This document shows positions 1-64,000 of a DNA stretch of 64,000 nt, one piece after another; within the stretch, counting starts at the first letter, position 1, and each line of letters begins with the position of its first letter. The position numbers were made by a program, and so were the translations under genes. This DNA is from Octopus vulgaris (Eukaryota): positions 8,308,001-8,372,000 of the forward strand of contig OX597825.1 in assembly GCA_951406725.2 (NCBI GenBank), read 5' to 3'. The notes under the pieces were generated by a model. The model saw only the letters and a list, made by a program, of their open reading frames with translations. It did no database searches and was not told where the DNA came from.

Positions 1-121
1 AAGCACAATCAAGAATTTCCCATTGATTTTCATATGGATTCCCAGCGAAAAGTGTACGCTTTTCTTCTCAGTCTAATCAATATCTGTTAGCTCCTTTGAA
101 ATCGAATAATATTACAATACT

Positions 122-1092
122 TATTTCTTTATTACCCACAAGGGGCTAAACATAGAGGGGACAAACAAGGACAGACATAGGTATTACGTCGATTACATCG
201 ACCCCAGTGCGTAACTGGTACTTAATTTATCGACTCCCGAAAGGATGAAAGGCAAAGTCGACCTCGGCGGAATTTGAACTCACAACGTAACGGCAGACGA
301 AATACCTATTTATTTACTGACCACAAGGGGCTAAACACAGAGAGGACAAACAAGGACAGGCATAGGTATTACGTCGATTACATCGACCCCAGTGCGTAAC
401 TGGTACTTAATTTATCGACCCCGAAAGGATGAAAGGCAAAGTCGACCTCGGCGGAATTTGATTTCGCAACGTAACGGCAGACGAAATACCAATTTCTTTA
501 CTAACCACAAGGGGCTAAACACAGAGAGGACAAACAAGGACAGACGTAGGTATTACGTCGATTACATCGACCCCAGTGCGTAACTGGTACTTAATTTATC
601 GACTCCGAAAGGATGAAAGGCAAAGTCGACCTCGGCGGAATTTGAACTCACAACGTAACGGCAGACGAAATACCTATTTATTTACTAACCACAAGGGGCT
701 AAACATAGAGGGGACAAACAAGGACAGACATAGGTATTAAGTGGATTATATCGACCCCAGTGCGTAACTGGTACTTAATTTATCGACTCCGAAAGGATGA
801 AAGGCAAAGTCGACCTCGGCGGAATTTGAACGCACAACGTAACGGCAGACGAAATACCTATTTCTTTACTAACCACAAGGGGCTAAACACAGAGGGGACA
901 AACAAGGACAGGCAAATGGACTAAGTTGATTATATCGACCCCAGTGCGTAACTGGTACTTAATTTATCGACTCCCGAAAGGATGAAAGGCAAAGTCGACC
1001 TCGGCAGAATTTGAACTCAGAACGTAACTGCAGACGAAATACGGCTACGCATTTCGCCCGGCGTGTAAACGTTTCTGCCAGCTCGCCGCCTT
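122..1092 (-). mobile_element. tRNA-derived SINE family A, one head followed by five tandem ~184-bp body+tail units
   Basis: Head AAGGCGGCGAGCTGGCAGAAACG (A box) and B box GAGTTCAAATTC on the minus strand. The unit containing GGTCGACTTTGCCTTTCATCCTTTCGGGGTCGATAAATTAAGTACCAG occurs five times. An 8-bp direct repeat acaatact flanks the array (114-121, 1095-1102). Confidence 0.9.
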
Positions 1093-1427
1093 GCACAATA
1101 CTCTTATAGTGCCCCCCTACATCTGTACACTTTTCCGAACGCCCGATCTTTTCTGCGTCGGTAGTCCTGCATCGTAATTTATCGCCAGTGGCGTCGACTT
1201 AAAACTATTTAAGCGACATAAAAATTCGTGGCCGTCACTCGTTTGAAAGTGTCTGCGATAGCTATGAACACAATATCCCCCCCATCTATCTATCTGGCAG
1301 CCCTTTTCGTGTAATTAAACTGAGAAGTATGACTGGACATGGGAACGTTTCACTGGAACAATAAACTCTACACACAGATATTATATGTTACAGACTTCAG
1401 TCAATGATCAGCCATTTACACCGTAAG

Positions 1428-1446
1428 CACACGCGCACACACACGC

Positions 1447-1480
<34 letters not shown>

Positions 1481-1875
1481 TTACAACTATATACATGCAT
1501 ATATATATACATACACACATATATGTATGCATATATATGTATACATACATAAATACATACATACATATATACATATAGGCACACACACACACATATATAT
1601 ATATACATATATACATATATATGCATGTATGCATATATATGTATACACACATAAATACATACATACATATATACATATAGGCACACACACACACATATAT
1701 ATATATACATATATACATATATATGCATGTATGCATATATATGTATACACACATAAATACATACATACATACATACATATATATACATACATACATACAT
1801 ATATATATGTATACACACATATAAATACATACATACATATATACATACATACATATATATATATATATATGTATG

Positions 1876-1910
<35 letters not shown>
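1428..1910. repeat. Compound (CA)/(TA)/(TACA) microsatellite with a 102-bp higher-order duplication
   Basis: The block ggcacacacacacacatata recurs at 1578 and 1680 (period 102). Confidence 0.85.
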
Positions 1911-1912
<2 letters not shown>

Positions 1913-2473
1913 CTATGAGTGTATGTATACCTGAGTATAAATATAGTTAATACACTGAAATATTCACAATGTCATGCTCGTTGGTAACCCGGCACAGTTT
2001 CATTATGGATTATTTCATACATTTTACATTGAACGGATGTTACAAGAATTACTACACGAAATTATTCCGCAGAGTAACCTTCCCTTCACATGGTTTCGCG
2101 ATGAAAGTGAACAATAAAATACATCATACGCAATGGATATTTTATAGTCCTTCTGTACTTCTGTAACGCTTCAAATATATTCTGATACATCCAGTCATTC
2201 ATGTAGAAAACAACCACGCAATTTTCCCCTCGTTTTTTTGACACAGATATGCGTAACGCTTGTTATTAATGCATTTATGCAAATAGACAACATGCGCAGA
2301 GAGATATGCATTCACCTTACGAAACACACAATTCGAGCAAGTGTATCATATTTATACATGTTTTTATGTGTAAGTGTCTGCTTACCTGTCTTTATGTGTG
2401 CTAAAACATGAGTGTGTGTAAGAAGTTGTGTGTGTGTATACGTCTCTCCCACTCTCCCTCTCTCTTTCTCTCT

Positions 2474-3610
<1,137 letters not shown>

Positions 3611-4029
3611 CGTGCATGTGTGTATGCGTATTGTGTATATTAAGAATAGATATATTTGTGTTCGTCTCCATTTTATTTTTCATTCTTTCTCTATCTTTCG
3701 CGTTACATATATTTATGTATATTTCCATAGGCACATGTATAATGTTCTTACGTTTCAAAGTAGGTTTATGTGCCATTGTTTGCCCGTCATTGTGTGGGTG
3801 TGCTTTTGTGTGTATGAGTGAGAGTGTGTGTGTGTTGTGCGCCCGTGTATATGTGTATGCGTGTGCAAGCATTTTGCTTATGTAACCTGACTTATCGCTC
3901 GTTCGCCGTACGCTTATGGCTTTCGATAAAAGTATGTATTTTGAATTAGTTGCGGTTTCTTTCATTGTTAAATATGTATCGGTGCATAGACACCCACCAC
4001 TTAAATGCAATAATTGCTCAAATCAAACG

Positions 4030-4353
4030 AATAGTGAATTCTATTTAGCTGACAAAGCCTTCATTGAACAGCTTGATAGCGGCGTAATGTATCTCGGAAT
4101 AAAGAGCCTCGCCCAAGAGAACATAAAGGTTCACTTAACAGTACTTAAAGGTATCGCGTCAACACTTATACGCCAGATCGTATTGGAGTTCAAATCACGT
4201 GTTCAGAAGGAACAAATGGTGAGAAAACCATTCCTGCTTATTATATATTTTTCCTTTTCACTCTTGACGAGAATAATGCCTAATCTTTTTGATTTTTTTA
4301 TGGAAGATATACTAAATGGTTTCTGGAAATTCTCGGTGAACACATTTGAGTAA
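4030..4353 (+). pseudogene. Possible L1/Tx1-like reverse transcriptase thumb remnant (alternative: 170-bp host exon 4049-4218)
   Basis: Open frame YLGI...LEFKSRVQ...IIYFSFSLL...MEDILNGFWK has YLG-to-W spacing of ~79 aa, like L1/Tx1 YLG...GR..FIW. It is also bounded by tttag|CT and ATG|gtgaga splice-like sites. Confidence 0.35.
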
Positions 4354-4802
4354 TTCAGGTAGACATCAGTGTAAATAACTAGAATTGTTTGACAACTACT
4401 TAGCCACAGGTAATGTATTTCCATACGTGTTTTACGGTATGTGTGTGTGTGTGTGTGTGTTTTAAGAAATATATATGCGTGTTCGTATTTAGGATGAGTA
4501 ATCTAAAAATTGAATTATCAGGCATTTTCACATCTGATCAACGAATAACGCTAATATTTCTTGCGTGCACAAGTGGAATACAAAAGGAAACAAATAGATA
4601 TATAAAGAAGGTAAGACTTTCACACCATAATGAAATATGATCGTCAGTATAATGTCAGCCAGTTGACTGCACATGCGTCACAATTGATAAATCTTGCGTT
4701 CTCGCGGTGATTTTTGATGAACGAAGAGATGATATGATTTATCATGCGAGTTTCATGTATATGCGTATACGTGTGTATGCCCATAATGAGTAACAGGTGG
4801 TG

Positions 4803-4913
<111 letters not shown>

Positions 4914-4930
4914 CGTATATACATATATAC

Positions 4931-5326
4931 GTAGGAGTGGCTGTGTGGTAAGTAGCTTGTTTACCAGCCACATGGTTCCGGTTTCAGTCCCACTGCGTGA
5001 CACCTTGGGAAAGTGTCTTCTACTATAGCCTCGGGCCGACCAAAGCCTTGTGAGTGGATTTGGTAGACAGAAACTGAAAGAAGCCCGTCGTATATATGTA
5101 CATATATATATATGTGTTTGTGTGTCTATGTTTGTCCCCCCAACATCACTTGACAACCAATGCTGGTGTGCTTATGTCCCCGTAACTTAGCGGTTCGGCA
5201 AAAGCGACCGATATAATAAGTACTAGGCTTACAAATCAAAAGTCCTGGGGTCGCTTTGCTCGACTAAAAGGTTGTGCTCCAGCATGGCCACAGTCAAATG
5301 ACTGAAACAAGTAAAAGTGTAAAGAG

Positions 5327-5328
<2 letters not shown>
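4931..5328 (+). mobile_element. tRNA-derived SINE family B (CORE-like), full length with internal (TA/TG)n
   Basis: A box TGGCTGTGTGG, B box-like GGTTTCAGTCCC, CORE-like GTGACACCTTGGGAAAGTGTCTT, 3' end CAGTCAAATGACTGAAACAAGTAAAAG. Confidence 0.9.
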
Positions 5329-5370
<42 letters not shown>

Positions 5371-5372
<2 letters not shown>

Positions 5373-5585
5373 TTTTCTACTGTAGGCACAAAGCCCCAAA
5401 ATTTTGGGGAGAGGCTAGTCGATTAGATCGACTCCAGCAAGCAAATGCTATGTAATTTATCATTCTGTGAAGGGATGAAAGGTAAAGTAGACCCCGGCGG
5501 AATTTGAACTCGGAACGTAAAGACATACGATATACCGCTAAGTATTTCGCCTAGGGTGCCAACGTTCCTGTCAGCTCACAGACTT
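5371..5585 (-). mobile_element. SINE family A, alternative tail (TTGTGCCTACAGTAGAAAAGA), between two (TA)n tracts
   Basis: Diverged family A body ggcggaatttgaactcggaacgtaa. Confidence 0.8.
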
Positions 5586-5591
5586 AATCTC

Positions 5592-5710
<119 letters not shown>

Positions 5711-5829
5711 CATACACACACACATAAATGAATCTTTATGACAATTCATCTTTTTCTCTCCTGCATCATCAGAGTGCAGATTAACTGACTGTATCATTTG
5801 TGCAGCCAAACGGATGGCATATTGCTCTT

Positions 5830-5990
5830 GGGGTTCATATATTATTGCACAATAATATATGATGAGGATCGTTGGCGGACAATCACCGACGTGGCTCGTG
5901 TTGTTGAGGACTATTATATTTGATGTCAAGTGCATTACAAAACTAATCTTTCACAATCGTGGACTTAGTACAAGATTTATGTAACTGATG
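5830..5990 (+). mobile_element. Possible mariner transposase HTH remnant
   Basis: Frame IYDEDRWRTITDVARVVE resembles mariner (I/V)xEDRRxTIxxIAxxVG; flanked by stop codons. Confidence 0.3.
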
Positions 5991-6353
5991 TATAGCAGAA
6001 ACCTGCATTTCCTATTAAGTTGGCATTTAATATGATGAGAGAGTTCCACTTTCCCCAACGAGTATCTACTTGAAATTATGATGACTAAATTTACTAAATA
6101 AAATCGTGGTCGTGTTTAGATATAGTGATTTACAGTCTACGGTGCATTATTTCAGATAAATTTTAAGCATCTCTTCACTGGATTACGTATTAGCTTTCGG
6201 CTGTGTTCTAAGTTACTTTATTGAATACAATAGTTGCAATGGAGGAAGCCAAACTAAGCATTTTGATTGTGGTAATCAAATATCTTTGTTGGTCAATAAA
6301 TGTCTCAAAACTCAAATGTGACACTGAGAAGATTCATGCAATCAAGCAAATAC

Positions 6354-6456
<103 letters not shown>

Positions 6457-6525
6457 TATACATACATACATATATATATATACATATATATATATACATA
6501 CATATATATATACATACATATATAT

Positions 6526-6630
<105 letters not shown>

Positions 6631-7595
6631 TATATACATATACACCAATGTAAATAACTTGATACACATATGGCTTCATTTTTATACGGATTAAGCAATA
6701 TAGTGAATTGTCGCTAATGATAATGATAGTACCAATAAAAATATAATAAAATCTGTAATTACTCGCGAATTAACGATCATATGTACAAATAGTGCACAAC
6801 TGAAGTAAAACACGTCGATCTTTAAGTGCTTTTTCTGATTTAGCCCTGAAGAAGGGACCCTAATATAAATACTTAAGAGAGATTTCGTTGACATACTGAA
6901 ATGGTTCTCTTTGGTCATAAGCAGCATTCCCCTGCTCATAGAGCTTCGATATGGTTCATCACTTAATACTGAATTATGTCTATACGAGTAGGTATAATCA
7001 GAGGAGGATATACTTATAAATATACTGTGTATATAAATACATTTGAATAAATAGTTTGCATGTGTATACATGAATGTGTGTGCGCGTTTGTATTTATATT
7101 CATATATACGCCTACACACGTACACACACACATACACACATGCACACACTCACACATACATATGCATAATTGCCCGAATTATGTAGTGAAAACACACTTT
7201 AGTTATCGACAGAAAATTCACGGAGTAGACACAATACACTTTAAGGCCGGAGAGTCAGGAGTGTCTAAATAGGATTTCCAGCCACTCCGTTGGCTGCCCT
7301 TCTTCTTTTCTGCATTCCCGAATGAGATGCATTTGTATTTAGCAGCAATACCGTCCCTTATGTGGAAGCAATTTTCACCTGTGCCCCTCACTTCAACCTT
7401 GCATATAGAATAGATCATGGTGTCTTGTGGGTGGGGATAATGTGCTTTCTGCGAGACTTAATCAGTGATATGTTTAGCAATTGGAGTAAACGTGATTACT
7501 TTATATGCGTGCCTCTTATGTTTATGGTTTGTATGCACCATTGTCATTTCGTCATAAGGGTAGTGGTAAACATCCTTTGATGTTTATCTATGTGT

Positions 7596-7835
7596 GGAGG
7601 CGCGTTTATTTGTGGTTAGAATGCCGAGCTCATGGTCGTAAGATTGTGGTTTACATCCCTTGACCGGGCGACAGTTTGTGTTCTTCAGAAAAAAAAACAC
7701 TTCATTTTACGTTGCTCCAGTCGGCTCAGCTGAAAATGAGTAATCCGGCGACAGTCCAGTGTCCCGTCCAGTTGGAGACTATTCACACCATGGAAACGGC
7801 AAACTGGCCTTGTGAGTCCGTGACTCGGAAACGAT
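7596..7835 (+). mobile_element. SINE family D, diverged
   Basis: ggaggcgcg head, cacttcattttacgttgctccag body, gtcccgtccag...gaaacggcaaactggc tail as in the 13752 copy. Confidence 0.75.
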
Positions 7836-7931
7836 TTTCATCGTTATTTTCTTTTAAATACTCATATATACTCATATGCAGATACGCTCATACACTCAAT
7901 TGTGTTTATAAATTAAACTCTGCCACTCAGT

Positions 7932-8229
7932 TGGTTACAGTTGATCCGATCAACGGACCAGGCTGCTGATGAAATTAATGCACAAGTGACTAAGCACTCC
8001 ACACAAACGGGTACCTTTAATGTGGTTTTGAGTGAGATTCAGTGTGACCGAGAATATGACAAAGCCGGGCCTTAGAAATACGGGTACAACTCATTTTTGC
8101 CCGCTACCTTGACTGAAGGAACATGAAATAAATGATCTTTCTCCAGGACACAACCCCGCCCGTCCACCGGGTATCGAAAGCATGACCTCTTTTGGTCAGG
8201 AGTCAAATACAACTAAGTCAAGTGCCTTC
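7932..8229 (-). mobile_element. Chimeric SINE: family D head + family C tail
   Basis: Minus strand reads D-type GTGTCCTGGAGAAAGATCATTTATTTCATGTT...GGCAAAAATGAGTTG, then C-type GTGGAGTGCTTAGTCACTTG...CCGTTGATCGGATCAAC. Confidence 0.75.
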
Positions 8230-8589
8230 ACACACTGTGCTTTATGTAAGCAGGAAAACAGCCGTTATCTACTAAAATGTTAAAAGGTATAACCCAAAAG
8301 GAACCGGAATACCAATAAACGACAATTATACAACATGAATAAATGGTATAATATATACAAATGCATCATAAACAAAGAAATGAAGAATTACCCATCAACA
8401 AACAATACCAGAACTGGGATTTCTATGAAGGATAACTTAGAACCATAGAAACACAAGGAATTATTTCCAGGCAAAAACACAACACGACTAAAGAACGGCA
8501 AACGTATACAAACGTCTTCTGCTGTCTGTAGGATACCGTGTAGGTTTCGATACCTTGGCAGCATCTTTCAAACCGACATTGCTGACAAC

Positions 8590-8990
8590 TTCAAAAGCAT
8601 AAACACTGGCTAGGAATTAATAGATAAGTTAATGTATGTGTATAAGATGCCAAACATTAGCCCAATGTATCTATTACGGTTTCACTTGCTTATTGTTCCA
8701 AAACATCAATACAAACGTCACATCTCAAACATAATACGTCACATAACTATAGTTACGAAGTACACAAAAAAAGAAAAAAATACAGAAAACTCCTCCAAGC
8801 TGACATTGATACAACAAGTATTACGGAACTTTAAAACCATAAAACGTTTTTCAACGACATATTTAACATAATTTATTGGACTTAGTTGAATACACCTGCT
8901 GCGAAAGAGAAAATATTAATAACCTAAAAATAATCATCCTAGAACTGTAAACGTTTAGAGTAATTAAACCGACAGACGTCACTACCTAAC
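8590..8990 (+). mobile_element. Heavily decayed Penelope-like element, GIY-YIG-proximal region
   Basis: Scattered PLE-like motifs across frames: KMPNIS, NFKTIKRFSTTYL, AKEKILI...RTVNV. Confidence 0.3.
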
Positions 8991-9399
8991 AACTAATAAA
9001 TCATTCTTAAAGCTAAACAAAATGAAACATATTCACAATGAGCGAAGCGTAAGCTAACGGAATTAGACTCCATTTTAACTATGTGGCTTCAATCGACTTA
9101 AAACAACACAGCGTGGTAATGAACCAATACAAAGCCATATCTATTAAATATATACCTTTTGTTATTGAAAACAACTTTTAAAAAAATAATTCCATCTAAA
9201 AACAAACATATAAATAATATAAAATAGGCCAAATGACATAAATCGTAAAGAAAATACTCGCTAATATCATTAAAATTTGAAGACATAAAACAAACTAAAT
9301 GTAATCTAATGAAACAACGCAACAATATAAGCAAACGTTATCAATCTTGAATACAATTGTGGATGAAACCAATGTACACCTGTAAATATCAAATTATAG

Positions 9400-9452
<53 letters not shown>

Positions 9453-9789
9453 ATGTTTCCGCCTAAAGTTTTCACATATATATAGATGACGGAACAAATG
9501 TGTGGAAAACGCTGGGTACGGGTTATGTGTATGATTTAATAACAGCTTCAATCGGTTGCATATAACTTAGTTTCTTAGGCTTGTAAATTGATGCGAGTTC
9601 GTCAAGCATTTGAACATGAACCAACAGGAAGTGAAGCAAATTCTAGAGAACCTCCTCCAGATAATCGGCGAATATTGGTCAAAATAGATCACATTCGATA
9701 GCGACATCAAGTCTTATGTTTTTTCTCAGGTCCAAATGCTGAAACGACACATTAGTAGGCAGCTGTCGTTGCTATCTACGGAGGCTGAG

Positions 9790-9975
9790 GTATTGTTGTT
9801 TATTTAGCGGGTTCACTTCACTGAGTTTGCTGCTACACATACATGTCAGAGGGCGGGGGATGTCGCCTGTGACCGTTAAAGATAGACAGAATTCTTTGAA
9901 GATCTTCATCACATACTTCTTGAAATTGTCCACAGCGTGGACTTCCCTAGGATTGAGATTGCAAGGCCGTTGTGA
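9790..9975 (-). mobile_element. Penelope-like RT fragment
   Basis: DNFKKYVMKIFKEFCLSLTV resembles PLE RT (E/D)xxKKxLIKIFKExGLxIT. Confidence 0.4.
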
Positions 9976-10799
9976 AGCTACGGGCAGAGTTTTATGGGGC
10001 CACCCTTCCTTACATTGTCCAGGACAAATACCCCGACAAAACAAACATGACATACAGAAATTGTACGTCATATAAAAACAAACTAATAAACATGTGTTGC
10101 ATAGAGAGGTAAGAAAGCAATGCTTGTCTCTTCCCTTAATTGCTGTTTACAATCAGAAGACCGTTTGTAATCTAGGAGCAGAAATCCAGAATTACTCTCG
10201 TGTGGAAGTGATGACGTGTACGAGAATATACAATATACCCGAACACAGTATTACAAGGATATTAAATTTAAGGTTGATTTAAAGTAATCATTCTGTAGAT
10301 CGATACTAATTTAAAAACATGACGTTGCTCCAAATGTGTTCCAAATTTCATTGTCTCCCCAAGCTACAGTTAAAACACTTTAACAAACATTTTTCCTAAT
10401 GCAACTCTGTTTTTTCATATGCGTCGTTAAAATTTTTTCTTTACAATATTACACCCATCTTATTTATAGTCCCACCGTATAAAATAACTTGAATGTTAAA
10501 CATATTATGCCCAACTCTTAACGGAATATCATTAAGTGACCAGGACAACGATGCAATACAAATATAATGTTCTCAGATTTATTGCAAATGCCTGTCGCAA
10601 CCTTTTAACAGCACAGGCTTGCATAACATCTGAATAGTTAACCTAATTTACCGTCTCTTCCTTGCCACTTGCTTCGAGATCCTACGGATATATTTTCCTA
10701 AACATGTATTCTAAATAAAGTTGTCATTGATATCTCTGCAGCCACCACCATGTTGTGTGACTAAAATAATGTTTTTCCTTTGGTATAAATCATTAAGAC

Positions 10800-12330
10800 A
10801 ATCGTATTGATATGGCGATAAATATATATCTGCTAATGAAAGGATACACTTAACACCTACCGGAAAATGGTTAATTTATTTAAATATCCTCTCCGTTTAA
10901 GCGATATATGTTTTCTTAGGGATAAATCTTATCGTCTCTAATCTACTTTTATTTAAACAAATAAAACCTACACTAGAATAACAGAAAACCTAGATTAGGA
11001 TAAAAAAAAAACACAACCTTCGGCCTTATTTATGGAGATACATTACTAATATTGAACAGGATATCAATAAGTGTCTTCTACACTTTGCTAATAAAGATTA
11101 GTGTGCAGTGTACAGGAACGATACCTAAGTATAAAAACAATTAATTTAATCCTTTGGAGCGTCCATAAACCTTCATTACCAGAATGAATTGATATTCCTG
11201 AATAAGATAACAGCCGAATTATATAGGGAGTCCTTTGCGTTATATAATAAAATCTCATCTAAGAACATTTAACGCATCATAAATTAATATAGATAGTTGT
11301 TTACTTGTAAAGTTTCTTGCATCCACAATAAATCTGCATTTATACGGAATCTCAGGCAATTTTGGAAAACTCCCTCGAAAAAAAAATCAGTATAAATTTG
11401 TCATCTTCTACGCTGAATCCAGTCACATTTAACGCACCATAAATTAATATAGACAGTTGTTTACGCGCACACTTTGTTGCATCTGCAATAAATCTGCTTT
11501 TATACGGAATCTCATGCAAATTTAGAAAACCCCTCACTCGAAAACCAAAATCGGTATAAATTTGTCATCTTCTACGCTGCAGCCACTCATCTTTTCCACC
11601 TCTGGTATTAATTTCCCCAATAAAACATACATACTGTCAGATACTACTTTCTAAGTGCTATTAACTTTAAAGGTATAGTAGTCTCCTAATCCTAATTCAT
11701 TAGCTAATAACATTATTTAATGTTTTTTTTTTTACGAATTTTACGCATTTTCTTGAAATCTTACCTGTCGGTATTATGAAGTGGTTATTTTACATAGCAT
11801 TAATATACACTTTAACTTCCTGCTAACTACGGGCAGAGTTTTATGGGGCTGCCCTCTCCTATACTCTCCTAAACCCCTAGTTATCATTGTCATTCGCTTC
11901 AGCGACAAACTGGTAATGTTTTTCTCCAGTTCTGAAAATTCTTCTCTTGTACTTTCTATTTTAGATTTAACTACGAGATCACTAACTGATTTCCAGATTA
12001 CCTCCTCTAATTTGCACCTAGTTAATCAATCCGTATCACTGTGTGTATTCACTTTCCACATAAGCCAATTGAAATCTGCATTCAATATAATATTTACATC
12101 ACCTGTATAACCATATTGCGCCACAAGTGTACAAGTTTAATCGCATGTGCTGTAAAATGTATTAAGAGACAAATATTTTGTGCTCACCTTGTTTCATATG
12201 GAACTTACTTTATTGGATAGAAAGTGCAGATGGAATCCTTATGGAACCATTAATCAGGAATTGACTGAATGTAGTGTTTTGGTCCACATCTAGTGAATCC
12301 ACGATTGCGACTCGTGATCAGTCCGCTGAC
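10800..12330 (-). mobile_element. Decayed Penelope-like retroelement, RT N-terminal region
   Basis: Collinear motifs on the minus strand: GYTGDVNIILN (cf. HVITGDLNII), QEVKVYINAM.NNHFIIPTGK (cf. FVIVPADK), LLANELGLG, LNLHEIPYKSRFIADATKC.RKQLS (cf. PKLHKNPYKSRFIA), NSFW. Many stops and frameshifts; boundaries approximate. Confidence 0.75.
11265..11588. repeat. Diverged tandem duplication, 2 x ~160 bp, inside the PLE remnant
   Basis: acatttaacgca...tataaatttgtcatcttctacgctg begins at 11265 and again at 11425. Confidence 0.9.
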
Positions 12331-12440
12331 AAGTGTACTTCGTGTAGATGCTCATTTTGGGATGCTCACACACTCATAGATATGTGTGCGTGTATACATT
12401 CACTCACACACATAAAGACACACACGCATATATAAATATA

Positions 12441-12482
<42 letters not shown>

Positions 12483-12644
12483 TATATGCATGTATAAAAA
12501 CAAACACGTGTATTCGTTTAACGCTTGGCAAAGAGTGAAAGTCTTTTACGTGTTAAACTTACGTTCTTCAACAGAAAGGAACACGCGAAATTAAAGTGAG
12601 AGAGAATAAAAAGAAACTTTTGGAGCTAGCGGTCAATCATGGCG

Positions 12645-12905
12645 AAAGAAGCCTGTCGTATGTATGTATATATATATATGTATGTGTGTGTATGTTTGTG
12701 TGTCTGTTTGTCCCCCTAGCATTGCTTGACAACCGATGCTGGTGTGTTTACGTCCCCGTCACTTAGCGGTTTGGCAAAAGAGACCGATAGAATAAGTACT
12801 GGGCTTACAAAGAATAAGTCTCGGGGTCGATTTGCTCGACTAAAGGCGGTGCTCCAGCAAGGCCGCAGTCAAATGACTGAAACAAGTAAAAGAGAAATAG
12901 AAAGA
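12645..12905 (+). mobile_element. SINE family B, 5'-truncated
   Basis: gaagcctgtcg, internal microsatellite, gacaaccgatgctggtgtgtttacgtccccg...gactgaaacaagtaaaagag. Confidence 0.9.
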
Positions 12906-13504
12906 GATATATATGTGGTGTGTGAGTGTGTGCGCGCGCACGTGTGTATGTATGTATATATGCGCAAACACTTGTGTATATGCATATTCAGTGTACCAGT
13001 AGGTTGGTAGCGAAGTTTATATCCCATGTGACGTTGGAGTCAAGAACACAATTAAGTAGTAATTAGCAACATTATGGAATCATTCAAATAATATGTATAT
13101 CTCGTTCGAGAAGCGGATTCCTTTCTATTAGTGACTTAATGAAAATTCCAAACTGATTTCCTTTAGCGTGTTCCATAATTAACCACACGTCAGTTTCTTA
13201 AATTTTACATGATGCCACGACGTTACACGAAATGCTGGAAAGCTAAAGTGAAAAACATTTACGCTCATTGACACCGTTAATTGACAAAGACATTCTCATG
13301 TCTTTCTGCTATGAAGTTGTTGGATATACAAGCTTCTGCTCTGTTTAGTGTCCTATCCTCTGAGTAACATATCAAAACATTTTCGATCCAAATTAACTGA
13401 CAGAGAGGAGGAAAAAATAATGATGTATTCAATATAATTACAGATGAAATAGATTAGTGAGGTGGTGATATGGGCATCGTAGGTGACTTTGATTTACAAG
13501 AGTG

Positions 13505-13670
13505 AGACGAAATGGCCTGTATAGTAATAATCTTACTTCCCAACCAGAGGATTATGGGTTCAGTCCCACAGCGTGGCACCTCGAGCAAATGTCTTATGCT
13601 GTAGCCTCGGACCGACCAAGGCCTTATAAGTGGATATTTGGTAGACGGAAACTGAAAGCAGCCTCTGACG

Positions 13671-13748
<78 letters not shown>

Positions 13749-14222
13749 TGTAGGAGCGTGGCTTAGTGGTTAGGGTGTCAGCATCATGATCGTAAGATTG
13801 TGGTTTCGATTCCTGGATCTGCCGACGCGTTGTGTTCTTCAGCAAAACACTGCATTTCACGTCACTCCAGTCAGCTGGCAAAAATGAATAACGCTGCGAT
13901 GGGCGGGCGTCTCGTCCAGCTTGGAAACACATACGCCATAGAAACCGGGAAACCGGGTCCATGAGCCTGTCTAGGCTTTAAAAAGGGGGCATTTTCTTAT
14001 GTATATATATATTTCTGTGTGCGTGTATGTTACCCTCCACTATCACTTGACAACCGATATTACTGTGGTTACCTCTCTGTAACTTTATGATTCTGTATTA
14101 GAGAAACGATAGTATAAGAATTAACCTGACAAAGCATAACTTCCGGGGTCGATTTGTTCGACTAAAATCCTTTAAAGCTGTGCTCCAGCATGGCCGCACT
14201 CAAATGACTGAAACAAGCAAAA
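13505..14222 (+). mobile_element. Old SINE family B split by a nested family D copy
   Basis: 5' half at 13505-13670, 3' half at ~14000-14222, family D inserted in the internal (TG)n. Confidence 0.8.
13752..13997 (+). mobile_element. SINE family D, full length
   Basis: A box TGGCTTAGTGG, B box GGTTTCGATTCC, body GTGTTCTTCAGCAAAACACT, tail GCTGCGATGG...CGTCCAG...GAAACCGGGAAACCGG. Confidence 0.85.
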
Positions 14223-14804
14223 TAATTTATCTGATTTCCAGGTAAATTTCAAATGGCTCATTATTAGTAAGCTATATTATTTTCACAGATTTCTCCTGTA
14301 TCCAATAATGTTCAATACGGCAGGCTAATGGGGGAGAGGCGTCAGTTCCAGTGGCGAAGGATATCAAGCGCGTCACGTGGTCTGTTGGCGTATATTAACG
14401 TAAAAATTAGTTTATGTCACTTTCTCTCGCTTTAGTGGACTGACCTTGAATAAAGTTCCATAGACTAATAACTAATCGAGAGTAACTGGGTGCAAAAGCA
14501 CTAGAGAGATGTCTTTGTAGCAGAACCATGCGTCGAACATGTTTGAATCTAATATGCTCAATATTTGCCTGTAGAATTTTTTTTCTAAGTACGCAGATGT
14601 ACTAATCTCCGAATTCATTGTAACTGTCACACACGCACAAACACACACATGTAAGTATGTATGAATATATATACATATATATATATATACATATATATGT
14701 ATATACACATATATATGTGTATGTATATATATATATATATACACATATATATATACACACATATATGTATATACACATATATATACATACACATATATAT
14801 ACAC

Positions 14805-14855
<51 letters not shown>

Positions 14856-14867
14856 TATACACACACA

Positions 14868-14899
<32 letters not shown>

Positions 14900-15783
14900 G
14901 TATATATATATATATACATATATAACATACATACATTCATACATACATACACAAACTGTCATAACAACAGCTGCAGATATGTTGGATTCGGGTAGATTAA
15001 ATGTCTCAAAAATTAAAACATCTTTTCTAGTTTCCATCTGCATGCAACCATAATTGTTTCCATGTAGATTTGGTAATTAGCTGCAGAGAATGATTATAAC
15101 TACATATTGGATTGTTAAATATTTAATGTCTTAAAGACTATTTTCAATCTAAATCTGTAGGTAAGATTAAAGTGTCTAACGTTGTAAATTTAGTAATCAA
15201 CGTCAGAGATTTATTATTACTTCATTCTAAAACTTGGTACATAGATAGTCTAAGATAATATACATGCTGTGGGAGAAACTAAATTGAAATATTGATAATC
15301 GATTCGGAGGAAGCAGATGTTCTTCTCGAGTTTATAATTTTTACAATAAGACACAATTACCCCTTTATAGATAATTAGTTAATTTATATGCTATAAAGTA
15401 AATTACGTAATGTCCCTCAGTATCTAATTGCTTGATCTAAACCGCAACATGATTTATTCTGCATATATAAATAGGCTTCTGATTGTTTGCAGTTGGGTAG
15501 ACATACAGTGACTCCTATTTCTATTCCGTGTGTATTTTTGCAGGTATCTGTATGCGTATGAAAGCTCACGGAGCGGATGGAGACGGTGTAGCCATGGATA
15601 AAGACTACTGTCTATATATGGATGTGAATATATAAATGCGTTTATATGAGGATGTAACAACGCACAAACGAAGCTTGTATTTATTATGAATCATCTGCTA
15701 TTTGTATTCTGTTTCTGTACACCGTCCAGTTTTGTGTTCTAATCATGTATTTATTGCAGCACAATTCAATATTTGAATTTCCT

Positions 15784-16264
15784 AAGGCGGCGAGCTGGCA
15801 GAAACGTAGTCTTATGTATATTTACATGGAATATATATGAACAAATGCATGATATGGTAGGCTTAACTTAACAAAAGTTTCAAGTGAAACGTCTGTCTTT
15901 ACGTTATGAGTTCAAATTTCGCCGAGGTCGACTTTGCCTTTCATCCTTTCGGGGTCGATAAATTAAGTACCAGTTGGGCACTGGGGGTCGATGTAATCGA
16001 CTTAATCCCTTTTTCTGTCCTTGTGTATCCCCTCTAAGTTTAGCCCTTTGTGGGCAATAAAGAAATAAGAAACGTTAGTACGCCGGGCGAAATGCTTAGT
16101 GGTATTTCGTCTGTCTTTACGTCTCGAGTTCAAATTCCGCCGAGGTCGACTGTGTCTTTCATCCTTTCGGGGTCGATAAATTAAGTACTAGTTGCGTACT
16201 GGGGTCGATCGAATCGACTGTCCACCTCACCCAAAATTTCGGGCCTTGTGCCTAGAGTATAAAG
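15784..16264 (+). mobile_element. SINE family A heterodimer (tail type 1 unit + tail type 2 unit) with 16-bp TSD
   Basis: aatatttgaatttcct at 15768-15783 and 16265-16280 flanks both units. Confidence 0.9.
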
Positions 16265-16494
16265 AATATTTGAATTTCCTGAAGGCAAAGACAAAGATTT
16301 GATCAATCTACCACATTCAATTACAACAATGGACTAACCACTAAATTCAGAGTTAACACTCTTTGAAGAAAAAACATAATAAGAAGCATCAGGAGAAATT
16401 TTAGTCCTACAGTCCACAGTGGGTCTGCGTCCTCGAATTTAATGTAATCTCTATCCTTCTATCTATCAATCTATCTACCTATCTATCTATCTTC

Positions 16495-16526
<32 letters not shown>

Positions 16527-16530
16527 TTAT

Positions 16531-16746
16531 CTTATTTCTTTATTGCCCACAAGGAGCTAAACACAGAGGGGACAAACAAGGACAGACAAAGGGATTAAGT
16601 CGATTACATCGATCCCAGTGCGTAACTGGTACCTAATTTATCGACCCCGAAAGGATGATATGCAAAGTCGACCTCGGCGGAATTTGAACTCAGAACTCAG
16701 AACGTAACGGCAGGCAAAATACCACTAAGCATTTTGCCCGGCGTGC
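16531..16746 (-). mobile_element. SINE family A within (CTAT)n
   Basis: Family A body and type 1 tail; head truncated. Confidence 0.88.
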
Positions 16747-16955
16747 TATCTATCTATTTATCTATCTACCTATCTATCTGTTTGTGTGTGCGTATGTGTG
16801 TTAATTGTTAATGAGAAATAGAGTGGCAAAGAAAGGGCCGAATTTCAGTGAGGCCTTATGGTTTTGGCAACCATAATATTTTTTCTCTCGCATGTGTTGA
16901 ACTGAAATATTCTTTTCTTCTGTGGTTGACGCTTTGTGATAGTTTCAACACTCAC

Positions 16956-17235
16956 AAAATTTGCCATTGCTGTTCATGTTGTTCGTTTTTGAAAATATAT
17001 TTGCAAAATACTTGAATGACGTCTTCAATGAATCGAAGGAGACTCGGTGCCTCAGAAATCTGTACGCGTTTGAATTTGAAAGAGAGCTGTCAGAATCTAG
17101 GAAGGTATGTTGTTGTTGTTGTAGCTGTTGATATTGTTGCTTGTGCTGTTGATGATGATGATGAAGACGCAGTCGTTTGAGACAAGGACAGCCTTGATAA
17201 AGAGTTGTGATAAAAGGCTTTCCGTTCCTACTCAT
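16956..17235 (-). CDS. Candidate first coding exon of an unidentified gene (His/Gln-rich N-terminus)
   Basis: Acceptor ttttttctaag| before 17251, ATG at 17235 (or later MNSNGKF), 93 open codons ending at donor TTTT|gtgagt (16955). No homology recognised and no convincing downstream exon found. Confidence 0.35.
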
Positions 17236-17915
17236 TCACTTCAATGGCCAACTTAGAAAAAATGATCAAATGTGTGTCTCAATTTTATTTTAGAGTAACA
17301 CGTTTGAAACATTTCACTGCTATAGCTAATACGTCAAGTTAATTGATGAAAGTTCTCTTCCAAATTTTCTGATTTAATCGCGAAGTAGAGACGTTTAATT
17401 GAAATATAAACGCTAACCTGTCATCATACAAGTATGAGTGGTCTGTATTTGTATCTATTTGTGTGTATTTGTCTCTGAATGTATGCGTACGCGTGTTTGT
17501 CATGGTGTTTAGACAGGAAAATGGTATCAAGTAAGATGGAAGTTTTATCAAACTATATTCATATTTGTGTGGCCCAGAAATTTTGATTTGCTTAATACAT
17601 TTAAAAGAAATGATTCTGATATGCCAAACTGCACTACTTTGCATTAAAGAACATCGTTCATATCACTAAATGTGAAACAAAAACCACAAGAATTTGGGTT
17701 AGGGATAACGTTACATGTGTATATGTGGCACACTTAACAGAGGTAAAACGGTGTTAATGGATGCAGCAAGCCATGTGTCGTATTCAATTTATAAAACGAT
17801 TGAAAAATACGCGGGATTTAATATAAAGGCAAATGTGGTTTAGCCGTAGTGTTTTAGAAAATCGTGAAGCATTTTCAATAAGTAATATGGCGGGAACGTG
17901 AAATTGCACATACTT

Positions 17916-19179
17916 CAGCGGTTAAACCATGGGAGGAATATAAATTTGATCTTAAAAATCTTAAGACTTTATTTAAGGGGGTGTTTACAATCCAAATAAA
18001 TACAGTGTGTTCTATTTTACTATTCATGAGAATATATTGGCCTACAAACATATCAGATTCCTCAATATATCAACTTCACTAATCAAGGAGTTGTGCTTTC
18101 TCCCTTATAAGTTCAGGTGGCTTCCTCTGCAAAGTCATAACATCGAGGAACAAAAATAAATAATAGTACATTTTCTTCAGTAAACTCTAACGTGCAGAGA
18201 CCCAAAAAATCTATGTAAACTTCAGAGATAGTTTTGTGGCTTTTTCTTCAAACAGAGCAAAAGCACAACCAGAGAGATGTCTTTAAAATTTCTCGTCATA
18301 TCTTGAAGGCATATTTGCTTCTTAACAATTAATTAGCTCTGTAGAGATTGCAGAATTAAAAAGCAATTATTGCCTCTGATCCCTTCTTCAAGTTATTAAG
18401 TCAATGGACCGTACAAATGTTGTTTCCTACAAGTGGCTGTATAGCAATGTTTCTTTAAACGAAATTAATGGTTGTGTTGGAGGATGAAGTTACACTGGGG
18501 ATTATGACACTTCAGAATCGATAACCTTACAATATTAAATCTGCAGTTTCGAGATTTACAGAGAAGGTAGAAAAGTTGAAAGGAGGATTATTAGAAAAAT
18601 TTGTTGAATAATGTTAAAAGTCATTTACCATTCAAAATATTTGAAGCAAATGAATATCTGTGCAGTTGTCTAAATGGTGAACTCTGATAAAAGAAAAACG
18701 GAAGATGATGTTCAGAAATTGTTTCAAATTAATGAAGGATATTCGTTAATGAGTTCCTTATTCGTAAAGAAATAACGGAAGAGGTATTACGCAGCAGCAA
18801 AAAGAGAAATGTAGACGCTGAAATAAAGAAAGTTATACCTTCGCTGCTGAAGTTGACATCACACGGGAATTATCATAAGCTCTGTGTGGACATATTCCGA
18901 GCTTGAGATTATTACTTGACTTCAGAGCGACTGTAAGTAAAAATACAAAGTGCCAAATGAATGTCAGATTCGTCGACCATTACGTGTCCTGTGTTAATCC
19001 ACAAGAGATAGAAGAATTTTTTAAATTTAAAAATTGTTTGTGGTTATTAAGGAAATTGCTTATAGGGCAATGAACTTATTCAGAAACATAGACTGACCCA
19101 GAAACTTTACACCTATCCATCTCCTTCTGCGAGCATGAAAGTATGAAGTAAGCGAAATTTCTACACTGAACCTCAAAAG

Positions 19180-19212
<33 letters not shown>

Positions 19213-19341
19213 TACACACACACACATACACACATATATATATATATATATATATATGGAATTTTGAATTTAGTTCACGGACTCTTAGTACTACCTTTGC
19301 GGGCCACCAGGGATACTCGGACTTCAGGTTGAGAACCACTG
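17916..19341 (+). mobile_element. Decayed hAT (Charlie/Buster-like) DNA transposon
   Basis: Right end GGTTGAGAACCACTG (19327-19341) is the reverse complement of the Charlie-type TIR CAGTGGTTCTCAACC. Degenerate left end cagcggttaaacc at 17916. Faint transposase-like motifs (EGIFAS, KKVIPS); no TSD retained. Confidence 0.5.
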
Positions 19342-21833
19342 TTCCAGGTCGTTCAGCTCGGCAACGTCAAGTGTAATAGATAGAGAAGAATCATTCACAT
19401 ATTCAATTTTGTTTTAACAGGAGATTCTCAAAATATTCGCTTTCCTTACTCGTTGTTAACTAATATATGCACTAGATAGCAAAATGTTTCAATAGTTATT
19501 TCACTGTAATTTCAAGTTTTATTGACGTCAGCTTCAACTTTTTTTACAGTTTGTTTATCTACAAAAAGTTAATTTAAGCTGGTGCAGGTCTTGGGATTCA
19601 TCCTTCTCCCATTGTGAGTTTCTGCCACTTTATATTTCTCTGAATGGCATTGGTGCAACTAGAACTCAAGATTTGTTAAGTTTAAAATGTCCGGGTTAAG
19701 CTGTATATTGTGAATATGGAATAGGATTTGGTGGTTCAAAGAAAGAATAAATCTTCACACCGATTCTTAATATTTGTAATGATTAATATCATAATTTAAG
19801 AGTTACTAATAAAGAATGTAATGAGATGTTTATGCCAACCAATATTTTAAAATTAAACACGATGATCGGATGTGTATAGATTAGCGTTGCGTTAACTCCA
19901 TGAATGAACGTGCCACGGATTTTGGAATAACATTTGGGATATTATGAATTAGGAGAAAACAGATCATTAATTTCATCTCAGCGATTTTCCCTTAAGATAA
20001 TCCATGAGAAAATCCGATTCAAGATTATGTGGCGGTGGTGGGAGGCGAGCTCATATTCTACTTTCCACTCGTATATAGCCTGCAAATTATATGCTGCACA
20101 TGGTAAATTCGCTGAGATTTTTCTCGTTCATATAAACATGTTTAGCAGTTTAATAATGGCATTCAATTTTCGCTCGGCTTGGAAGTGCAATGACATGCAG
20201 AGGTATGCAGTGCAATTTTATGTGGGTGATCTCGAATAATAGCAGCATTATCCAGCTTTCAAGAAATCCTTGGACAAAGTTTGAAGTATAATAGTGGGAG
20301 AATAAAACTGCTGCAAGATTAAGACTAGAAATCACTACTTTAGAAGAATAAAACCATTTTTTATATTCACCTTTGTATCAGAAATCGATGGCTGGCTTTG
20401 GCGCATTTGCTCTTTTGTAGGGCAAAATTGCAATTATACGATGCAGCACATACAGATTATACATCTGACGCCTCACTATCTTTTTTATATCAGGAGGAGA
20501 AAGAAGAAGTGAAAATGGAGTGTCACATTCCAGTTATCAATGTTGGCCATTACATTTGTCATTCGATAACAGGCCACTTATTTGCTGTTGTTGAACTTTA
20601 CATATATTTTCAGCACCTCAAGAATAAAATACTCTTAAGAATGTCGGTTAAATTTAGGTGAGATCGCTTTGAGTACAAACTAGCAGAAAAATGCTGATAT
20701 CATATATATACCCATTAAAAAGGGCATTTATGTAGCTAAATTATTTCGCTAAGTGCAAGATGATTTCACCCCCCCCCCCAAAAAAAAAGGCGTGAGAGGG
20801 AACGAGCAGGATCGAAATTCCGACTCACCCTCAATACCTCATTACAATGATATCTCAGATGCATGTAACGTATGTCTCCTGCGCGTTGTTTATTTTCTGA
20901 GACAATACGATTCATCAAATATTGTAACAGTAACTCCTACAGTATAGAAAGATATACTTCGATACAAGATTACTTATGTAACTGCTCTATATGCAACTGG
21001 TTCGTTAATTACAACTACAAAAAGGGTCATGTGAATATATTATGTGACCCTGATGCAAAGATATATATATTGGCAACCGCAACATTATTTCTGTCGGTAT
21101 ATTTGGTACAATCTTCCACACCATTTGGCTAATTTAAATGTGTTAGTCAAACATAGAATTATCAATATCCGTCAATGATATTTGAAAAATAAAGCACCTC
21201 TTATGTTGTATATTACAAAACCATACAAATTACATATATATATATACATTCCATTTCACAGCGTGAAAAGATGGATCCATATTATACAAAGAAGGTAGCA
21301 AAAAGTGTGATCTAGAACAACTTTTCCTGTTGAATCGTAGATGCATTGACTACTGAATGTAGTAGTAAACTGCAAGTGAATATATACACACATATATACA
21401 TATATACATCTATATGTGTGTGTGTGTGTGTGTGTGTCTGTGTGTATGTGTGTGTGTGTATGAGTGTGTGTGTAAGCGAAATACACTCTGTAATATACTC
21501 TACAGAATAGTTATTACCGACAGAGCCAGCATTAATACCAAGAAGTAATACCTATCCATACTTAAACGTGGATGCTTCGTCGTTAGAACTTTATGGTAGT
21601 TAACATGAGAGAAATTCTACCATTGGCCTTTGGTGCTCATGTACTCTTGTTTATATCGCCAGTGGGGCTGAAAATTCCCCGCCACATTCAGCGCCGAGAA
21701 CACTCAGTAATGGAAGATTTTGTTAAAGCAAAATGAGCAAATATTTCAATATCAGTTAAACGCTATCGATAACGAGAAAGATGCGATGGAATCAAAATGT
21801 TACTCGTCAACCATTTGAGGTAAGGTATTTCAT

Positions 21834-22069
21834 ACTCTTTACTCTTTTTACTCTTTTACTTGTTTCAATCATTTGACTGAGACCATGCTGGAGCACCGCC
21901 TATAGTCGAGCAAATCGACCCCGGGACATATTCTTTGTAAGCCCAGTACTTATTCTATCCATCTCTTTTGCCGAACAGCTAAGTGACGGGGACGTAAACA
22001 CACCAGCATCGGTTGTCAAGCAATGCTAGGGAGACAAACACATACACACACATACACATATATATATAC

Positions 22070-22108
<39 letters not shown>

Positions 22109-22280
22109 CATATATACGACATGCTTCTTTCAGTTTCCGTCTACCAAATCCACTCACAAGGCATTGGTTGGCCCGGGGCTATAGCAGAAGACACTTGCCC
22201 AAGATGCCACGCAGTGGGACTGGATCCGGAACAATATAGTTGGTTAGCAAGCTACTTACCACACAGCCACTCCTGCGCCT
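21834..22280 (-). mobile_element. SINE family B, full length
   Basis: Reverse complement of GGCGCAGGAGTGGCTGTGTGGTAAGTAGCTTG through the (AGTAAAAG)n tail. Confidence 0.92.
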
Positions 22281-22884
22281 ATTTATTAGGATAAAGAAAA
22301 GTTTTCCAGAATTGGAAGTGCAGCAAATATACCGAAAATCTTTGACAAAAATTAAACGACATGACCATATTAAGAAAAAAAAAAACAGGCATGGTTAAAT
22401 TTAGGGATCTTAAAAATTCAAGGCCCCGCTTTCATTCATTACACTAACTGAAGAAGGATCATAAAAACAGGGACTCTATGATTTTGGATGCGGGAAATGT
22501 GTTAACGATAAGAATAAAACCTACGATTAGTGGATATAACCGATAATAGTTATTCTCATGAAACGAGAGATAACATAATACTTGTTGCTGTTATCGAAAT
22601 CAAATAAGCTAACAAAAGCTACAAAACACTTCCGGCAGATGAAGATAAACTAGAAGTTGTATTGTCATGATTATATATACCAAATTTATGGGGTAAATGA
22701 ATAAATTTGACATCAATCAGACCAGGTGAAATGTTAATAGGAGGATAAAAGTGAGTAGGTATGTTAGGTATGTTTAAATTGTGTGTTTCGGGTACCGAGA
22801 TTCGGTGGTGTGAAAGCGAGACAAAGGTGGAAATTACATTCAATATACATATACATTGTTATTCAAGGTGCATATATATATATA

Positions 22885-22970
<86 letters not shown>

Positions 22971-22981
22971 CATATATATAT

Positions 22982-23024
<43 letters not shown>

Positions 23025-23147
23025 TATACACATATATATGCACACACACATATATACAAAGAGAGTGGTAGAGAGAGATGTGTGTGCGTATCTGTGTATA
23101 TATGTACATACAGGTTTATATGCATATATATATATATATAAAGAGAG

Positions 23148-23186
<39 letters not shown>

Positions 23187-23195
23187 TGCACATGG

Positions 23196-24457
23196 GTCGT
23201 TTCCTTAATGTGAGATGGCGCAGGTGTTATGCGGATAAAAAACGAAGTTGAGGAGATGGACAGGAAAATCAGAAAAGTGATACCAATTAACAAGAAACTA
23301 CGTTACCAAAGCAATACTGACAGGTTGTAGGTATCTAGGAACAGGGAGTGGGGAAGACGCGTCATAGGATGCAAGATCTGTGTTGCCAATGTGAAGAACA
23401 TTCTGAGATGGTCCTTCAAACAGCAGAATCTATTTCTTGTTTGTCGCTATTAAAATTAACAATAAAATATCTGCCGAAAATCTGATACACCCACACACAT
23501 TTAAGAAACATGATGAAGAAGAAAGAATTAACAATTGGAACATGAAATAACTGCATGGACATTGCCTCAGGGAAATCGAAGGAAAAGACAAGATCAACAC
23601 GTGGAGATGGCTAAGAAGAAGTGATCTGAAAGGCGGCACTCAGGCATTGATGTGCAGCTCCCAGAAACATGCTCTGAGAACTAATTACACCAAGATCCAA
23701 ATGGATAAGAACGTAGGATGTGTGGCAGCAGAAACGAAACAGTCCCACTTATTGTGAGAGAATGTAGCAAGCTGGCCCCAAGGCACTACAAAATTCGGCA
23801 CGATAACATGGCTAAATTTGTCCACTCGAGGCTATGCGAAATATACGGCCTGGACAGAGCACGGAAATGGTTGGAACATGGAACAGAGTTGGGTGGTAAG
23901 CTGATTACATTGACACCGCGAACAGCGAATATAAGATATTGTGGTATTTTACAAATCAATGTGACCCCGTAATCGCGGCTCAGACGCCAGATATTGTTGT
24001 GGTAGATAAAGGAAAAAAAGGAAACCATGTTTATAGATATTGCAATAGTTGAGGAGGCATGCATAAGTGACAAAGAACTAGAAAAGATTGAGAAGTTCAG
24101 AATACTAAAACATAAAATTGCAAAAAATGTGGAGTATGAAGAGAGTGTCTGTCATTCAAGTAGCGGGGGCGGGGGTATAAACAGCCAAGTTCGAGAAATA
24201 TGTCAGAGAAATCGGAATTGACATGAGAGCAGAGCAAGCCGGCAAAACAGCTCTGCCGGCGGGGACTGCTAGTATTTTGAGATTGGTGATTCGATGTTGA
24301 ATGTCGCCCACGATAATGAGCAACCGAGTATCAAAGCTTATAATGTGAAACGGAAAGAAACCCTGCGTAACCTCTGAGGTAGGCTGTTGCCTGCTCTCAC
24401 AGAATGTACTAGAGCATAGAAGGCCGAACGCTCTGAGAAGTAAAACAATAATAATAA
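23196..24457 (+). mobile_element. 5'-truncated R4/Dong-clade non-LTR retrotransposon (RT thumb, Zn knuckle, restriction-like endonuclease), inactivated
   Basis: EEMDRKIRK...TDRL.VSR, LHG...TWRWLRRSDLK, RMCGSRNETV.LIVREC.KLA...YKIRHD, PDIVVVDK...IDIA...EKIEKF, GTASILR. Frameshifts and stops; ends in (TAA)n. Confidence 0.88.
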
Positions 24458-24482
24458 TGGTAGTAGTATTAGTGGTTGCAGC

Positions 24483-24548
<66 letters not shown>

Positions 24549-24622
24549 TTGGTGGTAGTGGTAGTAGTAGTGGTGGTGGTGGTGGTAGTGGTAGTAGTAG
24601 TAGTGGTAGTAGCGGTGGTGGC

Positions 24623-24685
<63 letters not shown>
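24458..24685. repeat. (TAG)n/(TGG)n trinucleotide microsatellite
   Basis: Directly visible. Confidence 0.95.
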
Positions 24686-24686
<1 letters not shown>

Positions 24687-24916
24687 ATTGTCATTGGAGC
24701 CTTAGGGACGACGAGTACACAGGAAAAAAAAACGGCTTTCAGAAGCAGATAGAATATATTAAACTGGCCTACTTTTTAGGAATGGTGAAGATCATTCGAA
24801 AGCTTCTGGATGTCTGAGGTTACAGGCAGTGACGTATTTATTCAAGAATAAACCCATTTAAATTTTGGATCATAGGCGTGAGATCCAAAAGAATTTTTAA
24901 ATAATAATAATAATAG
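24686..24916 (+). mobile_element. Second R4/Dong 3'-end fragment
   Basis: IVIGALGT...LGMVKIIRKLLDV* followed by a short UTR and (TAA)n. Confidence 0.7.
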
Positions 24917-25985
24917 CGATTGTGATGAATAAGGATTGACATTTTTGCAGAACAATTAACGAATGAAATGCAAATTGAAAAATGAAAAAAAGAAAATAGG
25001 AAAATATTTATTGTGGAAGACACTAAACTTTACACTGCTGGGTATTTTATAGCTGATTTCATTGTAATTGAATTCGTTTCGCAAAGTATATGAATTAAAA
25101 TATTGTCGGAGGGAATATGCTGTCAGGAAAATTAGAAACGCTTCAAATTACATTACAAATGTTTACGTAAATCTACTTTATTTGCGAGTTATTTCTGTAT
25201 GATTTCTGTATGTGTAGCAGCAATGAATACAGTCATATTCAGGTTTAAAGCTTAAAAGAAAAATATATATTCGTAAACTGTAACAGCAATCAAAGCATCG
25301 TTGAATTCTACAGATCTCTTTCTACATGAAAATGAGACGAGGCTATTGCCTTACGGATCACTAATTATATGCCTTCGCCCCATTGCAGGCGTAATGTTCA
25401 TATTCGGAAGACATTACAATACGTGTGATTTTAGTAGCACTTATATCTGTAGAGTGTAACGTTGGGAGGATCATTTAATGCGTGTGAAATAATACATGCG
25501 AAATTAGTGAATAGATTTCAATGGATTTTATTTAGTTTCATGTATCGTCAAATTATAGTCATACATTGCTGAAGTGTGGTTTTGTGTTTCAGTCTCAGCA
25601 ACTTTGATGTGAACATTCTGCGTATCTTGTTTTAAAAGAATACGCTGACTATCCAAATTATATAAGACCAGTGTTACATCAAGCGCCCTGTTGCCAGTGC
25701 TCAATTGTTGATCATCAAGTAACTGGCTGGGCGTAATCAGCTTATTGGCCGTATATTCTCCAGAGTAAAGCTCTATCTGACTTTAAATGTGTTTTCTACC
25801 CTGAATCATTCGTAAAAAATAATAAAAAGAAAATAATTCTCTTCGTTGCATCCTTTCAAATTACACGCACATATGAAGTCCATAACATTTGCTCAGTAAT
25901 TGAGTAGGCATGGGAATGCACTGCCAAGTTACAGGTTAAATATGCAGCAAACAACAGCAAAAAGAATATACACCTATCACTACCG

Positions 25986-26218
25986 AAGGCGGCGACCTGT
26001 CAGAACCGTTAGCACGCCGGGCGAAATGCGTAGCCGTATTTCGTCTGTCGTTACATTCCGAGTTCTAATTCCGCCGAGGTCGATTTTGCCTTTCGTCCTT
26101 TACGGGGTCGATAAATTAAGTACCAGTTACGCACTGGGGTTCATGTAATCGACTTATTTCCTTTGTCTGTCCTTGTTTGTCTCCTCTGTGTTTAGCCCCT
26201 TGTGGGTAGTAAAGAAAT
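25986..26218 (+). mobile_element. SINE family A, full length, with ~21-bp diverged TSD
   Basis: Flanks atatacacctatcactaccga and atatacacgtatccctaccga. Confidence 0.92.
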
Positions 26219-26611
26219 ATATACACGTATCCCTACCGACGGAGTAGGTTTTACACACTCGATTAGTTGAAATATGTCATTATGTATCACCTGATCTGCA
26301 CGCATACCCATATCGAAATTTTATGTGGTTACTTTGAAAGAGAATCCCTACCAAACTAACTAAATCCCTCTTTCTGATATTCCCCGATTCTACCCTAAAC
26401 TGATTGAAATATTCCACATTTGTTTCCCGCTTCCATTTTTAACTCCTAGAAACAATTATATTCATTCACCTCGTCGAGATTTTCATTGTTCCCTACTAGT
26501 ATCGGAGCGCAATATTTTTCCTTAGTGAGGGATTGATGTATATCAACTAAATATCGACTTATTGCATATAAGTATATTAAATTATATATTATAAATTAAA
26601 TTATGTTATAT

Positions 26612-26762
26612 AGGCGCATGAGAGGCTGTGTGGTAAGTAACTTGCTTACGAACCACATGGTTCCGGGTTCAGTCCCACTGCGTGGCACCTTGGGCAAGTG
26701 TCTTCTACTATAGCCTCAGGTCAACCAAAGACGAAAACTGAAAGAAGCCCGTCGAATATATG

Positions 26763-26807
<45 letters not shown>

Positions 26808-26808
26808 T

Positions 26809-26882
<74 letters not shown>

Positions 26883-27015
26883 TGTATGTATGTATGTATG
26901 TATGTATGTATATGTATATGTTTGTGTGTCTGTACTTTGTGTGTCTGTGCTTTGTGTGTCCAGCATCGCCGCAGTCAAATGACTGAAACAATTAAAAGAC
27001 AGAAAAGAATAAAGA
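26612..27015 (+). mobile_element. SINE family B with internal deletions and expanded microsatellite
   Basis: Intact head and CORE-like segment; tail gcagtcaaatgactgaaac. Confidence 0.88.
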
Positions 27016-27879
27016 ATAGATAAGTTGTTGACCATATTTTCCAAGACAATTTGTTTTCTTCATTCTTCCATGTCTTATGAAACGCTGTCACTGGAGCCAG
27101 ATCTTATTCTGTGTTATTCACGGCAGATGACACATTTACAACAAGGAAATGATATTTTAACCTACACTAGCCATGTATAACTTGCAGTTAAATCACCGGT
27201 TATTTCCCAATACTTTTCACTCCGTATATATGTGGGAACAGAGGTTAGAACAGCATTCATTGTTATTCTTCTCATGTATATTCTTCACATATCACCAATT
27301 TACCCCCAAAATTTCACATGCAAACTATTGTATATTGAATCCATTTTTCTCCACGTGTTTACTTCGCGTTACAGCTCTGTATACTAAATGTCAGGTATAT
27401 AGATCAAATCCTAGTCCACAAAACTAGGACATCCCTCCCACTGCACACTGTCTTACATCCTAATATAAATCCTAAATTTCTAATGAGATGAAACAACGTA
27501 GATTATGATGGAATTGATAGTAAATCCATGTGAAGATAAATATTCCCGATAAATATCACACAGGTTTGTTTGATTCTCTTGTGTTTAATCCAAATTACAC
27601 CACGACTGAACTAAATTCGTTCTCTTTGCAATCGATAAAATAAGTAGCAGTTTTATGAAACGATCAACAGTACAACAGAGAGAAGACATACAGGGGTTTT
27701 ATATCTTCAAAATAAACATCAGATTGGGACTCAAATATTCTATATTATTAATTACAAATATTCGATTGACGGAGGTTATTTATGTAGTTAGGAGGCCGAA
27801 ATTTGCTCACTCCTTAAGCGAGATCTTATCGTATGTATATTTAGCATGCAGAACGTTTCTCTGGGGTATTTTAAATCCG

Positions 27880-28150
27880 GCAATGTTGTTCATATTCATA
27901 GTCAATTTCACATAACACCATTCCATTATACCAATAACATTGTAGTAGTAATTACGGAGAAGAATGCGCTTCGCTGAAGGGTTTTCATAAGACCGAAACA
28001 TATCCGTTCCAGACATTTTGAAGAACAGATTTTAATTTGCATTGCATTTTAAATTGCGCTGAATAAACGTTTCTACCAGATGCTCATGTTGGAGATATAT
28101 TCGACGATATCGCTTTTCAAAATACCTTAGGTCAATTTCTGTTTTCTGAC
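27880..28150 (-). mobile_element. Possible Tc1-like transposase C-terminal remnant
   Basis: DLRYFEK (cf. DLNPIEN) followed by LKSVLQNVWNG (cf. LKxALQxAW). Confidence 0.25.
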
Positions 28151-28645
28151 AGTGTGATGAATATCAATTAGTCCAACGTTTTTCAATTCACTTCATGATG
28201 TATGTGAGGTCTTCATATTTTGCAACCAGTTTCGAACAAGGTGCGAGTTCACCTGTAAAGTAACAGACATCATTATATTAACAGAAAGAGAGATACGCCA
28301 CAACAGAAGACGAATTAATAATATTGTAAGACTCAAGTATAAGGTAGATGTAATTTATTATCTTTTCGGAGATAATAAACTCAACCATATATAATGTAAT
28401 ATATATGAAACAGGGAAATATCTGGAGACGAGCTGAACTCATAATTATTTGAAAGTTGGTCATTGTGTATGTGTATGCGTGAAGGCGAGTGCGTAAATGT
28501 AATTATGAATATTGGAAGATTTAAAGATTTATTAGCAGCAGCGTACAATAGAAAATTTTAACATAGACACTTCATATATGTAACGTATTCAGCTCCGAAA
28601 TTAAATCTGAATTCACAGCCAAACACATCTTAACACTAACGATAA

Positions 28646-29305
28646 TATTGGTTTCAAATTTTGGCACAAGGCTAGCAGTCTCCCGATGAGTGGGTAAGCT
28701 GATTACATTGACTGGTGCTTACTCTATCCATCCGGAAAGGATGAAAGACAAAATTGACGTCGGTGTAATTTGAACTTAAAACGTGAAGACGGACGAAATG
28801 TGACTAAGTATTTTGACCTGTTTGCTAACGATTCTGCCAGCTCGCCGCCTTAACACTGATGGTAATACCATTTACGACAGTGGAAGGCGGCGGGCTGGTA
28901 CAATCGTTAGGACGGCGAGCCCAATCCATAGCGGCGTATTAGCGTTCTGAGTTTAAATTCTGTCGGGCTCAATTTTGCTTTTCATCCTCTCGAGGTGGAT
29001 AAAATAAATATCAGTCGACTACTGGGGTCGATGGAATGAACTTTTCTCCTCCTCCAAAACTGGTGGATTTGTGCCAAAATTTGAAGCCAATATCCTTTAG
29101 GGGCAGAATCGTTAGCACGCCGGGAGAAATGCTTAGCGGCATCTCGTCTGCTTTTATGCGCTGTGTTCAAACAACTCCGAGATCGAGTTTGCCTTTCATC
29201 CTTTCGGAGTCAATAAAATAAGTACCAGTTGGCTACTGGGATCGATGTAATCCCCTTAGTCCCTCTCTGAAATTACTGACATTGTGCCAAAAGTTGAAAC
29301 GAATA
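28646..29305. mobile_element. Cluster of three old SINE family A copies (minus 28646-28851; plus 28884-29090; plus 29100-29305), third tail type
   Basis: Diverged family A heads and bodies with tail TTGTGCCAAAATTTGAAACCAATA. Confidence 0.8.
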
Positions 29306-30807
29306 TTGTTTAAAATAGTAAGGTTGTGAATTAGCACAATTGTTACTACAACGGATATCATGTTTGTAACATACTATTTTGGAAAGGATGCATTTTATAC
29401 CCGCGTATATATATATTTACAAACGTATACACGAAATGCAGATTTTATCTGATATCGAACTCAGTGAGAGAGAACATAGACATATTTATTATATCAACAA
29501 TTCAAAATCTATTGAGAGTTTCGCCCCGTGGTGGGCTGTTCAATACAGTAGAATGCGGAACGAATCATTGATAAATAGAAACACAGAACATGAGCACGCG
29601 CGCACACGCATTTTCTAGAAATCGTGCTCATGCATTTTCTAGAAATTGTTTTGAGAAAAATGAAACACGAAAATATTATAATTGTCATTTTCAACCTACA
29701 CTGTTTAGTGAGGACGACCATGCAAAATGCTACTATGTTACAATCTCTTGCAGACTGAAACCTAATCAAAGGAGGATACAAATATTGTAATAACAAAAAA
29801 AAAAAGAATAATTTTATATTCATATTACGGTGAAGTTAATGCTGAAGTGAGTGTTAAACGACATAGTAATTCGTTTTATTCTTCTCCGTCTCAGATCAAA
29901 CTGCATCAATGTGAGACTCGAATTTATATCTTCACTGTCGAAATAACATGTAAAAGTCGTATATTAAGAGCTCTTCCAGGAAAAATTACATGTGTCTCCT
30001 AAATTAAAGATACTCTGATATTATCTGAGACACAGACTAGACACAAAGAAAGTCGAACGAATTGTGTATGGTAGACTCAGAAATATCATATTTACCCTTT
30101 GATGTAGATAATGAAAATTGTCAGATTAAAATAATGATGTGTAGTGGAGGAGAAATGATGATATATCTGTATACATATCTAAATCTAACTATCTATATGT
30201 CTATCTGTTTATCTATCTATCATACACTTTAGAAAGTTTATATTAGAGAATATTTCAAACTTCTTTCTCACGCTGGTTTCAATGTAGCTATCGTTAATTC
30301 TCCATTGCTACCACACCGTTGTTTTACCATTCTACTCATCTTGCTGATTTTCAATGTAAGCTTTGTCACTTCAAGTCTCTCTTTCTCTTATCTCTCTCAC
30401 TTATTCGATTACAACTTTTTTATCTTTCGCTTTTATCGAATCACATCTACTTTTATGCTGTCAAATACTTTGTCACATACTTTTACTTTTCTTTTCTAAT
30501 TCTAACTCTTACATGGTTTTATATAAGAAATATTTCCTTCACAATTATCTGCTTTCCTTTCGATTTTCATTTCCATTTAGGTACTTGAATATGGTGGTGA
30601 TGCTGATTACGATTCTACGTATGCCATGTCGGAAATTTGAGAAAACGATCCTGATTTTATTTAATTTATGCAAGCAGGCAATCTTCGCGGATGCATGCTC
30701 AAAATACAGCTATCACCACAAGTATTCTATTTCATACAAAATATGTCTACAAATAATGTTTCCATGGAAAATTTCACGGGAATGGAAGTTTTATTGGAAG
30801 CATACAT

Positions 30808-30970
30808 AGGCGCAGGATTGGCTGTTTGGTAAGTAGCTTGTTTAAGAACCACATGCTTTCGGTTTCAGTCCCACTGCGTGGCAACTTGGGCAAGTACCTT
30901 CTATTATAGCCTCGAGCCGACCAAAGCCTTGTGAGTGGATTTGGTAGGCGAAAACTGAAAGAAACCCGTC

Positions 30971-31015
<45 letters not shown>

Positions 31016-31092
31016 ATCCAAAACAATAAAGCACAAAAAACACAACAACGTGAGGACGTGGAACAAATATAGTATTATTGTACGCTCAGGAA

Positions 31093-31144
<52 letters not shown>

Positions 31145-31254
31145 TGACAACTGATGCTGGTGTGTTTACGTCCCCGTAACCTAGCGATTCGGTAAAAGAG
31201 ACCGATAGAATAAGTACTAGGCTTACAAAGAATAAGTCCTGGGGTCGATTTGCT
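30808..31254 (+). mobile_element. SINE family B with an unrelated ~80-bp insert (31011-31093) in its internal microsatellite
   Basis: Head ggcgcaggattggctg; 3' half gacaactgatgctggtgtgtttacgtccccg. Confidence 0.88.
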
Positions 31255-31837
31255 ATTTGGCTATTCGAAATACGATTTGATCAGGAATATAAGCTGGCAA
31301 ATTTTTATGAGCTTCAAGAAAATAGTTAGATCAACAAATTCGTGCTTACTGTTGTTGATTATGAACTAAAAGTGCACAAACTTATAAAATTTAGATATTT
31401 ACAGGAAGTTCCGTGTCTACTTTCGCACAGGCTTTAACTAATAAAAAGAGGCCGCAATGCGGCTTCTTCTTAAATTATATCAACCAGCAAAATGCAACAG
31501 CACTAAAGAAATGATTAAAAAGCATATTTCTCTCAGCGTTGGGAAATTATGTTGTTTGCCCCGAAGGAAAGAACAAGCTTATAATTAGCTGTCTACTCAT
31601 CTATCTACTTATATAATAAATAATTCCCATTCAATTTAGAAGACGAGTACTTCAGTTTCCATATCTTACTTCTTTTATGTAATACAATTAATTATAAAGG
31701 CAGACAGTTGCTTGAGGGCTTGATTTCGAATATTGGTTTCCTTACGGACATAGCTATATAGGATATTCAAGCATTGTAAAATTCAAACTCAATATATTTA
31801 TGCTTCTATAGATAGAACTTGGGTACAGATAGTGTTA

Positions 31838-32115
31838 GTTCATCAATGACCATGGAATTGCACCTAGAGAGTTCACCTCCGAGGAACAAATCAGGGTAAG
31901 GTTGTATATGGGAGACCAGCATTGACCCATGCATACCAGCCTCCTTTCTTCACGCCACCGGTGGAAAAGGGAAAGGCAAAGACAAGGGCAGATACAGCTC
32001 GGCACCAGTGACACCGCAACTCATATCTACATATGAGTGAACTGAAGTAACGGGAAATAAAGTGACTTGCTCAAAAAGAACAGCCGGTCAAAGCTGAGCC
32101 CATTGGACACCCGAG
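31838..32115 (-). mobile_element. SINE with D-like body and RTE-5'UTR-like 3' module
   Basis: Minus strand TTGAGCAAGTCACTTTATTTCCCGTTACTTCAGTTCACTCA, then GCCTTTCCCTT...CGGTGGCGTGAAGAAAGGAGGCTGGTATGCATGGG...GCTGGTCTCCCATATACAACCTT, which resembles RTE/BovB-type 5' sequence as I recall it. Confidence 0.6.
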
Positions 32116-32734
32116 AAGCGAATACTTTGGAAGTAAAAAAGTTTCCATTCACCAAAATATACCTGGTACAGCTCCATAATTATTATGTCTCAGTTCCACT
32201 AAATTTTAAAGTTTTTGAATAGTACCATGAATGAATTATTTCCCGAAATTCCAACAGAAATAGTTTTCGTGAATTTAATTCCAAGAGTTCAATATATAAA
32301 CAAAACAACATATTCAATCATAATTTCAGATGAACTACAACGGTTCTGCGAGCCTTGATCTTGGACTCTCATATGGTGCATGTCATCAAATTGAGAGAAC
32401 TACACAGTTCCAGAACATAACGTCGACATACCATTATCACACACACACACACACACACAAACACAAAAACGTACATACATTCACTCACTACGACATAATA
32501 TTAGAGGTCAATTCAGTGATGAACTCTGCTTTACAAAATATGCCACATTGTAAGATGGATGCCCGCTCCATGTGCCATTCACGATTTCTGTTTTACTTTT
32601 TTTGTTTTTCTTTTGTATTTTTGTTCTAAAATGTTACTCCCAACTCATCAGGTGCATCCCCGCTCTTCTTTACACAATTCAACGATCCTTTTTCTGCAGA
32701 TAAGCATAAAGTTTTTCAGAGAGTCCAACCCATT

Positions 32735-33182
32735 GGAGGCGCGTGGCTTAGTTATTAGATTGTTGGACTCGTGATCATAAGATTGTGGTTTCGATTCCCG
32801 ACCGGGCTTAATGTTCTTCAGCAAAATACTTCATTTCACGCTGCTCTAGTTCAGCAAAGATGAGAAATCCTACAAAGGACCGGCGTCCCGACCAGATGGC
32901 GAATATATACACCATGAAACCCAGAAACCGGCCTTTATGAGTCGGTATGACTCGACGAGCTGGTAGAAACGTTAGCACGCCGGGTGAAATGCGCAGCCGT
33001 AAGTCGTCTGCCGTTACGTTCTGAGTTCAAATTCCGCCGAGGTCGACTTTGCTTTTCATCCTTTCGGGGTCGATTAAATAAGTACCAGTAAATCACTAGG
33101 GTCGATATAATCGACTCAATCCGTTTGTCTGTACTTGTTTGTCGTCTCTATGTTTTGCCCCCTGTCGGCAATAAAGAAATAA
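32735..33182 (+). mobile_element. SINE family D (32735-32955) directly followed by SINE family A (32955-33182)
   Basis: Both heads, bodies and tails are recognisable and abut without a spacer. Confidence 0.88.
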
Positions 33183-33730
33183 ATATAACTTTACTTAAAT
33201 TACTAACCTAGGTATCATACAACTGTATGATTGTATATGTTAGGAAAACCCTTTTGTGTTCATTTTGATGATGTTCAGTCGATTTTGATCACCTGCATTC
33301 ATATTTACCCTTAAATGTTCTATCTTTTATTCGTTCATGACTCATATGCCGCTTAATTTTTAAATTACTATAATTACTTTCCTCTTCGTTTTTCTTTTAC
33401 ATGCATTTATTTATATATTCAAAGATTTCAAAGTTGTTTTAATTGTTATGACGTGTTTTGTGCTACATACTTCCTTGATATTAACTCTAACCAAGACAGC
33501 AAATTAATGATCACCCATATATTAAATTCGTGCATCTAAATATATTTAATGTTAAATATTTAAGAGTTACACCTTTTCCCAGGCCAGAATTGCTATTCAC
33601 TTGAAATCTATGACAACGCCATCTTCCTTGCTTGAACGTAACCCAAGAAGGAAACATTTCATCCAGTAAATGAAGAAAATATATACAAATTCATTGGTGA
33701 GGGATGTCGCACAACTTTCTACTCAAAACA

Positions 33731-33786
<56 letters not shown>

Positions 33787-34402
33787 CAACAACAGTAGCA
33801 AAAGCAACACAATCAACAATTACAAAAAGAAGAAGGAAAAGAAGAGAGAAGAGAGAAGAAGAAGAAAAAGAAAAAGAAAAAAAGAAGAGAGAATAATAAT
33901 AATAATAAGAAGAAGAACAAGAAAAAAGAAGAAAGAAGAGGAGAGAAGAAGAAGAAGAAGAAGAAGAAGAAGAAGAAGAAGAAGAAGAAGAAGAAGAAGA
34001 AGAAGAAGAAGAAGAAGAAGAAGAAGAAGAAGAAAAGAAGAAGAGAGAAGAAGAAAAAGAAGAAGAAAAGAAAAAGAGAGAAGAAGAAGAAGAAGAAGAA
34101 AAGAAGAAGAAGAAGAAGAAGAAGAAGAAGAAGAAGAAGAAAAAGCAGAAGAAGAAGAAGAAGAAGAAGAAGAAGAAGAAGAAGAAGAAGAAGAAGAAGA
34201 AGAAGAAGAAGAAGAAGAAGAAGAAGAAGAAGAAGAAGAAGAAGAAGAAGAAGAAAAAAGAAGAAGAAGAAGAAGAAGAAGAAGAAGAAAGAAGAAGAAG
34301 AAAAGAAGAAGAAGAAAGAAGAAGAAGAAGAAGAAGAAGAAGAAAAGAAAGAAGAAGAAGAAGAAGAAGAAGAAGAAGAAGAAGAAGAAGAAGAAGAAGA
34401 AG

Positions 34403-34432
<30 letters not shown>
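33731..34432. repeat. (TAA)n followed by a ~600-bp (GAA)n polypurine tract
   Basis: Directly visible; the 243-aa ORF is its translation. Confidence 0.97.
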
Positions 34433-34434
<2 letters not shown>

Positions 34435-35296
34435 GGAGACGATGAAGAAACTAATGATAAACAGTAATACCTGATATTGACGTTTGTTGAGGGCGTTTTA
34501 TGCCGAACATTTGCAGTGCGATTTCACTGTTTGGGTTGTTATTGGCAGAGTATTGGCTGTAAATAGGAAATTTCCTGTTTTCTTGCTGTAGTTGCATTAC
34601 TTTAAATAATCTCATAAATATTACATTAAGAACTCCATCAATATCGCAGTGTATATAGAATCCCTTTTCAAAAAGTTATCATTTCACACATGGAATCGAT
34701 AACTGCCACATCGAATATAACAGATAAACCAGATGCATTAGTTACGCGGCTTTTATAACAAAGCTATTTGAACTGTAAACAAAGCTGTAGATATTACGAT
34801 CAAACAGGATGTTACGGAATTTCAGCAAGATCATGGTTGACTGCATTGTTGTAAAGGGTGCTGAGAGTTGAAACAACAGATTCTGTACCTCTTGCTTATT
34901 ATATTTAGCATTACAAGGAGAAGCACGAATCGGTTTTCATATCCAACGTAAATATGCGCATTCTGAGAGATTTATTACCGCAATCAATGCTATATCTATC
35001 GCGTAATATAATTACTCAGTGATGTATTTTAAGCGGCTCCACTATCTCGCATCGAACACTTGTGGATATATATTATTTAAGATATACGAAGAAGCTTCTG
35101 AGAATAATAATAATAATAATCTGTTGACGTTTGTGTACCGTAAAATTCCTTCATTTCTATTTTCACCTTCTATTGCAAATGTATTACTTCTTTTCCTTAC
35201 ACAAACTGTAACAAGATTGCTATCGACCCAGTGTATGTTTTTTTTTAAAAATTGACCATTAAAGACAACTATGTTTCATGCATGTATACATACACG

Positions 35297-35356
<60 letters not shown>

Positions 35357-35373
35357 ATATACCTATATATAGG

Positions 35374-35488
<115 letters not shown>

Positions 35489-35512
35489 ACACACACACAT
35501 ATATATAAGTAT

Positions 35513-35567
<55 letters not shown>

Positions 35568-36189
35568 TATACATATATACATATATACATATATAAATAT
35601 ACACACTATAGTAATATATACATATATAAATAATATACATATACACACTATAGCAATATTCAGTATCTCTAATGTAATATATTTTCGTCGTTTAAATAGT
35701 TACGTATCAAAGTTCACTTTCAATATTAACCTCACAAAACGAGAAATTGAATCCCCTAAACAGACAAGAATTTAGAAAAAGGGCTAGAAAATGTTTCGTC
35801 TTATATTCGTAGATAATAAATAATCGAGTCATCTTCAAGATCCATTATCAGAGCTATAGAAATCACAAACAAATAATTGTCCTATATGTCTTAGCTTATG
35901 GTTATTGGTAAAATGGTATTGAATATTAATTCAAAATATACGTTAGAGAATCACCAAAAATACATCTAAATATTTATAACGAGAGCGAAGAATTTATTTA
36001 AACAAATGTAATACAACATTCAAACAAATTAGTCCGTGTATTATTTCTGATTTAGAAAATTATCCATAAATTCATAATGCTGTGTAATGTAACAATTTGC
36101 ATTGAGCTTCTTTCTCTAACCATTGAGCCTCTTTCTCAACAAATTATATATAGGATATTCAAAAACATCGTTGCGAATGAAGCACACTT

Positions 36190-36300
36190 TTAGTTAGTTA
36201 GTTAGTTAGTTAATTTGTTGACTCAAAAAGCAAAAAGTAAGGCTATGTAGGGGGGCAAGGAGTTATGTACAGGGTGGTGTTCATGTAAAGAGTTCAGGTA
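36190..36300 (-). mobile_element. Probable 3' end of a retroelement with (AACT)n tail
   Basis: GC-richer segment ending on the minus strand in ...CCCCCTACATAGCCTT...CAAATTAACTAACTAACTAAC. Confidence 0.35.
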
Positions 36301-36777
36301 GCCATTTTCACAGCGGTTTGCCATGGAGAAAATTCTCGCTTTAGGCAACAGTTGTTAACTAGGTCCTGATGTGAGATGAGTGGGTAGAAAGGCATCCATC
36401 AGTCTACTGAGAGCACCGTGAAATGACTATTCATATTTTTAACACATGCTTCTTCACGGCAAGTCAAACTGAAATGGCATTTTTATGGGTAAACTATGTC
36501 ACAAAAATATTTAAGTGATATAAACGTTTGTTTTATTCACGGCACCTCTTTTGTGTGTCCATTACGTATTTTGCTATAAGGTGGTCCGTAACACGTAGGT
36601 TACTACTGATTTACTATGAGGCTACCATAGCTCACACAATCCCCACCAAGTTGTCTATCTTGTAGTAGCCGTCACAGATGTTAGCCGGATAGATAGAAAT
36701 GCATGACATCATCATCATCATCATCATCATCATCTATCTCTCTATTTAGTTATCTATACCTACATTCATACATACCT

Positions 36778-37008
36778 ATTTCTTTATTACCCACAAGGGG
36801 CTAAACATAGAGGGGACAAACAAGGACAGACATAGGTATTAAGTCGATTACATCGACCCCAGTGCGTAACTGGTACTTAATTTATCGACCGCGAAAGGAT
36901 GAAAGGCAAAATCAACCTCGGCTGAATTTGAACTCACAACGTAACGATAGACGAAATACCGCTAAGCATTTCATCCGGCGTGCTAACGTTTCTACCAACT
37001 CATCGCCT
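36778..37008 (-). mobile_element. SINE family A, full length
   Basis: Head to type 1 tail. Confidence 0.92.
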
Positions 37009-37231
37009 TATATACTTACATTCATACATACATTCACACATACACACACACATACACACATACACACACACAATGTTGTAAGAGCTGGGCCAGGCAGCTC
37101 CTACCTGGTCGAAAGCCATGCTGGGTATCACTCAGCAAGTTTATACATTTAAAATATTTGACTAAAGCGACCAATTATGGACTAAATTCTTTAAAGATAT
37201 CTGTTGGGTGTTCAGATATTAGAACTATAAT

Positions 37232-37601
37232 GGAATGGGAAGCACTCCGTCGGTTACGACGACGAGGGTTCCGGTTGATCCGAATCAACGGAACGGCCTG
37301 CTCGTGAAATTAACATGTAAGTGGCTGAGCACTCCACAGACACGTGTACCCTTAACGTAGTTCTCGGGGATATTCAGCGTGACACAGAGAGTGACAAGGC
37401 TGGGCCTTTCAAATACAGCTACAACAGAAACAGGAAGTAAGAGTGAGATAAAGTTGTGGTGAAAGAGTACAGCAGGATCATCATCATCCTCGTGGAGCTT
37501 TAGGTGTTTTTCGCTCAATAAACACTCACAATCTGGCAATCGAAACCGCGATCCTCTGACCGCGAGTCCGCTGCCCTAACCACTGGGCCATTGCGCATCC
37601 A
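37232..37601 (-). mobile_element. SINE family C with 11-bp TSD
   Basis: A box TGGCCCAGTGG, B box GGTTTCGATTGCC; agaactataat at 37221 and 37603. Confidence 0.92.
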
Positions 37602-38237
37602 CAGAACTATAATATATTCTATTGCGATGACACTTGTAGGAATTGGACATACGTTTAAGTATGCGAAATAGCATTCTCTGCTCCATACTTCAAAGTGCTA
37701 AAATAAATATCAAGATGCGTTAAATACATTTTATGAACATGACAGATAAGACCTGCTTTCTATTTATTGATGATGTTATCTCGTTGTGTCTGCTTACCAG
37801 TCTATATAGCTGTGAAATGTCTATTTAATCATATGCATGCGTATTTCAGGAAGCTGTTGATTTGTTCTAGAATTTAGCGTATCAGCTAAAAACATTGTCA
37901 CCTTCATAAATGTTTTGAAATGAAGACATTAAAGAGAAGTGTTAATATTTCTAATGTTTAATTGTGTTCAACTACGTCAATATATTTTCCATAATTGCTT
38001 CATTAATATGAAGGAGAGGACAAACGCAGGAAGTGATTGATGTTAAAATTATGATGACGTACAAAGATATACGATGGAATTTGGTACTCTTGATTTAAAG
38101 TATGACATGAATATCTTAATACTATACCGACAAAAGATATTCCAATAAAATATGTTCTAATAGAAAATCCATGTTTAACTGCGGATGAATGCTATCTCTA
38201 AGATACGATGGGTCAGCAAAGGTCTACGGACAATCAC

Positions 38238-38302
<65 letters not shown>

Positions 38303-38826
38303 GAAATAACACATATGCATATATATAAACATATATGTACGTACCTACCTCTACATGTACATATACACGCATATATGAGTACAGGACACCAAAGGGACGT
38401 CGAACACAAAGAGAAACGAAAACATAGACACAAACCAAAGGAACTGGACATTTTTTTAAAAACAAAAAAAAATGGAGTACAGGACAATTAACACAACGAA
38501 AAAACCCCTTCTTCAGTCGCTAAGGTTTCATCTACTCTCTCTCTATATATATATATTGTATTATGGATCGTCGTTAAGGTCAAAACAGTGCGAAGTAAAT
38601 GCAAGGTAAATCACAAGAAGACAAATATGTAAATTAAAGTTGATTTACCTTGTTTTCAATATTTCGGGGTTATTAGCCCATTTTCTAGAAATATTGAATA
38701 CAAGGTAAGTCTACAGTAATTCATATACTTGTTTTCTTCTGATTCTCTTCACACTGTTTTAGCCTTACCCACGATCCTGTATACAGTACATTCTACACAG
38801 TGCTTCAGAATAATTATTCCATTATA

Positions 38827-38859
<33 letters not shown>

Positions 38860-39012
38860 CACACATACATATATACATTTATATTTATGCGTATATATAT
38901 ATATATATATATATATATTTCAACAATTGAGGGTAAAATTAATTAATTAATCAATTTCACCAAGTATTCAGTATGCAAAGGGACCATTTAAGGCGAATAT
39001 ATATATATTTAT

Positions 39013-39129
<117 letters not shown>

Positions 39130-39232
39130 TATATACATTTATATTTATGCATATACACACATATGTAGATATATGTATACCTACATATATGTCTACATAT
39201 ATATATGTATGTATACATGTATTTATATATGT

Positions 39233-39297
<65 letters not shown>

Positions 39298-39322
39298 GAA
39301 ATGGAGTTAAAATCAGGTGTTA

Positions 39323-39434
39323 TTCAAATCTATATACTTCCGACATATGTTTCGAAGAACACATTGGTATTATTCCTGTGGGAATAAAATAGTGTAAAAC
39401 AATGTAACCATCACGTAAGGGGCAAACAGATGAA
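39323..39434 (-). ncRNA. Degenerate type I hammerhead ribozyme motif (core mutated)
   Basis: 3' box GAAA-C-ATAT-G-TC is intact (39353-39342). 5' box CTTACGT is two changes from CTGACGA. Stem II GATGGTTACATTG/CAATGTGTTCTTC and stem I ATCTGTTTGC/GTATATAGAT still pair. Confidence 0.55.
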
Positions 39435-40064
39435 CAAAACATCAAAAACCCATTTTTACCGAATGTGATTACCGCGTATATGATTAAAGGAACACTGGCA
39501 AGATATTTTTAAAAAAAAACGTTAATAGATTTAACGTCAAAGGCAATTTAGAGAAAGAGAAGGAGGAGAAAGACAGAAATTACCAGAAAATTAAGAGTGA
39601 CTAAATATATGTGATAGACGAGTGGAAACCTTAAAGGCGTGTAAATAGATATATGTAGTGGAAACGAAATGTTAGAAGACAGTCAAATGTCAAATTTTAT
39701 AGATTGGTGCAAGATACTTATAGGAACCAAAGGTAAATGCGTTATGTTAAGGTGTTTACAAGAGAATTATCTGAAGACAGAATGCGATACTGTTCTTCGG
39801 TAAAGAGTGGACAAAAGGATTTACCTTTAGGATATGGAAAGGGTCTAGATAGAATATTTCATTCCACAAAATTCTATATTATGTTCATAATTGAAGCAGT
39901 ATTGGATTTACTCAATTTTCTAGGCTGTCTTAACAGATATCCCTCGTTCACGACTTTATTTTCGTTAAAAAAAAACAAAACATTTTCACACTTCTAAGAT
40001 TGTTTATAAAGCATAAAAATTAGTATAATTATACACACACATATAAATATGTATACATACATTC

Positions 40065-40123
<59 letters not shown>

Positions 40124-40144
40124 TATATACCACAAATGTATATG

Positions 40145-40187
<43 letters not shown>

Positions 40188-40277
40188 GTATACATTTGTG
40201 GTATATATGTGTGTGCATGTGTTTATGTATACATATTTGTAATATATACATACCTGAATAGATATATACATATATAA

Positions 40278-40344
<67 letters not shown>

Positions 40345-40915
40345 CATTCATAGATACGTACAAAAGATACGTTCATACATACATGCATACAACCATAAAT
40401 ACAAACTATGATTACTATTTTAGTTGGGAAACCTACAAAATAGACAAGTTTTAGCTGTGATTTAAGTTGCTAAGTTTTCATATTTAGTAGAATATATGGA
40501 AAGAAAGAGAAATTAAAGTCTCGATAACGACCAAATAGCATGCAGGTTATCGCAGCTTCGTTGCGAATTACGATGAATGAGATACGGCATGTCACTCAAA
40601 TATATAAACGTAATCGTTATCTCGTGTAGTCATTATCATACGAATTGAACGAGATATATATGATATCAAAAAAGCAAGAATCTGAAGTGAAGTTTAAATA
40701 TAAGTAATTTTGTTATCAGAGTGTAGACAGCTTACTTTTCTCAGGTTTTAATATCCTTCACGAGATCTTAACGGCTTCGTGCAACAATATTCTCACCAAA
40801 TATTGTTAATGTTTAATGATATAACAAATAAGGTATAAACATTTTGAACAAACATTGAACGTTTCACATTAGCTAAAGATATGGAAGAAAGCTATTAGAA
40901 ATAAGGAAATTAACT

Positions 40916-41023
<108 letters not shown>

Positions 41024-43215
41024 CATATATATATATATGCATATTTGTATATATATATATATATACATATATAGACTAAGGAAGTGAGAGATGGATGATG
41101 GTTAAATAGAGAGAAAGAGGGATAGATAAATAGATAAATATATAGATAAATATATATATATATAGATAGTTTAATACATAGATAGATAGATAGATAGAAA
41201 TATAGATAGATAGATTGAGACATACGAGCGTATTTGCATATATATCTATGCGTATCTGTGTATATATAAATATGCACACAAACACACACATACACTCACA
41301 CATACCGATACATACCCCGTATTCTCATTGTGGGCCGAAAAATTACTCGAGTCCTTAGTAATGACTGACGACATCGAGAATACTAGCAAAATAGTCACAT
41401 ACCAACAACTACACACACACGTATACATAAATATACACACTTATATAAAACAAATCACATACACATAAATATATGCACACGTATACGCATAAATAAATAT
41501 ACAAATATACACACAAATGCACATGCACAGACATAGAATTATACACACATTTTCCCAGAAAATCACAAATACATACATAGAAATATTACTCATATCACTT
41601 ATGCACACATATAAGTACACAAAAATATACGCTCACACTCAGGCACGCGCAAATATGTATATGTACCTATAGACATGGTCATAAATGCATTCCCTACGTT
41701 TATTACTCCTTTCTCTCGCTCTCTCTCTCTATCTCTCTCACCCACTCTCTCTCTCTCTCTCTCTCTCTTACTCGCTTTTTCTAATGTTTCATGTTTTTCT
41801 ATGTACACTTGAAATGTTGTCTGACTTCACACAGAGGGTTAGAAGCATTTTGAACTTTTAGAGCTCATATTTCAGAAGAGAAATGACGACGTCTCTGTCG
41901 TTTGCAATGATGCGGAACAGATTTGAAACGTGTCACCTATCTACAGAAATGGACCGTGAATTCTACTCTCAGAGAACGGGCGTCTCCTCTTTCGATTCTC
42001 TTTCAAAATCACAAACTTTATACTCACACCAATACATATTCCCAGCTAGTCATGATTATGGAAGTACAAATATATATTTAAACAAACTGTTTGTTGTTTT
42101 TTTTTCTTTTGATGTAATTACATCTTAAATAGGAAAGCAACGAAATTAGCCTTACATGGAAGAATGAGGAAATAATAAAAAAAAAACATCAAATCTAACA
42201 TGCATCTGTAACATAAATTCTCGGGAAATTTAGTACTTACAACACTTTTTACGCTTAGCTTGTTCACACCATCAGAATTCTCCAACTATTAATGGCTTCA
42301 TTAAAATGCATAATATTTATCAGCGTGAGGAAAATATCTAAATGCAAGCGAGTTAATTTTTCGGTTAATTAAAATTTCCAACCCACGGTTCTACATATAT
42401 CACATCATTATTTGCATCGATAATATATTTGGAAATAGAAATAAGTATCTTTTTCCATTTCCTATTTCAGGAATATTGAAATATCAAGATTTTGAGTCTA
42501 TTTTACAAAAAGCAATATCTATTTAACGGTTTGATAAGTACGGAACAGTTAGGAAATAGATTTCATGACATGTTATTTTCGACAGTTTTATATTTTTCTA
42601 TCAAAACAATTTCGTATGACATGCAATGTGAACGCCTCGCAAAGATGACACGAAGAACACAATTTGGAATTCATAATTGTTCACAAGTATTAAGTTACGA
42701 CTCACTCGTCTAACCAAAACATATTACGTTTCTGAGTATTACATAGGACCCAGCTTGCTTCCAGTTGAGATCAATTAATTGCATTCCTTTATTTTTTCTA
42801 CATTTGGGGACGGAACCGTGAGATCCGGTGACAACAATATTTGTAATATTTATTTCTACCTCATTTCCTCTCAGAGAGGAAAATATCAACATGGTCAAGT
42901 TTGGATACTATCCATTCGGGTCGATAGAATAAACAGCTCTTCCATTGAGGTCGGTTGGTATAAATGGTTACGTGTGGTATCTATTCAGGTTCTTTGATTG
43001 CTCAGTATATATGTAGTGGAGTTCTAAACATTTAGAACAGGCCCTGGATTTGAAGACAACTCTGTTTCTACCTCTGTCTGTCAGTCTGTCTCCTTCTCTC
43101 TCTCTCTCTCTCTTGCTAGTTTCTCATTCCGATGGTGCCTGTCTGACGAAACATCAAAAACAAAGAAAAAAGAAAGAAACAAGTAATTTTTGTCTCCGCG
43201 AAGACATCAATAATT

Positions 43216-43604
43216 TACTCTTTTACCCTTTTACTTGTTTCAGTCATTTGCCTACGGCCATGCTGGAGCACCGCCTTTAGTCGAGCAAATCGACTCCAGA
43301 GATTATTCTATCGATCTATTTTGTCGAACCGCTAAAATACGGGGACGTAAACACACCAACATCGGTTATCAAGCGATGTTGACGGTAAAAACACAGACAC
43401 ACAAACATATACACACATACATATACATATATATACATATATGATGGACTTCTCCAGTTTCCGTCTGCCAAATACACTCACAAAGCTATGGGTGGCCCGA
43501 GGCTATAGTAGAAGATACTAGACCAACATGCCACGCAGTGGAACTGAACCCGGAACCACGTGGTTGGTAAGCAAGCTACTTAACACACAGCCACTCTTGC
43601 GCCT
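43216..43604 (-). mobile_element. SINE family B
   Basis: Head to tail recognisable. Confidence 0.9.
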
Positions 43605-44147
43605 TATTTAACAGTTTGTTATTTCAAATGTAATATATAAACTTGATACAAATATAACCTTTTATAGGTACAATTACCTTTATAACTGATTCTTCATTCA
43701 TTAATATCTACAGAAAATTGGATGCGCTTAAAAGAAATTCTAGTGAATTTAAATAGAAGATACCATTTTTGCTATGTGCAATATTTTCCTTCTTTAATCT
43801 ACTTATTGACATGGCAAAATAATTTGGGCTTCCTCGCTTAAAAATCTTTCGCTCACCATAAAAAAGCCAATTTAACCGACAAGATCTAATATAGTGGAAT
43901 GCATAAATTCACTTACCCCACGACATTCGGTTACACGACACAGAACATCACTTCTGCAGTCGCACATAATTGATTATTACGACGGTCTTCACATGAAATC
44001 TTTATTTGTTTAGTTTTTACACATTATCGACACACATACAGAGTAGACTAAGAAATGTGGTAGAGATTGCAAAGAATTGTAGGCAATAAAAATGTCATCA
44101 TATTTATAACATGCACAATAAAGTTAATAGAATAATAGTACAATTGT

Positions 44148-44420
44148 GGAGGCACATGGCCTCGTGATTAGAGCAGTGGATTCGCGGTCGAGGGATCGCG
44201 GGTTTGAATCTCAAACCGGGTGATGCGTGTGTTTATGAGCGAAACACCTAGGTTCCATACGGCTCCGGCAGAAGGTAATGGCGAACTTCTGCTGACTCTT
44301 TCGCCACTAGTTTCTCTCACTGCATCTTGCAGCTCACCTACACCAGATAGGCGTCCCGTCCTGGTGGGGTACCTGTATGCCAAGGAAACCGGGAAACCGG
44401 CCCTATGCTCCACAAGGGGC
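44148..44420 (+). mobile_element. Chimeric SINE: family C head + family D tail
   Basis: C-type gagcgaaacaccta...ggctccggcag...ctctttcgccac...tttctctcact, then D-type ggcgtcccgtcc...gaaaccgggaaaccggccc. Confidence 0.82.
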
Positions 44421-45044
44421 AAAAAAGTTTAAGAAGAAATAATATATTTAGCCTACACAAATCTGGTAAATATAAAAAAAAAGGCTTAAAGTTCGCGTCT
44501 CACCATAGTCATATGAACGACAAACAAAGATTGAATTTCAACGAAGTTAAGATAGATTTTAACATCAGCCAATTGTCATATATGTAGAGTATAGTAAAAC
44601 CTGAGCTATTTTATTCACGCACCAATCCGTTCTTTAATTCATGTATTCAGAAATAGATAAAACTATCTATGTCACTAGTAGCATTTCATTAAATATTGAA
44701 TATTACATATGTAATTAATGATCTATTTTATATGCACTTGAGGAAGCAAGTTCAATTGATATGTGACATCAATTATGTTCACATTTCCTATGCGAGGAAG
44801 CGGTAAAGTAGGTTTGTCAAATGTCGAGAACTCACTGTAATTACTTTGCCGTATTCTTGCAAACATGTATAGAAAGACAAAAGCCATCGAATCATTACTG
44901 AAGGCTACTAAATCGGTCAAATCGTTTCGTATACTTTCATTCCGGATGAATACGGTGTATAATAACTTTATAATCCTCCATCTGTAATACCCGGATTAAT
45001 ATAAGTACACGCACACACATATTTCTATACAACCACAAATATAT

Positions 45045-45397
<353 letters not shown>

Positions 45398-45724
45398 AGC
45401 AATAATAAATCTCTGAGCGAGGTATAAACAGTAGCTGCCCGACGATGTGAAGTATCTTTGCCAATTAAATGTGGCTAACCACTAAGGGTGGATACTACTG
45501 TAGCTTATAGCCCCAGGAGAACTTCTTCTCCAGCTGGCTATTGACACATGTTCTGTGCCCTATCAGTATTTGCAAAGGGAAGCCATCCTTCCCATCGTCG
45601 ACCTGACGTGATACGCACGGACGCGAGTTTCTGGGTATTTTACCCGTCGTCAGCGCACGACAATCACCCATCTTCGATGCGAATGGGTCCCGATGCAAAC
45701 ACATTATCCTTTTTCCAGTGACGA
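45398..45724 (-). mobile_element. Non-coding hammerhead-bearing element (retrozyme-like or PLE solo pseudo-LTR) inserted in (TA)n
   Basis: ~325-bp GC-richer, hairpin-rich island with TA-repeat sequence on both sides, containing the hammerhead motif. Confidence 0.65.
45608..45667 (-). ncRNA. Type I hammerhead ribozyme motif
   Basis: GUGAU-UGU-CGUGCG CUGACGA C-GGGUA-AAA-UACCC-A GAAA C-UCGC-G-UC / CGUGCG-U-AUCAC. Both core boxes, a GUC triplet, 5-bp stem II, minimal stem III and a 6+5-bp stem I with internal loop are present. Confidence 0.8.
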
Positions 45725-45939
45725 TATATACACACATATATATGCATATATATGTGCATATATACATATAACAATAAGGCAGTCGAAGTTCTCATTTTAC
45801 TGGACAATATCCCACAACGCTTTCGAGTTACCATACATATATGAATCCATGGAAGTAATCGACTGGAATGTTCCACAGAATCAGTACTCTCCATAGGTTA
45901 TATGTAAAAAAAAGAGAAATGAAGGAGGCAGAGTTTTAA

Positions 45940-46200
45940 GAGTAGGTATCTTTTGAATGCTGTAGAAGCCATCTCAGGCGGCACCTACCAAACAACAGCT
46001 GCAAAATTCAAAAAACAAATTTTGTAGCCCTGAAAAGCAAAAAAAAACAACATCGTACGCATCGGCAGGGAGTTTCTCCCAGATTATTCTCTTCTTGATG
46101 ACTTCCAACAGGACCCCAAAACATCTTGGTTAACGTACTTCAATTGATAACTGGATGTGAAATGCTCAGTATGCCAAAACCTATTCATGGGTATGTTACA
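45940..46200 (+). mobile_element. Possible RTE-type LINE 3' remnant
   Basis: SQAAPTKQQL resembles RTE-X SWxQHPTKQQLY; the rest is highly decayed. Confidence 0.25.
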
Positions 46201-47070
46201 CGAAGATTTGTACATCACATTAATATCTACATGAGGTCCAGCCTTACATGGACTTAGGATCACCACATGACCTTCGAAAGCTATCCAAGAATAGGCGATT
46301 GATATAATGAACTTGACAGATAAAAGGAATCAGTAAAGCTCTTCGTGCCATAAGATGCACCCGGTAATATCGATTATACCACATTTCTGAGGAAAACATT
46401 AAACACATGATGGGCAGCTGGTCCTAAATATCATAAAGATACTATGTTCCCTATATAACATGATGTTGTTGGTAGAACTATATAAAATGCCATCTGATGA
46501 AAAAATCTTCCAGGTTTCCTTCATACATATCAACACAAGGAACATTCCCATCAAAATATCAGTCAAGACCAAACGAACTATTCGGATGTATTTGATTGGG
46601 ACAGAGCGCAAAACCAAATATCAAAGAGAGCAGCTGCCATGATAATGTGAATATAACTTTGAAAATCAAAGAAGACAGCTGTAGGTAAATGCTTCAGAAT
46701 ATTTAAGTTTTCTACCCAGGCTATAAATTCACATTTACCAATAATAATCGGCGTCTTTGTTTTGTTAATGCTTAAGTGACAATCTCAGAAAAGAATGGTT
46801 GTTAAGAAAAGAAATCAACCACTTAACATGCTTAAGTACTTAGCAATCCTAAAGCAGAACAGTAAACATGAGCAAAAAAAAAAAAAATCTCAAATTCAGT
46901 GTTTTGATCATCTGTATTCTAAACTTGGAAATATGTATCATTATTAGAAACCAACCTCTTCGTTACGAGACTGCAAGTGATTAAACTTTGAAGAGAATAT
47001 CCAGATACATATTTTCACTTATGCACATATATACAGATGCACATATATACAGAGGGGTCACACTTATATA

Positions 47071-47298
47071 TATTTCTTTACTACCCATAACGGGCTAAAC
47101 ATAGAGGGGACAAACAAGGACAGACAAAGGGTTTAAGTCGATTACATCGACCCCAGTGCGTAACTAGTACTTAATTTATCGACTCCCGAAAGGATGAAAT
47201 GCAAAGTCGACCTCGGCGGAATTTGAACTCGGAACGTAACGACAGACGAAATACTGCTACGAATTTCGCCCGGCGTGCTAACGTTTCTACCAGCTCGT
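47071..47298 (-). mobile_element. SINE family A with TSD
   Basis: gtcacacttatata at 47057-47070 and 47297-47310. Confidence 0.92.
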
Positions 47299-47722
47299 CA
47301 CACTTATATAGATTGTCTTTTCGACAACGCAAACTGGAGGAAAAATGCAGATCGTGTAACGCAACGAATGACAACGATTGTTTCAACGAAGGGAGGTATT
47401 TCTATTGTGTAATACCATTTTAGCACCACAAAATGCACAGGTTTGAATTGTTGTGTATTGTGACTTCAGTTATTGATGGGTAGTAACTAGTGCTGTATTG
47501 TTAGACTATAAGATCTACTAAACAGAATACAGTGTTATAATATACATAATTGGAAGCATGTCAACATATTCAATTGTTATATAATAGAATGTTGGGGAAA
47601 TGAAATTAATATTACCAGCGACATTGTCTCATTAAATCTCCACACAATTATTACCAAGCAGAAAATATAGTATGTGTGATGGAGAGTTTGGTGTTAAATA
47701 TTTATTTCCATGCTTCAAATGT

Positions 47723-48105
47723 GGAAGCACTCCGTCGGTTACGACGACAAGGGTTCCGGTTGATCCGAATCAACGGAACAGTCTGCTCGTGAAATTAACG
47801 TGTAAGTGGCTGAGCACTCCACAGACACGTGTACCCTTAACGTAGTTCTCGGGGATATTCAGCGTGACACAGAGAGTGACAAGGCCGGCCCTTTGAAATA
47901 CAGGTACAACAGAAACAGGAAGTAAGAGTGAGAGAAAGTTGTGGTGAAAGATTACAGCAGGGATCACCACCATCCCCTGCCGGAGCCTCGTGGAGCTTTA
48001 GGTGTTTTCGCTCAATAAACACTCACAACGCCCGGTCTGGGAATCAAAACCGCGATCCTATGACCGCGAGTCTGCTGCCTTAACCACTGGGCCATTGCGC
48101 CTCCA
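47723..48105 (-). mobile_element. SINE family C, full length, 11-bp TSD
   Basis: Head GGAGGCGCAATGGCCCAGTGGTTAAGG; gcttcaaatgt at 47712 and 48107. Confidence 0.93.
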
Positions 48106-49211
48106 CGCTTCAAATGTATCTGGTCGATGGACGTGATCCTTTTCCGTTTGTAATGATAAGAATTCAATGTGTAGGACTTTCCGAATTCTCTCTGCGTGAA
48201 GGTTTACAAAAATGCAAAAGTTTTGATGCACTCAACTGTAAAGAAGTTTCTCGCTGTTCCAGGAAAGCAGGTGCCCCTCGGTGGTATCGATTGTTAGTTT
48301 ACCGTTCATCCAACGAGCCATATCTGGGACAGGGGCTTTATTCTTTGTTTATGATATTTGACTTCGGTGTGTTTGGTCACATTACTCACGTGCATGTAAG
48401 TACATCTCTTTGGACAGCAAAATATTGTAAAGATTTGATCAGGCAACATAAACATGAATACATACAGTAACTTACCTCTCCACAGCTTAAGTATAGGTTG
48501 TGTTGTGCTATAGAACTACCACGGATTGGCAATAAAATTTTCTGCATTTTTCATTGTTCTTCTGTCTATGTGACTGCAGCTCAGGTGTTTCATATCTACA
48601 GATAAGCAGCATCTATTGAAAATGTAGGTTTAGGATAAAGCGCACAGATATAAATTGTAAATCGTTCTCTATAGAGTAACATAATCATTGAAAGTAATTC
48701 TGCAATGTCTTCATACAGCTCTCGTAATAATTCATTTATGATATATCGTCACGTATATGTTAATTTAATTTCAAAGAATTCCACTGATTTGAAAATATTT
48801 ATTTAATACATTTACTTTTACAAATATATTTATGTTCATAAAATACTTGTGATTTCGCAAAAAAAAAAAAAATTATAATAATAAAAAAAAAACTAAATAA
48901 AGCTACAAAAGAAATAGAACTTCTAAATAACTTTCTTGACATATTCTTTCGCAGTGTTTCATTAATTTCATTTTATAGCGAAAACTCTTAAAGTTTTCTA
49001 CTATATTATATATCTCGAGTGCCAAGACATCCATAAAAAGTCTGCAGTATATCACTTATAAATATGTTATATGTATTTGTGTAAACGTTTGCGTAACCTG
49101 TCGTATATACGGTTGTGTGCACAAATATAAACATATACATTTATTTAAGTCTTCCACTTTCTTCTTTACTCTGTTAGTCTCTCTCTGTCTATCACTCCTT
49201 ATATATATATA

Positions 49212-49242
<31 letters not shown>

Positions 49243-49243
49243 A

Positions 49244-49265
49244 ATATGTATATATACGTATGTGT

Positions 49266-49311
<46 letters not shown>

Positions 49312-49333
49312 ACACATACGTATATATACATAT
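49244..49333. repeat. Perfect 90-bp palindrome centred on (TA)20
   Basis: Arms atatgtatatatacgtatgtgtagg and cctacacatacgtatatatacatat are exact reverse complements. Confidence 0.92.
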
Positions 49334-49738
49334 ATCTATATATAGACACACACACACACATATATTCACGTATATATCATCCTAAGAATTCTCGCCGATA
49401 TTTTACGAGACATTTCGTTTCCAAGGAGAACGTTCTCTTTTCTGCCAATTTCAAAGTCTCAATAACTTAATGACTGCATCATTTATGTGCTTTTATCTAA
49501 GAAGTGATGCCGAAGAATGATGTTCATGTAGATTGAAATAACATATATCATACAATATATGTGCCTGGAGGTACCCCATACACCCACCTACCCCCCCACA
49601 CACACACACACTCATACACTCGGATATATATTTATGTGTATGTGTGTATTTGTGTATGTCTATGTGCTTGTGTATATTCATAAATGTTTATAATAGTATG
49701 TGCATTATTCTGAATAAATGCATATGTGTACGTATATA

Positions 49739-50137
49739 GGCGCAGGAGTGGCTGTGTGGTAAGTAGCTTGCTAACCACCCGCATGGTTCCGGGTACAGTC
49801 CCACTGCGTGGCATCTTGGGCAAGTGTCTTCTGCTATAGCCCCGGGCCGACCAATGCCTTGTGAGTGGATTTGGTAGACGGAAACTAAAAGAAGCCTGTC
49901 GTATATATGTATACATGTATATGTATGTGTGTGTGCGTTTGTTTCCCTAGCATTGCTTGGCAACCGATGCTGGTGTATTTACGTCCCGTCACCTAGCGGT
50001 TCGGCAAAAGAGACCGATAAAATAAGTACTGGGCTTACAAAGAATGCGTCCCGGGGTCGATTTGCTCGATTAAAGGCGGTGCTCCAGCATGGCCGCAGTC
50101 AAATGAATGAAACAAGTGAAAGAGTAAAGAGTAAGAG
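49739..50137 (+). mobile_element. SINE family B, full length
   Basis: Head GGCGCAGGAGTGGCTGTGTGG to the (AGAGTAA)n tail. Confidence 0.93.
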
Positions 50138-50886
50138 TATGCATATAGACACACGCCCATGTGGGTATATAGGCATATGATTTATACATACTTAGACAAA
50201 TCTAGTATTATACGTTCGGTCTCTCGAGTAACGGAGCAAAAATGTGAAAACAAATTATCGGTGTGCGGATAGTAAGAAATTCTAGGGGAACTTAAATAAA
50301 ACCAGAAAGTCCTGCTCCAGCATGGACGCAGTCAACTGAGTGAATCAAATAAATAAAGAAAGAAAGAATAAAGAATAGCATAACATAACTATATACATTT
50401 TTGTGTATACTCCATGGGAGATAAAATTGAACACCTCCAAACAGACCTTGATATCTTGCAAACAACTTGCACATGCAAGTGCTACCAGTTAAAAGCTCCG
50501 TATATCGGAAGCTAGCAAGTGTATGGGGTCATCAGGAGAGAATGCGCGCCGTTTCGGGGCCTACCTCTCAAATGGTAGGTTTCTAATATCTACTAGTATC
50601 TTAATTAGTAGTAGCTAGGGTAAGATTTTGGGACACATGATATAAATTAATTTCATCAACTTTGCTAAATGCTATTGTTTTTATTTCTGTTATTAATTGG
50701 CGAGTCATTGTTCTATTGCCTTATTTAATGAAACCGTTATCCAAGTCTTTAAATGTGTAGTTAATAAACGCACTCCCATCTGAGTTAAATGTCAGCATTA
50801 AACTCAGCATATTATCTGGTTGATAATATAATTATTTCCTCGTAAGGAAACTAGGAAATCCCGGCACTGATATTTCATTCTACAAG

Positions 50887-51374
50887 GATACATAGAACAT
50901 GGGATATTGTAGAATGTCAAATATTTACATACATTATAGTTTATCCGGCATAACTAACTTCTACCGGGAAAATAAATATTATTCAATGTGTATGTAATGA
51001 TCTGAACGTTAATATTTCTCAAAAGTAATGGCACATTTAAAGTTGCAAACTAATTCACTCAAAGAAATTCCTGAAAAACGGCAAGAGATAAATATATCTT
51101 AAAGTAGGCCAGGAGGAGAGAATTTACTTAGATACATAGAACATGGGATATTGTAGAATGTCAAATATTTACATAGATTATAGTTTATCCGGCATAACTA
51201 ACTTCTACCGGGAAAATAAATATTATTCAATATGTATGTAATGATCTGAACGTTAATATTTCTCAAAAGTAATGGCACATTTATAGTTGCAAACTAATTC
51301 ACACAAAGAAATTCCTGAAAAACGGCAAGAGATAAATATATCTTAAAGTAGGCCAGGAGGAGAGAATTTACTCA
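50887..51374. repeat. Recent tandem duplication, 2 x 244 bp
   Basis: gatacatagaacatgggatattg begins at 50887 and 51131; about five substitutions between copies. Confidence 0.95.
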
Positions 51375-52180
51375 GATATATAACTACAAGGAAAGAAAAT
51401 TGATATCTATGAATGTGGATGTCTTCACATTTCACATATCCTTTTCTAAGCGATGGAACGAAATTTTTATATTATGCGAAAAAGACATGCGTGATGCCGG
51501 AAGGAAATAAAGTGAGAAAAATTTCTTTGTGAATGTTTTGAATCAATTATTTCGAAAATACTAATTTTTACCTAATTGGTAGTGATAAGTGGCGCTATAA
51601 ATTTTCGGATAAATTCCTGTGAGAATTCACAGTTTTGGGTAAATAGCTGTAAGAATTTGCAACTAACACAAGTCACTAAGAGAGGCAATGACCTGCCGTT
51701 TTGATTATAATGTCTTAAGTTATTTTACTTCTATTCTTAGCCATGATTACATTTCTATACATCTTATAATGGTTATAACCATCGCCCTCATTTTTACATA
51801 TTCTTATTTGCCCTGTCTCTTTATATGGCAATGCTACGTGTGTGCAAGTCCTTGTAGGTTTTGGAAGAAATTATTATTTTACTTACTACAAAATGATTCG
51901 AACGTCGGACACAACAGCCGACGGTATATGTCTCAGCTCATTACATTGTCAGTTCAAATACTACTGATTCAAATTTCGGGGTAAGCATAAAAGTACCCCA
52001 AAAGAACTAAGATCAATGAAGTTCACTGCCTCCCTCCCGTTATTATTTTCAAAATTTCTGACTTTGTGCCGACGTTAGAAACAAATTTCATTAATACAAT
52101 TATAATCGTTAAAGTGGCGAGCTGACAGAATCGTTAGTGCACCGGGCAAACCAGCAAACTAAGGTGGCAATAGTTTACTG

Positions 52181-52415
52181 GTCATTCTTCAAGAACCTGT
52201 AAAGAATTCTTGCAGTTCCAAGCAACGCTAATTTCTGTAGGTATTCTATCTTAACATTTCAACCGATCTTTTTCAGGCATGTTAATAGCTGAGTACTGAT
52301 ACTTTCAGGTACGCCAATTACTATTGGTATCACGTCTACTTGCCTCATTGACCCCAACCTTTGTATTTCCCGCTTCAGATCATCATAGTCGTTCTTTGAT
52401 CCTGTCAACACCCGG
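52181..52415 (-). mobile_element. Third R4/Dong 3'-end fragment
   Basis: YDDLKREIQRLGSMRQVDVIPIVIGV...LKKIG*NVKIEYLQKLALLGTARIL, adjoining (TAA)n at 52417-52432. Confidence 0.85.
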
Positions 52416-52495
52416 CTATTATTATTATTATTTTATTGTTGTTGTTATTATTATCATCGTCGTCGACATCATCATCATCATCATTATTGTTATTT

Positions 52496-52660
52496 AAGGC
52501 GGTGGGCTGGCAGAATCAGTACCACGTAAATGCTTAGTGGCAATTTCGTCTGTATTTACGTTCTGAGTCGAAATTCTGTCAAGTCGACTTTGTCTTTCAT
52601 CTTTTGAACACTGGGGTCAATGTAACAGTTCTAGCCCCGCCCCGAATTCCTTTGGCCACC
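52496..52660 (+). mobile_element. Old SINE family A (further relics at ~51890-52090 and 58970-59170)
   Basis: aaggcggtgggctggcagaatc...gtcgactttgtctttcatc. Confidence 0.7.
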
Positions 52661-55600
52661 GTCCCATAACATCATTCTCCTGGTCAAAGCTATATTTTCC
52701 AAAGATGCAGTACCTTCTTTTAGATTCTATCAATATCATAATATGTGTGTATGTGTGTGAGTATGTGTATATACGTATGTGCTCATATATATACATGATG
52801 TGTCTGCAAAGCGTGATTTCTTCGAGAGAATGTGATATATAGTTAGTAGAAACATGGACATTTTCGAATAAAAATACAGACTGTTTTGTTTTTAATTGCT
52901 GTTCCTTTCTTTTTTACCTATTTCCTCAATGTATTCACCTTTAATTGAATTTTCGTTATTATCTGAGCATAAATGTCTTTTATTTGTTATAATATCTTAT
53001 TCAACCGAAAGGTAAGTTGTAATAACTTAATGAAGAATTTAGAGTCTGAAAAAGGAATCCTTGGATACACTTAGAAATCTTTCGGAATGATCGAGAATGT
53101 ATAGCGATCTGTATGCTCTCAGCCGTAGTTATATAGCAAAACAGTCCATAGATGCAGAGCACATTCAGAAGCAAGAAAGATATTAAATTTCCTAAATTAT
53201 TTCGGAAAGGATTCAATATGTTTGAGCTTGGTAGATTACTATGCCGATCAGAATAAAATTCAATATCAAAGTTTAGAAAATCCGGCTAAGCTACAAATTT
53301 TGGCATAAGAATTCGCAAAAAAAAAACTTGTATAACGCATTAGTCAATTCTACTGCTTGCATACTAAAATCATATTCTTTCTGCGAAATTTATTTGTCAA
53401 ACGTGATATCCGCTCAAGTCAAGAATCTGAGGGTCTGGGTAAGGTTGGAGTAAAAGTAAACAGTTTTAAAAGGGAAATATTATTTTTTAAGTATAATTTG
53501 CAATAAATTATTCGTATATAATATGCAGTTGAAAAATATCTGAGACAACTGGATAGTTTCTAAATGTTTGTTTATATCCCCACGGCATTCGAATCATACA
53601 CATTCGTGAACTTTACATATATTTGTCGACCCATAAAACCTCCAGTTTCTTTTGACTGTCTTTTTTTACGTGATAAATATACATTTCGTTTCTATGTGAA
53701 GGAATCAAAACTATTCGGGATATAGTTTATCATTTTTAACTTTGTGAATTTCGCTTGCCTAATCACGCCAAAACATAAATATCTTCTACTCAATTTATAA
53801 TTGAATCCTACTGGGGTAGAACTCCACGCATTGTAGCTGAAATACTAGCTAAACGATCGTTTTAGCTACAATCGTTCTAATATTTAATTCTTCCTCTATA
53901 ATTTTGTATCTACGCTCCAGAGCTTTCCTGAGTGTGGTAAATCAGGAAATATTTACTTTAATCAAATACAAGCAGCAATATATTATAACAGCATAATTAT
54001 ATAAAATGGCAATAAATATTGTTAGTTTTCTGTTATTGATTAGAGAAATGTAACGACATTCGTGCAATTAGTTTTATGAGGGAAGTCGTAATAAAACGGC
54101 GGTGTTTGAGAAATTGGAAGAGAATATTAAACGATAACTACTATTTCCGATCTGATTCAGCACACATCCCTTTATTAATAACATTATACTGGACGCAGCT
54201 TAGTTTTATTCCTCTTTACGTTTTAATGACTACTATATTCATCCTCAACGCCGAGTACCAATACACATATAAGTAGATAGCTTTAACGGTGACGACTCTT
54301 TAAGGTTTAGATATTGATTCACAAGTAATAATACTCTGAGAGTGTTTGACTGAGAACTATATGTTCAAGACAACAGACACTAACGCTTGAACATTTATAA
54401 AACTGATTATAAAGAATAGATTTTTTTTTTACAATGATAGAAACTGTATAGAAATAATTGCTATAAAAACGATAATGCTCTAAACCACAACACAATTCGC
54501 AAAGTCTTCATTTGAGTAACCCAAATACACGGTCAACATCTTCTTCAAATTCCACCTAACATATTAGACCGAAGTATGTGGTGTAAATAGTATAAATGGG
54601 TTTTATTATCATCTATATACACAATACTAGATGGTCAGCATTGCAATACCATTACGAATAATTATAAGAAATACTGACGATAAAGTCAGTAATATTCTAT
54701 TACTGATATGAAATTCAGTAACTCAAAATTGAGTTAATCTCTGAACGGTGGTGTATATCAAATTTGTTGAATGTTGATGTGTCATATCTATTCCATGGCA
54801 ACAATTATATCGGCCAGAGAACTAGGTTTCATCTATATTTCAGAGCTTGTTCATTTTCGTTTTTCATTTGTTTGTTTTTGTAAATCATTTGCTCAGGACC
54901 ATAATTAGTAATATGAGTTGCAATAGTGAAACTAAATACGAGGAACAGTAAAAATGATGTTTAGATGTTTTCCTAGTGTTCATTGTTTATCTGAATGTAT
55001 GGCGATTCATAAATAAAACTGGAGGAGGTTTAAGACTGACAACAACACAGTGTAATATCTGCTGTTCATATATATAGGAAAAAAATGTTTCTGTACACAA
55101 ACTATTTGGTTCGAGATTGATAATTGTACGCGTGTCACTATTTGCTCCTTTCGGCTGAGAGTGGCAGCTGTTGTTTCGCAGATCCTGCTTTAATTATCTC
55201 TGGAAACTTGTATAAGCATCTAGGTGTCTGCGGCTGGTGTACATATGGTGAGTATGGAAGTTGATGTTGATGTTTTATGGCAGCAATGAAATATGATCTT
55301 TAAATGTCTGTCTAAATTTTTGTTTTCATTGATATTTTTTGCATCCGACGGTGGTTCTTTTCCAACTTACAGAAATATATATCGTAGTAATTTGCGTATT
55401 CTGTAACCTAGCTATGTTTGTTATATAGTGTAAGCCGCTTTGTTATGGAGACAATTTAGTTTGGAAATCATGAAAACAGAATGGATATCGCGATACTTGA
55501 AACCTAAATAACTATTTCGCTACTAAAGGCAAATATATCAAAAGCCTAAAAACCATTATACCATCAAACTAAGTAGTCAGCCTTTGATGATATTTATCAG

Positions 55601-57484
55601 AAAACACATAAACCTAAACGTTAACGGCCACCGTTCTTTTGAACGGATTTTTCGTTAAAAACAGGAAGTCATACGTGCCTTATTTGATAACCGATATCTT
55701 CCTATATCATTCAACGTCCTACGGTCTTCTTTATAGATATTGGCCTTCGAGCAGTCTCTAAACTTGTAGTTACATTTATATTAACATGCGCAACATATCA
55801 CACATTAGGATTCCGATTTAAATCTCAGGTTTTCAAAGTGAAATTCTTAACTCCAAGGCTTGACCTGAAACGAAATAGATCACCTGTATTTTGAAAGACG
55901 ACTAATAGAGCGCCAGTGTGAAAAGTTATATGTTTCTGTTATTAATTACTTACAGAAGAAAGATACTTAAAAATTTGAGCTTAGCTGATCCTAATATATG
56001 GGAATAAACCCATGACCAGAAAATAGATAAGTATACGCAAATTACTCATTGATGCATTTGCGATAGATTTCCTACAAAGAGAAAAACATATTTATGTAGA
56101 GGGATCTATTGATTTAGCTATTAAGATTGAGCCAAATTATTAACATGCAACATAAATAGCAGGAAGAGTGGTGGGTCTCTCGTTTAGGTTTGGTTTTGCA
56201 TAACGAGCCATTTACATCGTATAACACGATATTATATGTTTTTATGCCTTCGGTTAAAAAGTGTTATTTCAGATTTTCCTCCACCTACAACACAAAGGAA
56301 ATGACTACTGTTCCCTTCAGGCTTCGTTTTTGTGACATGGATATTTTCCATTACATTTCAGACAGATTCATCACTGAGTTGCTGAAGCGGAAATATCATC
56401 ATAGCAAATATTCTGCACAAAGTCACAGACTTACTTGTCAGTTGCTTCACCTACAACGTTTGAATGGTTGTCCCTTAATGGCTGACAAAATGTGCCTCTA
56501 TGATCATCAGCAGGAGTAGTGGGGAAGCATCATAACCATGTGCTCAGAGAGATTCTTTGGCGTTTGAATAAATGTAACAAAAGTAAAGTTGGAAGGAAAT
56601 ATCAGCTAATTTAGGCACATTCTTGGAGTAAGCAAATAGGGGATAACAGATGATGCGTGGTATTTGACAGGGTGCTTATTTTCATAGCCCTATCCATTAT
56701 TGTCATTGTGACGAACAGTAATTGTAGCAATGACGACCGCTGACGTTCAGATTTATAACAAGTTGTATATAATAACACTGACGAGAAGAGTGTGTTTACT
56801 TAAGCAAAATCCATGACCAAGCATTTCCAAGTGTAACAGCTGATATTCTGTAAAACAATTGCTAAACATATTCATATTGGCATTGAACACCGGAGTTTCG
56901 TAACTTTAGAAATATTGAAGCTGATTCTGTAAGACAAAAGTGGTTTCAAAATTCTACAGGTAAGATAAGGAAGTGAGAGAGTTCTTCCAGAACACTGCCT
57001 GAAAACCTGCTTCCAATTCTATACACACCAGGTGACATGTGAATATAATTCGTTATTGAACGATAGTTAATTAACTTTAATCCTTAAAGTATATTTTCTC
57101 GTGCTAAGAGGCACATGAACACATTCTTAAGTCAGAAAACGATGCATATTCAATTGAAATATGTATACATAATAAATGTATCTGAATGTATTTTAGTGTG
57201 TGTGTTTATGTGTGCGTGTGCACGTGCGCGTATTGTCTTATGTGTGAACGTTCCTGCAAAATTTGTTCGATGAATACACTATTCATCTTGAAAAAAACGT
57301 GGATCAGTTTAGTAAATTAATCGCTGATATAGAATTTTAGCGAAGTTTTAATTCAATATGTTGTTAAACGTGGGCGAGAAAAAGATTTAACATTTCTCTC
57401 CATATATTGAGTTGATGTAATACACACACGAACACACGTATACAAACACACACTCTCACACATAAGTATGTATTTATGTGCATG

Positions 57485-57882
<398 letters not shown>

Positions 57883-58231
57883 ACGTTAATAGTTGTATGG
57901 TTTCTGTCACGTGGATCAGGGAAATGCTTACGTCGGTAAATGTCATTTTATGTTTTATTGAACATTCATCATAAACGTCAACACAGTGCATTTATTTTTG
58001 TTGCAAAAGTTTTAATTGTAGAAGATATGTGACAGAAGTGTTTTGTGAGAGAAACTATGTTAGTCAGGATTGATTAAATTTGCTTACATTTACAAAAATC
58101 TCTACGCAATTAGAAATGCATGTATTAACCCTAAATTGCAAAACAATAAATTCGTTTAGAGTATCTGCTGAATCTCATCACGATGTGATAAAAGCTAAAG
58201 CATATGTAAACAACATATACAATAATATATA

Positions 58232-58445
58232 GGGCGGCGAGCTGGCAGAAACGTTAGCACGCGGGCGAAATACGCAGCCGTATTTCGTCTGCCGTTAAGT
58301 TCTGGGTTCAAATTCTGCCGAGGTCGACTTTGCTTTCATCTTTTCGGGGTCGAGAAATTAAGTATCAGTTACGGACTGGGGTCGGTCTAATCGACTTAAT
58401 TCGTTTGTCTGTCCTTGTTTAGCCCCTTGTGTGTAGTTAAGAAAT
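58232..58445 (+). mobile_element. SINE family A
   Basis: Head gggcggcgagctggcagaaacg; tail partly deleted. Confidence 0.9.
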
Positions 58446-60016
58446 ATGTACAACAATATATAACAACCTGATGTTAGTTCTTGGCACACTTTCTGTGTCT
58501 CGCAAGTATTTGCAGCAATATCCAACCCAACAAAATTTACTTTCGTTGGGTTAGCAGATTATTTCAGATTGATTTAGCGGAATGATGTGATTTATTAAGC
58601 ATCTCAGAGATTTCTAGTTTTTTTCTAGCTCAGATGTTTTTCAATGCAACAGAACATAATGGGACAATTCAATAATTGTGACGGAAGATTATAAGTTCAA
58701 GATAGCAATTTGTATATCTTACTTAACGTGGATATACTGCAGAAAACCACAAAACTGCGAAATCTCCGTCAAGAAAGGATTTCGTATAAAGGTATATTAC
58801 GTCTAGCAATTCCATCGTCGATGCTACACGCTTTTATTCTTCTACCGATAAACTTCTCTGCATTTTAGTATTATATATTTATCTGAGATACTTTCTCGAG
58901 ACAATTATTGCAGCATTTTGGCTTTCTATATGCAGAATGCTAATCTCACATGTATATTATAATGTTAGTGAAAGGAAGGCAGTGACAGGGATTTCGCCCA
59001 TCATTACGTTCTGTCATTCAAATTACGTTCCATCGTTCAAATTCTGCCGAGCTTAACTTTTCCTTTATCCTTGTGGGATCGATAAGATAAGTTCCAGTTG
59101 AGCACTCAGATCGATGTAATCGAATTATTCTCTCCCAGAAATTGATGGTTTACGCCAAAATTGGAAACAATTGTCCGCAAAGAGTTTGAATGACAACTTG
59201 GTTTTACTACGAAAATCTGACATATTTGGGTTTTATTCAAAATATGTTGAAGTATGGAAAGGAAATAGCGTTAATAAAAGGTCTACAAAATTTCCTCTGA
59301 ACTTACAAGACATTTTTAATGAGCTTGTTAGAAATGGCTGCATATATTAGGAGTCTGTACACTGTAGATATTGTTCTGCAAAAAATAATGAGCTATCAAA
59401 TAACTGTGTGGAAAAGGTGAACAGGCGCAGAAGTTGAAGGATGCGGTTGGATAAATACATATATACAAACATCCCCTCTCTCTCTGAAACACACACACAT
59501 ATGCATACATACAGATGTATATATACATACGTGTCTATGTGAGTATGATTGTGTGTGTGAGTGCATGTGTGTGTATGTGTATGTGTGTGTGTGTGTGTGT
59601 GTGTACGACGGAGGCATTAGAAGACATCACTTCGCAAGAATCCCAGCATTGCTTCGAACAGTGAACAACGTGTCAGTACTGATGCATTGTTTCAAATGGA
59701 GATTACCTTGAAGGCGGTAAAAGTGTATAAAATAACATGGCAAATTTCCGGTTTCTCTTTTGAACCCTATCCCCATATAGACACACACAGATTGACGCTT
59801 GTGCATTCATATACATATTTGTTGTTCATATGTATGTCATACTATTTACTTGGTGGTTCTAAATCCCATTTATTTTTGTTTTTCTTTTACCTAACACTAT
59901 ATTATTCTGAAGGGCCCCCATTTCCACTGAACGTTCAAAAGCGGGTTTTATAAATACTTCGTTTCCAATGTCTATTTTGCTTTTCACACATTAACTTATA
60001 TAGGTTTGCATTATAT

Positions 60017-60437
60017 TCTTTTCTTCTCTAGGCACAAAGCATGAAATTGGGTGGCGGCTGCCAGTCGATCAGATTGAAACCAGTACGAAACTGGTACTTA
60101 ATTTATCCACCCCGGAAGGATGAAAGGCAAAGTCAACCTCAGTGGAATTTGAACTCAGAACGTAAAGACAAACGAATTACCGCTAAGCATTTCGTCCGGC
60201 GTGCTAATACAGTAATATTTAGATTCAGATAAGGGGGTGAGCTTGTAGAATCTTTAGGACACCGGGAAAACTGCTGAGTCACATTTCCTCCGTCGTTGCG
60301 TTTTGAGTTCTAATTCCTCCGAGGTTGATTTTGCCTTCCATGCTTCCGTGTTCGATAAAATAAGTACCAGGTAAACACTGTAATCGACTTACCCTCTCCC
60401 TCAAAATTGCTTTCTTTTGCCAAAATTTCAAATCAAT
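60017..60437. mobile_element. Head-to-head inverted pair of SINE family A copies (minus 60017-60208; plus 60231-60437)
   Basis: Second copy flanked by the direct repeat atttagattcaga (60217 and 60438). Confidence 0.82.
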
Positions 60438-60919
60438 ATTTAGATTCAGAAGATCTTAATCTATAAGCTACATAAAATTATTGGTCAAAGCAAGATCATT
60501 GCCTGAAGGTGACTTTTAATTTTGAGCATATATAAGTACAGCTTTGCAACGCACTATCGGAGAAACGAAATAGGATCTCCCAGTAATAGGAGTTATTGGA
60601 CACTTAAAAATGTCTCCGATAAAGACGTTAATCCTTCCTGTTCGCTTAAATCTATGTTTATGTCAATTAAAACGAATACATTTATTTCTTATTTATGAGA
60701 ATCTTCCCCCGTCTTATAAACATCGTCATCGTCATACAGATCACGTCCTATTATAACACATCTCGTTTTGTTTAGCTTTCAGTGCGCTTTCCTTTTCATA
60801 CATGCATGCACATGTACTATTAACTTATCTACCTACCCACCTACGTAAATAAATACTTTCATATACATAATACACATATGTATGTGTGTGTACATATATA
60901 TATATTAGAGGGAGAGCCA

Positions 60920-61432
<513 letters not shown>

Positions 61433-61701
61433 GGCAGATTTATACATATATATGTATCGACATTTTAAAATGTGAGTATGTGTATTTATGCGTGTGCATG
61501 TATATATTAATTCGATATTAGTTTATCGTTACGATCGCTTATTATGGGTAGTTGCTACAATTTTTTTTTTTTTTGATTCTGTCTATTTTTCATAGGTAAA
61601 CATAAATCTTAGCGATAAAATACAGAAAAAGAATGGAATATATACATGGGTGTGTGTGCAAGTGTATGTACGTACGTAAATACACACACACACACAAATA
61701 A

Positions 61702-61762
<61 letters not shown>

Positions 61763-62504
61763 ATAAATATACATAAATACGAGAAGTGAAATAGGGTGTG
61801 GGAGAGGGAATGCTGTGAAGTTAACCGAAAAGAAATAAAGGAAAAATGACTTCGTTATTCAAGTGTTTCATAGATAAAGGTATTTAAAAAATGAGATATT
61901 AAGTAGATGTTAGAGAGGCTATACATCATGGCTCGTAGTTTGATATTAAACGTTTAGAATTCGATTTGTCGCTATGACTTAATCGATAAAACTATATAAT
62001 TTCTGAGAAGGTCAAATGTTTCAGAGTTCAAAGTAGAAAGTCTAAGACGGGATATAATAATAATAAATCTTCAGATGACAATGGATAGGTTGTTGTGAAA
62101 CATTCTTTTAACTAGAATTTTCTGTTTCTTTTATAAATGGATCGCTTCGGCTTATGAAGCTCGGTTTTAGTCTACGGAACAACTTATAACTCTTCTCATT
62201 TCCTTTTCTGTCGGCGTTTTCTCGTATCTGTCTCACATTCGTTTTCTACTGATTTCTTTTCCCCTCTCCCTCGCTATCTGTCCGTCTATTCATTTATCTA
62301 TCTATCTCTCAGTGTTAGTGTGGGGTTCTTCTGAAATAATGCTAAGGACCCTCGCATATAGATAATTGTATTAAATCGTTTAATAAGTGAATATTTCACT
62401 GCCCATGTCAAGTGACTTTCCTTTTCGACTTGCTGATATATCGAAAAACAGCGTAAGAGAGAGAAAACTTAAACATTCAAGGAGACATTCACTTACAATA
62501 ATCA

Positions 62505-62720
62505 TTTTACTATTCTCTTATTCGCTTATTATTTTACTTGTTTCAGTGCCCACACTGGAACACAACATTGAAGCAATATAGTCGAACGAATCGACCCTGG
62601 TACTCAATTTTATGCCTTGTACTTATTCAGCCATATCGAAATGCAAATGCTAGGCTATACGAAGATAAACAAACCAGCACCGGTTGTCAATCAGAGATGC
62701 TGGACGAGCACAGATGTAAT
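62505..62720 (-). mobile_element. Old SINE family B 3' half
   Basis: ttttacttgtttcagt...accagcaccggttgtcaa. Confidence 0.65.
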
Positions 62721-62813
62721 GACTCTCTCTCTCATTCACTCTCACTGTCTCTCTCTCTCACACACACACACATTCATACACAAACGTACACACAGACACG
62801 CACATACATATAC

Positions 62814-62845
<32 letters not shown>

Positions 62846-62877
62846 TTGGGTGTGTGTGACTCTGTATAGAAGAATAT

Positions 62878-63093
62878 ATTCTTTTCTACTCTAGGCAGAA
62901 GACCCGGATTTTTGGAGGAGGGGGCAATCGATTAGCTCAACCCAAGTGCGTAACTGGTACTTATTTATTCGACCCCGAAATGATGAAAGGCAAAGTCGAC
63001 CCCGGCGGAATTTGAACTGAGAACGTAAAGATAGATGAAATACCGCTAAGCCTTTCGCCCGGCGTGCTAACGTTTCTGCCAGCTCGCCGCCTT
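62878..63093 (-). mobile_element. SINE family A, tail type 2
   Basis: ttcttttctactctaggca...cagctcgccgcctt. Confidence 0.92.
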
Positions 63094-64000
63094 CTTATGA
63101 ATATAATATCACTAAGTGTATGTGCACAAAACTTCAAAATATTGAGTTGATACTGTTTCCTGATATTATGCCAATTCCAGCGTAGTTCTGTTTGATCTGT
63201 ATTCAATACTCCTTTAAAAACCATGACACCATATAATATTTTGACTAAATGTCGTAGAAAAGGATGTTCGTTGATTTCATCAAGTAATGTAAGAATGTGA
63301 AGTGTTTTATTTGTGTTTTATATTTCTAAACGGGTAATCTGCGCATCCAAGAATTCTGACTGGAATGCATAACCTTAATTTATTTGTATATTCAGCATAG
63401 AAATCTGCCATTAACGACGCGACATGTTTGATCAGTTTTCGATTTTATGAATCTTAATACAAATTCAACAATGCGTGTGTGTGGCGTGACCTGCGACACG
63501 AACAGATGTCATAAATCGGAAACACCTTCACCGCCACCCCCAAAACCACCACCAAACCACCACCACCACCACCAACAACAACACCAGAACCATGTCTTCC
63601 CTGTTATTCCATTCCTTGCCATACTACCATCGCTGCCATCATTGAAAAACCTCTTCCCTTCTTGTACTTATTTCGTTATCCAACCATTCTTTTCTACTTC
63701 TTTAAGTCACCACCTTCTGAGATTGTTTACTTAACAATGTTCCATAGTTTTCCATTATTGATACAGATATTATAGAACACGGTTTAGCAATTACATATAT
63801 ATGTTTTAAAGTCTTATTCCGTTATAAACTTATTCTTATTCCTTATTATCACAGGAAGGGTGTAGCCACGAATATACTAAATGGATCAAGTTAGATTAAT
63901 CTGAATAACTTCCCAAATACAAACTAATTATGAAGAGATATGAAATTCAAACTTTTTTCACTATTTACCTTAATTTTTTTTTCCCTTTTGTAAAACACGT

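Follow-up and report, generated by a model that had tools for sequence, protein, structure and literature searches.

Metazoan non-LTR retrozymes contain a type I hammerhead that has a short helix III with a palindromic loop, and they occur as monomers, dimers, and arrays (PMC7229834; 10.64898/2026.07.22.740005); in mussels, their non-coding unit is about 350–390 nt long (PMC7229834). PLEs have been proposed as the helpers of these retrozymes (PMC7229834; 10.64898/2026.07.22.740005), and the mobilization of animal retrozymes by PLEs has hitherto been argued from co-occurrence and repeat homology. EN+ PLEs are described as having two 3′ ends, a tail at one end only, an inverted truncated arm, AT-rich or (TA)n targets, and a hammerhead in the repeat (PMC8557442; PMC11167929). 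Purified PLE protein was shown to cut and extend both strands in vitro, and RT started at two internal RNA sites that bound a tail of 30–40 bp (PMC11167929). Our literature search returned no paper on such a family in octopus or cephalopods, which supplements or repeat databases could hold, and the available portion of the main text of a 2026 octopus repeat annotation (PMC13282606) contains no mention of ribozymes.

We analyzed a 64-kb stretch of octopus DNA (here called the window) in which the interval 45398..45724 had been predicted to be a retrozyme-like unit. This copy is very probably a truncated member of a protein-free 358-nt repeat, bearing a predicted hammerhead, that was inserted via target-primed reverse transcription by a PLE protein, and the genome-wide copies support its reading as a non-autonomous, TA-biased hammerhead retroelement with a PLE-type footprint. 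Elements of this kind are already known. Judged by its sequence, the family qualifies as a metazoan non-LTR retrozyme: within a non-coding unit whose 358 nt fall in the 150–450-nt range lies a type I hammerhead with a conserved core, copies are joined head to tail (the window copy itself is a sub-monomer), and the window copy contains neither a coding frame, an LTR, nor terminal inverted repeats. The marks of PLE mobilization are also present, namely two RT start sites (the tail), an inverted arm, 5′ truncation, and an AT-rich target. Unlike the described metazoan retrozymes, this family consists mostly of dispersed truncated arms of 0.2–2 units, with long arrays seen only in a sister family, and the window copy falls outside the definition of an active retrozyme as two units with complete hammerheads (10.64898/2026.07.22.740005). 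It also differs from EN+ PLEs in having no ORF and in its extended hammerhead, which is of the canonical metazoan type described in PMC4209133 and not of the minimal PLE type. Two other classes were considered and rejected: an autonomous PLE, since no RT plus GIY-YIG frame was found attached to the repeat in the loci read, and a MITE or tRNA-derived SINE, since the window copy has no terminal inverted repeats and the arms show no tRNA-like fixed 5′ head.

The window copy is single-armed and 5′-truncated, with its RNA sense on the minus strand, and it comprises unit positions 32–358 (327 of 358 nt). The boundaries originally drawn, with TA repeats on both sides, were correct: a (TA)n array of 359 bp (45039..45397), the likely insertion target, adjoins the 3′ end, and a degenerate TA stretch of about 41 bp (45724..45764), in which a target duplication is unresolvable, adjoins the truncated 5′ end. 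The absence of a credible ORF was also borne out, the longest stop-free frame being 75 aa (69 aa from an ATG) on the minus strand, and no terminal inverted repeats were detected in this copy apart from the TA flanks. The unit is longer than the ~325 bp first assigned to it, because in other copies the sequence runs 31 nt past 45724 before the same unit begins again, which gives a unit of 358 nt (46% GC). The window copy, carrying one predicted ribozyme and missing the first 31 nt of the unit, therefore cannot give rise to a unit-length circle, as had been envisaged for it. With 17 substitutions relative to the family majority, it is a decayed fragment and shows no sign of a host role.

Three hairpins had been noted in the element, and all were found at the positions given for them. 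The hairpin at 45507..45541 (minus strand) is kept in the family, and a subfamily exchanges its A-U pair 229:236 for G-C. In the GGGAAG/CUUCCC hairpin at 45577..45593 (minus strand), both arms are perfect in 69 of 123 pieces, and the sister family is predicted to have a paired counterpart. The ACCCAT/ATGGGT hairpin at 45666..45688 is present, with outer arms that are private to the window copy (1 of 101 pieces). Folding of the window copy was modestly better than that of shuffled sequences (z of −1.9 for the plus and −2.6 for the minus strand), and the majority unit of the family, when folded in circular form, gave a z of −5.7 against 40 shuffles.

A genome search with the window copy showed that the sequence is multicopy. 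It returned 3350 candidates, of which the 40 that were scored are near-full-length and spread over many contigs, the 39 other copies among them being 89–92% identical to the window copy; the window copy has no terminal inverted repeats that would tie it to a DNA transposon. An exact 20-mer near the 3′ part had 763 matches in the genome and a 20-mer in the hammerhead had 75, and the reversed controls had none. Given that the 3′-part 20-mer was retained in 39 of 136 sampled pieces (~29%), its 763 matches suggest a family of a few thousand pieces, by our estimate, in a genome of 2.8 Gb that is rich in TA repeats. Average divergence of the pieces from the majority is 5.8%, reaching 13.7% at CpG, and we therefore see no fresh burst.

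A hammerhead had been claimed for the element without a position. We found it on the minus strand with its core intact, as a predicted type I hammerhead at 45608..45667. Helix I starts at 45667 and consists of 6 bp, an internal loop, and 5 bp; the core sequence CUGACGA occupies 45653–45647, GAAA begins at 45631, and the predicted cut is after the C at 45620, between 45620 and 45619 (unit position 136/137). Helix III is formed by 2 bp inside the palindrome ACCCGGGU of the family majority, which is broken by two changes in the window copy. The base of helix II is a C-A mismatch (pair 10.1-11.1) in nine of ten aligned family rows; a mismatch at this place is also described for axolotl HHR_Amex2, which this hammerhead resembles (PMC7229834). 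A scan of both strands of the window detected one other, much poorer, hammerhead candidate at 4647. Rfam gave no match in the window at the gathering score and 32 weak matches at E≤10, with no hammerhead among them; because Rfam missed it, we base the assignment on core residues, helices, and the family comparison. The core is intact in 88 of 117 family pieces, and core positions are less variable than base-matched columns (2.6% vs 4.9%, P=0.03). When this family and its sister are taken together, 95% of the hammerhead cells are paired, and two-sided (compensatory) changes between the families were found at three columns in helices I and II, which, as a comparison of two lineages, represent a few events and not a statistical proof. 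Minimum-energy folds did not yield the active hammerhead core, and one of nine predicted retrozymes cleaved in vitro according to the preprint (10.64898/2026.07.22.740005). By their likeness to known retrozymes, the RNAs of this family may undergo self-cleavage and circularization.

The insertions themselves provided the main evidence for the mobilizing enzyme. From 180 loci we obtained 119 distinct insertions, for each of which either the two back-to-back arms or the single longest arm was counted (164 arms in all); most loci were chosen by similarity, so that the counts are biased toward long, young copies. The 3′ ends of the arms fall at unit positions 350–358 in 86 cases, at 300–315 in 57, and elsewhere in 21, defining two fixed 3′ ends about 45 nt apart, while the 5′ ends are scattered, with no fixed 5′ end among the 164 arms. 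Two arms stand back to back in 45 of the 119 insertions. Both ends lie at fixed sites in 28 of these 45, and 27 of the 28 use one of each (p=4e-8), the same one-of-each pairing being seen in 14 of 14 cases in two position-ordered pattern samples; at least one end is off the fixed sites in the other 17. In the window copy, the PLE-type tail between the two ends corresponds to 45398..45446 on the minus strand (unit ~310 at ~45446 and unit ~355–358 at ~45398). At ~45 nt it differs in length from the 30–40 bp described for PLEs (PMC11167929) and, by eye, ~32–36 in two autonomous families of this genome.

The search for shared ends and TA flanks across the genome thus uncovered two fixed 3′ ends and a TA bias at them. 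The TA flanks are not, as first supposed, a two-sided feature: across the family, TA repeats adjoin 69 of the 143 fixed 3′ ends but just 11 of the 67 truncated 5′ ends, the background being 7.7%. Where the flanks are non-microsatellite, 11 of 21 two-armed insertions have target duplications (shuffled mean, 0.6), as do 8 of 40 single-armed insertions (shuffled mean, 0.7); the clear ones are about 9–12 bp by eye, a few being low in complexity. This footprint closely matches that of PLE insertion, which is the main evidence that a PLE likely mobilized the family. The agreement of the insertion ends with the behavior of purified PLE protein in vitro (PMC11167929) provides two testable RT start sites on the 358-nt RNA. 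We propose that the PLE endonuclease nicks AT-rich DNA on both strands, and that each nick primes RT at one of two internal RNA sites, unit ~310 or ~355. On a head-to-tail template, which could be a ligated circle or a multimer that remained uncleaved, RT would then proceed toward the 5′ end and halt at variable points. The window copy would be one arm that was begun at the outer site, stopped after 327 nt, and has decayed since.

That the template was joined head to tail is indicated by the arms: 58 of 164 pass the unit junction and continue in the same unit, 107 of 164 span the predicted cut site, and 10 of 164 span it twice. A circle or an uncleaved multimer could therefore have served as the template. 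The longest arm of this family is 709 nt. Two natural partial-tandem sequences used as queries gave 4718 and 4315 candidates, and among the 40 scored for each, no array of at least three units was seen. The tandem arrays foreseen in the original prediction are accordingly represented here by arms of up to about two units, and arrays of three or more units were seen in the sister family only. Within one insertion, the sharing of rare differences is 12% for inverted pairs and 19% for direct pairs, a figure that one later duplication inflates, compared with 2.6% between loci. Subfamily blocks are mostly concordant within insertions, in 10 of 11 cases for 274/275 and in 3 of 3 for 85/116. However, block 229/232/236, which includes the A-U to G-C pair change, has different variants in three of five informative insertions, and block 291/292 is discordant in five of eight. 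In two of the three discordant 229/232/236 insertions (L066 and L073), the variants differ in successive passes of one arm. The discordant variants argue that one monomer circle alone cannot be the template, so the mixed-variant insertions constrain a simple one-circle model; such mixtures could arise from mixed multimers, by template switching, or through gene conversion at a later time, and the numbers are small.

These observations bear on an alternative with the same element and enzyme, in which a linear, uncleaved multimer is the template, the ribozyme of the older family is weak or idle, and no circle is formed. It agrees with the explanation favored here except at the circle step, and we regard it as a real possibility that falls somewhat short of an even chance. 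The C-A mismatch in helix II and the successive passes with different three-site variants in L066 and L073 would fit this alternative, and cleavage was unnecessary for PLE insertion in vitro (PMC11167929). Against it, the hammerhead core is conserved, and no long source array was found for the older family among the candidates scored with the tandem queries. The positions of some ends argue in the same direction, as 4 of 164 arms start at unit 137–138, next to the predicted cut, and one arm ends at unit 135, beside it, although other 5′ hot spots are equally strong.

Beside one copy of the 358-nt family, we found a young sister retrozyme family (L174:1784-3020; L217-L246) that forms two-armed tandem arrays. 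Its unit is 359–360 nt, its units are 98% identical to one another, and pure arrays extend to about 5.6 units. Identity between the sister and the 358-nt family is 61% overall, 75% in the hammerhead, and 87% in the last 40 columns, which lie in the tail. The sister hammerhead has a G-C pair at the base of helix II and a helix III that is two bases shorter, and, by our own reading, the same two 3′ ends occur in 8 of 10 two-armed sister insertions. This pair of an old and a young family shows which RNA features were kept, namely the hammerhead helices and the 3′ tail. We tentatively suggest, as a reading that is rather unlikely on present evidence, that a viroid-like lineage of 358–360 nt, evolving as an RNA under structural selection, left successive fossil waves (the older and the young family) and that PLE recombined its variants during insertion through template switching or mixed multimers. 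If this were true, the genome would document how a circular RNA parasite descended and recombined, and a transferable signal for PLE priming on two strands would reside in the 45-nt tail.

We then considered the source of the enzyme. The genome has several PLE families with RT plus a GIY-YIG at the C terminus, one of which has many open frames of 781 aa; this family, with intact frames, has its 3′ ends at (TA)n. In a GIY-YIG family search in which 150 of 6136 candidates were scored and 36 loci were read, the 358-nt unit was the terminal repeat of a PLE at none of the 36 loci, its one match being a separate insertion, and no autonomous partner for the 358-nt family was found among these loci. 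The tail aligned to the 3′ end of the 781-aa family no better than expected (29 of 300 shuffles were as good), and alignment of the tail to four PLE 3′ ends was likewise not significant. PLE protein fragments lie near four distinct insertions (six locus records) among the first 120 loci, and the four that were inspected were read as decayed, separate elements.

It is conceivable that the copies are instead the 5′-truncated ends (solo pseudo-LTRs) of an autonomous PLE that we missed. Such ends would have an identical signature, most PLE insertions are truncated, and the GIY-YIG search scored only 150 of its 6136 candidates. We nevertheless consider this very unlikely, in that 58 arms continue past unit position 1 into the same unit and not into an ORF, the PLE fragments are confined to four insertions among the first 120 loci and those inspected are decayed and separate, the sister family occurs in pure arrays of about 5.6 units, and the hammerhead is of the extended type instead of the minimal PLE type (PMC4209133). 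LINE-dependent SINEs, TA-targeting MITEs, and other DNA transposons can also display a TA bias and target duplications, and one of them might by chance carry a motif that looks like a hammerhead, but this explanation is already largely refuted by the lack of terminal inverted repeats in the window copy, the absence of a tRNA gene in three of three loci tested, the absent fixed 5′ end together with two alternative 3′ ends and head-to-tail continuation, and the compensatory hammerhead pairs across 61% identity.

Returning to the PLE reading, the original prediction had pointed to PLE relics at 8590-12330 in the window. The part at about 10400-12200 on the minus strand is indeed a decayed Naiad-type PLE RT, with an internal duplication near 11240-11530, but a helper role for it is unlikely. 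The 8590-12330 region had no match to C-terminal-endonuclease PLE proteins or Pfam, a homologue search with a 70-aa piece of the relic was empty, and 16 further weak matches to the relic were found in the genome. RT motifs are present in its genomic relatives, whose homologues in databases combine a GIY-YIG at the N terminus with DKA and CxC motifs, on which the Naiad assignment is based; the relic is thus placed only via its better-kept genomic relatives. Naiads are described as lacking canonical hammerheads and as long inactive remnants in cephalopods (PMC8557442), which makes the nearby relic an improbable helper. Better candidates are the intact C-terminal-endonuclease PLEs elsewhere in the genome.

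Some further features were observed in these PLEs and in the window. The 781-aa family (L141:606-5400 and relatives) also has a second, upstream frame of ~359 aa, and its terminal repeat contains a hammerhead-like UUGAUAA in place of CUGAUGA, which by eye would exchange C3-G8 for U-A. A second PLE family has a hammerhead-like core, CCGAAGA, in the 3′ UTR of some copies (L144 and L146), and CUGAAGA in L150. Two frames on the minus strand of the window (9775-10146 and 11777-12025) share the motif PHKTLPV and gave no clear Pfam match. Tandem repetition was encountered at three places. At L084:574-1424, a 50-bp piece that covers most of the hammerhead (unit 79–129) is now a minisatellite of more than ten copies at the 5′ end of the insertion. 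In the window, a 244-bp unit occurs twice in tandem at 50887-51382 (97% matches), and a 184-bp unit, which may resemble a common octopus short repeat, occurs five times in tandem at 116-1042 (94% matches).
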